From positions 62,001-126,000 of the forward strand of contig JALMLS010000231.1 of assembly GCA_038496445.1 (NCBI GenBank): a DNA stretch of 64,000 nucleotides, written 5' to 3'. The DNA comes from Trichosphaerium sp. ATCC 40318 (Eukaryota; Protista; Tubulinea). Each line of letters begins with the position of its first letter. Within the stretch, counting starts at the first letter, position 1. The notes beneath the pieces were generated by a model. It was not told the DNA's origin and made no database searches. It saw only the letters and a list, made by a program, of their open reading frames with translations. Positions 1 to 64,000 of the stretch are shown here, one piece after another. The translations under genes and the position numbers were made by a program.

Positions 1-16
1 ATAGAAGATTTTTCTT

Positions 17-3000
17 TCAAAGCGCCATCAAGCTTCTCATCGAAAGCGCGCTACAGAAAAAACATATCAACACTAACATAAACCAAAAAAGTGTTCGGCT
101 ATTTTGTCGTACCTTTTGATCTTCAAGTACTGCTTCTTGACCTGCTTTTAACTTACTAATATCAGAACTACTTGGACGTGTTACAACTGTGTAATCCATT
201 GAATCCAACGCTTTTTGTAACTCGGCATTTTTGCTTCGCAATTGATTGACTAAAAATAGAATAAGTTCAATGACAAACACGTGGTTCAAAAAATCTAAAA
301 AAAAAGTGCAACAAAACCGTACCTTCTTCTGTTAGCTCGCTGTTTTCAACAACAGTAGTGTTAGATACTTCACCACTTGAATGCTCAATATTAATTACAG
401 GAACATCAATTTCTTCAGCTGGTGGTGATGGTAACGAGCGAGAAGATGGTCGAGAGCTTGAACGAGGTGGAAGAGCTAACTTATTATAGTTTTCTCTCTT
501 TGCTTGTAAAGCTTTCTTCAAAACATCTACCTGATCTCGCAACTCGGTAACACGTGTTTCATCCATAGTAAATGATCCTCTAGGTGAAGGAACACGAGAG
601 GATGGTCTAGACCTTTGCAGCTTGACTTTAATTTCGTTATTTTTCCAAGTCAATACTCCTTTCTCTTTTTGTAAAGCATTGACACGCTCTTGAAGTTCTT
701 CAATAATCTTTGACTCTTCACCGCGTTCAACCTTATCCTTATTCTCCTCAAGAATACGCTGACATTCCTTCTGAGCTTCTTCAACCTTTGTATTGGCTTC
801 TTCAATGGTGACAAGGTGTTTTTCAATTGTAGCTTTAGCTTCATCAAGTTTTTCTTCTAGTGACTTTTGTTGATCTTCAAAGTTTGCTTGAGCGACTCGT
901 AACTGCTCTATAACATTCTGCTTCTCCTCAAGATCTTTCTTAAGTTCATTGGTTGTTCCTTGCCCTTCAGCTTCAAGAGTTTTTATACGTTTTCTAAGCT
1001 CTTCAACAACGTCGCCATCTTTACCTTTAGAACGCTCTAGCTTTTCTTTCTCCTTTTGAACTGCAGAAAACTTCCACTGTAACTGTTGAAGTTTATCTTC
1101 AAGCTCCTGAGACATTTATCGTTAGTGCTTGCGACTTGCGAAGAGTATTTTTGCACAGATTTTTCAACAAAAAATCGCTACACCTTGTGGAAGTAATGAA
1201 CTTAAAATGCATATCCACGGGTGATAAACAGCAAAAATTTACATTGCGTGGCTTCTTGCTACGTACTTTTTTCTGTTGTTTTATATTACCAAGATCACGA
1301 CTCTCAATCTTGAGCTGTTTCAACATACGTCTAGTTTAAAAAAAGCAAATAAGTCAAACAAATCAAACAATAATAGATGTTTCAAATATCATTTTGCAAT
1401 GAATCCGTACCTTGCTTTAATACCTCTCCAAAGTGTCTGGGCCCATACAGTACCAGTACACAATTTTTTAAAATATGTACAATGTATCCAAGATCGAACA
1501 GAGCTTTGTAAAACAGTAGCATAATGATCTTTTTTCATTTTCCAAAACTTTCGCTTTGCAATCTCAGAACGCATAACTAAAGAGTTCTAATTTAGTATCA
1601 ATTTAAAAAACAAAATGTAGATAGCGTTATAATCGAAACATACTTGTTTGTACTTGTAGAACACGATAGGAATCAGTCAAATACTGACATCTACAATTCC
1701 ATGTTCTAACCAGTGATTGCAAACGTAGAGATGCATTTGCAGATCTGATACCAACGGCTTCTTTCTTTGCTTTAATCATGCGCCAGACTAAGACGAAAAT
1801 ATTAGATCATCTAATCGTATAGAAAAACACATATCTAAAAGAGTGGCTCATAGAAATAAAACAAGAAATTGTTGCAATAAAAAAAAGAATAAAATAGGAA
1901 ACGTACAAGATTGTATCTTAACAATAGCATTCCCTGTTTTCGTATACGCCTTCACTGCAATCATACGCTTAACATGCTTTTGTATAATAGTAGCACTCTC
2001 ATTAAGCTTTCTCCTCCTTCTTTCTTCTAACCCGGCAAGTATGCCAACCTTTAAGAAGATTTTGGTTATACCATATTGAATAGTCTTTTCATCTTGTTTT
2101 AATACAGCACAAAGACGCTCTGTAGCTTTCTTGTACTCTGTACCAGCACTGAATTTTCGTCTAGCAGGAAGGAGAAGGTTGTACCTGAACAACAGTTAAC
2201 AATACAGCTAGTTTAAGCCATTAAGCTAAGTACCTTTCCCAAAACTCTCTGTAAGGTCTCCTACTAGGAAATCCAGCTCTACAAATACGTATAGCTTCTA
2301 GAACACCGCCACAACGAAGCTAACAAATACATTAATGTTTGTTTGAAGAAGGTGTGTTTGTAAGATAGAACACCATGAAGTTGCAAGCGTACTTGTTGAA
2401 GGACCATTTCTTTCCAGAAAAGAGCTGGTTTTTTCTTCTCATTAGGTTTAATACAACGAACATAATGTGGTGATGTCATATTAATAGTTGCCATAAGACG
2501 TGTCAAAGAAGCCTAAAGGTTATCAACAACAAAAGCTACGATTCTAAAAGTTGAACATACCTTGAACTGGGTACCAATACTAACAAAGCTAGTACCAGAT
2601 TTACCCTTCTGTCTTCCTTTTCCTCTTGGTGTTCTCTTTTTAGCAGGCCTAATAAATGGTTAACGTATGATAGAACAGGAACAAAAGGGCTTGCATCACA
2701 AACGTACTTTTTACCTCTAGGCGAGGTTAGAGCTTTACTAATTGAAGCACGTGCTGTAAATACTTCATTTAAGAAAGGATTTGTAGTCTCGCTTATGGCT
2801 GTTAACTGCTCAGCAACTACAAAGTCTCTGTTCTTGTCCAAGAAACCAATAGAGCTATAAGTGATTTTTCCAGCATAATGAGTAACTGTAAAGTCATTCT
2901 CAGAGTAACGGCCCTTAGCAAAGTAAGGGTTCCTTGCATTATTATTTACAAGTTTCCTACACGTTTTTTAAGTATTAAATCAAAGAGTAAATATCCATAT

Positions 3001-5841
3001 TGTGCGTATCATTCAAGTTAAACATTGCGTTGACTTTTGGCCCAGAAAAACAAAAAATTGGGTGATATTTTGACCGCATGTTTTGTCTTGAATGATACCC
3101 GCAATAAAGACTGTGATGGAACAAAATCTTTCATTGTCTTAAAATAACTTTTGTTTTGACATACCTACAGAACTTTGTATCATCACTGTTAGGGAATTTA
3201 CATTCTTCATTTAATATTGATAAGATACCAAGCTTCTTCTCAATAAGATCCAAGCAAGGTTGATTATCTGGATACTTTACATTAGTTCAAACAAACCAAC
3301 CAAAAAATATAGAAAGTACTTGCCTTTAAACTCAATATACTTCCAATCAATTTTTTCTTTTTTATACTCTTCCTGTTCTGTCTTGAAGATATGCTATTTT
3401 AAAGTGTTAACAAACAATAGAAATAAATGCTGCTTATTTTTTCACGTGACATACTTGATTAAATTGTTGTTGAAGTTTCTCATTCGCCTAGGTGGAGTTT
3501 GTTAAAAAATAAACATTGAAGATTCAAAAAATCTAAAGGAAAACACTCACGTAATTGATACAGAATTGTTCAAAGCTATTTGTTTCAAATGATTCGAAAC
3601 CGTAGATATCCAATACACCAATAATCTTTTGCATCTTTGTAGGGTTATCAATAGAAGCATTAATACGTGTTACAAGCCTATTAATAGAGATTCCATTAGC
3701 ATACTTTTTTTGAGACAAGAACAAAAAAAAAGACAACTAACCAATCAAATAGCCTTGAATATATTGTCATAGCTAAGGAATCCCTTGCTTGTTCTGCACC
3801 TGATTGGGTACGTGGACTCTATAAATAGCGTATGTTAGAATAAAAGAAGAAAAACAACTAGTAACAATACGCACTTCATAAAGCTCTCCTCTGGCTTCTA
3901 TAGTCTTTATCAAGAAGGTTGTACAAATTAGATCAACATCAAGTCCTAGTAAAGCACAAGCAATTGCTAGGGAGTTATGACCCTACAAACAAAGAAATTA
4001 AACAAAGAAACAGTATCAACCATGCTAAGAACTTACCTCTTCTGTTATAATGGCACTATCATTTTCATCATCTTCACCAAATGTGACATTACCAATATGT
4101 AAAATACCTGATACAACACTACATCATTGTTTAGCATGAATCATAAAACAAATATATTGTAATGAAAACAACACGTACCTCCACACATTTTGCAGTTCTT
4201 CACCAGCCACGCCAATTGTAGCGAGTGCGGATTTAGTCTGAGCAAATATTTTTGCATCAGATACGCCTAACATTTTGTGAGACAACAAATGAAGGATGTA
4301 CTTAAAATCGGTCTATAACTAAAGCTCATCAACATGCTTACCAGCTACTTCAATACACCCGCTTTGATCAAGATATGAGTATTCTTCTGGATCTAATAAC
4401 TGTAGTGTATCTTTCTCTTCGTCTGTAGCACCAAAGAGGAGCTAAAAACAGAATTAATTTAGTGCTTCAAAAAAGGAAAAACTAAAATAATTCTCTAGAT
4501 CTACCTGATAAAAAATGTGGTAGTTACGCTCATCTTCAGCTTGGCGAACTATACGCGTTTTTTCGAGCAAATACGTTGATACATTAGCACCAACAATAAC
4601 ACCTTGCTTATCAAATTGAACTTCAATAAATTTACCAAAACGACTAGAATTATCGTTTCTTGTTGTCTTGGCATTTCCAAATGCCTAGTATGACGTGATT
4701 AGCGCTACCAACATAGTACAATATATGCAAGAAGGATTGTTGAAAAAATAAAGGTTACAGCGATCATGACTCAGCACAAAATGAAAGTGTCAAAAAATGA
4801 CATCAAAATGTCATTTTCTCGACATACGAAAAATACGTACTTCAAGGATGGGCGTACTGCCAAGAACCTTATTCTCTATGCTCATCTGACCTTCCTATAT
4901 ATATATTATGGATTGTACATTCCCTAGGTACACGTACTTCGTGATCTGGGTTCATGGCAGCGAAATATTGTAAAATCACCTACAAACATGTTAGGGCAAA
5001 AAACAGTGAAAAAAAAAAGTAGCTCTATTTGGTAATACCTTTGTTGTCTCAGTTTTACCAGCACCAGATTCGCCCGAAACAAGAATAGATTGGTTCCCTA
5101 GAATATATTTAATACCATTTAATAGCAACAGATTTATTACAACGCTCTAAAAGACAAAAGAAGAAAAATGATGGCGTGTCTAAAATAGAAATGATGGAAA
5201 GTACCGAAATTCATCATAGAGCGATAGGCTTGTTCTGCCAGCGCGTATACATGAGGATCTAACTTATCACGTTCTTGACCAACATACGCTTTTATCATCT
5301 GCTCGGAATAGATTGGTAATCGCTGGTAGGGATTTACCTAGTATGCGTAAGTTGTATGGGAAGTACAATGAGGGCTTTAATGTGAAGCTTCGCGAATTCG
5401 TAACACAAAAGAAGTCTCGTTAGTGTAGTTCGCGCAGGTATACTAGCGTGGTAACGTACAGCAATTAATATAGGCCCTGAGAAGGAGTAAATATTGTTAT
5501 GCTGGTATCGTAAGCCCAAGTTGTGTAGTACTGCGGGTTCATGCTAAAGGAGGTAAACGATTGTTACGAAACGTTAAACACGAACCAAAAGTGACAGAGT
5601 AGTCAAATCGTTTGCCCCTTCCAGTATCTTTGGGTTACGCATCCACACTTCATCGCTGGGGACTTCTTTCTCCTTACATAATGTCAGCATGCCAAAATAG
5701 TCAAAAACTGCTACGAACCTCTGTTTCGTCGACTACAACGACTGTAGTTTTATCTTTTATAGTCTTTACAACCGCAGACACATAAAATTCGTCTGGGTCA
5801 GTAATCCAGACTCGAGTGCCCGTCCCTATCTCAGTGGACAT
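17..5841 (-). CDS. Myosin heavy chain, class V/XI-like (SH3-like N-terminus, motor, ~6 IQ, coiled coil) with a C-terminal hydrophobic helix; multi-exon
   Basis: Spliced exons give [32 protein letters not shown] (P-loop), [10 protein letters not shown] (switch I), LDIYGFE (switch II), [10 protein letters not shown], repeated IQ-type motifs and a coiled coil (267-1115). The last exon ends [25 protein letters not shown]. Confidence 0.95.
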
Positions 5842-6059
5842 GGTGCTAGTTTGCTAGTATCTCTTTCGGTTATCTGTTTGTTTTTTCTATTTTCTAAAAA
5901 AGGCCATAATCAAGAGGCTACTGCAAACGTAGTTTGTCTGGAATTAGCGTATCCGGATTATACTGGCGGCTTTTTACGCAAAGTCAACAGAATTTCAAAA
6001 AATCCATTGGCACAGTATTGTACAATTTATTGCCATCAACACGCATTAGAGTTGCGCTT

Positions 6060-8540
6060 ATGTCCTCTCTAACGAGTGACGAGGTTAATTTGTTGGTGTT
6101 CCGTTACCTCAAAGAGTCTGGTACGCTACATCCTGCCCTACGCCTCTAATGTTGCCTTCTAAGGGTTTAATCATTCTTCATACACTTTTGGCCATGAATG
6201 TGGACTTCTCAACAATTTAACGCCGCCAATCGAACTAGAACGGGGCAAGTTAATCAGTCTAATACAAAAAGGTATGCTATACTCAGAGATCGAGGAAAGT
6301 GTCGAAAAAGTACGTGAATGGCGTCTGCAAACACGCTCGCGCTTAAACAAGGGTTCAAGAAATTTTTAGGGTAGCTTGAAGGTTGATGGCATGCATGTTG
6401 AGCCAAAACGCACGCCACTGCACAAGGAGAAAGCACATAGAAGCAAACCTCACAGTGGTGCGAAGTCAATTTCAAAAAATTCAGAAACATTGAGGCTAAA
6501 ACGAAGAATTGACGCCTTTGATTAGAACCTGTCGATACTATGGATATTGAAACTGATTCACCAGCAATAGTAGAGCCTGGTAATGTTGCTTTTTTGTCTG
6601 GACATAGTTCTGAGGTACGCTGAATGCATCCTGACATAAATTCCACCATTTTCTTTTATTAGCAGAAGAAACCTAATGAATACTCGATTTATAATTAATT
6701 GTATTAGGTACTCATGTGCTCTTGGAGTGCGGATGATAAATATCTCGCTTCTGGGTATGTTTATGTAGCGTAAAACACATTGATAAAGAATATATCTCGA
6801 TTATTTTTTAATGGTTGTTTTTAGCTCTGGTGACTCCACAGCGCGAATATGGAAGATACCTTCGGATTTATGTTCAAACCCTAAGTCTGCTGGTGTTGTA
6901 TCAAAGCAAGCTTTAGTACTTACTCATCCAAGTAAGCCTACAGCAGTCATCAAAAAAGTGACTACGCTGGACTGGAATGTACGTTTCTTTCCTTTTGAGC
7001 CAAGTCTTGTTTGTATGCTTCTATTGAGTCTAAATGATTCACTTTTGCGTTATAAACGCGGTTGATCACTAAATTAACATATTGTAGAGAGCAGGAACAC
7101 TATTAGCTACAGGAACATATGATGGAGTCGCTCGTGTTTTTGATCCTAATGGAGTTACACGCTGTACTCTTGTAAAGCATGCAAAGCCTATTTTTTCCCT
7201 TAAATGGAGTCCAACAGGTGAATACTTGCTTAGTGCTAGCGCAGATAAGGCAGCAATAGTATGGCAAATACCGTACGTGGTCGTTTGGCTTCAAACACTC
7301 ATGACTTGTTTGCATTGAATTTAATTTTTATCTTTTTTTGGGTGACACACTCGTTGTATCTTACTTTTATGTCTTATAGAAGCGGTAATATAAAGCAAAT
7401 ATTCAAGTTCCATGATGCACCAACATTAGATGTTGATTGGAGGTATACATTTTGTGATTTTTTCTCAACTCCAATGTGACACTCAAATTGCAGAAGTTCT
7501 CTCATTTAAAAACCTAAGTTGTTTCTTGTTAACAATGTGTTGTGTAGGGATTCGAACACATTTGCAAGTTGCTCTTCGGATAAATTAATATATATTTGCA
7601 AGTTAGGCATGGATGAGCCTCTTATGACTTTCAAAGGACACGAAGTAAGTCAATGACATCACATTCGTGTTCAAAAAAAAAAAAGAATTTGGTGTTAGAG
7701 TTCCAAGACTCTCAGAAAAACATCCCTCACCTTTTCTTGTAACTCCAAGTGATGCTAACATATTACCACTTCCAGAATGAAGTTAATGCTGTACGGTGGG
7801 ACCCACGTGGACGTATTCTGGCTTCGTGCTCTGATGATAAAACAGCGAAATTATGGCTAACTGACAGGTATAAAATCCCCTTTTGTTAGTTACCTGCATC
7901 TGATTACTTTACTTAGAAGCGAAGCTTTTGCAACACTACAGGATCATCAGAAGGAAATTTATACTATTCGTTGGAGTCCCGAACCTACTGATGGCGTACG
8001 AATATTGTTGCACTCACTGTTGTATTTTTTTCATTCTGTTGCATAACCTTGTCGTTTGTTTCCGAGTATCTAAATTTTTGTAAAGCTTTTGGCAAGTGCT
8101 TCATTCGACTCTACTGTTCGTCTATGGGATGTAGAAACTCATCAGTGTAGACATACACTTGTCCATGAAGGCACAAAGAATGGGTACAAGATTTACTTTT
8201 TTTTATTAGTATTCTCTGTTCATTTCTCATTACTGATACTTTACCTGTAGAAAAGGTGACCCAGTTTATTCCATATCATTCAGTCCCACAGGAGAGTATA
8301 TCGCTAGTGGCTCATTTTCAGGATGTTTGAATATTTGGTCTGTCAAGGTAGTGATTTTTTTTGTTTTTTTCGGGAATTCTCTTTTTTCTTTTTTTTGTTA
8401 ATGTCGCACAGACTGGTGAACGCGTAAAGACGTATCGTGGTAAAGGTGGTATTTTTGAAGTGTGCTGGAACCACAACGGTAATCAAGTCGCTGCATGTTT
8501 TATGAACAATATAATATCAGTTATTGATTGTAGAATGTAA
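6060..8540 (+). CDS. TBL1: TBL1/TBL1XR1-like LisH + WD40 corepressor subunit; multi-exon
   Basis: [21 protein letters not shown]|FNHSSYTF (LisH), followed by WD motifs [45 protein letters not shown] and GGIFEVCWN. Confidence 0.93.
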
Positions 8541-9116
8541 ATAAAAAGTATTGTATTTTAAAAAAGAATCTTGCCTCGATGCAGTAGCTAGTATGATATA
8601 TCTTTTATCCAAAACTTTATCTGACAGTATGCGCCCGCCATTTGTGGAATTGACTTAGATCGATAAAAAAGAATAGCCAGTCGTCCAATATTTGAGCTCG
8701 TTTGTTCATGTAAAAATGGTTGACAGAAAATGAGAAAGAACTTCTAAAAAACGAAGTTTCCATGCAGTGATTTTGATTGACCCAGCTGTGTCGCCATACA
8801 TTTTCAACAGTTTGTTCTCTGTCATCATATAACATCTCGCACATTGCAGCTATTATTGAAGCTTAACAGTATACCTTCAGCACCAATCGCAGGCAGTTTA
8901 TTTATAAAGCTGCCGTTAATCTGCTCTGATGTTAACAAAGAGTTGCATAAAACGCGAAACAGACTCGGTTTTTTTGGAGGTTTTGCAAACGAACTTCAAT
9001 TAAAAATCACGTGGTGCTGTAAAAAACAGTTTTGTTTTTTTATTGGAGTTGCAGCAATAACAATGAAAGGTTAACTACAAGGCTTGCTTCAGAGGAAAAA
9101 AAAGAAAAGAAAAGAT

Positions 9117-9814
9117 TCAGCGTTGTTTAGGTCTTCCATGCAGTACAACACGTGCAAGACGTAAATGTTTGGGAGTCAGTGTAACAGTTTTATCCACAAC
9201 GGTGAGGTTGTGCGCAACTTCGAAGAACTTGATGAGGTACGCTTCGGATGCTTCTTGTAAAGCTGCCATTGCTGATGCTTGAAAGGCACCTTGAAATCCT
9301 AGATCCTGAGCTATCTCACGAACTAATCTCTGGAAGGGAAGCTTTCTCATCTCAAGGTTTGTAGTTTTGACATATCGTCTGATCTCTCGGAGGGCAACTA
9401 ACAATTTTTTGAGATGGATGTTCCAGAAGGAGCGATAGAGGTACCTGAACCCGGTTTAAATCTAGCTTTAGGTATCTGGGACGTTTTTGTGACAGTTGAA
9501 GCCACTAAAGTCTTTGGAAACCCTTTGTTTGCGTCGTTTATATCCAAATTCGCTAATTTAGCGTTCAGAGTAAACCTATCGTCCTGCGGTTTGTTGTAGA
9601 GCGTTTTCAGTTCATCCTGGATTGTGACATGCACCAAATGGAAGGGACCGTTCTCAGGTGTAGCTATATCGTGTATATCATACTTGTCATCTATTAACAC
9701 ATGCTCAGGTGGGCAGTCAAACGCTTTTGTAATGTCATCAAGTTGTAGCGGCGTAGAAAACGTCAAACTAGTGCTATTAAAAGTTACAGTGTAATCACAC
9801 GTATTGCTTTCCAT
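9117..9814 (-). CDS. Divergent histone H3 variant with a ~120-aa non-histone N-terminal extension; one intron (9398-9444)
   Basis: A GT..AG intron joins the two track ORFs into KARFKPGS|VALREIRRY...[15 protein letters not shown]...[10 protein letters not shown], which is an H3 fold. There is no ARTKQTARKS tail. Confidence 0.88.
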
Positions 9815-10117
9815 GAATTGCGTTTAAAAAATAGCGCTAAAAAATTAAAAGTGACGACCCAGTATCGTCGCACAAGTGCTCCATATGCCATGCACGTTAA
9901 CGCAGCGAACACCGACTCAAGCTCGACGCGTATATGAAGGAGTGCTGTCATTATTGACTGCCAGAACGTTGCACGTTTGTTTACCTACGTGATGTATGGT
10001 AGGATTCAACACATTTGCAACTAGTCACTGCTTCCTTGAAGCGTAAAAAAAAACAGCAAAAAAAAAAGAGCGTCAAACCACTTCCAGTGGGACACAAGCC
10101 GCGATATAACAACCACC

Positions 10118-10315
10118 ATGTTTGAACGTTACTGGCGCTACCAAAACCATCCTGATGTACAACTTAAATTCAACCTCAAGACAGTTCTACCTGGATTTCG
10201 GTCAGCCCTTGCTGTATTTGTAGTGTACGTTACTGTCGAGAAGAGCTGGAACTATTTCTATCCAAAACACCACCACGGCCACGACCATCATCAGATAGAG
10301 CATGCCGGTCACTAA
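10118..10315 (+). CDS. NDUFB3: Complex I accessory subunit B12 (NDUFB3-like)
   Basis: WRY..LPGF..A..VF..YV..E pattern, one TM segment and a His-rich C-terminus. Confidence 0.75.
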   Translation: MFERYWRYQNHPDVQLKFNLKTVLPGFRSALAVFVVYVTVEKSWNYFYPKHHHGHDHHQIEHAGH

Positions 10316-10675
10316 TTTGTACCACCTGGACCCTAAATATTCAAAGTAACGCCAAATACGCGTATTCCTGAACTAATTGAGGGTAGAATTACCTTGATTG
10401 TCTTCATATAAACGCGCGAGGTAGATACTACGACTTGTACTGTTCTTTGTAAAAAAAAAAAATCATAAATTAAAAAGTACTCGAAAACACGCTATGTAAA
10501 GGTTAATTGGCGCTCTGCGTTACGAATGAAGCATCGCGACATTTTTCACACGAAAGAAAAAGGACAACCAGGCGAAAAAAAAAAAGTCTTTTAGGCAAAC
10601 AAAAATCATTGTGCAGTATCTCAAAGACCCGCAAAAAGCGCCATCAGAATAAAGAAATAAAAGGAATAACCACAG

Positions 10676-11524
10676 ATGGCAGAGGCAAACCCAGAACAAG
10701 TCCCAGAAACTAAACAGGAAGACACCCCAGTAGTAGAGGAGCAAAAAAACAAAGAAGCAGAAGGGCCAAAAGTTGTTAGAGTTGCTGGTGCAACACCACC
10801 AGTGCGCTACGTTGATAACGTAACAAGGCAATTAAAAGTGAACGAAGAAGTACAATTGAGTGGTCTAGGCATTGGTATGTTAACTTTGCCTTAAATTTAA
10901 TATGGCTACTCGTATGATGTGCTCCAAACCGCATTAATACCAAATTCGCCATTTTCACGCGGTTTCCTTGCACTCAAAGTTCAACACCGCCAAAAATTCC
11001 ATCAAACACGTCAATATCATACTTATACGCTCGTTTTAGCTGTAACAACCGTAGTCACCGCTGCTGAGATGCTTAAAAATCAAGGCGTGGCAGAGATTAA
11101 ATGTATCCTTCCAATTCGCTATTTAATAACGACATACGCTATTTATTTACCTTAACTACGCAGCAATAGAAACATCCATGGCACGAGTACACGAGAGAGC
11201 AGGTCAAAAACCAAAAATTGTCATTACTCTTGTAAAGTCTTCACGATTTGACGAGGTTTATGAAGTAAAACAAGCAATGGTGCGCAAACAACGCTTTTTG
11301 TCAAAAAAAAAAAATTGTTCTACTTTGTTTATATTACTCTACGCTATAGCGTGAGATAAGAACAAAAAGAAAAGCGGTTTTTTCTCAAACAAAGAATTTT
11401 GTTGTTGATTTCATCTACAAACTGCGTTTCTTACACCCTTCAGGCTGAGGAAAATAAGGAGATTAAGGACTTGTTGAAGGCAGGAAGAGATGCAATGCAA
11501 AAGAAAATTGCTACTCCAGAATAA
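10676..11524 (+). CDS. Alba-domain nucleic-acid-binding protein; 4 exons
   Basis: EEVQLSGLGI|AVTTVVTAAEMLKNQGVAEIK|SIETS...KPKIVITLVKS is an Alba signature. Confidence 0.88.
11103..11163 (+). other. U12-type (minor spliceosome) GT-AG intron
   Basis: 5' site GTATCCTT, branch point TTACCTTAAC 7 nt upstream of the intron end, and no pyrimidine tract. Removal restores the Alba frame (IK S IETS). Confidence 0.88.
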
Positions 11525-12049
11525 ACGAGATAAATATGGCTATAACGTTGGGATATAACAATAACCAACTACATCTCCAAAATTTGAAAGTTTTGAACCA
11601 CCACATGCGCTAGGAAGTCGCGTTGAAAACCAAAAAAAAAACGAAAATAAAAAATTCCTTTAAAACCCCATAAAAACCCACTACTACGCCGGCGTATCTT
11701 GAGGTTTTACATAGTAGTTGAAACTATGTTTTAGTTAAGAACCTCTCGGAGAGTTTGAACAAAAAGTAAAGTTTGACTGTAAAGTGGCCCTTCTTTAGTG
11801 CTACTGCATTGCGTGGTGTAACTTCATCAGTTGGTTTATGTTCTAGAGCGGTTTGCGTATAGTATTTTTGAAAGCTATCTAACAAGCAGGCAAAGATTTC
11901 CGTTTAATTTTAGGACAACACGCTGTTGAGATGTTGATGGATAATTGCTAACAATTGTTGTAATCATTTTAACCGCCTTTGTTGACTTTATATCCATTTG
12001 TACTCACTTAATCAACACGTGAAACAAACCGCATAAACAATCGTTAGAA

Positions 12050-12741
12050 ATGGATTTCTCAGACCTTGATAGCGAACTAGATGATTTTGACATCTCCGGA
12101 GGTCAATCCACACAAGTTAGACCAGGTAATAATTAAAGTCTTATCGGAATATGTTGTTTTTACTTATTTTCGAAGGTGGTACATGCTCTGGAGATGGTTT
12201 ATCAAAAGCAACTGTAGGACAAAAAGCAACAATAAAAATAATGCCTTACTCGCCTACAACAAAGTTTAAAAGCATTGGGGTTGTATTTAAAGGTAAAAGA
12301 AAGCAGTTTTAAAATTTACTTCATTTTTTTTAAATCGCACGTGTCTTTGCCGTTTTATAAAAGAAGAAAAAAACTCAATTCATCACCTACCTGGTGTTTT
12401 TGTTGGGTGCTTTTTGAAACAGACACTTGAAACTTTAGAGCTACTTTTGACGAAGCAATCGAGAGGACCCTTTCGCTGTTAAAACAACTATTTTATTTAT
12501 TTCTAAAACAACAGTTGTAAAGTGCTTTTCAAAATGTCAAAAGCTGTATATAATTGGCATGTTTTTTTAATTGTATTATGCAGGTCCACGTCAACCTAAA
12601 GCGAGGCTAGCGAAACTAGAGGAAACGGATTACTTTCTTGTTGAGTATACGCCAGATACGCCTGGGTTATATTTTGCGATTATAAGCGTTGCTGGTAAGC
12701 CTGTAGAAGGAAGTCCTTTCCAGATTCGTGTTTCAAAGTAG
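12050..12741 (+). CDS. Small protein with a single filamin-type Ig repeat and an acidic LD-like N-terminus; 3 exons (absent from the ORF track)
   Basis: Exons splice in frame: MDFSDLDSELDDFDI...|GTCSGDGLSKATVGQKATIKI...VVFK|GPRQPK...FLVEYTPDTPGLYFAIISVAGKPVEGSPFQIRVSK*. Confidence 0.8.
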
Positions 12742-12985
12742 AACTCACCAAAAAACAAACAACAAACCAAGATCTTGTCTTCTTCAAAGTATGAAATTAA
12801 AAAAAACAACCAAGTTTTTTGAGCTCAAAACAGTCTATCACTTGTACTTTGAATGTAAAATTGTAACTTTATGTACAACTGGCTGTATGTTTTATTCAAA
12901 AAACAGTTTTAATTTATGTCATATGTTATTATAAAAGTACTAGGATGTAGTTTTGTCCACAGTAAAGTCACTTATTTCTCAGTTA

Positions 12986-15900
12986 TTATCTGTTTCTATT
13001 CCTTGCTCTTTTCTTCTTATTATTTTTCTTCCCTTTACCGCCTCTGAATACCTTATTTCCAGGTTTATTTTCCCAAACCAACAATCGCATATCATCGACA
13101 CTAGGCATCACAACTTAGTTTCAAAACGAAAACAAAAAACAGAAAGAAATAAGAAAAACTACAACTGCCATTTTTCAGACATGTCTCTCTGTCTGTAATA
13201 GTTTTTATAGGTTGAATATAAACATACCGTATTGTTGCTTGTCCTCCCATTCCTATTCGATGGTATGGGTGATAAATCTTTATTCTCTGACCTGGTTTAA
13301 AGTAACTTTCAATCTTGTTTTTGTCATCTGTAAAGTTATATATTGAGACTCTTGTGATATTTCCGTTTTGGTCTTTTGCACATGTATGTATTCCACTAGC
13401 ATATACACCAGTAGATAGAAGTTCTAGACGAAGATAACTAATAATAAGTTAGAGAGAAATTGACATTTTTGAATTTCTTCCAAAAATAGATTCAGGCTAA
13501 ACCAAAATCCAAATACCACAAGCAGCAACGATGTGAAGGGAATAATATTAACAGTAAATACTAATATTATATCCCCTCTATAAATTTTACATCATGTACT
13601 ATTGGTACTGAATAGGTTGTGAGCAGAATCAATTGGGTTTTGGATTTTTATGTTTTTTGTGTTGTCAGATTTTATTACCGTTTTGGGTATTTCTTGTCGT
13701 GATGAGGAGATATTTCATTAAGAAATATTAGAGTATCCATCTTATAATTTGGTCTTCCGGTACTTACCTTGAAAAAGAAACAGTAAGTAACAGTAGTAGC
13801 CAGACAACATGTTAGTTTTTTGGGTTTTTTTCGAGAAAAGTTCTTTTGGAGAGCAAGCTTACGTACACCTAGCCGAGGTTGAAAGTTGCTTCTTTTCATA
13901 TAATTATGTCCTGCTGATAGCTGTCTTTCCAGTTGAGCAAATTCGTTCAAAATCTGGTTAAGTAGAGTCGCTTTTGTTAAAAATAAGTAAAGTTCATCCA
14001 AGTGACTAGAAATGACTAATCTTACGTGTTGCTACTGGAGCGAAAATCTCATCTTCAGCTTTAGGCTCATTAAATGAACCACCTGGAACTGTTTCAGCTT
14101 TTGGTAAGACACTGAAAGGGTCCTAAAGATGATAACAGTAAGTAAAATACAATTACACGAAATAGAGTCTATTTGTGTTGTATGGAAAGCATTGCTTAAT
14201 AAAGACATCAACACGAGATCTGAGATCCTTGGTTTACCCTGTAAACGTGTGTACAGTCCAAGACTTGGATTGGTATGTTTTTGCTTGTTGAATGCTTGTA
14301 AACACTGAAATTTATCAACGTACACTAGTTTTCCCTCCTGTTTGTTTTGCCATTGACAAGGATACTTCTAGCAACTTCTTTGGTGGATAATCTGCAATAC
14401 TTGGCCAGAATGGAAACATGTGTTCCTCGGCATCGTGTCCGATATCCAGAAGCTCTTGTGCACGTTTATTATTACCAAGCTTTATTTCAATGAGTCCGAG
14501 ATCATAGTTAGCTAAATAAAAAGAGTTAGCACTCAACAGAGCTCCAATGATGTCCAAAAAAAGAAAAGAAGTTGCATTCAATGAATAACGTTGCAACGAA
14601 ATGATTGAGTAATAGAAATGAGTTAATATAAAGTTTCTGTTCCATACCATCTGGGTATACACGTGAATAGTATTCTAAACTATCTATAAATTTTATATAA
14701 TCTTCACGTGCTGCCATGAGAAGTTCTCGTTGTTTTTTTTTGTTTGAACATGTTTGTGATAAATCAAAGCATGCCTTTCCTCTATTCCGAAGTAGGTCAG
14801 TCCTTTGTGGATGACTCTAAATAATAATTAGTATTTTAAAGTTCGCTTTTAATTTACAAAAACTGTAAGAGCACAGTGCTAGTGAAATATGACGGAGAGG
14901 AGCTTTAAGTTTGGATTTTGTACAAAAGTTGCATAGCGTACTTGTAGAACAGAGTGTGACCACCTACGCATCTTTTCGCTCTCTTTTTGAAACAAATATG
15001 CTGTAGCAATAAACAAAGCAAAGAATTGCTCCTCAGGATGTGCCTCTTAAAGAGAGTTAGAATGAAGAAAAGAAAAAAACCCTTAAACTTTGATAAACGA
15101 TTGTAAAAATGTGTACCATGACAAGATGTAGCATAACGTATTGTTAATGGCCAGTTTTTGCTTGCCACAAATGTAATATATGTACTAGATAAATATTAAC
15201 CCAAAATAGGAGTATGTATAAAGTTTAAAGTTGAGGACAGCACAAGGTTGTAAAAACAGAAAAAAAAGTTTCGATGAAAAAAAAAAAGAAGAAGAAAGCC
15301 ACGCACTTCAGTACCATTGCATCCACGTTATTGTTGAATTTTGCTTGTCTAACAACTTCATATAAACGCATCATATTCTGTGGGTACAGTTCAAGACAAA
15401 TAGTATCAACACGAAGTGCAAAAGCAAAATGAGCGATTGCTTCTTCATACTGACCTTGACTTAACTCAACACGACCCTTCTCCAGATAATCAATCGCTTT
15501 ATAAAATTTTTCACCAACAGGTGATACCTTGCGATATTGTTCAAGATCCTAATCACAATAAAGTGAGCAACAAGTGGCTTAAATCCAGAAAATGGTCAAG
15601 AACTGGAAGGATCGAAAAAAGTTCAGTAATCAATAGTGCTCTTCCCCACCATCAGCAGCGATATACTACCTACACTCTTCCCTTGCGGTAAGAGCGTTTT
15701 AACGTATGTAATGTATGTAATATAACTGATTTATCGCTTACTGATGGCGAGAAAGACCACTGTTAGAATGAATAATACTGCTTATTTAACGTTCTTAAAT
15801 CGAGCACACACAAAAAAACTATTAAACAAAAACGTTCTTCGTACTTTTGTGTTGAATCCAGATGTTCCAAGCTTTTGTTTAATAGGAGCTATCTTTTGGC

Positions 15901-18298
15901 CACTTTGTTTGAGTAATTCTGTTAAAACCTTGGATGTCTCTTCTCCACCAGATAAGTTCATACCTTCCATTTGTCTTTGAATGATTCTCTCAGTTCTTTG
16001 TACTATTGTGTCTGTGCTTTTTGGCTTTATACCAAGCCTACGTTCTTGCATCCGTAGTTTTTGTTCATTAGCTTCTTCCTCAGCAATACGTTGATCAATA
16101 TCGCATTGAATCATTTCTTTCTCAGCTGGAAGGAATCCAGCATCTGATGCATGCTCATACCAAAGTTTTGCCTTCTTGGCACTTCTTTCAACACCAGTAC
16201 CATTAACATAGCACCGAGCCAAATTAACCATGCATAAGCCTTCCTTACCTTAACACAATCAGTATTTTAATATCACACGGGTCAAAGTTTTCCGAGCAGT
16301 TGGGGAGTGCACATGGCACAGAAATATTACTATCGGCGTACTCTCTTTAGCAGCTGTCATGAACAAGTCAAAAGCCTTTTTCTCATCACGTTTAACATAT
16401 AGATTGCCGTACTGATGTAGAATCCCAAGGTTATTATAAGACGCTGAATAATAGTAAGAACAAAAACAACACAAAGTTCTCCGTATTAAATCTTGCTTAC
16501 GGTAATATTTTACTGCAACACCAAGTTGGTAGTGCGCGACTGATCTCATCACATCAGCCTCTACACCAACACCATTTTCATAGCACAAACCAAGTGCATG
16601 TGAAGCTCTTCCTACAGCTTCATTTCTTTCATCTCCTTCCGGAAGATCTTCAGCGATTTGTAGAGACTGAACAAGACAATCAAACGACTTCTTAAAGTCT
16701 TGTTCTACGCCAAGACCTTTTCTATACAGTAGCGCCTTCAGAGGTATCATTAAAAGGAACCGATCATTGTATGAGCGTTAATAAACACGTACAAGCTGAT
16801 ATAATGATTCTGCACTTCCCAGCTCACCTCCTCGTTTAAATTCAGCAGCTGTAGTTTTATAATCTTGCTCGTAGCCTTCCTACAAATACAAGTCAGAATT
16901 GAAGGTAATTGACTCAATAAATTGCACGTACAGCACCGTCTCGATGAAGAAATCCCAAAAAATTATGACGTTGTGCTCCTGGAAGGTTCTTTAGGTCTGG
17001 TGCAGGAACGTTAAAGCCTGAAGTCTCCTTAACCTAAAAGTGGAGAGTGACTTAAAATGTACAGGTTTTTCTTCAAGTCTTACTCTTTGTTTGTCTTCTT
17101 GCCAAGTTGTCTCAGTAAATTGATCATAACGTGCGTGTTTTTGTTGATGGTATACACACTTTTCTTTGTGCTTGATTATTTGGTTCTTTACTGTAGCGTC
17201 TGGACCAAGTAGTAGAGCATAATCAAAAGCTAAAGAGTATAAACTTCGTTATGTACTTTTTTTGAGCAATTGTTAAAAGCAAAACGTGTGGAAGTCAAAG
17301 GTCACCTTTGATTGCTTTACTATGCTGGTTCAACTCTCTGTATGCAAGTCCTTTTCTTATCTTAGCTTTTACCCACCTTGGTCTTAGGTTACAAGCAACT
17401 TTTGCATCAGTCAAAGCTTGCTCATATTGCTTGAGGTTAAGATACGCTGCGCTCCTAAAATCTTTTTGTTAGCTTTTGTTTCTCGAACAACCACCACAAG
17501 CTTGCCTGTTTGAGTAAATAACAGCAAGTTGCGTTAATGGTAGATCATCTTGTAGCCTAATAGCTGCGGTATAGAACTTAATAGCATCAATCAATTTTCC
17601 TTTCCCAAAAGCGATATTTCCTTGTTTTTTAAGTTCTTCAGCATTTTGTTTGGGTTTTTCCGGGACATCATCATCCTCTAGTCCAATTAAGAACAACGTA
17701 CAATGTAGTTTACATACTAGATTTAAGTATGGAATCGATATCTTGTTGAGAAACACCAATGGTAACGAGAGCGCTTGACATTTCGTTCCATATTTTTTGA
17801 AACTGGTCTTGCGACAGGACTGATCCCAAGTGAGCAATCTTATTACGTCCTTCACGCACCTTGTGCGCGTATTAGATGCCTACAGTAAAGAATGCAAACG
17901 TACAGAGTCTATTCCGCCCAAATCAGAATTGAACTCGTTTAAACAACGTTGAGACCATAGTTCTCGCTTTGAAAGCAATGTACATAACATTGGAATGTCC
18001 CAGCTCGCTGTATTTCCTGTTTCCGCTTATTAAACTGTGACAGGCTGAATGTTATGTACCATCTTGTATGTGTTGCTTCGCACTTCTACCCAGTGACGCG
18101 TACACAGATGAGTATTTACTTTTAAACGAATTTCTACCGTCAGCCCATTTTACACCCTCTAATAGTTTCCATCGCGACAAAAATAGAGTTTGTAGGCGTC
18201 TACAGGCTAATTGCTGCAAATATGCGAGGTGCACCAAATTCTAACCAATGTTAGTGTATATTAATACCTATATTGCTCACATCCACGTCAGTGGTCAT
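12986..18298 (-). CDS. Large multi-exon protein: N-terminal DZIP3-type HEPN domain, TPRs, Sel1-like repeats, more TPRs, and a C-terminal OB-fold-like domain
   Basis: HEPN: WDIPMLCTLL...GIDS|VREGRNKIAH...QFQKIWNEMSSAL. TPR: AEELKKQGNIAFGKG, IYSNRSAAY. Sel1: LGLCYENGVGVEAD, NLARCYVNGTGVERS. C-terminus: DQNGNITRVSIYN...PGQRIKIYHPYHR...IRVDD. Some internal exons (13400-15200) are not fully resolved. Confidence 0.78.
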
Positions 18299-18581
18299 TG
18301 GTTGGTTTTAACGGCTGTTGTAATGGCACAACTGACTATTAAGAAAAAACATATCGCTTAAACTGTGAACTTAAAGTCGCCTGTAGAGCTCAGTGTTTGA
18401 ACTGCATTTTTTTTTCAGCTGTTGCAACTACAGCATAACATTTTTCATTCTTGAGGCGTTGACCGTCTTCATAACGCTTGAAGGCTTGGATTTGCGAGTA
18501 TCTGACAGTGACTTTGGCCAGCTAAGTAACCATTAACTCAACGTCAAGATACTCTTTGTGAGTGTATCAAAGAGTTGCAAC

Positions 18582-20863
18582 ATGGTTAAAAAAGTAAGCA
18601 GAAAACAACGTACTCGCAAGGTCTTGTTGATTGGACTAAGTGAACTTGTGAACTGCACATTTATTCATGCCTTTGTTGAAGTTTTCGGCTATTTTTCTGA
18701 TGTTTGGCAAACTTAGCTCTGTTATGCTAATAAGCTACTCCACATTCAAAACATACAACATACGAACGAAATGAACATTGATCCGTTGTATTTTGAGTCG
18801 TTGGAGGTTATAGCAGCAAAAAAATACCCTGACTATGGTAATATACTTGTATACGTTACGCAGCGTTCTAAACACGCGATAGGTAAGAGAATATCATTAT
18901 TGGTTGATGGAGATCGTGATTTGTCGAGAAACTGCTTTAAATCTGATACAGCTTCTATCAGGATACCTAGTGTAGATATAGACGTACGTTGGCCTATTTT
19001 TAGTTCTATGGCCTTTAAATGTTTGTGTTATTGCCAAGGACATCTTTAAACTACGTCTAGTAATTAACTAGGGAAACGCAAACCGTTTTAGAGCATGTAA
19101 AACTTAGCAATAATTATTTTGTAATTCACTGAAATTACTTTCTAAATCCGGTTTAGGTACCCGAAGGCAAAGCCAGATTTGCGACTGTAAGAGATATTTT
19201 ACAGGAGATATATGATGATCTTAAAAAGTCGTCAAAGTACTTTACACAGCCCGCACATGTAGCAAAGTTTACGAAATTATTGTCTAAACTGGAAAACGTG
19301 CGAACAAAAACCATCATCTCAATCCTCTGAGGATTGACTGGTTTATAAATATATGCATAATCTCAAGAATATTGTAGACTATTTGCGGTGACCAAGCGTT
19401 GACAATTGTTATTGATGATCCGTTGGGAATCTCAGATATCGAAACTTTCAACAGTATGTTCATCAGCCCGAAAACCAGCTTGGTTGCATGTGATTTCTGA
19501 TATTTTTGTTTCAAGATGATACATCTCAGCTTGTTTCAATTGAAGAGCGCAAACGTACAGTTGAGGAATGCCGTGATCTTGGGATTCCTTATGTTGCAAA
19601 AATAAAGACAATAACTATTTCTGATCCAATGGAGGCAGCGGAAGTTATTGCAAAACTTGTCAAGAAAGCATCTAAGATTGTAGGATTTACTGGTGCAGGC
19701 GTATCAACAGGTAAGTCTTACTTCTATTTAAACATTATAATTCTGACACAAACGAAGAGTCTGGGGTGCCAGCGTACAGGACTCCAGGAGCAACCAACAA
19801 CATTTGGGATAGGTAACTTTTTGTTTCACGTGTTTTAAAACGAATGAGTCACAAGTTGTTTGCCTCTTTGGTTGAACTCAAAAAACACGTAGCTTTGTTG
19901 CTTACCTATTGCCTAGATATGACCCGACTGAAGTTGCAAACTATGATAAATTCAGAAACGATCAGGAAGCTAGAAAAAAGTACTGGAAGATGTATGCTGA
20001 CTTTCATCCATTGGTTTCAATAGCAAAACCTAATCCTGCACATACATTTTTTAAAGAAATCTGTGATATGGGTAAACTTCATACTGTTATCACCCAGGCA
20101 CGTGATTAATAGCTTTTTTACGTTGAGTTAATTACCCAACAGAATATTGATGGCCTTCATGGAGATGCTGGAGTACCAGCAGAAAAGTTAATTGAGCTTC
20201 ATGGCACAACAAGAACAGTGTCATGCTTGACCTGTGGTAAGTTTTGGTTATAGCTGCCGAGTCCCTTTGGGTTTGTTTTGATTTACTTACAAGACAATAG
20301 GATATAGAGTATCTACAAAAACATTGGAACCATATATTTTTGCTGAAGAGTATGATAAAATAGCTTGTGATTGTGGCGGTATTATGAAGCCAGATACAAT
20401 CTCATTTGTAAGTTGATTTATTCATGAGCTCTCTTTACTTACTTGATCTATAGGGTCAGAACTTGAAGCCTGAGAATATTAAGAATGCGTTTAAGGCTGC
20501 AGAAGAGACTGACTTGATGATTGTCATGGTATGCAACACTGTTGTTTTACTTGACCTCTGACTTTTGTTTGTTAAATAGGGCTCATCTCTTCTGGTTTCA
20601 CCAGCAAACAGACTACCAGAAAAGGCATTAGAGAGAGGTATACCAGTTGTATTGGTTAATATTGGTACAACTTCATTTGATCACATTGTGACAGTCCATG
20701 CTACAAGCAAGTGTGGTAATGTAATGCAGAAGGTAAGTTTTTGTCGCTCACTTGTTTGTTTCTCTAATGAACTTTACAGGTTATTGATAAAATCGTACCT
20801 AAACCAAAGCTAAATGCACATTTTTTACAATACTATACAGTCACACGTCAAGTAAAATGGTGA
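18582..20863 (+). CDS. Sirtuin (NAD+-dependent deacylase) fused C-terminally to a ZPR1 A/B-like domain; multi-exon; stop at 20855 or 20863 depending on the last intron
   Basis: Sirtuin: FTGAGVSTESG, TQNIDGLH, IELHGT, CxxC..CxC, MKPDTISFGQ, GSSLLVSPA. N-terminal part: RISLLVDGDRDLSRNCFKSDTASIRIP, RFATVRDIL, LTIVIDDPLGIS, ERKRTVEECRDLG (ZPR1-like). Confidence 0.87.
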
Positions 20864-21271
20864 CAAAGCGCTTTAGCAAATGCTACAATAAAATGTTTAG
20901 CACAAAGCCTAACAAGTTTTTTTCCATTGATTACATTGATAAACAGTTTGACATACCACTTTACTTCAACGTTTTGTTTGTCATCAACCCATATGGTCTG
21001 CAAGTTGTCCATTCTCAGGATTTAGATTTGCCATTTTATTTTGCCATCAATGCATGCTTTAATACTTTGACTGTTTAAATGATGTTCCACCAAAGGCAAA
21101 ACTTTTACATAACCAAAGTGGAGCTCTAGCCTATGAGCGCAGATTATCATTTTCATTTTAGCGAATTTCAATCTCGTTGACATACGCACGTGATTACTAA
21201 GGACAGTTCATTGAAATCTATTTGTAGTTTCCTTATAAACAACCATTTTAGCATTTGAACCGAAGAAACTG

Positions 21272-22226
21272 ATGACAGAACACAAAGTAGTAGTGTTGGG
21301 AGATGTTGGAGTTGGAAAATCGGCGCTTGTACTGCAGTTTGTGGCAAACCAGTTCAATGACGAATATGACCCCACAATAGAAGACTTGTACGCGGTATAA
21401 TGCGTTCTAGCTATTCAATTGCCAATTGCTTTTTTTGTCACTAAACGAATAGTTACACCGCCTTTAGGTTCCGTAAAGGAAGCATTGTTGATGATCAAGT
21501 GCTTGTTATGGATATTCTAGATACAGCAGGAGGAGGCGACTCTTCTGCACTGCGTGAGCCTGTGTGCGATACTTGATACGCTACAAACACCTCAACTAAC
21601 TTTTTGTAGTACATGAAAGCAGCCTGGGGATTTTTGCTTGTTTATTCAATTTCAAGCCGTGCATCTTTTGAGTTGATACCAGAGTTTTTCAACAGAGCGA
21701 AAACGTACGTTAGGACCACGTGTCAGAAAAAAAAACAAAAACGTTTTTTGATTTTATTATCGGATTTCTACTGTCTGTGCTTTTGTTCCGTACGGACCTC
21801 AGAGTACGTATTGTTACCCGTATCAATCATATCAGAGTACTTATATTGCATACCTTTCTTGTAGAAGCCGTATAGGAACGTAAGTCATACGTGCAGTTAG
21901 GAAAGCCAACAAAACAATAATTTTCAAAATTGTTTATACTTACTGACAAGATTTCAACACTAACTGCGTTCAGAGCCAAGAATGGAGAGCCATTTGGCTG
22001 CATGTTGGTAGGTAATAAACAAGATTATTGCGATGAACAAAGACAAGTTAGTACGGGAGAAGGACTTGAGTTTGCAGAAAAACATGGAACTGGTTTTTTG
22101 GAAGCATCAGCTAAAAAACGTATAAATGTGGAACAATCTTTTTATCAACTTGTACGAGAGATTCGAAAAGTAATGGAAATACCATCACCTGCTCCCATCC
22201 AGAAAAGTCGTTGTACATTGGTATAA
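21272..22226 (+). CDS. Ras-family small GTPase with atypical P-loop/switch II and CAAX (CTLV); 4 exons
   Basis: [48 protein letters not shown]. Confidence 0.93.
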
Positions 22227-22859
22227 CAAAAAACAAATCCAAGCTCTATTTGGTACTAATCTTATGACCTAATCTGAATCTTATTGGACAAAAAGATTCA
22301 CTTGTTTGAATATCCAATCCATAACTACCCAAAGCGGAGAAATTCTCGCAACATATTTGGCATTTGTACAAGAAATATTAAGTAGATAAAACGCGTTGAT
22401 TTTTCTGATATTTAGAAAAAACACAAACGAGAAAACAAGTTTAACTATTTCTGTTGAGCCCGTTTTATAGATTTATTGGATTTATTGTGTGAGTTATCCG
22501 AATAGTTTTTCCGAAAGTTCATTGTTTCTCCAAAATAAACGTGATACAAGCCTAAGCGACAAATGATTATCAAGTACATTTTATTGGTGGTCATTCTATG
22601 CGTGGAACTGTCTCTTTCGGGTACGACATTAATATTAACTACTATCCGCCCGAGGATATAATTTAACCATAAAAGTACAGGAAGCTTGTACATTTTCGCG
22701 TTTGCGAGAATTTTGAGCCAAAACAACTCATTAATTTTCAAAAAAGCCTTTTTTAGCCACACCATATTATTGTTGATTTAAGGGCTCTCTTTTTGGGACG
22801 ATTTAAAAAAATCTTTACTCGCCCAGCACAGATTTATTGATTTTTTTTTTATATTTAGT

Positions 22860-24915
22860 CAGTTGTTTTATTTTTACACTTGCCTAGACACAAGAATTTC
22901 ACTCCCACATGGAGATATAGATGATTTCTTATGGCTCGAAAATGGTAACTTGCTTATTGTTGCATCGGACAAACTGTTTTCCACTACCACTGAAGGTACG
23001 TAACTTATTGATCATTCGACCTTACTAAAACGTTTTAGGAGATGTACTTTTTTATACGAATATTACTGAGTGTAAACACACATCCCACTGTGAGTCTTAC
23101 AAATTTTGCGCTCTTTTAACACTGTCAATAGCTCTAGCGGTTCGAACTGATTTCGTATATATGACAAGTTGTGCTAGTAATGACATTGTACGACTACTAC
23201 TAGTAACGTTATTTAATCTCTTATTAGCAAGTATTCAAGATTGTCAATGAATCATTTGTATACTTCCAAGGGTTTAACGTAACCGAAAATCCTAGTAATA
23301 GCATGTCCTCGTCACTGGGTCGCGGTAAACACTTGTGTATGAGTCCTTCTAAAGAAAGTATGGCGGTTTCAACAAACGCAAATGTTTTCGTTTTCGATTT
23401 TAAGGGCCACCTTACAATCCCAACTTTTAACTCTTCGATTTCCAACGATGGTACAGGTTCTTCACAGGTAATAGTCCATTATCTAATAATTGACGTAATA
23501 ATTTGGATGTAGGGTTGCTCTTACCAGTCAGAAGAAGAATTATTATATGGACGCAGAGGCGAAGTCATAAAACAAAGTACACAATTCCAAGGTACTTTTT
23601 TTGACCATTTACTTTAGATGGGAACCAGGGAACTACAATCGTAGAAGAGAGTAAAATAGAAGGATTGGTAGGTAATATAAGATACAGCAGTGATACGCTA
23701 TTTGTAACCAGATATTTCAATGGTCCTTTACCGGCAGTATTACTCTTTAATACCTCAGGTAACTGATTGTTCATAAAACGTACCCATCATCCTAAACCAG
23801 CTACTAGGTGATTTATTCAATTTTTTTTCTGCCGGCAGAAATTTTTTGAATCTACCAACAGCAGACTATGGTCCCAATGACACAATATGGTATTCTTCTG
23901 GTCCTGATTTATACGCTAGAAACACATCGATGCTTCCATCTCCTGTAGCGCCAAGTACATTTTCAATACCGCCGTTTTCAATACCGCCGCTTTCGTTTCC
24001 AATACCGCCGCTTCCACCTTTAGATGTAATATGTTCAAACTTATCTAAAATATTTCCTGGTTTTTTCAACAATTGCTCTTGTGAAAATATATTGGGTGGT
24101 AATATTTGTCATCTGTTTGGTGACCTTGTTATACCTAAAGATTTGGAAATGGATACTACTAATATGATCATCGATGGTACCAAACACTTTATTTATTATT
24201 GAATAGACAGTCATATGAAAACAACTAGTAGAGCTATTGCGGAAATGAACGTATATTTTCTTACTTTCAGTGAAAGTATAAAAGTGTTTCATATGACTGT
24301 GCTTTTGTACTTTTATATCTATTAAATAACTTCATACTATAGGTGGTGTTATTTTTAACGAAAACAGCACACTAGAGGTTAATGGAGAAGTCAAATTTAC
24401 AATTACTCAATGTCCTACTTTGGAAGGTAAAAAATAGCATGATGTTTAGATATTTACTTGTCTCAACTTATTCTTCGAAATAGGAGGCACTATATCTCTC
24501 GATAATGATATAGATATTCCAGAAAATTCTACGTTTATTGAGACACAAGCGACGGACTGTGTTATAAAGGAAGTGCCCAAAGTGAAGTTCAAAAACGAGG
24601 ATTGCCGAGAAGCAAGTCTTGTTTCAGGTACACGTAATTGTAGTTTGTTTATTGGTACTCACACGTGTTGTTTAAGTTGATGGTGGTAACAGCTTAAATC
24701 TTGTCATAACATCTGATGGTTGTTCCGATACTAGTAGCTTCAGTAGTAGCAATTCTGCCGTTATCATTGGAAGCGTTATTGGCGTTGTGGTTGTGATTGC
24801 TATAGTTCTTATTATCGTTGGTATTGTATTGAAACCAACGTGGTTATTCCCGTACTCAACAAGGCCAACAAACAACGCTGCTGCAGCAGTAGTTGAAGTC
24901 GCATTGGAAGAATAA
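22860..24915 (+). CDS. Putative single-pass cell-surface protein (beta-rich ectodomain, Pro-rich linker, Cys-containing juxtamembrane domain); start not resolved
   Basis: Chain of spliceable exons, a Pro-rich FSIPP repeat near 23960-24020, and the TM segment AVIIGSVIGVVVVIAIVLIIVGIVL before the stop at 24913-24915. Confidence 0.55.
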
Positions 24916-25340
24916 AAGATAATAAATAGCTCTGTATTTTCGCACACATGTAAAGAGACTTCGTAAAATCCACTCATTGGTGGCCTTTCAAAAATTATCC
25001 TTTCGTTATTTATTTTTGTCACTCAATAATAGTTTTAATAAAACACTTTTGGCTCAAGTTTTTCCATACAGGCCCCAGTAATACCACAACAGTCATGGGA
25101 GCTACTACAACAAGACAGATTTATGTTTTAACACCTGCAAGTACAGCAACCCAATCATCTGTTACATTTGTTCATGAAAAGATTGTTGTACTGCTAGCTG
25201 ATACAACTTACTTTATTAATTCGTACATATACTGGGAACAACAACTTGGTAACCATAGGCTACGTTCAAGTGTCTTCTCAGTATAAAATACGTTATGTAC
25301 AAGCTGGGTATTGATTACTTTGTAAACGAAAAAGGTGAAG

Positions 25341-26132
25341 TCAATGTAAATTACTCAATGAAGCACGTGAAGGCCAAAAAGTTACTTTCATTTCACCTCT
25401 AACACCATTTTTGTAATAACATTTAGTAGCAAGTGGTGAATCTGCATTACACACTATGCTTACACCATGTAGCTTCCCACGAACATATGTAGCAATCCTC
25501 TCTACCTTTCCATTATCATGCCACCAAGTACAAGTGCCGTGAGGTACATTTTTGTTGTAAGTTCCAACAAACCTAAGTTCGCCACCAGAATACCACTTCT
25601 TTACCTTACCCTCCTTCATGTTATTAATATAATTACGCTCAGATTGTTTTCGGCCATTCTTATACCAACCGTTTGAAGAACCAGTCTTCTCACCATTGGA
25701 AAAATAACAAACTTTACTTTTTTCTCCTGTTTTGTACCTAAGATTTTCTTAACGAGTTTATACGTTTATTCAATCGCGCACGTGCGCGAGAGCTTCAAAT
25801 TTGAGTGTCGATAACGAAACTTGACGTACCACCGAAACCAGTTACCCCTTTTTCTAAGCGTACCATCGAATCTTGAGCATAGAGCAAATCCTTTACACAA
25901 CAGTGGCCATTTTTGCCGAGTTTCATTTTCAAGGTTATAAATATGTTCTAATAGCTCTAGAGGCATTGATAACAGGCTATTGGTATCACTAACGGCGTAA
26001 ACAAATAGAATTACACCAACATTATACAATGCTTACCTGTACATACTAACTCTTGTGTTGTGACGCCTGTTTGTTGAGATTTTGATGGCGTCAAAACGCT
26101 TCCGCTAGAATGTGCACGTGATTTATTACCAT
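25341..26132 (-). CDS. F-box-like + MORN-variant (MORN_2) repeat protein, paralog 1
   Basis: SLLSMPLELLEHIYNL...LLCKGFALCSRF then G..WY..G repeats (EGKVKKWYSGGEL, HGTCTWWHDNGKV). The exons splice in frame. Confidence 0.75.
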
Positions 26133-26423
26133 CTTGATTTCTTGTCGTTTTATTGAGTGCTTGTATCCCGTTATGATGTCTGTATCGCATAACAGTAGAC
26201 TGTAAAAGCCGTGAAGAGCGTACAATGCACTTTTACGAAAAACAGTCCTGACGCTGCTGTTAGTTCTAGGATAGCCCGCATCTGGTAGATACCATTAGAA
26301 TATGTTTATTAGCTTGGATTGAACGCATGGGTTGAGATAAATAAGCAACTCAAGCGGATTTTTTTGGAGTTCCGAGTCAGTACGTTTCTCACCTTTCAAA
26401 CACATTTGTGGCTATCAGCAGTG

Positions 26424-28253
26424 ATGAGCTACACCGATTTTAACGTAAAAGAAGAGTCCGTTAAGGATATATGGGCAGGAGTACGCTTTTAAACGGTTTT
26501 AAATTACGTTTTAGTGACATTCGCTTAGTATTCGTCTCGTATGCGGTTTGCGCTCACTCTGGGATCTACTATGCAAGTGGCATCAACAATGATTGATGGA
26601 AACAGCATTTCTAACGTAATACTGCGTGAATTCTTGTTATTAGTCGTTACACTGTACAACTTGATATTCTTTTGGCGTATAGAACCACAGGTTCGTGTTT
26701 TATTTCCATTTTCATGTAAATGCGGCTAATCCGTTTATCCGTGATTCTATTTACCTTGAATAACCTTAAAACTAGCGTCAAGCGTATGTTAAGGCTATAG
26801 ATAACCCTAAAAAAATGAGGAACTTTTTCAACCTCGGAGAAGATCATCCGTTACTTCATTTCATCTTTGGTATGGAGAGTCCTTCTATGGCTCATGTTAA
26901 GACTATACACATAACAGATGACGCCGACAAATCATTAAAGACACCAGTACGCACAAGAGATAGTTTAAATCCATTTTTGGAATTGCTTTCTTTGTCACAA
27001 AAGTAGTAAAAAGCTGTGAACAAGTTCTTACGTTTTCGCACCTAAGGTTCATGTATTCTCAAAGAAAAAGCCTTCTGCTGATGGACCTGGATGTATTCTT
27101 TATATACACGGTGGCGGTATGGTCGCTTGCTCAACTAAAAGTAAGTTAGCGATAAAGAAGCTCACATTTAACTCGTGTTTTCACAAAAGCTCATGAAGAT
27201 CATATCCGAACACTTGCAAGCCATACAAACCTACCAGTACTATCAATAGACTACAGACTCGCTCCTGAAGTAGCATACCCAACATGCACGTGACCTTGTT
27301 TTGCTTCCACATTGACACGTGACTTATTATTTTCAGGTGTTGATGATTGTTGGACAGTCTATAAATGGCTCCTAGCTCATGGATCTGAACATGGTAGGGA
27401 TTTGCTTCTTATTTATTGCACGATATTTTTAACAGTCTTGTAGGTATATCTACAAAAAAGATAGTCATCACTGGAGATAGTGCTGGCGCAGCTATAGCTG
27501 CTTCGGTTACTGTTAGGGTACGTGGTCTTCGAACAGATTTTTCCTATTAGAAGCGAAGCTGATAGCCTTTTTGTAGGCGATAATGGAGAACAATAGAGCT
27601 CCTGACGGCTGTTTGTTTACGTATATTTGGTCTGCGGGACCTGAGTTTCCTTCGCACAAGCGATTTTCTAATGATGTATTGCTACCAAAACAAATACTAG
27701 ATATGGGTAAGGTAGCAGTGAAGGAAGGATTGAAGAAGGTATGTCCTGACACATGCAAAACTCTTTTTTCTTGTTTTACACATACTGACTGTTTACCCTT
27801 CTTTAAAAGACCAAGAGAACCGATTATTCTCCATATGATGCTTCAGATGATATAATCAAACAATTTCCGCCTTGCTTGTTATATGTAAGCGCACATTAAC
27901 AATGATAGATTTCCCTTTTTTTTTTATCCACCAAATTTGTTCTCATCAAAAAAAAACAGGTTGGTGATCGTGATCCGTTACTTGATGATTCAAGGTTCAT
28001 ACATGATAAGTTTACAAAATGTGGCGTTGATTCAACATTACACGTACTACCAGGTAAAGTAACACGTGAAAATTAAGAACATGCAAAGTCTACTTGGAGC
28101 GATTGCATCAAAGTTATTTTCTGTTTCATCGTTTTCTGCTTTACATTTTCTTTAGGATTGACTCATGGATTTGCAAATGTTGCAAGCTTTATTCCAAAGG
28201 CGAAGGAGGTAAATAAAGAAGCATCAACATGGATCAAGAATATATGTCAATAA
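26424..28253 (+). CDS. Hormone-sensitive-lipase-family alpha/beta hydrolase; multi-exon
   Basis: LYIHGGG, IDYRLAPE, GDSAG, DPLLDDS, HGF catalytic motifs. Confidence 0.92.
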
Positions 28254-28612
28254 AAAACATGAAACGGTTGAGTACTTGAAAATGACATCTTCATTTTTTA
28301 TTAGTTTACTCCGTCTGTTGGTAAGTTAACACAGATTTGGAGGACAACCTGCCTCCCCATTGCTTTGACGTCATTCGTCACATAGCCAGAGACGTCAAAG
28401 GAAAAACCCATTTATTATTTGTTTATATTCTTTTTTTGTCTTCTTTAAAATGTACAACACTATTTCCCAAGTGATAAAAAACGACATCCTGATCCTTTAC
28501 TTTTGTGGTCACCAATATTAGTTGTAGTACACTGCAAATTCACATTGATTGCCGTAGTCGTAACACCAGCTCCAATCAATAGAAGTGATTCTCCTCGCTA
28601 CTCTTCTAAACC

Positions 28613-28921
28613 TTATTTCCATCTCATGTCTTTCATACGTGGGTGGTAGGCGTCTAATCCAATTCCAAAAACCATTAACTCGATAAGTACAATAAGCTTT
28701 CCATGCTTTATTTCTCTTGCAGACAACCCACCAGAGATACTATAGTATCCAGAGCAACGACAATACTCGGGGCTGTAATTCCCTTCGAGTTCACAAACAA
28801 CTGTAGCTTGCGCTATACCAATTACTACGAGAAGAACTAATATTGTCAATGCCCAGTTGCTGCAAGATTGTTTTTGCTGAATTACCTGGACATTTAAATA
28901 TAGTAAAATTGGGCTGTCCAC
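28613..28921 (-). CDS. Possible small secreted/membrane Cys-containing protein or remnant; exon structure unresolved
   Basis: Hydrophobic stretch WALTILVLLVVIGIAQA followed by a Cys-containing segment. No clean splice to downstream frames was found. Confidence 0.25.
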   Translation of the reverse strand: MDSPILLYLNVQVIQQKQSCSNWALTILVLLVVIGIAQATVVCELEGNYSPEYCRCSGYYSISGGLSAREIKHGKLIVLIELMVFGIGLDAYHPRMKDMRWK

Positions 28922-29785
28922 TTTTATTCTAGTAGCGAATCTTTGAAGGCCAAGTCACTTTCTTTCTTTGCTGACTGCCGAACGAGTCCACTTGCAAGAG
29001 TTCTAGAGCTGTAGGTACAATTTACAAGTCACGAAAGCGTACTCAACTCAGAAAAGGCGTCTATGAATGAAAAAGGTTATACATCGTGCAAGGTTGATTT
29101 TTTGACGACTATGTATGTATTCGCAACGTGTAAGTCGTTATTGTTTTTTCTTTATTGTTGGGTCTGACACTGCGACTGGCGCAGTGCCAACTAGCAAAAA
29201 TTGAACTCCAGAGGAACCCGTATTGGATTCTCTTACAAAGGCCACCAACGCACAATGTGCAATGCGGGCTGTGCCAATGTATTGCCACTGCCTACTTGAT
29301 CACAGTGACAACGAGTCAGGTACGTAATCGAATAGTGAAGCAGAAATTATTTTGTGCAAAATACACAGAATATTATTGTGGTATACGCGTGTTCATTTGT
29401 AAACAGGGACCAAATTCGCCCTTGACGTGCGAGAGTTGCTTTTAAAGCGTCTTCTGACGATCAAAGTACTCCTGAGGTCCTTAATGCAAAAAGAAGCTTC
29501 CTGCGCACCAGCACCTGCGCCATACTACCGGTAAGCAAATACGTACAAAATTAGACGTCACGCAAAGCTAGGACTTGAAACACCTGCACGCTGTTCGAAC
29601 ATCTGAATGCTTGCTGACTCACAACGGAAAAGGCCTTACAAAATAACAAATTGACTTGCCAGACCATTGGCAATAAATAAAACAAAAGCGTTCAAAAAAA
29701 TAGTTTATTATCATTAATTGGCGTCACTATGTGACAAATTGTCAGCGCCTATAGACACTTAATACAGCTAGGACATTGTTATCGT

Positions 29786-31501
29786 CTAAGCGGATAACTC
29801 CTTGATCTTGGCATCCTTTTGGACGATTTGCGCCTCCAAGTATGTGACGCGGTTTTTGAGTGAAGCAATTTCTTCTTTCATCTAGAAAAAGCGTGAGACA
29901 ACATGACAGGGGAAGTACAAAAAATTGATGGCATACCTCTTTTGGTGTGAGTTCTTTCTCAGGCTCGGCCTTTACAGGGTTGAACTCCTTTTTGGCTACA
30001 GGTGCAACAAAACCAGGAGCCATGGATTGTTTGAGGGGCTCTTTGTTTTCGCCTCCCTTCCATTCCTCGCAAGTAAGTGCAGGTTCAGCACTGGAGCAGT
30101 CTGGGAAGATATCTTCTTGGAACAAATCGGATTTACGTGGTACAATAAATGAGATAGGTTCGACAAATTTCTCGTGGACTTTGTAGAAGCGAGCAATTTC
30201 GTTTTTGCTTACATTTACACCTAGAAAAGTGTGAGTCGCAATGCAATTATCAGAAATACGTTACAGTTTTGCAAACAGAAAAAAAAGCGGAAAGAAGCCG
30301 CTACGCACCTCTCTTTGGCATGAAACCCATACCACGAGCAGGTTTGTTAGATTTGTACTCAGCGAGACTGTAGACAGTCTTTTCAGAGTCTGTAATTTCG
30401 TAGTAACGAATGTTACCATCACCCTACAAAAAAAAGTCAATAACGAATTTGTTTTAAAGCCGAGTGTGCGTACCTTGCCGGCGAGGTAAAGGACGTTTGT
30501 GTCTACGTCGAAGAAAGGCATAATAATACCTGAAGCAGAATCGATACTGACAGGTCCAACAAGAGGCTTGGACAAATTTTTTGGATCCCAAACGGAGTAT
30601 TGACGTTGGCTGGATCTTGAAAAGCCTACGGTGAAAATCTTGTCTTTTTTTCCGAGCCATACGGTACGGCCACCTTTGACACCAGGGTGAGAGTCACCTT
30701 CCTAACGCAAAAATAAGAACGGAAAAATTAAATAGGTATCAAAAACTAAAATAGCTCATTCTAGCGGTTTTTTTTTAGCGGCGAAAAAAACATTTGGTCT
30801 AAAACGAGCACGCACGCGCGTAATGTAGCGTTAAAAGTTGTTTTTTGCAAAAAAAAAGCTGATCGTACCTGTGCGATGGTTTGACCTCTTGGATCAATAA
30901 CTCTGAGCTTCTTGTCCTTGCTGAGTTGCGCAATGAGGGAACCGTCGTAGTTCCAAGCAATACTTTGGATGATCTGTGTTGAAGAACCTTCTAGCTTGAA
31001 CATTTCGGCGCCAGCTTCGATATCCCACAAACGGACAGTGTAGTCTGCAGCAGCAGTGCAAAGAACGTTGTTTGCGACTGGATTAAACTTACAACTACCG
31101 ATCTTTCGGCCATGTCCTTGAAGATCTTGAACAGAGTCCTCCAAACCCAAGTTTTCAGTGAGGCCACCCTCTGGTATTTGCCATACGCGTACGTGGCAAT
31201 CTTCAGATACAGTAGCGAGCAAGTTGTCGTTGAAAGGGTTCCAATCACAACCAAGAACTGCGCCTTTATGGCCAGTGATGAGCTTAGCATCACCTACGCG
31301 ACCCTTGTGGGACTGTGGGAATACTGCTACAGCGCCACCGCCGCCAGTTTGCCAGCAAAGAGCAACGAACTCTGGATTTACTTCACAGTAGTTCTGGTCC
31401 CACGCATTACGTGTAAGCTTTGTATCCAACAAACAGTCGGTGTTTTTAGTTGGTTGGCCGAATACGTGACGGTATTTTGATGAGCGAACAAATCGTGACA
31501 T
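29786..31501 (-). CDS. Coronin (WD40 + C-terminal coiled coil); multi-exon
   Basis: MSRFVRSSKYRHVFG, PFFDVDTNVLYLAGK, VPRKSDLFQEDIFPD and a terminal coiled coil. Confidence 0.96.
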
Positions 31502-31726
31502 GCTGACAGTCCTGTGGCTGTTTAATTAATTTGTTGGCCTAAGTCGGACGATTTTGAAACTTAAATTCCCAATTTTAGCGCTTTTTTTTAAAATACACGT
31601 AGCGCTCTAAAAACAACAACTACGCCTTGCGACTACGCTCTTTTTCATTTGTACAGGAGTTAATTTTTTTTTTTCGTAGTTTTGCCAAACTTTCTTAACT
31701 ACTTTAAAAACTACGATCGCAACTTC

Positions 31727-34700
31727 TTATGTAAGCTTGAGAGGTTCTTTCTCGTTGAGGAAGTGATGAATGAATTTCTTGCATTGCAGGGTAGTGTGCG
31801 TAGTCGATTTTTGCGACCGTATCATTACCTGTGAGAACGTTGCAGCTAGGAACAATCAATAATATGCTTAACGAAAATAGGTACCCAAAATATCGGAAGT
31901 CAGAGCATTTTTATCTTTGTGCTGCAGTAACTCGCGTAAAAACGACATAATGTAGTAGAATATGTTAAAGTTGCAGTCCGGTAAATATGACACTACTTGC
32001 TTCGCGCTTGCGTAAGTCACTGCTTCTATAACCTGCGAATGCGTTAACACTACCAATAACGAGTTTGAGCTATTTCGAGAAAATACGCTTTTTTTGTAGA
32101 GAACCGCTAAATACTGCGGCATCTTTGAAAATGGTGCCTAAAAACGATACACGTACGATTTTATACAGATTTGGAGGAAAAAGTGCTTCTTCTTGCGTTT
32201 CCAGCAAAGCGAGCATCGTTTCGGCCATTGAATGCGCATCCAAATCTATAGGCCAGTGAGAAACGCCAGATAAATGTAGAGTTGCAGTTTTACCTTCTGG
32301 AAACTTCATGCCAGTATCTAGGCATTCCCTGATAGTTGTACATGCCTCAGCATCTCCTTGCTGGCAGAAAATTTCTTCCTGTTGGCTGTTAAATCGAGAA
32401 AGCGTTTAAATTTTTTTTTTCGCAAAACGTATTTCTCCTTGTGTACAAACCTCATCTAAAGCGTTCTTGTGTAGCCACTCTATAACTCTCCATAGTTCTT
32501 TAGGTATTTTGAGTAAGCGTTTTTTATTATCAGTGCCCATAGGAGAGCCTGTTCGGATAGGTTTTTGGAATTGAACCTAAATGAATACTTATTTTTCTTT
32601 TTCAAAAGTATCATTGAGTACACGTACCAAATAACCAAAAGAGCAACCCATGCAACTCTTCAAATAGTTTCCAGTAATTGTGATCTTATTAGGGTTAAAG
32701 AAAAAGACATAGAGCGTCTGGTTGGTATTCAAAGTAGGAAATAATATTTGGGTAGGATACGAACATATCTTTACCGTTCTTCAAGTGTAGCACTAGAATA
32801 TCAGACAACTCCTCATCGTTCATGTTAAATTCTGGTGCGGTTTCTTTTTGAATATTCACAGTGAAATTCAATTGTATCTATGCGATAAGAACGTGATTAA
32901 TGAGTTGATCTTTTTAAGTTATCCAAATGTCAAAAACTTTGACACATGTCATTGTAAAATGAAACTGAAACGTACTTTCTCTCCTGGATTGACAATTTCC
33001 ATGGCTGGATTTATCCACAACCAAGGCTTTGTGGCACGTTTCTCTCCAGGCTTTGGAATGAATTGAAACTGAGCTGGAACGCGACCTAAATAATTGTGTG
33101 AGCAAACTTAAAATCTAGCTGATTTATAGGTACCTATATTTTCTAGCTCCAAGGTTCGGTTTATAGGACTTCCATAACGCACATCACCAAAGTTTACGTT
33201 ATTACCGCTAAAAAAAATTAAAAAAATGCGATTCAAGTCAAAACGTTGTCTTCTTACGATAATTTTGCGTCTGGCATCGCTGCGTTTTCCATCTTATCCC
33301 AGTCTTTTATAGAATCTGCTAGTACTCTAGCACGCTTTTCTTGTATAATTTGTTTGGCCTTGAACGTGTTAGAATACATTTAACAAATACTCAGCTTGTT
33401 CTTACATTGACCTTAAATAAACCAGTAATTGGTCTGTGATCAGATGATAGTAATTCATGTCTTTGATACGTTAAAATCTTTATATCATCTCCTCTAAATA
33501 AAATACGATCCGTCCTAAAAATCCTCTCATTAGTCTACAATTTTATACGTGTAATTAAGGACTTACCAAGAAGGCACTCGATTTTTAGGAGACGTGTCAT
33601 AAATTGTACTGAATGTGTCATATTTGTATGTTGGAGCAAAGTCTATATGTCCCTCAGACCACCCAGTGAATACATTACCCTTAGCCATATTCTCTGTGAG
33701 CTACAATTTGCTGTTAGATAAAACTCAGGTACTTTTTATCTGAAGCCAATGTGTCACCACTGCGTACCTGATCGTATTGAAACAAGTACTTGTAATCCTT
33801 TTCATCAATTTTAGCACGGACTGTCTACTCGCTTGTCAATACAAACAAAAATCACGTAATCCATCTCGTAGAGATACTCACTTGGTCAGGTAGGTCAATA
33901 CGATAATTTAAGTCTCCAAAGAAAAATAAATGATCATGATCTGCCAATGTCCACAGTTCACCATCGACAGTAAATGCTGCATATAGTTAAAGCACATACT
34001 AAAGAGCAGTTAGAACGTACTGGTTCCATTAAATATATCATGGTAATCTTGGTTTCGTCTTGAAACATTTTTTTGGTGCGCGTTAAAGTGAGCGTTTACA
34101 CATGCAATAGTAGAGTCATAAAATCGGAATCTGGGATGTGTTAGTGAGATTCTAGAAGTGTTTTTTTTGTAATAAGCTTGCCTGACGCCAACACCGCCTT
34201 TGTTTCCAAGGACACGCATTACACCTGTTGATGTTGTATTCGCTACTACATCACTGACATCGTCTCTATGTTTTTTATGTACAATGAACAGAATCAATAC
34301 GCCACACATTTGCTTCGATTGACGCTTCAAAGGTCGTCAGAATGGAAACATAAATAACCTTTGGCGGTAAATGGAATTGACTGAATATTGCCTTTGTATT
34401 GTTTGAACGGTGGATTTTGTCGTAAAACTGTTTGTATGGCCAAAATACAAAAAAAAAAAGGTACCAGTTCGTAATTGTCTCCATTGCCATTTAAGCTTTT
34501 GATTACAGCGTTTTCCCATGGGATCGACCGTTCAGGTACTTCTCGCAATATGAGCGCCTGTTATTGCGTTAAATAGAAAAGTTGAAATGTCGCCAACTAC
34601 AATTATACCTCCGTTGTGAGATCAAGTTCTTGGAAGCTACGCGCTGTCAGTTACTTTTTTAAAGACTTGAATTGCCAAAAAATATTACCCCACTATAATT

Positions 34701-35038
34701 ATGTCTGGTTCCACTTTTTGAGTGCTCAGCCATTCGTGCAGGTTGTCAGGAGGCTTTCGTCCGTTTACGTTCCATGACGCGCATAGCACGCTAAATAATC
34801 TATAAATCATACAGGAGAGCGTAATTCGCACTGTGTTTCAAGGGGTTCCGTAAATTGAGCTTCTTTACTTTTCAATTTTGCTTGAAGCCATTTTTGTTTA
34901 AAATCTACGTCATTGAACTTGTTCCCTTCGCTCAAGCTATCTGTTTTAACGTTATTATAAAAACAATCGTGTTATTGCGTTATTCGTACGCCCATAAGGC
35001 CTCAAGCTTCCCACACGCGTAAGCTTCTTAGCTGCCAT
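31727..35038 (-). CDS. OCRL/INPP5B-like inositol polyphosphate 5-phosphatase (5-phosphatase + ASH + RhoGAP-like; no PH domain); multi-exon
   Basis: [64 protein letters not shown]. Confidence 0.93.
32685..32760 (-). other. Probable U12-type intron in the OCRL/INPP5B ASH domain
   Basis: 5' site GTATCCTA, branch-like TTCTTTAAC 9 nt before the intron end, AAG acceptor. Removal gives GKDMF|ITITGNY. Confidence 0.7.
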
Positions 35039-35124
35039 AGGTTCAATAGAGGAGAAGAGTGAAAGTTGTTGAAAATGCATTGATTCACATGTGTTAGTTT
35101 AAGCTGTTTGAAAAAACAATTGCT

Positions 35125-36790
35125 TTAACCCACGTGAAAAACCTCCAATCTTAGAAAAGAAACGCGACGCAAACGAACCAGATTTATAGTTTGACACAAT
35201 GAGGGATGTAAGGACTCAAAACGCGATAGAATTTCAGCTACAGACTTTCTATTTATGTGCAATATACTTTGGAGTGTCCAAGTACAACCGCTTGTTACAA
35301 TATGGTTTGTCAAAGAACCTAGACAGTCTTTAGAGTCATACTAAGAATACAAACGTACCATTATAATTCCATTCTTGGTGCTTCCCTTCAACTCTCCCGT
35401 TGGCGAACAGACTTTCGAAGCGTTTTTGGCCATTATCATACCATGCAATTCCAGCACCATGAAGCTGGCCATCGTGGTACCAAACAATACTCCTAATATG
35501 ACCGTTCAAGTGCCATGTTTTTGCCATTCCTTGCTTGACATTTTCTTTAAAATGACTGACTTCAGCAATTCTGCCGTTTTTGTGCCATTTCTGGAGTGTC
35601 CCATGGATTGCACCGAACTGAAAGGAACAAACCTCTACTAAAGTATCATCCGCTGCACTCCATACTTTCTTTTTGCCGTGTAGTGCATCGCGTTTAAACT
35701 CTTGTTCGGATTTCTTTCTACCATCTTCGAAAAACTCCGTACAGATACCTTCCTTATACCCATTTTCGTAGGTACATTGGTATGCTATAGTGCCGTTTTG
35801 GTGGTAATTCTTATACTCACCATGCATAAGTCCCTTATGATACTGTGAAATCGATGACAAAACGCCGTTGTGATACCAATGGCGACATTCTCCTATCACA
35901 CGTAAGTAATTTAAATTTTGCCTTGGTCGTAATGTACCTTCTAGGACATCGTTATCGTAGTAACTGTCAACATACAGCTTGCCATTCTTGTGCCACTGTT
36001 TGCATTCTCCGCACTTCTTCCCCGCCTTGCAGTGGTATTGCTTGTGTAGACTACCATTTGCGTCCCATAACATATACAGGCCTTCAATGACTCCTTCTTT
36101 GTAGTAACACAGCTCCTGAAGTTTGCCAGTCACGTGCCATTTTCTGCTACTACCTTCCTTCTTTCCGTTTTTGTATGTACATTTCTTCAAACATGTTCCG
36201 TTAAAGTGCCAAAAGGTGTACTCTCCGTTAATCGCTCCGTCCTTGTAATAGCATTGCTCAAGGAGTTGTCCGTAAAAGTACCTACATCAAGGAGATTAAA
36301 AAAGGCAATAATTACCGAAAGAACAAGTTACCATTTTTGTGATAGGCCATTTAGTTTACCGTTTTTATAATGGCAACAGTGGTTCAGTTCCCCATTCCAG
36401 TGCCATGTTCTCCATGTGCCATGTCTTTCGAGATTACTATTGTAACGAGAGGTTATTGCTAACGATTTGCTGATAAGCGGAAGTGTTTTATAGACATCGC
36501 TGTCAAGGTTGCAAATTGCTACGTAGAGTTCGCGCGGAAGGGATGTGAATGACCTGAAGGCGTGTTAGTCTTTTTTTAAAGGTGTTAAAAATGGGGTCTC
36601 AGTCAAACTGGAATTTGTCAAAATACTGTTTTTGCGGCGTAGAAATGGTGAATAAGGCAGTTTGCAGAATTCTTTCAGCAACTTTGTCTAAAATAGGCAC
36701 GTACGTATTCGGAACCGCGCTATTATCACCGCGGAACGCTTTGCGCTTTGGGGCGCCTTTTTTAGACTGAATAGCAACAGTCGCGATCAT
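35125..36790 (-). CDS. F-box-like + long MORN-variant repeat protein, paralog 2
   Basis: SFTSLPRELYVAICNL...PLISKSLAITSRY then many HG...WH.NG repeats. The first and last exons splice in frame. Confidence 0.8.
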
Positions 36791-37215
36791 TACAAATTAA
36801 AAAAGCTGAACTTGCTGTACTGAATAGAAAACCGTTGTTGTATAGCTATAATCACTGTTAACAACGATTATTTTTGTTGTTGACCTGTGTCTGACTTGAC
36901 ATTGTGTTCATTGACACATTGTCGTAAACTCCTTACGTTCTGGTAAGGGCGAGTTGGGAGTGAAAGCGTACGAACTTTTAGACTTTTTAGCTACACATGG
37001 GAAAACTATCACCTTTCTCGGTCTGTACGGTCGGTAAGGGCGAGTTGTAGATTAAATCATGTGTTAGCAAGGGTTTGCAGCCTTTCACAATGGTGCTTTG
37101 TAGCTAAAAGCTTTATCTTAGTAAATACCAAGCCCAAGCTACAGTTGGATTGCTGAGTAGTTGTGTCACGGTTTGTTTGCAAAACGTTTGACAATACAAA
37201 ATACAACACTCTGAA

Positions 37216-39518
37216 ATGATCAAAACTGCCAGTAATGCACTAAAAAGGTGTAAGCGTGCGTAATATTCCTAGTTAAATAGAAACAAGGCTGTTAACACAT
37301 GTGTTAGCACGTAAATCTATTACAAAGCGCCAAAGACGTTATAAGCATAACAAACAAAACAAGGCGGCAACTATCGTGCGGTTATTTGATCAAGTTGCTA
37401 GAAAGTTGTCTATTCAAGTGCTAGACGATTGTTATGAGCTATCCCGTGAAAGTGTCAGTGAAGTGGGTGGCGCAGATGTTACAAAAGTGTACGGTTCAGT
37501 CGAGCAAATAGTCACAAGTCTCTTCCCGTACTACACGTGGTACACGTGGAAATTTAAGTGCGCAACAAACCAGATGGCTCAATTTGCTGACAGGAACATT
37601 TTAGATCTTACACGCGCTTGACAGATCTCGTAACACAGCGTGAGTGTTTTGATAACGTAGCTGAGAGCCTAGGTGTTAAGGTATTGGATGATTTCTATAA
37701 ACTGTCTTATGAGGACATGCCGGAGAGAGGTTTGCGTGTGCTTCAAATGTATGTCCTCTTGACTAATAAGCCCAATTGCATACCTTCGTATGGCTCTAAC
37801 GCTAGCGCTTAGGTATGAGAAGAGTCTATCACAAACATTGCAAAGCCTATACCCACATTGGAGATGGGAACTTTGGAGGTTCAAGTGAGTTTACTGTATT
37901 GGTTGCTTTTTTATTAACATTGGTTTTAGAGCTGTGCCAAATAGGTGTTGGCATGACGTTATTAACCAAAGGCAAAAGTTTAATCTGATCGCTAAGGAAC
38001 TCAATATAAAGTCGCTTGCTGGATGGTATGGTGCTTCAAGACGGAGTGTTGTAATTTCAGGAGGGGGAGCAATCCTTTCTAATCAGTACGCACTTGTTTT
38101 ATTATTTTTTTTTGATTTTCAAAGGTGTTATTTACAGCTTACTGATGATTTAGTTATTCATCTCTACCAGAAGCAATAAAAAATATCTACCCTAATTATA
38201 GTTGGGATGATAAAAAGTTTGCTATTGCAAGTGATTCCCAAGAAATCGCCAAATCAAAGAGGAAACATAAATTTGATCATGCTGCAATTGAACTTAACAT
38301 TAACAACTTTTATGATTGGTATTTTATATCAAGGGAGCAACTTGAACTTGTTGGTTTGTATCCTACGATAAGAAGAAAGTAATAGTACCGCTTGAGTATC
38401 GCATTGTTGTTAATTACGTGGTAGTTATGATGGCTGTTTACAAAACGCATTACGTGATATTTATCCGCAAAACAAATGGCACAGTTGGATGTTCATGTTA
38501 AAGAATCACAAGGGTACTACTCTAGTTGAGTCTATGGGTGAGAATCTGCGCATAAGCAATTTATCAAATTGGTACTTGGTAACAGATGAATCATTGGCAC
38601 CATTTACCTGGGATAGAATCCATAAAGAGTACGCAAAGCTAAACAACTTCTATTTTTTCTCACTTTTTTTTTTTCCAATAGGCTTGGTTGTACATTTGAT
38701 GTTTTACTCTCTCGTGAGTATCCCAATTATAAATGGAAAAACAAGCGATTTATGTGCGTTTGTATACGTACATATTCGTTCTTTGACACGTTTCTTCCTT
38801 AGGTTTTCAAATCATGCATCATCTTCAGCGCTTGCAAAGCATGAAATTGCTTATCATAAAAAGTTTTTTAATTTTCTTGGTGAGAAAATGGTATATAAGA
38901 CCCTGGATGATTGGTATAGAGCTTCGTTTAGATGTTTAAAATCTAAAGGTCTTCCCAAGATTCTGAAGAGGTACGTACACATATTTATAAACGTGAAACT
39001 TACTATTTTTTTAATCAACAGATACGGAGGTTCTCTGCTTAAAACCCTTACCTCCATTTATCCAACACATAACTGGATGCCTTGGAAATTCAAGTACGTA
39101 TAGGCATAGTATACGGTGGTTTCACATGCTAATACTCGACTTTTTTTAGTGTCACTCCACAGACTTACTGGTCGGACACTGCAAACGTAAAAACGTTTTT
39201 ACAACAAGTTTCATCAGCTTTGGATATCTCCAAGCCTAAAGACTGGTACCGCGTTTCCAAAGTAGAAGTCCAAATGCTAGGAGGTGGTACAGGTGTACTA
39301 AAGAGATGGCCTCAGGTATTAAATATTATACATCCTGAATACGATTGGACCAATAGCGACTATCGCATGAAAAAAACATCACAAAGGTAACAACGACTAA
39401 GACTGGAGTTATTTTTTCCTCACCAAATTTACGCCTCTTAAAATATCGAAACAACACCTTCTTATCGTATAATAGGTCATTGCGTACTCTATCACATAGT
39501 TTATTCGCCAGTAGCTGA
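37216..39518 (+). CDS. Uncharacterised helical-repeat protein (~70-aa 'DWY...YP.H.W..WKF' repeats) with a basic, mitochondrial-presequence-like N-terminus; multi-exon
   Basis: About 7 repeats such as LDDWYRAS...YGGSLLKTLTSIYPTHNWMPWKF. The N-terminus MIKTASNALKRLLTHVLARKSITKRQRRY has no acidic residues. Confidence 0.7.
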
Positions 39519-39782
39519 TATTTAGGACGAGAGTGATTGAAATTCATCCAAAAATATTGAAATTTCTTAAATAACGTAAAAACCGATAGAAAATAAAACG
39601 ACTACGCGAGGAACGTACTAAGCCGATAACTTCACTGAAGCGTAAAATAGAATTTCTAAACCCACAATTTTTTTGTTTTCATTTTTATCGTCTATTTAAA
39701 TTAGTTTTCGCTCATATTCTTCCAGAAGGTGCACAGTAGCAGTGGTTCATCCTAAACCAATCAATGTGAAAACAGAATTTCC

Positions 39783-39926
39783 TGATGGCGTACTTTAAAG
39801 TTAAACTACTTCGATATTACTTCGGTAATCGGCTGTGCGTACCGTTGCCATATGGCACGGTCGCCGGCCACCCCCCCGCCGTTGTTCCTCTGCCGAGGAC
39901 AATAGCAGATCCACGCTACGCTATCA
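39783..39926. ncRNA. Unidentified GC-rich structured element (terminal stem enclosing three hairpins); ncRNA or MITE/introner-like insert
   Basis: TGATGGCGTA pairs with TACGCTATCA. Internal c(TTCG)g hairpin, long GGCTG..CGGCC hairpin and CCTC/GAGG hairpin. Followed by T-runs. Confidence 0.5.
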
Positions 39927-40458
39927 CCTTTTGTTTTTGCAGGTAAGGAATAAATGAGGCCTGCCGTGACACTTTATTGTCACGTGTAACAATCTAATTT
40001 TTTTCAGACATCTTTTGGGATTATGTTCCATTACTACGTTTAAACCATGTTAAATGAACGGTTGAGAAGTTTCTAGAAGATTCCAGAACTAGCGGAGTTA
40101 CCTCAATTTCCGAGGCTTTAAAGGACAGTTAAGAAAGAAATTTCGGAAGTTTCTGAAAACCGTATGTGACTTCACAATAACTTGTGCGTTGAAGGAGGCA
40201 AGAACGTGATTCTGACAACAATGAATGGTTTTGTAGTTGTAATACAATTCTATAAGTCGGTTCACGAATTCGTCAAACAACGAAAGGTCACCTTTCTTCG
40301 CTTTTTGTTCTCGTTCCGCTCGTTGAAACTGGTAGTTACAGTGTTCAATTACTTGCAAAAACATAACATTTCCTGATTTTTCCCACTAGTTTTTCCGCAA
40401 TTTGTGAACTTACAAGCAAAACTGTCCTAACTAGTCATCATAACTTCAAACACACACA

Positions 40459-41400
40459 ATGACAACATACAAGCTCTCATATTTCAACGGCCGTGGACGT
40501 GCTGATACCATTCGTTACGTATTTGCCGCTGCAAAGCAAGGTACAAGAGTTTGCGACAAGTTACGCTAGTAGCTTACTTTTGGTTGTAGAGTTCACCGAC
40601 GACCGCGTTGCTGATTGGCCTGCTTTCAAGCCAAAGACTCCTTTCGGTCAAATGCCTGTCCTAGAAGTCACAGCTGACGGAAAGAGTACGTAGAGCGGTT
40701 TTTGTTCGTTCCTAGGAAAAAACGTTTAACTTTCGTTTAGCACAAATGTTTGGCGAGTCTGGCGCTATTCTACGCTACGTAGCCCGCGAATTTGGCTTCT
40801 ACGGTTCTTCAAACCTCGACGGCCTCAAAATCGATCAATACGGTAAGAAACCTACCCAAGGTTGCGTTTGACTAAGTTATCATTGTAGTCGAAATCTTCA
40901 CCTCTGTTTTCGAGGGTTTCGCTAAAATTCGATTTGGAACACCAGAAGCTGAGCGTGAAGCCGCTTTCAAGGCATTTTATGAGGGTGACCTCGTAAAGAA
41001 GTTCGGTTTTGCTGACACTGGTTTTGGACAAACTGAGGTTCGTCTTTGTTCTTTTTTTTTTTTTTTTTTTTGTGTTCGTTTATTTTTAAACCTGCTCTTA
41101 CACCGTTCTGTTACAGGGTCCTTACCTCCTTGGTGATAAACTATGTGTTGCTGATATCATGTTCGCACGTCTTGTTGATGATATTGATACTGATGGTGCT
41201 GTAACAAAGAAGTTCGCAAACCTCCAAAAAGCACGGTAAGCGAATCAATCCGAATATTTTTTCAACAAAACTTTTTAATTTCGTTTTGTACACTAAGAGC
41301 CTTGCTTTTTATGGTTATACTTGTCTGACATGTTAATAGTGATGCTCTTGATAAAGAATTCAAGGCCTTCAGAGATGCTCGTCCAACTACACCATTTTAA
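40459..41400 (+). CDS. Glutathione S-transferase (sigma-like); multi-exon
   Basis: [55 protein letters not shown]. Confidence 0.94.
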
Positions 41401-41632
41401 ATTGAAGAACTTATGTTGTCAATAAAACTTTACGTTTCATACCCTTGCAACCTGTTTTTTACTTTTCTTGGTGTCATTTGTCTTTTATATTCTTCAAACA
41501 CGAACTACCAGTTCTCCGGGAACATATTACAGCAGGAACTTCATAGGTTTCCTCCAAAATTATTTTCTGAATGATCATTGAAATCCAAAGACCTGCAGTT
41601 GCTGACCTGTTCAAACAAACAATAACCGTTCA

Positions 41633-42975
41633 ATGTCTGGAAGCGAATCGAACCAAACAGCGTACTATGCTTTGGACAACATAAAATAACTAAACTACTA
41701 GATAGGTTGTTATTAACGCTCCCAGTTGAAACGTTAGCGAATATAGTACTCTTTTTAGACGTGTCTCGTTTCAGCGTAGCCCAGACATGTCATGCGCTTG
41801 CTGCAGTTATACACGATGTCACTGGCTATTCTTCCGTAATTTTAACCACTCCAGAGAGTTATAAGAAAGTCTCATCGTACAGAGGTGTACTATGTAACTC
41901 GTTGGTTATAGCGACCAATGCTACCAAACTATCGCTTATTCGTCTAAAGGGAGTCAAACGATTGGTTCTAAAAGATCCTTCTTGTACTCTAAAGAGCGCC
42001 GATTTAAGAGTTCTTGCTGGTGTCAAATCGATTGATCTATCTAATTGTAAAGTTGTAGCTAATGGCATACTTCAAGCACTCTCTGGAGTTCATAAAATCA
42101 ATATTAGCGGCTGTAATAGCTTTACAGATAGAGATGTTTCAGCTTTGGGTGGTGTTCATACAATCAATTTAAGCGGTTGTAAACAAATAACAGACGAAGG
42201 TGTTGAGATGTTGGCAGGAGTACACACAATAGACTTAAGAGGCTGTGAAAAAGTGACTGACAAGGGTATTAAAGCGCTAGCTGGTGTTCATAGTATTGCG
42301 TTGAATAATACAGTTTCTGATGAAGGTATAAAATGGTTGAAAGGAGTACATACAATTCTACTTCGGGCCACTAATATTACTGATGTTGGCTTACAAGCAA
42401 TCAAAGGAGTTAAGAGGATTGATATTAGGGATACTATTGCTGTTTCAGATGAAAGTCTTAAAGCTCTAGCTGGTGTTCATACTATTTTGTTGCATGGTCA
42501 ACTATTCAGTGATAAAGGTATAATAGCACTCGCAGGTGTACACACGATATCGTTTTTTGGTATAAATGTATCTGATATTGCAGTATCTGCTCTGCATGGT
42601 GTCCATACAATATACATAACTAGAAGCTTAGAACTAACAGATGAAGGCGTTAAATCACTGGCAGGAGCACATTGTGTAAGTTTGTCGCTCTGTGACAGAG
42701 TAACAGATGAAGGCGTTAAACATCTTTGTAAAGTACACACATTGACACTTTGTAAGTTATCATTTGTTACATCCAAAAGTATCAAAACACTTGTTGGTGT
42801 AAATACACTCAATCTCGTTGGGATGGTTGTAACAAAAGCAAGTGTTTTACTACTTCAAGAACAGGGTGTTGAAGTCAATGCGATGAAATGTGGAGATGCG
42901 ACAAATAAGGAATATTGGATGGTGGCTGTTTATGACCTTGTAGAGCCTAATATCTATTTGAACTACGATATGTAA
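41633..42975 (+). CDS. F-box-like + LRR ('GVHTINL' type) protein, intact paralog
   Basis: Short exon MSGSESNQTA spliced to LLLTLPVETLANIVLFLD, then ~13 repeats of L.GVHTI.L..C..ITD.G. Confidence 0.88.
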
Positions 42976-43299
42976 GCAATAAAGCAGAACGACATTTAAA
43001 CGTGTACACAAGATTAAGATTTCACATACGGCTGCCCTTAATATTATCGCATACAAACTTGATACCACTACAAAGCAGTGTTCACCATCGGACGTAGCAG
43101 GGTTTTTCTTTTTCAATACTACAGTCTAAACGACTGTTTTGCCTAGCTTTATTTAACATGTAAGGTTGTCAGTACACTTTTCTTGCACAAGTTAAGGGAG
43201 CTCGTTGGGTTCCGTTTATTGTTTGTTATCCGTTCCAGTTGATTAAAGAACTTGACATCAAGTCCATACAATAGCTTTTGTACAGCAAATAGTTTTGGT

Positions 43300-44285
43300 T
43301 TAAAGTGTTCCAAGTCTTTTGGCAATCCTCTTGCACTAGTTCAAATTCATTTAGAAGTAGAATTGTGTCACGTTAATTTTGTCAAGTACCTGTGAAGAAA
43401 GACAGTTTTTCTTTGCATACTCGTGGTTAAATGTTAACGAGATTGTGAACAATGTTGGTAGTGCAATATAACTAGCTAAAACACCAGCTAAACTAGCTTT
43501 TCCTAACAGTTAAGTTATTCATACCAACGAGATAATACCATTAGAACTAACCCATCATTTTAAGAGTTGAAGGCCATCTAATAGCCTTTTCGTGGTGTGA
43601 ATGATAGATAAACGCCCTACCTCTTCATAAGAAACGTAAAACGGGAAGTCAACACTCTTACCAATAACCTATTCCTGCTGTAGTACCTAAAGCTCCACCA
43701 ACAGCAGGAGCCAAGTAAGATACTTGTGGGTATATAAGAGATACATATTCAAAACTAAATCATATCACGTGGTAAGTCACGTGCAACAACAAACTTGAAA
43801 AAAAAAACACAAGAAGAAGTAGCGTTCCAACGCACGCGCAAAATGCAACACCTAATCCTAGTCCAGTGCTGAATGAAGACGAATATGTTGTAAACAAGCG
43901 TGGTCCTGAAACTAAGTTTCGCAAACTAAACAACAATCAAAATGATCGTAACTGCGTTTTTGAGTTGGTTTACCTTGGTATTAGTGGGTTTTGAAGAAAA
44001 GAAGCGCCGTATCCGCCGATTGCTCTACAAAGAGTTCAGAACTTACTTATAGTATAATTTACGCATACCCTATGCCTACACCAACAAAAAAACCTGTTGC
44101 TGAGCTGTTTTCTGCTGTAAGTTGCGTTTTTTGTCTTTTACTACTCTAATCCACGTACCAACGAGTTAGACAACACGTTGAGCCTTGTTATCATTAGCCG
44201 GTTATACAGTTGAAGTGTCAATCGTACAATATCCTTTCTCAAGCTCTGCTTGCTTCCATTTTGTGCTGGTGAGCTTGTCTACCAT
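43300..44285 (-). CDS. Small Gly-rich multi-pass membrane protein, possibly Tim17/22/23-like; many micro-exons, 3' end uncertain
   Basis: Exon fragments ATGFFVGVGIG, FSTGLGLGVAF, APAVGGALGTTAGIG and KASLAGVLASYIAL, bounded by GT..AG. Confidence 0.45.
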
Positions 44286-44420
44286 GGTGGTTGTACGACC
44301 AGTAGTATTCGCAAATACCAAAAGTGTCAACGTCTTTCTAACAAACTATTCTGTGGTCGCTTCGGGTTTCGCACGCTCACCTATGAACTGATAACGGTCG
44401 CTGGTAGAAAATAAGTTATA

Positions 44421-45682
44421 ATGGGTTTAATTAAAAAAAGCCTGTTCGTTAGATGCGCAGAGACATCTGTACATATTGCCGAGCGCTTAGTATGCATGAT
44501 TAGTCCAATATTTGTAGTATTGGCCGTGTCGCTCCTTTCTCGTGCGTTGACTATATTAATTTACATTCTTACGCGCGTTAGTGGTCATAATTGTACATTT
44601 TACAGTTATAATACCCTTCTATTCAGACTACGTTACCATCACTGGCCTAATACATCTAGCTATCTCTGGATTCCTATCGCAAGGCACCACAGCTACTTTA
44701 AATTTATTGTCGACGTTGAGCTTCTTATTGTCTAACTTTATACGCCAGGAATCATGCTTAACTACGCTGCGGCGGTGCTCACAAATCCAGGTTTGCATAA
44801 AACTGTGCTAAACGGATATTTTGTAATTTTTTTATACAGGCTACCCTCCGTTTCCTAAAGACGTCAAAGACTTGCCACGAAAGTACAAAGTATGTAAGAA
44901 ATGTGCGTACCGATTGTTATTCGAAACATGGTTCAGAACGTTTATTTCTCGATTAGGTAACCGTATTCGACCACCTAGAGCACATCACTGTGGTGCCATC
45001 AACACTTGCGTATTGAAAATGGATCACTATTGTCGTAAGTAGCACATGGTTCCTTAGAAAGACTCCAAGATAAAATTTACTAACTCTCTATTAGCGTGGG
45101 TTGCTAACTGCGTTGGACATCATAATCATAAGCCATTTGTTCTGTTTCTTATGTATTTGTGGATGGGTACATTCTACGCTGCCTGTATGGTATTCATTCC
45201 GTTCAAGATGAGTACCTCCTTTTCTCAGGCAAGTTTTTTATTTTTTGTGCTTTCACTGATGTGTACGCTAGCCATGGCCTCTGCCAATTTCAAGATCTAT
45301 TGTGATGTTCGATTTTATCATTTCTGCTGCTGTATTCGTTGCCTTGGCTGTGCTATTTGCTTGGCAGATTTACCTTGTTTTTACAAATCAAACATCTATT
45401 GAAGTTGCTATAAATCACGAATCAGTAAGCGTTTATAATAATCCATACGATCTCGGATATGCTCGGAATTTTAGAGAGTTCATGGGCACAGAGAAAGGGA
45501 GGTATGTGACGTATTCAAGCGGATGCTGTTTGTTTTTTTGGTTATTGTTTTGCGTTTTTTTGTTGATGTTGTACCTTAGTTTCTGGTTCTCGTGGTTACT
45601 TCCAGCGATTATTGGAGGTACAACTACTGAAGGAGACGGAACGTCATACCCTACCAATAATAATGGCGGCAATCGTGTGTAA
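44421..45682 (+). CDS. DHHC palmitoyl-acyltransferase; multi-exon
   Basis: CKKC..RPPRAHHC..INTCVLKMDHYC.WVANCVGHHNHKPF (DHYC variant), TSIE motif, NPYDLG. Confidence 0.92.
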
Positions 45683-46129
45683 TGTAGAATTAACTGTACA
45701 AAACTAAAAACCTAATTACACAAATGACATGTTGTTTTAATGAGTTGTCTTTTATAAGTTCTTGCATTTTCACGTAGGTCTCGCTATAATTTGGGGATAA
45801 CAGAGCAGGATATGATTCAATTATGAGTTATCATTGTTTACGGGATTTTTTTGGTGTGTTCAACGAACACGGGCTGAACGCTCTAGCATGTAACAACATC
45901 AACATTTATGAAATACTGTTGAATCTATGTTGACTGAAAACTCGTACTAAATTACATATTTCTCTTAAACTTTCCACCGTTACAACTAATCCTGAAATCT
46001 TCATGGAAGTAAAACGTACTAAGGAGGTTTGTATTGTTTTTTGCTTCCCGTGCTAGTATAGCAATTGCTGAATAACTTACACGGCTGTTTATGTAGCTAT
46101 CTGCATATGATGGTAGAATAGAGCGGCAA

Positions 46130-46573
46130 TTGACACAAATAACATTAACAGACCTTCCTGTCGAGCTAATACTTAATATAATGGAGCTTACGCCTGAGTC
46201 TTTCAGAAAAACATCAATCCTCACAAAAGGAATAGCTTTGAACAGTTGTTTTGATCAAGATTTTAAAAAACATGGAAAATGGATAAGATATCAAGCACAA
46301 AGGGGAGCACGTGGTCAATATCAGTGGTATCATGGTGTAATACATGGTGAATACAAAGAGTGGAATGAAAGAGGTCATTTGATTGTACAGCAGCAATTTA
46401 AAAAAGGAAAACTTGACGGAGAGTGCAAGCATTGGTATGATTCTGGTCAATTGCACATTCTACAATACTTTAAAAATGGTTGGCAAGATGGGGTTTACAA
46501 ACGTTGGCATTACAATGGTAACTTGTTGACAAACTCGTACTTTGAACAAGGCGTTGAGTACTCTGTGTGGTAA
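46130..46573 (+). CDS. F-box-like + MORN-variant repeat protein, paralog 3 (first exon not resolved)
   Basis: LTDLPVELILNIMEL...LTKGIALNSCF then HGEYKEWNERG, DGECKHWYDSG, DGVYKRWHYNG. Confidence 0.75.
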   Translation: MTQITLTDLPVELILNIMELTPESFRKTSILTKGIALNSCFDQDFKKHGKWIRYQAQRGARGQYQWYHGVIHGEYKEWNERGHLIVQQQFKKGKLDGECKHWYDSGQLHILQYFKNGWQDGVYKRWHYNGNLLTNSYFEQGVEYSVW

Positions 46574-46871
46574 ACCTTTAACATAAACTTGACTTAGGTT
46601 GCGGTTGTAGAATACGATGACGAATTCAAATAAGTTGTAATTATTGCCAACTTTGTAAAAGTGTCTTGGTGTGCACGTGACTGCTTTTCATTGTATTATC
46701 GAGGTTGTAATAATTTCGGAAGAACAAGTCCTATGGCATGTTCCAACGAGGTAGGATAAAATAAATACAAACTTATTTGAACGCGCGATTGCATTTGACT
46801 TTTTTTTTTCCCGCCATTTCAGATTGTACATTTTAATGAATTAAGAAGAGCCCCTTCAAACGTACTGCACC

Positions 46872-49800
46872 ATGGAAAGTGTAATAGAACGTTTTCAAGA
46901 GTATGGCATTCAAGATATCACCCAAGCGCAGGTCGATAAGCTCTGGCGCGGTCTTCTTGAAGAAGAACGCTTAGTAGACTATCAGGGCGGTTCTGAGGCC
47001 AAAATACTATGTGACATCGTGGAAGCGCTACAAACGTCTATTTCTGATGATAACATGGAAACAGACGACGAAGAATCATTATGGCAGCAAATGACATCTA
47101 ACGAGATGGTTCCAAAACATTTGGTCGCTTTTCTTTACGATTGCATAAGACAGGGCGGCGACGAGTCGATATACGCTGCCGAATGCTATTTATTGATTTT
47201 ACAAGTGCCTGGCGCCAAAGCTGTTAACATATTTCATCCACTCGCGTTTCAATCGACTTTAGACGTCATTAAACGGTTGTTTATCTTTGAGCGCAAACAA
47301 ACAAAAGGTAACCGTTTTTGAATGTGACATGAACGTAATGACTGACGCCTTTCTTCTAGGTCCAGCTAAGAAAGGGCGTGGTAGACGTAAAAAATCAAAC
47401 GAAGACGAAGAAGATGAGGTACGAAACTCAAAACGTTTGAATTTTTTTCAAAAGCAAAAGTTCTATTTATGTGTTCTTACGCGTGGAGAACATATTTTAA
47501 ACGTATTTGCGATATAACAATTGAATTTGCCGCTCAGAATATTTCAAAAAAAAAAAAGCCGAAATTGAAGGCTTACACCAGCTTCTTTTCTTTGTAACTA
47601 TGTTAGATAGTAACTATGGTTATAATATCATGTATCTAACGCATTCATTAGCAAGAATCGATTGTTGATCGTATGGATAATGCCCAAAGATTATTAGATG
47701 GTCTTTCTTTGGTTGTCGATTGCTATGATTTGTCTAAAAACGAGGACACTTTCACATCCTTTATTGATTCTTTAGCTGAGATATCAAGATTTTATCCTTT
47801 TAAATCTACTACTAAGAAAGCATCAATGACACGTGGAGAACAAGGTAGATTTTAAACTTTTTCTTTGAACAGTTTGCATTTTTTTTAGTTTGTTGACATT
47901 GTGGTTTTGTAGATATTATCGCTCAGGCTTATACGATTGGCGAAAAAGCATTATCTATCCTTGAACAATTGATACATCCAGATGAGGATGACGCTATTCA
48001 AACCACATCTTCGATTTTCAGCGTTCTTTTACCAAATATTTTGATTCAACTTACAGGTATATTTACTTGCTATCCTATTTCTCTTGCACATGCAAATAAG
48101 CTTAATGGATTACTTTAATACTTAAGTAATCGTTTAGGTAGAAATGTTGGTGGTGTACAACGTTCAATGGTACCTGTGAGAAAAGCTTCGTTGGCGGTAA
48201 TTTCGTGCGTTTCTATTAGTGTCTCGTGGTTAAACTTTTAATACTTACGCTCGATTATAGACGTATCATTGCTATGGCTGAAGAAAAAAATACATTCTAT
48301 ACACCTATACATGCTCTACTTCAACATGTGTGCATGAGACATTGTGAGAAAGCAGGTACGTTTTAAGAAAAAAACAAGATTTCAAAAAAACAACCAATAA
48401 GAGCTAACATGAAAATCTTTCAGACTTCAGACATCTCGCAGAGGATACACTCATTGCTTTGTTGAAAGAATTACCGAATGGACAAAGACAACGTTTCTTT
48501 GCTTTCTTGATAAAATTTGCAAAGAACAAAGTAGCACGATACAGGTAAGGAGTCATTTTACTTTATTTCTCCTTTATTTACCTTGGTGTTTAGGCTCTTT
48601 GGCGTAGAAGTTGCCATGGGTATTGTTAAGGGTATTAACTTTGAAGACCAAGAACCAGCTGCAGTTAAAGCACAGATGACACCACTTCTAAACGTTATTG
48701 TTTCCAGATGCTCGGACAGGTAAGGGTTTTTTTATTTAGCATTTTTTTTTCTTGCTCATTGAATGCTCTATTGGACATCACTCACACTGGCTACCTTAGG
48801 TCAACTGCTGTTCGTTGCAAGGCTATTTCTTGTATTGCACACATAATGACCTTCCTCACAAACAATCCAGAAGGTCCTCTAGCTGAGAATATTAGAGATA
48901 ATTTCAGATTAAAACCAACTGATGCTCCTAATAGAAGAGGTACTTTGACGATTTGTATTGCTTCATGAGAGACTTAAATAAATTCATAGCATCCATGGCT
49001 GCACCACCAGCACCTTCAAGAGGAGGTGTAGACTTGTTAGGAGTCATTAGACGCCGAGTTGCTGACGAAAAGTCCTCAGTTAGAAAATCTGCTATTCAAG
49101 TCCTTGGCTCCATTGGTATCCACGATGCAAGTCTTCTAGCACCTTCAGATAATCAACTTATCGAGGAACGTTGCTTAGACCCTTCTGTTGCTATCCGTAA
49201 GCAAGGTATGAGCTAAACAAGAACGAATCTTATGACTCTTTGTTTAATCCTTCTAGCACTTAAATCTCTGTCTCTTATTCTACGACAACATCCAAGTTCG
49301 GCCTCTTCAATCAAGAGTTGGGTCCGTTCTTGCTTACCACTTGCTGGCGATCCTGAGCAAAGTATTCAAGAGAACGCCATTGAGTTCTTTATTGAGTTCT
49401 TGCTGGAGCCCGCTGTGAAAGATAAAGCGTATGTAAAAATTTGCCTTTTTTCTTTATGTTGTGGTTTGACGGTGTTGTAGTAACCCGGACGCGGCTGTAT
49501 GGCGTATTGCTTCGGAGATAGATAACCCTGGCGTTAATTTGGGACAATTTGCTGTGACTCTATGCAAGCTTGTCGCAAAGAAACGCAAAATACCAAAGAA
49601 ACTACCAAGTGCGTCTTAATACTGTTTCTCATAAAAAAGGTCGTCGGCTTATGATGTTTTAGATGCTCTACAAGCTGCAATTGCATCGGGTATTGAAGAA
49701 GCTTGGATATTGTTATCTTGGGTAGCACCACAAGCTAAGTAAGTGGAAGAGATGGCAAGTCAGAGGCGCTTTGTTTTAATTTGTTATTAGAGAAAAAATC

Positions 49801-52800
49801 ACACCAGAATTAATCTTAGAACATTGGAAAGATGTCAGAGATGTCAGTGTACGTCAGACTATCCTTTGAAATCGTTTTATTTATCTGATACTCTTTAGGA
49901 TAATAAGTCTATTTTCAAACGTATCAAGGTATTGGGTATACTTGGAGAGATATCTACGAGCATTGATGAAGTAAGCTTTGCTTAGTATTTTCATTCTCTT
50001 CTTTAGAGAATTTTTCGTTCTTTTTTCTCCTTGTGTTGTTGCTTATAGTTTGTGCTAAAGGAGGATGTATTCGATCTTGTTACGGACTTGTATGATCGTT
50101 TATCGACATTTTCAGCCGCTTTAAGTCAAGTACATATTATGGCTGAGACACTAGTAAAGGTAAGTTATAACACGTGTTCATAAAAAGACATTTCAAACTA
50201 ATTTTTTCCTGTCAGTTAATTCGTGCCACGTGCACTGAACGCGCAGCAAAAAAGACAATATCTACTAGAGTTAAACCTCTATTTGCAAAGGTACAGATTC
50301 TTCTATTATTACACTACGCCTGTAGCATGCTAACTCTTTTGTTTTTTATAGGTTCAAGGATGTTTGGAGGCTTGTATGTCACCTGATACTGCTGAAGCAT
50401 CTGATGAAGTACCTACACAAGACCAATTGATACGTCATTTGTTTGCTTTGGGCGAACTCGCATTAGTTGCACCTTGGGCCATGCCAAAAAGACTTGTTAC
50501 TGTTCGTGATAATAGCTACTTTTTTTTTTACATACTCATCCAAAAACTAGGTAATACGAGCATTGGTAGCACCAAGTTTCGACAATTTACGGATTAGGGT
50601 GGTTGATACAGCGCCTGCTATTTCAGGACCTGTTGCACCACAAGTTCGCGCACACGCTTTCGTTGCTCTTGGAAAGCTATGCCTAGAAGACTTGGTACGT
50701 TATAACGTTATAAGTTGTTGTAAACTTATTTTTTTTAAGGCTTTGGCAAAGAAATGTATAACCGGATTTGCACGTGAATTAAAAGCATGCAAGTCTCCTA
50801 TTGTTCGTAATAATGTTATGGTTATTATGGTCGACTTATGTAAAAGACATACATCTGTTGTTGATCCTTATGTGCCTGTAATGGCGTTGTGTCTACGAGA
50901 CGAAAACGAGTTGGTATGTTTTGTGATTGTTTTTTTTTCTTTTCTTCGAAAAAAAGTTTGTGTTTGTACTTTATTGTCTTTTAACCCTCTTTCTTTTTAG
51001 GTGAGACAACAAACCCTTGTTCTTCTTTGCAATCTCATACAAGAAGATTATATCAAGTGGAAGACACATGGTCTATTCTTTAGGTTTATTCTTACACTTG
51101 TTGATGATTCTCCTGTTGTCAAGCAATATGGTACGTCTATGCTTGATATTTTGCACATGCATGTTTCATTCTGTTGCCACGCGTGTATCATATTTATTCC
51201 TTGTTTAGCCAATTCTTGCTTGCTTCAGATGCTCAGAAACAAACCAAGCACTGAAAATTTGTTCTACAGTCATTTTGTTGAACTTGTTTTTGCTCTCAAT
51301 GACTACCGTGATCATCCAATTTATAATCAATTTGCAAGAACTGAGCGTGATAGACTACTATTTTCTTGCAAAGGTGGTGGTAACGAGAGAGTGTATGTGA
51401 TGACGAAAAAAATATGAAAAACTTGCTGACTCTTTTTTTCTTCAGAAAACGGTTGGCTATTTACAAGATTCTCTTGACTCACTTGTCCGATATTGAGAAG
51501 TTCCAACTCACCTCCAAGTTATGTACAGAGATACTTGGTGGTGTACAAGAAGAAAAGATCAACCTCAAGAACGCAAACTACCTTATTTATGATACACTTT
51601 GTATTCTTTCTTCAAAGGTACGATATGCGTTTACACAAAGCTTCAGTTCCTCACTTTGTTTTCATTAGGAGATCAAATTATCTTCCCATGCCCATACTCA
51701 AGAACCTGATGAGTTAGACGCACAAGAGACAAAATTGATTAAGGCCAAATCGAAGATTCTATCACAGGTTAGTTAAAAGTAATGCTTGATGAGAAAAAAT
51801 TAAGAAAACTTTGTTTCTTTGTTTTTGTCCAATCATTTTGTTTATCTCCCTTTGTACTCCTTCTTATATCCTTTCGCATAGATTTCCAAAAAGAATGCTA
51901 TAGAAAATATCATACCTATTATTGTTGGATTGAAACAAATCTTGGAAGAGAACCATTCACCACTTATCAAGTACATGATGATTTATCTCATGGAGATTAC
52001 AAAGGACTACAAAGATCAAATTAAAGGCACGTGGTTTTTTTTTTTCGATTATTTTTTTACACTAAAAACAAGAACTAACAATTCGTTCTTTAGAGATACT
52101 GGCAGTAGATGAGCAACTTGCCAAGGAATTGGATTACTTTATAAAAAATGCTAATAGAAGAAACTTCCGTATTCCAGCTCCTGCTGCTTCTCCAAGGTTT
52201 ACACCAAGACAACAAGACCGTAGAGTACGTTCTATAACATCTTATGTAACCACTCTTCCTTACGTGTATTGACTTGTATTATAGGTTCCTTTCTCACCAC
52301 GTCACTCTTCTCCACGCCCAGAACTAGCATCATTTTCTGTACCTCGCTTGCGACAGGATGTACGTTTTTGCAATATTGATGTATGTTCACGTGACTTACC
52401 TGTTATAGGCAACATCACCTACATCTAGGCATACACCTGAAGATTCCTCTAGACGTAGATCTATGCATCAGGGAGCAGTAGCAACATCTCCTTACGCTCC
52501 AAAACGTTGTATGTATTTTTTTTCTTTTCTCTTGTAGAAATGTTTGTTACTAACTTTGAATTACTAGCACGCAACTCCATGGCCATACCATCTCCTTACT
52601 CGAAAAAGAATCCTTCACGAAGAAGATGGTCTATTAGAATAACAAATCCAGATCTTGAGAGCGTCGTTGCTGATGCAGTAGCAGATGCAATTGGAACCCC
52701 TGAAAATGAGTAAGTTTCAATAATAGAAAAAATTCCTTTTTTGCTAGCAAACACGTGTATCGTGTTTTGTATCACATTAAAAGTTGTATTAATTTTTGTG

Positions 52801-53029
52801 CTATAGGGCCAATCAACGTACACCTACTAAACGTGTAACACCAAAGCGTAAGATCAGAGATGTGACTAATAATGTTTCACCTGTAAAAAACCCAAAGTTG
52901 AAGAAATCTCGTGTTAGTGATGTTGCTTCTAAAGTCACTGCTTCTGTACCTGAGAAAAATGGAGAAAACGCAAAGAGAAAGACTATTGTTGTTCATAGAA
53001 GAAAGAGAAAACGTACTACTGCAAGATAA
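46872..53029 (+). CDS. NCAPD3: Condensin II HEAT subunit CAP-D3; multi-exon
   Basis: DEKSSVRKSAIQ, VRAHAFVALGKLCL, VRNNVMVIMVDLCKRHTSVVD, LIQEDYIKWK, FYSHFVELVFALN and an SP/TP-rich basic tail. Confidence 0.92.
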
Positions 53030-53370
53030 TAACAAGTACTACCAACCAAAATGTAAATAAATGCAATCCTTTTTGTAAAAACAAAAAACCTACTTGTGGA
53101 ACGCCCAGAGCGTTTTACCAATCAACCATCCTTGGAGTGGATTGTGTAGAATTGCGCATGAAAGTGTTGTAAACAAGTAGAACCGAAATTTATATGTATA
53201 GTTTCAAAGTGTGGAGCTATGTTTGTACAAGCAAATTCTGCCGTCCAAGTTGTTACGGTTGACTTAGAATATGGCATTAAGTTGCATCAAAATACAACAC
53301 GTGATTGTCTAGGTTAGAACAAGCATCGTAACACGGCATAAGAACTACAGCTAAAACACTACATACACTC

Positions 53371-54121
53371 ATGGCTGAAAAACGTAGTTTAACGATAAAG
53401 CAAGCTATAAGAGACATTAACACATATATTATGTTATTTAGATAGAAAGCAACGTTTTACTTCTTGTTTAGTCAGTCACAAGTTTAATGACATTATTCGC
53501 TACAATGTAGGCTTTGTGACACTTACTTTGAAAAAGCCATACGAGTGTATCATTGTTAAAGGGAGTCCTCTTCTTAAAAATACAAGAATTTATTGTTGTT
53601 ACAAAAGACTGTCACCAAATCTTTTACAGTGCCTCTCTGGTGTTCATAGTATAAATTTAGAGTGCTCATCAGTTACAGATGAAGGTATTCTTGCTTTGTT
53701 AGATGGTGGTAAGCATACTGTTCATGAGATTAACTTGGGATTCACAGACATAACCGATGTCTCGCTGAAGGCTCTCAGTGGTGTTCATACCATTAGTTTA
53801 TATGGCTGCCAAGAAATCACTGTTGAAGGAATAAAAGCACTTAAAAATGTCCACGTGATAATGCTACAAAGTCCACAAGATGAATGGCTCCGCCATCTTT
53901 GTAATGTGAACACGATTCATATAAATTGTCGAAATACAATATCAGATATTGGAATCAAATCATTGGTAAATGTGAAGAGATTACATCTACTAGAATGTCA
54001 GACTATTACAGAATCAGCATTGAAATGCTTGGTAAACCTCGAAGAACTCACAGTTGAGGGCAGCTATATTTCAATTTCGCATCTAAAACAGTATGGACAT
54101 CTCAAACACCGCAAGAATTAA
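53371..54121 (+). CDS. F-box-like + LRR paralog with a disrupted or tiny-intron 5' end
   Basis: ETLTHILCYLDRKQRF...VGFVTLTL aligns to the 41633 paralog, and GVHSINL/GVHTISL repeats follow. An in-frame TAA lies just before the F-box segment. Confidence 0.65.
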
Positions 54122-57100
54122 TAAAGTGGAGTGAGTGAAAAAACTATTTGTGCAAGAAACTAAAAATTATTACATAATATTTGTCTTTGGATAAGTCATA
54201 TGCCATTCTCTAGGCATGAAGTTATTACTGCTAGAATAAAATAAGTTGATTGTAAAACGATACAGGGGACTAAAAAATAAAGTGGAAATTGAAATCCAAA
54301 AATACTGCGCTTCATCCACATAGTTAGTAATTCTTTGTTTTTTCTGGTTTTAAGCAAACGTCTGTTCTTTAGTGCTATCTCACGTGCACAACATGGTAAT
54401 GTTTATGTGACCCACTAACAGATATTTTGATGATATAGATACCTATTAACCCCGTACGACACCTTGAATTTAAGCAAGAGGTGTAAAGAGGTACTCTTGG
54501 ACAGGATTCTTTACTAAGTTTATCTCACATATAGTTACAAGCTACATGTTCACCCATGTTCACCCGGACCTCCAGATTCACCCGGTCAGGCAGGTCCGGT
54601 CCGAAGCAGAGTCTTGATGATTTGATCATCATCAACGACTGACTTCACAAAGGTACTTATTAGCTGTTGGAAAAAATGTATTCTCAGGTTAAACTAAAAG
54701 TACGTTTCGATTCTGAACAGCGTGCAAAAAATGTTGTGGCGTTTTTCTTTCATTGAGTGTGTTTTGGGCCACCCAAAGGCAGCTGAGAAAACCTACGTAC
54801 TGCCACTGTGTGTACGATACCAGGTTTTGCTGGGTGAAATAGAAACGCGGTCACTTCCTTCTATTTCAACCAGGTAATGCATGTGGATAATTACATTAAA
54901 AATTATCCAACGCTGATCACAAAATCGTTTCTGTACCCCCGGCTTAACCTCTTAGTATTTCTCCGTAACAATGGAAAACACGGCATTGCGACAACTGAAT
55001 AACAAGTTTATCTAAAGGTAAGCTTGTAAAAAGAAGAAGCAACCTGTAGTTTTTTTTTGACATCTAATTTGTTCTTTGTCTGGTACATATTTTTATCAAA
55101 CTATAACGTGTATACATTAGACTAATCCTATATAATGACTAGCAAGTATTTTAATTTAAAAAGAAAGCATTTGACCCATGTAAATCGCATTGTTTATCAA
55201 AAAGAACAACCTTATTATCTTCGAGTATTTCTTTATTTTGGGAGGAAACCAAGCCCTACAGCCTTAGAGGTAAGCATGATACGCCCGCAAATACCTTTTT
55301 GTATCCCTATTACCTTTCTTCATTCAGGTTAGAGACCCCATGTTTAAGCTCATGTGAAGGAAGCGCCTGAGTGGGTGATCTTTTCAAGATTGTTTTTAGA
55401 GCCTGTCATAATTACGTCCTGCAGTACGCAGGCTTCATCGATCTACCTTCCGTACGTACAATGCTTTTGATCTACGTACTTTCTAGCTACCATGCGGTTT
55501 GTTAGTTTGCCCCTTTTTGTTTTTGAACCACTAAAAAAATAGTTGATACTCAAAGAGTACAGTAATTACCGTCGGGTAAATTTTTTTTACAACCGACGTT
55601 TGTATCACAGAACCATGGATCTTTTTTTTTCCACAGTAAAACCCTCACCAACACTCACAAATATGTCAACACTTACAACGTACAATATTGTCCGCCGCAA
55701 GCAAGTTTGCATCGAAAACCAAGAACGTGCAGATCTGCAAGTACGTCGGGTAAAAGCTCGATTAAATGTGACAGATATGACACTTCTGAAAGAACTTGCA
55801 AGTTCTGTTAGTTCTTACCTTTATTGAACGAAATAGTAGTTTGTATATTTTGGTCTAGAATATTTCACACTTGCTTGCGACGCACAATAAAAAATAAAAG
55901 TTAAAAATACATTTTGGGTCACGTGATTTTGGCAAACTCTGACAAAGTTTAGTAACCGCGAACTCCAGAATCCATGGTTCTTGAAAAATACTGCTTGACT
56001 TTCTGATTCACACGTTGGCATTAATAAATGCCCTTTTTGAAATAAAATGGCGTCCTACCACTTTGGAGCTCCTTTTACCTCGTTTGTAGGCGTTTCGAAA
56101 AGAAGCTTTATTCTCGGCGAAGAACTCTTTCTAAAACGTGTCGTGTTGCGCAGTAATTCACTATTGGTAAGTTCTACTATTGATTTGATTGGTCCAACTG
56201 AGAAAGTGTCTGTTAAACTAAAATAAGATTTTCATTTTAACATCAACTGGCTGTTTAGTATTTTACTGGCTACAATGAACTACGTATTTTCCTTATTATC
56301 ATACAAGGAAACGCTTTACTAATTATTTGTGAGTAGGAAATCAACCTCCATCTTCTTTTCATGCGTGGTGGGTTCATTGTGCATAACGTAATCTAGAAGT
56401 AGATTAACAACGACAAAAAGAAAAAAAAGACAAAAAGCTGATCGCTTTCAAATTGATCAATACTGCGTGTACATTGCTTCAAGAGCTCAGCCTCACTGCG
56501 AAATTCCCATGAGGGGTTTCTACGGGCCCAACCACTTTTACAAAAGTACAACGGACACTATAAACTAATTAACTAGAAAGTAAATACCAAAGAGGAAATA
56601 GAAATGTCTTTAGACAATATCAAAAAATCGAAGGTAAAAATTATGAAAAAAAAAATTGTTCTAGTTTGTTACATCTCGTGCCATCTTGTTTATTTTAAAG
56701 TGATATACATTAGTCTCTACATCACGTGTAGTTGGGCCAGGTTCATAAATAAGTCGTCTTGCTTTACTGCTCATAGTACATCGCTGGGTTTTTTTAACTT
56801 CGAAAAAAAAAGATGTCAAATTCGGTCTTGTGGACAAGTACTAACACAATAATGATTGATGATTCAATTACAAACAAGGAAAGTCAAAAGTTTGTTAGCG
56901 AAAGACTCGCAACCGCAAAAGTCTATTCTGTTGTTTTGCTTAGTTAAAGTCAATTCTCAATTTAATCTCGAATCTAGATTGCGGAGTTTGGTAACTCCTA
57001 AACCCTACATTATGAGGCAACACGCACTTATCATGCTGATCTCTACTACACGGTTTTCCTTTATTAAAAAGAGTACACGCCATGTCCACTATTACATAAA

Positions 57101-57296
57101 GCGTACACAACATATCCTAAACTCGTTTTTATTTGTTTCATTTGAAATTGGTACAAACTGATATCCTTTTTAATTGTATCTCAGTAGATTTAATCGCTGT
57201 CGCCATAAAAAGGATACTGAGGGAATTCACTAGAGGAAGAAGAGTCGCCTTTATCATGTTGAAATACTTGTATACCAGGGATTGAAACCTCCCCAG

Positions 57297-58072
57297 TTAC
57301 ACAAGTATCAATGTAATGATGATGCCGTTCAATACTTTTATCCCATCATCACTAACTGTAGTGAAACTAACATTTAGAGTGTGTACGCCAACTAAATGTT
57401 TAATCCCTTCATCAGTAACATGAGTTCTTGATAGATCTATCTCATGTACGCCAGCCAATGCCTTGACACCCTCATCAGTAATTGATTCACAATAATATAA
57501 GTTGATAGTGTGTACACCAGCAAGAGCTCTTAGTCCATCATCTGTCACGATAGAAGAGCTTAAATTTATGCTATGAATGCCTCCTAGCGTTTGAATACAA
57601 GCATCAGATACTGAGGTGTAACTCAGATCAATTGAATGCAATCCACAATCTTGGATATTATTCCCAACAATACCTTCAACACGTGATGTTTTGAATCCAA
57701 CAAGAACAGATACAATATCATCACTACTTTCATCTTCACTACACCCCATGAATTCGCTTGTTTCTAAAACAATCATTGTATTCTTTTTTGTTTTACGGCA
57801 AAGAGTGCTGTACAGGATAGCTTGATATTTTGTTGTTAAAACCACTTTACTGTACCCAACGATATCATATGATAGAATGAAGGTAATGACAACTTTGCGC
57901 TGCTGAGAAACGTGCTGTGGTCGTATTTGATAGAATAAGTGCCAACACCTCAACAGGTAATTCCAATAACTGTTTTGGCCTAGGACAAGCCTGTGAGTAG
58001 AAGTAGAAGCCAAAAAACGTACGAATGGCTATAACAATGTTTGGGAAGCGTTATTTGATCATTGACCTCCAT
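57297..58072 (-). pseudogene. F-box-like + LRR paralog whose F-box is frameshifted relative to the LRRs
   Basis: The alternative frame reads LLELPVEVLALILSNTTTARFSAAQSCHYLHSII* (TGA 57865-57867). Homology continues in the LRR frame as YDIVGYSKVVLTT. Confidence 0.65.
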
Positions 58073-58399
58073 TTGCGTGCGGCTGTTAGTGGGTGGCGTT
58101 GCGAACCAGGGCGAGTAAGAGTGATCGAACGTCAAAAGTTCATTGAATGCTGAATGGCGGTTTTAGTTTGCGAAAACAAAGTCTGAAAACTAACACTGAT
58201 TACGTGATCGTTGTGGGTTACTATAAGATGTAATGCGCATTACAATTCATATATGATGAAGGGAGTTTCGTTCACTTGAGTGAATACTGAAAAGGAATTG
58301 ATTGAAGTGCATGTTTTCAATGTATAGAACTTAGCGAAAGGCTAAGTCACAGCTAGCCTTCAAAACGACTGCAGCGAAACTAGAAAGATTAAGAACGCA

Positions 58400-59746
58400 A
58401 TGTATAAGCCTGAACCATGTAGGTACTTGATTTGTTCGTTATTTGCAACTATTGTGGCGATTTTGCTTGTAAGCATAGCAAGCTTGTATAGTATGAACCA
58501 ATATCTACACAAACGCCTTGCGAACAAAGATAGTGTTGAACTGTGGAAGATATCATCAAAAGAGCTGTTGGAGCTTGGAACAGCAACAGATTATAGTATA
58601 ATGAGCAAAGACGTTATTCTAGCATCTGAAACACTATCAGATTTGTTTAACATTGACGACATTGAAGAAACTGAATACCACACAGGAATCGTTTTGAACA
58701 TGATGACTGTACCACTAAAAGCGCCGTTGTTTACTGAGAGAGTCATAGACAGACTGAAAGCCTTTGGAGCAGTATCAATACCCTCACTGGTTCCTAAAGC
58801 CTTGTGCAAAGATGCTGCTGAAGCTACAGTCATGGAGATACTTCATACAAGGAGAAAGTTTGGAGATATTGGAAAAGCAATGTACAGGAAGGATTTACCT
58901 CTTGACTTTGAAGAACCTTTTACAAATGTTCTGTCGGCAACTGTAGAGAATTTAAAAGAATCTCTTATTGATATGCTCGGATTAGACTCCAGAATGGTTG
59001 AGTTCGCTGCTTTAGACTCATTTCCAGGCGCAGAAGAACAAGAGGCACATCCAGATGCAAGAATGAATGAGATTGAAGACTATAATAACTGGGGATTGCT
59101 TATATCCGGATATATTTATTTAGATGATGTGACAGTTGATATGGCACCTCTTGAGGTTTGGCCTGGGACTCATACTCTGTTTCACTTTACTATGCAAGAA
59201 TTTATAAGCTATTACCCAAGGAAACCAGTAAGGATAGCTGTACCTGCAGGCACTGTTGTTCTATTTGATTCAAGAGTTCATCATAGAGGTACTTCCAATA
59301 CATCGCCTAGCATAAGACCTGCCTTGTACTTTTCGTTTCTTGAGTCCCGAGATGGTAAACAAGCTCCTAAAGGTCCTACATATACAATGAGGCAAGATTA
59401 CAATACTGCGACTACTTTGGAGTCAGTATTAAAGAAAGAGTTTCCTGTGAGCTCAAGAAGTGTTGAAGGAAAAAATGGCGTTAATGAAAAAGAGATTTCT
59501 TGTATGAAAGAGTTAGAACCGTTATGCAATGAAGCTGACGGGAAAACTGTTCTACAACCAAAGAAATGTTATGATTGTTTAGTTGGTATCTATAAGGAGT
59601 CTGATGATGTTGAGTGCTTTCATTTGTACAGTGAACGATTTTGTAAGATTGGTATCTTTAAAGATGATTTCGAGTTCAGATTCTCTTGGGGTTCTTTGAA
59701 TGTTACAGATCCAAGTCAGGTTGAAACAATAAAAAAAGAGCTGTAA
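58400..59746 (+). CDS. Intronless PhyH-family Fe(II)/2-oxoglutarate dioxygenase with an N-terminal signal anchor and a Cys-rich C-terminus
   Basis: QEAHPD (HxD), LDDVTVDMAPLEVWPGTH, GTVVLFDSRVHHRG..N...RPALY. Confidence 0.88.
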   Translation: MYKPEPCRYLICSLFATIVAILLVSIASLYSMNQYLHKRLANKDSVELWKISSKELLELGTATDYSIMSKDVILASETLSDLFNIDDIEETEYHTGIVLNMMTVPLKAPLFTERVIDRLKAFGAVSIPSLVPKALCKDAAEATVMEILHTRRKFGDIGKAMYRKDLPLDFEEPFTNVLSATVENLKESLIDMLGLDSRMVEFAALDSFPGAEEQEAHPDARMNEIEDYNNWGLLISGYIYLDDVTVDMAPLEVWPGTHTLFHFTMQEFISYYPRKPVRIAVPAGTVVLFDSRVHHRGTSNTSPSIRPALYFSFLESRDGKQAPKGPTYTMRQDYNTATTLESVLKKEFPVSSRSVEGKNGVNEKEISCMKELEPLCNEADGKTVLQPKKCYDCLVGIYKESDDVECFHLYSERFCKIGIFKDDFEFRFSWGSLNVTDPSQVETIKKEL

Positions 59747-59749
59747 TCT

Positions 59750-59998
59750 GTGATGGATTACTTGTTGTTTATTCAAATTTATTGCAAACCTCCACCAATG
59801 GAAACTTTGTTTCACAAAAAGATCTGCAGTCATAACATTTTTCTTGCATTGCACTGTAAACCACATGATCGCTATGCGCTAGAGAGCTACCTGTCAGGAA
59901 AAGATGTCAATTTGGCTAGTGTTTCATCACTGGTAAAGTTTTTAAATAGTACTGCATGTGTACATACTATCAATTTGAGCAGTTGTAGTAAGAAATAA
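59750..59998 (+). pseudogene. Relic of the F-box/LRR family
   Basis: Contains PMETL and VHTINLSSC fragments only. Confidence 0.4.
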
Positions 59999-60204
59999 AG
60001 TGGTTCAGAATTTGTTGAAACTACTGCTATTCAGGTTTACTGCAATTCTAGTTGCTATCGACTGAGATGAGAAATTTTAGAATAGTCTTTTTCGAGAAGC
60101 TAGTCGTTTTCCTTAAACAGTACCTGATTGTCAGATGAAACGTACTTTTATAGAAATCATAACACATATTAGTCAAAATTAAAAAAACACGTGTAAACAA
60201 GCAC

Positions 60205-62987
60205 ATGACCCCAGAAAAAATAGAAATTGCACTTTTTTCAAGTGAAGATCTACCATTGGCAATACTGTTACGTTTAGCCAATAGGATTTTTGTTGATAAT
60301 CCATGTCAGTTCCATCACTACTTCACGGACATAAAAAAACTGGAGTCAGCTAAGACAGAAAAAGACCTTGTAGACTCTTTTGCGGATGGAAACGAAAAAA
60401 AAAAAGTCAAATGGGGTAGTTTGTCATCTAGTATCATTGTCTAGCCAGTATGGCTGTTGTTAAGGCCCAAGTAACCAGAGATGTTAATGGTATTGTCTAT
60501 TTCAATCAAAAAGCGATTCATGGGTTTAAAACAAATTCAAACCACTCTCAAGTGTGTGATAGGTACGATCGAGTGTATTTGGATTACAATACGATACTAA
60601 TTGTGGGTTTTTTTCTGAAAATAGCGTTTACGTTGTATCCGACTCCGAAATAACGTTTGCGAACAACGACGGGTTGTGGTTGTACAATACGTTTACTAGA
60701 AAAGTGCGTTTACGTTTATTCTGTTGTTAGTACTCTAAACGCGTAAAACTACGCGTCGAGATACTCGCACAGTGGTTTATTTTAAGTTCTGACATTTTTA
60801 AAGGCGACTCTGCTTTGGGAGACTTGCAGCGTTTATTCTGTGTGTAGTAAGCATGGCTATATTGTGGCTAGTAAATATAGTATATTCGTCTACAATATCA
60901 ATACGAAGGAAGAGATTATTCACTCCATTACAGACATGGGTACGAAAATAAGGACTTTTTTCTTTCTTGTTTTTTTCAGTTTTCATGAAGAGTTTTTTAC
61001 GGAACAGTTCCTGTGACATCCTAGACGACACTTTAATATTCTCTACATTCTTTAAACTTCACATTTTGGTTTATTATCAACCGTGTATTGTGTATTGAGT
61101 TTGATGAGAAAATTTTTCTTTTTTTATTCCACTTTAAGTGTCTTTTCGTAGACACGTGGACGTGTCTTATTCGAATAGACAAACAAATGACTATTCGCCA
61201 CTTCTAGGAGTTAATCTCATTGAAAGATACTAGTGGTTTCCACTAATATCTTTCAGGGAGAATCACCCTACTACTTACAACAAGAGTTACTTTTTTTTTT
61301 AATTGATTTTTTCTAGAGTTCTCTATGCTCAATGGTGTTGATTTGATTAGCCTTGATGGAAAAGTTTATTTGTGCTTGGCATTAAATGAAAACGAACCTG
61401 GTGTATTAGGTACCACACTATTGCGAATAAAGAACAAAAGCAGCCATTTCCTTCGAAAACATTAGCAAACAAAAATCCTTTTTGAACACAGTTCTGAGTC
61501 TAGACAAGTTTTAAGAGTCTACCCTTCAACGATTTGTTCACTAATGCACTTACTTGAACGAGACCAATTTATTTTTAAAACCTTGACTCTTATGTTCACA
61601 TTGTTTGATAAAGAGCAAGCTCCATTCTAGACTGACTTTTTCTCTTTTTACGAATTAATATTTTGTTAGTGTACTCTCTACCTAGTATGAAGGTTGTACA
61701 CACTATCAATACAACAACCTGCGTTAACTATGTATCGTGGCATCCATCAGGTACTAATATAACAGTAGTAAAGAGCATAAAGGTTAAATGATAATGGTAG
61801 GTCAATGTATATTGGCTGTTGAAGATAACATGGAACCAAAAATATATTCCGGATTCGATTTGACATCGAGTGAACCACAAGAGACAACCGTTCAGGAAAT
61901 AAAACTTACTAATACTAAAGATTGGGGATATCCACAATATTGTTGTTGGCACCCAGAAGGCACAGCATTTGCTATAACAGACGAAAGGTGAGAAGGGAAA
62001 TTTTTTTGGAGTACCAGTTTTTTTGATATTGACACGTGTTTTTTTACAGTAACAATACCACTTATTTTTCATACCCAGACCTACAAAAAAAGATGCAAGT
62101 ATCTACTGAAGTATGTGTTAATAGCAAACGTTGAAAATTATAGTCCAATGTTAGATCTTAACAGTGATTTGTAGAAATCACCATACTCTATTCGATACTC
62201 GCCAACAAATCAACTTGTTGCTTTTGTTACACGTGGTGTTCTTCATATTACTGATCCTGAATCACATGGAATCAGTAATGATCTATCAGATATCCAAGTA
62301 TTGAAACTAGAAGGAGAAGCCACTGGCATGTGTTTTTCAAGAGATGGTCGGACTCTTTTTGTTAGTACGTATAAACCAACACACATGTGGTCAAATAACA
62401 AAAAAAAAATCACAACAATCTACTGCCATGCTGTGGTAATTTAAATTAGCGCCTTTTCCTTTACAACAAACAAAACAAATTGATAGTGTACATAAGTGCC
62501 TACTATCTATTTTACATTTGAAAAGTACAGGGCAACTATTCATTACTTTCAATCACTTTTTTTTTTTTCAGAGTTTATTGTAGAATACTTAACAGTTAGT
62601 TGTTCAGTTCTATTCATTCAAACCAACTTTTTTTCCCTCCCTACACAGAAACACTTTATGTTGTTTCGCTTACAAAACACCATTTTCAAATGGGGAGCAA
62701 GGAAAAAAGTTGAAGAATTTGAACGATTTGAAGTGAATTCTTGAGTTTTACATAAAACGAAAAAAATTTTTACAATTAAGTTTTCTCACCTTGTGTTTTT
62801 AGGTACAACAAAAGGAATAAATGAATATAAACAAATCGGAATACCTAAATTATCTGATATTTGTATTTCATTTATATCATCAAACTTGGGTAAATTTGTG
62901 CACATTGATAATTGGAATAATATTCTACCTATTTCTCTTTTAAGTCGTATATTCCCAAGTGACTCACCTTATATAACATTTGAGTAA
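60205..62987 (+). CDS. WD40/beta-propeller protein with a C-terminal BC-box/SOCS-box-like motif; multi-exon, 5' part uncertain
   Basis: VNYVSWHPS, YCCWHPEG, IRYSPTNQLVAF, GMCFSRDGRTLFV, then IPKLSDICISFI...LPISL. Confidence 0.62.
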
Positions 62988-63662
62988 TAATAATAAAAGA
63001 ACACTTTGCTGCTACATACGAAAAGTACTCTTAAAATCTGTAAAACAAACTTACCCTACAACGAACATGGAGTCCGAAAATGGGCACCACAACTCCCTAG
63101 AAACTACGACGTACTTCGTGGGTTCAAAGTATCTAGTAGCGATCATGTGATTTATCAGTTAGACACAAGGCGAGTGGCTATTTTTACGGCAAATTGATTC
63201 GTTTTTGGTTTTACCACATCAGGCAAACCAACCCAAAAAACAGCCTACATTTACCAATTTTACGTTGCAACTACAGTGCTACTCTCCTTATTATATTATA
63301 TTCATATAAGTACATTATCTATACATAGGCACTTAAGAGATATCCGAGAACTCAAGCAGTTACCATCATTTCATCTTCATCTTTTCCTCTTTTTTTCTGG
63401 CTTTTTATCTTAAAAATTTCTTGTTGCACGTTTTACTTTCCTTGTGCGTGGTTCAATTGAACTTTTTTTCGCCGACCTTTCCTCTGTCTATTAGACCATG
63501 GAGGTTGAATAATAGGTTTAACCATAGGTGCACTATTAGATCGTGCAGTTCTCTGAGCTTAACAAAGACGTCAGTACAACAATGATGGGAAAAGAAAAAA
63601 GTAAGAAAAAGAAAAAAGCAAGCTGATAATAATCTATTTTATACTAGCAAAAAAGCTACCAT

Positions 63663-64000
63663 TTAGATTAGTGTTAACGTACTCTCAATTGTTGAAACAC
63701 GTAAGAGATCATTTTTTGGTCTTGTCAAATGACCACTATGAGATTCAAGTGAAGATACTTGAAAATCATTTGTAGTATTATCACAACCACGGTAACTCTG
63801 AGAAATACCAGATGATTCACCTCTATAATTATGTTGTGCAAACCTTGCTGGTTCTTTAGTAGAACGATTATGTTGTGAAGGCACAGTCATTGGTTTGCTA
63901 CGTATAGCAGGTATAGTAAATGATTTTGGGTTTGTGGAAGTTTTTGAACTAGAACTTCCTGGAGCTCCATCTGATACAGATTCTCTTTTCTTTTTAGTAT
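63663..64000 (-). CDS. Ser/Thr-rich low-complexity exon of a gene entering from beyond the window
   Basis: Open frame from the window edge: ILKKKRESVSDGAPGSSSSKTSTNP...VSTIES, then a GTACGT donor. Confidence 0.45.
   Translation of the reverse strand, partial: TKKKRESVSDGAPGSSSSKTSTNPKSFTIPAIRSKPMTVPSQHNRSTKEPARFAQHNYRGESSGISQSYRGCDNTTNDFQVSSLESHSGHLTRPKNDLLRVSTIESTLTLI

Follow-up and report, generated by a model that had tools for sequence, protein, structure and literature searches.

An amoebal histone H3 variant encoded by two exons, with a recoded H3:H3' face and an acidic, probably folded, non-histone head in place of the tail

The gene described here encodes an H3-like protein in which the tail is missing and the face that joins two H3 molecules is altered, and the question it raises is whether this is a real H3 variant and, if so, what kind of histone it might be. 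All coordinates are positions in the window, which is the whole 64,000-nt stretch of DNA that was analyzed, and the gene lies on the minus strand. The first-pass annotation had placed the gene at 9117-9814. H3-like coding sequence is indeed present there, but the interval is not a single continuous open reading frame; it is made up of two exons, and the frame break and the intron that accounts for it had been missed. Straight translation from the ATG at 9814 ends after ...SISKNC at 9398, and the open reading frame of the histone fold lies in a different frame. When a 47-nt intron is excised, a coding sequence of 651 nt results, which specifies a protein of 216 amino acids (Table 1).

The exon boundaries can be followed in the sequence around the intron, which reads ...AAA CCG GGT TCA G before the donor and TT GCC CTC CGA GAG after the acceptor. 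The splice junction that results, RFKPGS|VALREIRRY (in context ..KARFKPGS|VALREIRRY..), is colinear with H3 from R40 to Y54, and thus the H3 homology spans the intron and begins in exon 1. The position of the acceptor is inferred from this colinearity. The start of the protein is fixed, as a TAA closes the frame three codons before the ATG and no AG lies in the interval.

Table 1. Features of the H3-variant gene in window coordinates, with the divergence of each structural element of the histone fold
Feature	Coordinates	Strand	Remarks
Exon 1 of the H3 variant	9445..9814	-	ATG at 9814; residues 1-123 and first base of codon 124
Intron of the H3 variant	9398..9444	-	47 nt, GT..AG, GTACCT...TTGTTAG; excision restores the frame and H3 colinearity
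Exon 2 of the H3 variant	9117..9397	-	H3 V46 to C-terminus: alpha-N, alpha-1, L1, alpha-2, L2, alpha-3; stop TGA 9119-9117
Candidate beta-grasp segment, residues 1-66	9617..9814	-	Acidic, order-prone; no HMM or sequence match
Linker, residues 67-113	9476..9616	-	Mildly basic towards its end; AF2 pLDDT ~30
Diverged part: H3 positions 101-135 and 3-residue extension	9120..9233	-	H3:H3' four-helix-bundle face
Presumed promoter, H3 variant and NDUF_B12 gene	9815..10088	.	~275 bp, head-to-head
alpha-N			2/11 positions differ from H3 majority
alpha-1			0/15 positions differ from H3 majority
Loop 1			6/8 positions differ from H3 majority
First half of alpha-2			2/15 positions differ from H3 majority
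Second half of alpha-2			12/14 positions differ from H3 majority
Loop 2			3/6 positions differ from H3 majority
alpha-3			6/11 positions differ from H3 majority
C-tail			3/4 positions differ from H3 majority

Evidence for expression was taken from assembled contigs of public runs. Run X3 is RNA-derived, because the 64-nt intron of the neighbouring WD40 gene is removed in it; this GT..AG intron (8346-8409) is absent from contigs of runs X1, X3 and X4, which confirms its splicing and marks all three runs as cDNA. A 367-nt contig of run X3 aligns to 9445-9809: it ends at the predicted donor of exon 1 and, on the other side, reaches to within 5 nt of the ATG; its two extra letters do not align to the window. 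The first-pass annotation had suggested that expression be looked for, and this contig demonstrates that exon 1 is transcribed, exon 2 being uncovered. The end of the contig at the donor supports the donor position and fits with splicing to the predicted acceptor. Three differences separate the contig from the window, counted by codon by eye: P76 and A31, both synonymous, and D27N. Among the assembled contigs of public runs none covers exon 2 or spans the junction, which may be due to filtering or to branching of the assembly graph at conserved histone sequence. Additionally, the H3 variant was not seen in three other RNA-type runs, although its neighbours were, and its expression may be low or conditional. 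Taken together, the colinearity with H3 and the contig end at the donor strongly imply an mRNA in which exon 1 and exon 2 are joined.

The gene lies in an ordinary cellular neighbourhood, where it is flanked by a WD40 gene on one side and an NDUF_B12 gene on the other. The last exons of the WD40-repeat gene, which is TBL1-like by eye, are found at 8089-8540 (+), and the Pfam WD40/beta-propeller matches on these short exon pieces are weak; a probable further intron of this gene begins with GTAC, as does the intron of the H3 variant. On the other side, the gene for NADH dehydrogenase subunit B12 (NDUFB3; Pfam NDUF_B12, E 7.6e-10) occupies 10089-10315 (+) head-to-head with the H3 variant, and the 5' end of its cDNA is placed at 10089 by a template-switch oligo in run X1. 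Nothing points to a viral origin of the H3 variant: there was no match to a viral or phage family, and both neighbours are housekeeping genes. Elsewhere in the window, a U1 spliceosomal snRNA gene was detected at 29164-29327 (-) (Rfam RF00003, 69.6 bits against a gathering score of 69.5).

The assignment to H3 made from the sequence at first sight is far beyond chance. Exon 2 matches the Pfam Histone family PF00125 with an E of 2.3e-23 (83 bits, cutoff 26.4), and the best 60 PDB matches listed are all H3, with an E of about 6e-24. In alignment with solved H3.2, exon 2 covers residues 47-130 without a gap; when the end of exon 1 is added, tblastn with canonical H3 extends the match to H3 41-131 at 60% identity, and the identity over the fold is about 57-61%. 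The C-terminal 97 amino acids align gap-free to H3 residues 40-131, and H3 positions 40-135 are all present with no insertion or deletion, so the loop lengths of H3 are kept. The best full-fold matches in the databases are canonical H3s, outscored only by a few H3s that contain internal duplications. Database searches were run on the two halves of the protein separately (fold relatives up to 161 amino acids), and neither half yielded an orthologue or paralogue. For the diverged half of the fold, a search limited to residues 51-92 gave no candidate relative that shares sequence words with it. By these comparisons, the protein is a lineage-specific H3 paralogue.

The divergence of this paralogue is distributed very unevenly along the fold when counted against the majority of 114 canonical H3 sequences. 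From alpha-N to the first half of alpha-2 the helices are nearly those of H3, and the changes are concentrated in loop 1 and from the second half of alpha-2 onward, with 24 of the 35 H3 positions between 101 and 135 differing from the majority (Table 1). The contrast between conserved and diverged blocks is significant by Fisher's exact test (p 1.2e-8), and such strongly uneven divergence argues against neutral decay. Of the positions at which at least 95% of the 114 H3s agree, fourteen are altered, including R83A, L103F, D106V, N108H, L109N, A111T, H113V, R116T, I119L, D123H, R129V and R131L. Both this sharp mosaic and the loss of R83 had been passed over by the first-pass annotation. R83 and R116 are minor-groove arginines that contact DNA, and both are lost. 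The alpha-N and alpha-1 residues R49, R52, R53, K56, R63, K64, R69 and R72 are all kept. The conserved part of the fold, made up of alpha-N, alpha-1 and the first half of alpha-2, holds H4 and, through R49, R52, K56, R63, K64, R69 and R72, contacts DNA at the entry and exit sites and near the dyad. K56, K64, K115, T118 and K122 are retained as well, and K79 is replaced by Gly. The diverged half of the fold contains no insertions or deletions, its helices gain no proline or glycine, and its hydrophobic positions remain hydrophobic (101 I, 103 F, 104 F, 110 L, 112 V, 113 V, 124 L, 126 L and 130 V). The fold thus looks preserved, with helix lengths and hydrophobic spacing kept, while one of its faces has been recoded.

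The recoded face is the one through which two H3 molecules meet. The H3:H3' interface involves residues 106-131, with H113 as the key residue, which forms hydrogen bonds to C110 and D123 of the partner H3 and makes packing contacts with A114, R116, K122 and L126 (PMC6795475). The interface fails to form in H113A, C110E, A114Y and L126A mutants, all of which are lethal in budding yeast, and H113D blocks tetramers and weakens Asf1 binding (PMC6795475); within the four-helix bundle, the bond between H113 and D123' has been characterized as very stable (PMC11001638). In the variant this set of contacts is not preserved: H113V, D123H, C110L, A114D and R116T are changed, and K122 and L126 are kept. 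The substitutions C110L, H113V, R116T and D123H had been read correctly from the sequence, and all four hold in gap-free alignments to solved H3.2 and to the 114 canonical H3s. The claim built on them, that the H113 contact network is altered, also stands, with four of the six H113 partners defined in PMC6795475 differing.

The first-pass annotation had proposed a tetramer-defective or hetero-pairing H3, but loss of the canonical contacts does not necessarily mean loss of the interface. In the bundle, the hydrophobic residues are either unchanged (L126) or replaced by similar ones (I130V, C110L), and a His/Asp pair is again present, now at 123/114, both of them positions in contact with residue 113 of the partner chain. 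As read from the alignment, the new contact set is more hydrophobic at its center (V113, L110, L126), and we infer that His123 and Asp114 are a relocated polar pair and that the interface has been rebuilt rather than destroyed. Since the hydrophobics are kept and the His/Asp pair is found at 123/114, a rebuilt and possibly self-specific interface is at least as likely as a dead one. In a mixed pair, the D123 of canonical H3 would face V113 without a partner, which suggests that the variant would mix poorly with canonical H3.

The N-terminal part of the protein is not histone-like. It had been noted before that about 120 amino acids take the place of the tail, and residues 1-122 in fact carry no H3 tail motif. 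The H3 tail (ARTKQTARKS...K27...K36) is encoded nowhere in the window, where tblastn with canonical H3 finds only residues 47-131, and the modifiable lysines K4, K9, K27 and K36 of the basic tail are missing from the variant. In their place are an acidic segment of about 66 amino acids and a linker of about 45. Residues 1-122 have a pI of 5.2, and residues 1-66 have a net charge of -9 and an order-like composition that resembles that of the histone fold. This acidic composition is the reverse of that of a histone tail.

The first-pass annotation had proposed that the first ~65 residues resemble a ubiquitin-like fold. No profile or sequence match bears this out: residues 1-66 have no Pfam match and no PDB sequence match up to an E of 10, and for the N-terminal region there was no PHROG match and the word-index search was empty. 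The proposal does agree, weakly but consistently, with feature, model and structure neighbours. In language-model features, residues 1-76 lie nearest to TDP-43_N clusters (0.92, 159 of 256 features shared), followed by PB1, CIDE-N, Par3_N, GT-1 UBL and KHA, all of which, including TDP-43_N, we take to be beta-grasp families. The AF2 single-sequence model of the N-domain is of low confidence (pLDDT 51, pTM 0.36; pLDDT 33 when the whole 123-aa N-terminal region is modeled) and has strands at 7-12 and 15-20, a helix at 25-32 and strands at 39-41 and 63-65, which is a strand-strand-helix-strand...strand order. The Foldseek comparison proposed for the N-terminus returned ubiquitin-like and PB1 matches with this low-confidence model as query, the best being the PB1 domain of NBR1 at an E of 0.015 and a TM of 0.61. 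The same model gave TM values of 0.60-0.64 in a structure atlas and a Z of 5.8 in VIA-align, where the usual level is 8 and the top rows were all UBL or PB1. The structural neighbours are therefore almost all ubiquitin-like, SUMO or PB1 but fall below usual significance, and it should be noted that the AF2 order and the structure matches rest on one low-confidence model and are not separate lines of evidence. On balance, we lean towards a beta-grasp fold (ubiquitin-like, PB1-like or TDP-43_N-like) for residues 1-66 as the somewhat more probable prediction. There is no Gly-Gly after the N-domain, where the chain runs on, so the domain would not be a conjugatable modifier.

Relatives of the N-terminal region were also looked for by an exhaustive HMMER search with its 123 amino acids against 1.84 billion protein representatives. 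Three matches were obtained (E 1e-41 to 1.5e-8), all giant bacterial surface proteins with 5-11 tandem Ig-like repeats (He_PIG, DUF11, SdrD_B). However, these E-values arise from summing up to 11 near-identical repeats, and homology to the bacterial proteins was rejected. Single Ig-like repeats score from -4 to 15 bits and always align to residues 44-106, across a repeat junction, in the register Y-x-I-x-D...TP-x-N...V-x-V-T-I ... A-N-x-x-x-N-D-x-x-x-G-x-P-x-T-L (exon 1, 9446-9814). Shuffled N-terminal queries score about 0 bits against the repeat proteins, so the match is not purely compositional, and a remote relation to them is possible. At present sensitivity, the N-terminal ~122 amino acids are an orphan sequence. 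A candidate paralogue of the N-domain at 59666-59920 was likewise rejected as probably due to chance, since its tblastn E is 0.05, it crosses a stop codon and it disappears without composition adjustment. This stretch overlaps the end of a 448-aa open reading frame in the region 58400-59998 (+) with a PhyH dioxygenase domain (E 6e-13), the last 26 residues of which, together with the frame past the stop, weakly resemble N-terminal residues 7-96; it would be the sole candidate paralogue of the N-domain.

From these data, we consider it highly probable that the gene is a transcribed two-exon H3 paralogue in which a mosaic of conserved and diverged blocks is combined with the loss of the tail and the gain of an acidic segment and a linker. 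What the protein does is a separate matter. The reading of its function that we prefer on the basis of its sequence is that it forms nucleosomes of its own, rather than being a centromere mark or a soluble module that binds H4 or chaperones. A centromeric role had been argued against from loop 1 and from the equivalents of Q68 and F84, and the gap-free H3 alignments bear out that loop 1 has the canonical length and that both residues are present. Centromeric H3 (CenH3) is classically recognized by its extended loop 1 and by lacking the alpha-1 Gln of H3, the Phe after loop 1 and a conserved Thr (PMC4359364); in the variant, loop 1 is not extended and Q68, F84 and T118 are all present, and by these sequence criteria it is not a classical CenH3. 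However, loop length does not exclude a CenH3 in Amoebozoa. In Dictyostelium, the validated CenH3 combines a long N-terminus of unique sequence with an unextended loop 1 (PMC2995078), which makes the argument from loop 1 weaker than had been assumed. The proposal that the variant is the CenH3/CENP-A of this amoeba, with a unique N-terminus that recruits kinetochore proteins, can draw on this precedent and also on an unalignable, lineage-specific N-terminal region of CenH3 type, given that no credible relative of residues 1-123 was found, joined to a fold about 57-61% identical to that of H3. When the diverged C-terminal half alone is compared with solved histones, its best match is an H3/CENP-A chimera, through which it shares A107, L110 and T111 with human CENP-A, at an E of 0.45, which is not significant; the change of T107 to Ala is one that we take to be CenH3-like. 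No other CenH3 of this genome is known, the view being that of a 64-kb window. Beyond the classical diagnostics, alpha-1 is identical to that of H3 at 15 of 15 positions, unlike known CenH3s, and the gene therefore looks like a fairly recent H3 duplicate and not an ancient lineage. The C-tail of the variant is also basic and not hydrophobic, and it is the hydrophobic tail of CENP-A that functions in CENP-C binding. We therefore regard a CenH3 as quite improbable.

Two other explanations were weighed. With R83 and R116 lost, H113 changed and an acidic head in place, it is just as conceivable that the protein works outside nucleosomes altogether, as a soluble histone-fold protein that serves as a decoy or adaptor binding H4 or a chaperone. 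The two minor-groove arginines lost would fit such a role, as would the four changed H113 partners out of six, given that single changes there block tetramers in yeast (PMC6795475). However, alpha-N is retained, as is every residue of alpha-N and alpha-1 that contacts DNA, whereas the other half of the fold changed freely, a soluble protein has no obvious need for these residues, and there is no partner domain such as an F-box; this makes the soluble role unlikely. The remaining explanation is a young duplicate or exon-capture chimera without function that is drifting, with a fortuitous N-terminal reading frame and a transcript that is noise. It can account for the failure to find an orthologue or paralogue of either half, for expression in one run only and at low depth, and for the change of residues that are lethal when mutated in yeast H3 (PMC6795475). 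Such a duplicate would not be expected to keep a frame of 216 codons intact across a precisely placed intron, or to diverge so unevenly (p 1e-8) that alpha-1 has no changes at all and the diverged half has neither indels nor helix breakers and keeps its helix geometry. The composition of the N-domain is order-like and not random, and two of the three strain differences are synonymous, although none of these observations amounts to a formal test of selection. A functionless duplicate is thus very improbable, though conservation of the N-terminal half of the fold could have come about by gene conversion with a canonical H3 gene instead of selection; no canonical H3 gene was found in the window by tblastn.

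In the preferred reading, nucleosomes of its own, the variant would still pair with H4 and would most likely be built into DNA-bound histone particles. The four-helix-bundle (dimer-dimer) face, which is also bound by Asf1, would have been redesigned, with V113 packing against L110, L126, H123 and D114 where canonical H3 has the hydrogen-bonded H113 and D123, so that the protein would mix poorly with canonical H3 and would either form its own homotypic particles or stay dimeric. The N-terminal segment, probably a small beta-grasp domain, would be displayed where the tail normally emerges, and the result would be a 'blank' nucleosome that carries a protein-interaction or self-association module. 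Taken as a whole, with this mechanism included, the explanation has in our judgment an even chance of being right. A more specific version, to which we give only a small chance, is a nucleosome subunit that comes pre-decorated: a self-associating UBL/PB1-like domain at the tail exit and a self-only interface, in which the His/Asp pair has moved from 113/123 to 123/114, would together define a separate class of nucleosomes that are blank for modification. If so, the protein would be an H3 equivalent of macroH2A, or it would mimic H3 ubiquitylation in a hard-wired form.

Whatever its function, the gene encodes, as far as sequence can tell, a real H3 variant with a non-histone, acidic and probably folded head and a recoded H3:H3' face. 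To our knowledge, and as far as the literature was searched, no H3 variant has been described in which a folded domain replaces the tail. The long N-termini found in CenH3s are taken to be unique sequence and not folded domains. Since the rest of the fold is intact, the gene offers a natural experiment on how the specificity of H3:H3' pairing can be recoded. It is also notable that the H113 contact network has been replaced as a whole in nature, given that single mutations there are lethal in yeast (PMC6795475). Should the protein be a CenH3 after all, it would be a useful second amoebozoan CenH3 that breaks the classical diagnostics.

Several known systems share some of these properties. The predicted strand-strand-helix-strand...strand order of the N-domain is that of the PB1 domain of NBR1, the N-terminal domain of TDP-43, the UBL of ubiquilin and FAF1, and SUMO, though the N-domain differs from ubiquitin-like beta-grasp domains in having no sequence or HMM similarity to them and no Gly-Gly, and its model is of low confidence. 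MacroH2A combines a histone fold and a globular macro domain in one polypeptide, and it resembles the variant as a core-histone fold that carries a folded non-histone domain, which in the variant is predicted. However, it is an H2A and not an H3, its domain is C-terminal and has the macro fold, and there is no homology between the two. The CenH3 of Dictyostelium (H3v1, 619 amino acids; PMC2995078) is, like the variant, an amoebozoan H3-like protein with a long N-terminus unlike known proteins and an unextended loop 1. Centromere localization has been shown for H3v1 (PMC2995078), whereas the variant is known here from its sequence; set beside H3v1 by description, the variant differs in keeping alpha-1 and half of alpha-2 identical to H3. 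The closest comparison is with the canonical and replacement H3s (H3.1, H3.2 and H3.3), to which the variant aligns without gaps from R40 to the C-terminus with identical loop lengths and with alpha-N, alpha-1 and the first half of alpha-2 nearly identical. Compared with canonical H3, it lacks the ARTKQTARKS tail and K4, K9, K27, K36 and K79, is changed at R83, C110, H113, A114, R116, D123, R129 and R131, has a C-tail three residues longer, and adds an acidic non-histone N-terminus of 122 amino acids.

Follow-up and report, generated by a model that had tools for sequence, protein, structure and literature searches.

We report that a gene on the + strand of the Trichosphaerium sp. genome (positions 18771-20863 of the window, by which we mean the whole 64,000-nucleotide stretch of DNA that was analysed) fuses a ZPR1-type domain to a sirtuin in 11 exons and 457 codons. 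The locus is one expressed gene that gives rise to one transcript and one protein. Sequence comparisons indicate that it belongs to a conserved amoebozoan family in which a ZPR1 jelly-roll domain (jr-ZPR1) is followed by a SIR2 domain. We propose, with a probability of roughly 0.35 for the whole chain of reasoning, that the product may be a deacylase equipped with a ZPR1-derived recruiting module, and that its putative client is the elongation factor eEF1A.

Gene structure and transcript support

The exon-intron model stays in frame from end to end, and the coding sequence of 1374 nt comprises 457 codons plus a TGA at 20861-20863. All 10 introns are confirmed by spliced contigs from three public runs (X1, X2 and X3) that come from three studies. 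The exon joints on the + strand are 18983/19157 (X1), 19297/19378 and 19453/19516 (both in the X3 contig, with the joints of exon 2 found in X1 and X3), 19710/19758 (X1 and X3), 19812/19917 (X3), 20097/20143, 20236/20301 (X3), 20407/20454 and 20528/20580 (X2 and X3), and 20732/20780 (X1 and X3). Intron 6 (20098..20142, + strand) has GC..AG ends once a 3-nt ambiguity is settled so that QNID is kept, and its 45 nt are absent from the X3 contig.

A single 1112-nt contig from X3 runs from exon 2 into the 3' UTR, ending at 20896, and it bridges the junction at 19450-19520 for which a first-pass annotation of this DNA had wanted cDNA. That annotation had read the N-terminal region and the sirtuin as one continuous frame, and the peptides that it quoted were all located on the + strand where it had placed them. 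Because the ZPR1 jelly-roll ends and the sirtuin begins within a single exon, exon 4, the two halves are co-transcribed, and separate transcription is not borne out. One could still ask whether two neighbouring genes, or a sirtuin and a pseudogene remnant of ZPR1 beside it, have been misread as one, particularly as the exons are short and, exon 7 excepted, fall under the Pfam cut-offs when taken alone. However, spliced contigs join every exon, exon 4 carries both domain ends, the coding sequence is open and in frame, and the same architecture recurs in about 10 independent clusters, one of them an intronless ORF. The chance of such an artefact is therefore negligible.

The beginning of the gene was placed differently by the first-pass annotation, which had opened it at 18582 with a mini-exon (18582..18593, + strand) made up of an ATG and three codons followed by GTAAGC. 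Although this mini-exon would join in frame via an AG at 18716, it is unsupported: the homologues begin at the residue that matches the ATG at 18771, and no spliced contig from the three runs covers 18400-18900. The ATG at 18771 is most likely the start of the gene. To the eye, the 18 in-frame codons that precede it have the faint look of a first zinc knuckle, for which the profiles gave no support.

Some features of the procedure bear on how the following results should be read. Sequence and profile searches used the exons singly, and a Rhizamoeba relative (P0011) served as the structural proxy for the window protein. The family alignment took the exon translations as separate fragments, some of which were misplaced by the aligner in the overlaid display row. 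Pfam returned nothing useful for exons 4 and 8-11 singly, because these exons are short.

A ZPR1-type domain without its zinc ribbon

The N-terminal part of the protein is ZPR1-derived and consists of a single jelly-roll with an alpha-helical hairpin and no zinc ribbon. Exons 1, 2 and 3 match the jr-ZPR1 profile PF22794 in order, with 16.9, 17.0 and 13.9 bits that add up to 47.8 bits, where the cut-off is 27 bits. Exon 1 (18771..18983, + strand; PF22794 positions 2-22) contributes the probable start codon and the first jelly-roll strands, and where canonical ZPR1 has its zinc ribbon it encodes a remnant devoid of cysteine. It aligns from its residue 1 to residue 3 of the relative P0001, the remnant carries a 15-aa insertion peculiar to Trichosphaerium sp., and the exon matches mouse ZPR1 (2QKD) in each of its two repeats, at E 7e-6. 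Exon 2 (19157..19297, + strand; PF22794 positions 26-74) encodes the hairpin that is inserted in the jelly-roll, which appears as helices 66-81 and 87-104 in the P0011 model. In sequence, the hairpin bears only a loose resemblance to its counterpart in canonical ZPR1, and a sequence search of the PDB with exon 2 alone found no match.

Exon 3 (19378..19453, + strand; PF22794 positions 79-98) adds a jelly-roll strand with a DDP-L-G motif, whose D-D-P-L columns are invariant in the family alignment. Exon 4 (19516..19710, + strand) is the junction, since it encodes the last jelly-roll strand and a helix, a linker of about 25 aa and the first part of the sirtuin's Rossmann fold, including GAGVS at 19692-19706. 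It aligns without gaps to residues 130-189 of P0011 and also to residues 135-193 of P0001, and in these relatives the matching stretches reach from the last part of the jr-ZPR1 envelope into the first part of the SIR2 envelope.

Relatives of the same layout match jr-ZPR1 with E 7e-23 (81 bits) and 2e-18 (67 bits). The AF2 model of the N-domain of P0011 has a pLDDT of 90 and matches solely 2QKD (Foldseek E 1.7e-11; VIA Z 16.8, the next best being 3.5). Further matches of this model are to ZPR1 clusters of the ESM Atlas, where a feature search with the N-domain returned only sub-threshold rows. These results uphold the earlier assignment of the region to ZPR1, as well as the remark that the C4 zinc-finger cysteines are gone. 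The zinc-ribbon profile PF03367 has no match at the locus or in the interval 18717-18983, and the sole cysteine of exon 1 sits within the jelly-roll. The same profile is absent from the relatives, in which TIGR00310 aligns solely at profile positions of about 40-185, so that the ribbon is missing in the whole family.

The first-pass annotation had gone further and recognized a ZPR1 A/B module. Of this description the jelly-roll with its hairpin stands, whereas the A/B tandem does not, because each fusion protein has one jr-ZPR1 envelope. The candidate sources of the module are repeat 1 of ZPR1, repeat 2 and an archaeal protein, and the two repeats give 28% versus 26% identity and 12.2 versus 14.1 bits.

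A CobB-type sirtuin

The C-terminal part is a complete CobB/Sir2Tm-type sirtuin, in agreement with its first identification. All of the expected motifs are present, namely GAGVS, SGVPAYR, QNIDGLH, the histidine of LHG, the CxxC and CxC pairs, SFG and GSSL. Exon 5 (19758..19812, + strand) encodes the NAD-binding loop SGVPAYR and, in tblastn searches with relatives, is 78% identical to P0004. Exon 6 (19917..20097, + strand; PF02146 positions 26-84) supplies the helical module as far as the T-Q of TQNID, and its PDB matches are Sir2Af1 and Sir2Af2. Exon 7 (20143..20236, + strand) continues with NIDGLH, the catalytic histidine at 20200-20202 and the first pair of zinc cysteines at 20224-20226 and 20233-20235; it matches PF02146 at positions 85-113 with 29.2 bits, which is over the cut-off. 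Exon 8 (20301..20407, + strand), which is supported by tblastn to relatives and by the family alignment, holds the second cysteine pair at 20366-20368 and 20372-20374 and the substrate-cleft motif S-F-G. The four-cysteine zinc module is thus complete, its CxxC pair encoded by exon 7 and its CxC pair by exon 8, and Clastostelium has the same CxC spacing.

Exon 9 (20454..20528, + strand), recovered by tblastn to P0008 and P0010, encodes a Rossmann strand ending in DLMIVM. Exon 10 (20580..20732, + strand) contributes the NAD-binding strand GSSL-V-PA and the C-terminal part of the Rossmann fold, with PDB matches to 5OJ7, Sir2Tm and Sir2Af2 and 58% identity to P0001. Exon 11 (20780..20863, + strand) ends the protein with a C-terminal tail that is not conserved. 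Within the family, the columns of the NAD motifs GAG-x-S, S-G-I/V-P-x-F/Y-R and T-Q-N-I-D (exons 4, 5 and 6/7) are invariant, and that of the catalytic histidine is nearly so.

The CobB deacylase models NF040867 and NF001753 match over their full length, with scores under their equivalog cut-offs, and the structural model superposes on Sir2Tm and Sir2Af structures with TM values of 0.88-0.92. Given the intact motifs and the CobB-type profile matches, the sirtuin half is likely to be an active NAD-dependent protein-lysine deacylase. By eye, the fusion does not have what we take to be the Y-x-x-R pair of class III desuccinylases (the SIRT5 motif), its R being replaced by F. The nearest non-fusion relatives are bacterial Sir2 proteins of about 250 aa with approximately 40% identity. 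A tree whose rows wrongly included the ZPR1 protein P0006, and omitted P0007 as too short, places the 18 bacterial sirtuins in one supported group (90/99) to which none of the 10 fusion proteins belongs.

A conserved family in Amoebozoa

The fusion occurs in about 10 clusters, including proteins from Rhizamoeba, Dermamoeba, Mastigella, Clastostelium and Acanthamoeba castellanii (XP_004352555.1). Its orthologues extend across Tubulinea, Discosea and Evosea, which are the three major amoebozoan branches, and one relative is an uninterrupted ORF of 471 codons on a metagenome contig. On the basis of exon-wise tblastn and fragment alignment to P0001, P0004/P0011, P0008, P0009 and P0010, these proteins share a collinear layout in which an N-terminus without cysteines precedes the jelly-roll and its hairpin, and a short linker leads to a complete SIR2 domain. 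Across the deep amoebozoan lineages, the N-domains share a mean pairwise identity of 31% and the SIR2 domains one of 43%, and these sequence data suggest that both halves are under constraint. The gene is single-copy in the Trichosphaerium sp. genome, and the window's own product is absent from the protein collections, in which a search of representatives with exon 4 found no near-identical protein.

The first-pass annotation regarded a ZPR1-SIR2 fusion as undescribed. A literature search on ZPR1 with SIR2 or sirtuin agrees to the extent that no paper describing the fusion was found, but the protein is not unique, since database entries exist, such as that of Acanthamoeba castellanii, which is labelled only 'Sir2 family'. 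The Acanthamoeba castellanii protein is not one of the four sirtuins AcSir2a-d that were studied previously (PMC7376869).

Possible functions of the fusion protein

To our knowledge, no proteins other than the eEF1A chaperone and its archaeal relatives have hitherto been seen to carry the ZPR1 fold. The specificity of sirtuins comes largely from accessory domains. An expressed and deeply conserved fusion of the two is a 'Rosetta stone' hint of a sirtuin that acts on the ZPR1 client pathway. We therefore propose that the ZPR1-derived half might serve as the client-recruiting module of an NAD-dependent deacylase. The client could be eEF1A or a close eEF1A-like GTPase, gripped via the retained helical hairpin, and the enzyme would deacylate the elongation factor or its folding intermediates.

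Several published observations make this proposal plausible. Binding and folding of eEF1A is the one role for which the ZPR1 fold has been characterised, and Zpr1 is reported to grip this client with two elements, a zinc finger and a helical hairpin (PMC11790920, PMC10869706). Acetylation of eEF1A is regulated in animals (PMC7347577), and sirtuins with reader or adaptor domains are known from Acanthamoeba (PMC7376869; PMC9486876). The hairpin is retained in the fusion, where it is seen as helices in the model. Furthermore, the genome encodes a canonical tandem ZPR1 separately (G000:C97:91176-93101), which leaves the fused copy free for a new role. Nonetheless, every family member lacks one of the two elements with which eEF1A is reportedly gripped, namely the zinc finger, and the pTM of 0.80 for the full-length model hints at an N-domain that is packed on the sirtuin and acts intramolecularly. 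A complex prediction for residues 1-168 of P0011 with Balamuthia eEF1A (P0243) gave a score of 0.09, which speaks neither for nor against binding. We consider eEF1A or a close eEF1A-like GTPase to be the leading candidate for a putative client, but only a tentative one. It is rather unlikely that the protein is a dedicated amoebozoan eEF1A eraser, in which eEF1A or its folding intermediates would be handed to the bacterial-type sirtuin by a zinc-less, ZPR1-derived clamp.

A competing explanation accepts the active deacylase but supposes that the zinc-less jelly-roll does not bind eEF1A, and that it instead forms an intramolecular regulatory or structural lid or adapts an old fold to another client. 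This is a serious contender, although we would stop short of calling it probable. The family-wide loss of the ribbon is in line with it, and the same pTM of 0.80, together with a linker that becomes a strand in the models only when the sirtuin domain is present, suggests a fixed domain arrangement. The existence of archaeal proteins that consist of jr-ZPR1 only implies that the fold can function without a ribbon in some other way. Against this stands the retention under constraint of the hairpin, which is a protruding binding element. In addition, we know of no second ligand established for the ZPR1 fold, and fused partners usually belong to a common pathway.

The first-pass annotation had also entertained an integrated decoy for pathogen effectors that attack eEF1A. 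In such an immune device, the sirtuin would be an NAD-consuming effector and the ZPR1 domain a decoy for pathogen effectors directed at eEF1A or ZPR1. There is precedent in the SIR2 domains that are reported to serve as NADases in prokaryotic defence and in one human homologue (bioRxiv 10.1101/2024.09.18.613514). However, the gene is single-copy, its orthologues are conserved across Tubulinea, Discosea and Evosea, and the sirtuin resembles CobB and Sir2Tm, its zinc module and substrate-cleft motifs being intact. Moreover, a comparison of P0011, P0014 and P0001 with the PADLOC defence models found no match at E 0.001 or better. Taken together, these findings make a decoy or NADase role very improbable.

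Even so, some lessons follow whichever client is involved. The family demonstrates that selection can maintain the jelly-roll and hairpin of ZPR1 without the zinc finger, and this bears on which part of ZPR1 grips the client. If the recruitment of eEF1A to a deacylase is correct, the level of NAD would be tied directly to the acylation state and biogenesis of eEF1A, and the fusion would be the first enzyme built upon the ZPR1 client-binding fold. If the N-domain is merely a regulatory lid, the result would be a modest addition to the known sirtuin architectures.

Comparison with known systems

The N-terminal half shares with canonical ZPR1 and yeast Zpr1 (mouse structure 2QKD) the jelly-roll, or double-stranded beta-helix, with its inserted alpha-helical hairpin, as well as a DDP-x-G-N-S-like strand and a Y-x-R-T...E-L-G tail. 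The canonical proteins differ in having tandem modules with a C4 zinc ribbon, whereas the fusion has one module from which the ribbon is deleted and to which an enzyme is attached. Single jelly-roll modules are also characteristic of the archaeal jr-ZPR1-only proteins of about 145 aa (TIGR00340, zpr1_rel), whose ESM Atlas cluster has PF22794 in 99% of its members, no PF03367, and TM values of 0.65/0.74 to the N-domain model. These proteins stand alone, however, and their sequence similarity is weak (TIGR00340 E 3e-10 to 1e-4).

The sirtuin half is closest to the short prokaryotic sirtuins, such as CobB, Thermotoga Sir2Tm and Archaeoglobus Sir2Af1/Af2, to which the fusion adds an N-terminal ZPR1 module of about 170 aa. 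Among multidomain sirtuins, YEATS-SIR2 (AcSir2, PMC7376869) and CAP-C-SIR2 ('SIR8', PMC9486876) likewise join a sirtuin core to a protein-binding or reader domain, but their cores are class IV (SIRT6/7-like) and their partner domains are different; the architectures listed in PMC9486876 include no ZPR1 fusion. The most direct counterpart is the Acanthamoeba castellanii protein XP_004352555.1 (UniProt L8HEA7, 'transcriptional regulator, Sir2 family protein'), which is collinear with the window protein and has PF22794 and PF02146 without PF03367. It differs in that it is about 35% identical, extends further at the N-terminus and carries an acidic insertion.

Gene structure and transcript evidence

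The gene at 18771-20863 (+) encodes one protein, in which a ZPR1-type jelly-roll (jr-ZPR1) and hairpin without the zinc ribbon are followed by a complete sirtuin (SIR2), an arrangement that is kept across Amoebozoa. Its open reading frame of 1374 nt (457 codons plus TGA) is assembled from 11 exons on the + strand: 18771-18983, 19157-19297 (exon 2, the counterpart of the helical hairpin in the Rhizamoeba relative P0011), 19378-19453, 19516-19710 (exon 4), 19758-19812, 19917-20097, 20143-20236, 20301-20407, 20454-20528, 20580-20732 and 20780-20863, the last ending with TGA. The window has 37% G+C, and the introns are 45-173 nt long. Nine of the ten have GT..AG ends; intron 6 (20098-20142), inside the conserved sirtuin motif TQ|NID, is GC..AG and is confirmed by a spliced contig.

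All ten exon joints are seen in contigs with introns removed, drawn from three public runs of three studies (X1, X2 and X3). An X1 contig bridges exons 1 and 2, and one X3 contig of 1112 nt runs from exon 2 through all later exons to 20896, past the stop. Because ten introns have been cut out precisely, the contigs derive from mRNA. No contig in these runs covers 18400-18900, so the 5' end of the gene is unproven. Relative to the window, the X3 contig has three base differences, two of which change an amino acid (T>K and E>D) while the third is silent; they fit a source that is a near strain. In one X1 contig the joints at introns 7 and 8 (20234-20300 and 20408-20457) are moved slightly, with 1-2 additional letters (TG..TA and TA..GT, respectively), which is probably an effect of alignment or assembly, or an allele, rather than alternative splicing.

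The junction itself lies within exon 4, which aligns without gaps to residues 130-189 of P0011 and 135-193 of a second fusion relative, P0001. In these two proteins Pfam has jr-ZPR1 ending near residue 150 and SIR2 beginning near residue 186. Since these alignments span both boundaries, exon 4 holds both domain ends, which rules out separate transcription and upholds the fusion proposed in the first-pass annotation.

Judged by eye, an intron-bearing gene downstream (21272-22226, +) encodes a Ras-like small GTPase with a G-x-x-x-x-G-K-S P-loop and a switch II of DTAGGGD versus the usual DTAGQE. The neighbour at 12986-18298 (minus), with TPR- and Sel1-like repeats, lies upstream and stops a few hundred bases before the gene start.

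The N-terminal domain

The N-terminal region had been read as a ZPR1 module lacking its C4 zinc-finger cysteines, and both points hold. Exons 1, 2 and 3 match the ZPR1 jelly-roll profile PF22794 in order (profile positions 2-22, 26-74 and 79-98), with scores of 16.9, 17.0 and 13.9 bits that are each below the cut-off of 27. Exon 1 matches both repeats of mouse ZPR1 (structure 2QKD; whole-sequence E 7e-6), and exons 1-3 align collinearly with repeat 2 of the canonical tandem ZPR1 of the same genome (G000:C97). The zinc ribbon, PF03367, has no match at the locus, including a frame extended to 18717, and is matched only in the canonical gene. The locus is single-copy, and these two genes hold the only jr-ZPR1 matches in the genome.

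Aligned with both halves of canonical ZPR1, the fusion family starts directly after the second zinc knuckle. The alignment of TIGR00310 to fusion relatives begins only at profile position ~40, the relatives' N-termini lie just ahead of a conserved F-D-x-x-E...G-x-Y motif, and the window ATG at 18771 aligns with residue 3 of P0001. A 15-aa insertion in exon 1 (18837-18881) is peculiar to this species and absent from other family members; it resembles a partial repeat of the next beta-strand (G-N-I-L-V-Y-V, then G-K-R-I-S-L-L-V).

Structures were predicted for P0011, standing in for the window protein. The full-length model has a pLDDT of 87.4 and a pTM of 0.80, and the N-domain modelled alone (pLDDT 90.1) folds as a beta-sandwich that includes a long hairpin of two helices (66-81 and 87-104). 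The N-domain has a significant structural match only in 2QKD, at a Foldseek E of 1.7e-11 (0.16 for the runner-up) and a VIA-align Z of 16.8 (3.5 for the runner-up), and its ESM Atlas matches are eukaryotic ZPR1 (TM 0.74) and a 145-aa archaeal family consisting of jr-ZPR1 only.

The sirtuin domain

The sirtuin half carries the family-conserved motifs GAGVS (19692-19706), SGVPAYR, PNPAH, TQ|NIDGLH, SFG and GSSLLVSPA, together with the catalytic His (20200-20202) and the cysteine pairs CxxC (20224-20235) and CxC (20366-20374), which are likewise conserved. NCBIfam models of CobB-type deacylases match end to end, with scores below their equivalog cut-offs, and PADLOC defence models have no match to the fusion proteins. 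Sir2Tm, Sir2Af1 and Sir2Af2 match the C-terminal half of the P0011 model (target TM 0.88-0.92) and outrank SIRT3, SIRT4 and SIRT5. The 70-Mb genome has about 14 SIR2 loci.

Conservation of the fusion

An exhaustive representative search with exon 4 gave no self-hit; its matches, P0001 (445 aa), P0004 (343 aa) and the fragment P0002, all cross the junction. Word searches with P0001 and the family alignment added P0007-P0010 and P0021-P0023. Every full-length fusion member has PF22794 and PF02146, and none has PF03367. Members with a named source come from Rhizamoeba saxonica (Tubulinea), Dermamoeba algensis and Acanthamoeba castellanii (XP_004352555.1 / L8HEA7; both Discosea), and Mastigella eilhardi and Clastostelium recurvatum (both Evosea), the remainder being metagenomic. 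P0008 is encoded without introns, in a single open frame of 471 codons, on a eukaryotic contig from a JGI metagenome (L018, 13 kb), and it may extend the family past the named amoebae; its neighbours there are eukaryotic genes with introns (NAGLU and a Tup1-like WD40). In pairwise comparison of seven full-length members, identity averages 31% for the N-domain and 43% for SIR2, and therefore both halves are under constraint.

Possible functions

We infer that the sirtuin half has deacylase activity and that the N-domain is an adaptor. Zpr1 is a dedicated eEF1A chaperone that is reported to hold its client with the helical hairpin as well as the zinc finger (PMC11790920, PMC10869706), and in animals eEF1A carries acetylation as a regulated mark (PMC7347577). 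The fused sirtuin might thus have eEF1A as its client, held through the remaining ZPR1 hairpin. We give this proposal a probability of only about one in three because the hairpin alone survives and the zinc finger is lost. About the same weight falls on a different client or on an intramolecular regulatory role for the N-domain, the latter being hinted at by the pTM of the predicted full-length structure. An immune decoy or NADase, as also suggested initially, is unlikely given a gene that is single-copy and deeply conserved and an enzyme that is CobB-like.

Elsewhere in the genome, locus L012 (G000:C86:78462-82235; match 79962-80735, minus) is eEF1A-like, with a 272-aa open piece 54-61% identical to canonical eEF1A and an in-frame intron without a stop. 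Two more loci, at C86:110308 and C419:5020, match GTP_EFTU strongly. L012 may represent a diverged paralogue of eEF1A and, if so, would bear on the client question.

Relation to known sirtuins

Text searches of the literature found no ZPR1 fused to SIR2 or a sirtuin. The fusions listed in a survey of sirtuin evolution are CAP-C and a few singletons, with ZPR1 absent (PMC9486876), and XP_004352555 is not one of the four homologues in a study of Acanthamoeba sirtuins (PMC7376869). Precomputed Pfam hits in public records already show the architecture, and the gene is a new member of a family that is undescribed in the literature but database-visible. We rate its product as a sirtuin with an accessory domain. 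In a tree that also included the ZPR1 protein P0006 and omitted P0007 as too short, 18 bacterial sirtuins form one supported group (90/99) apart from all ten fusion proteins, a grouping consistent with the fusion having arisen once. The nearest relatives outside the fusion family are bacterial Sir2 proteins of ~250 aa, at about 40% identity.
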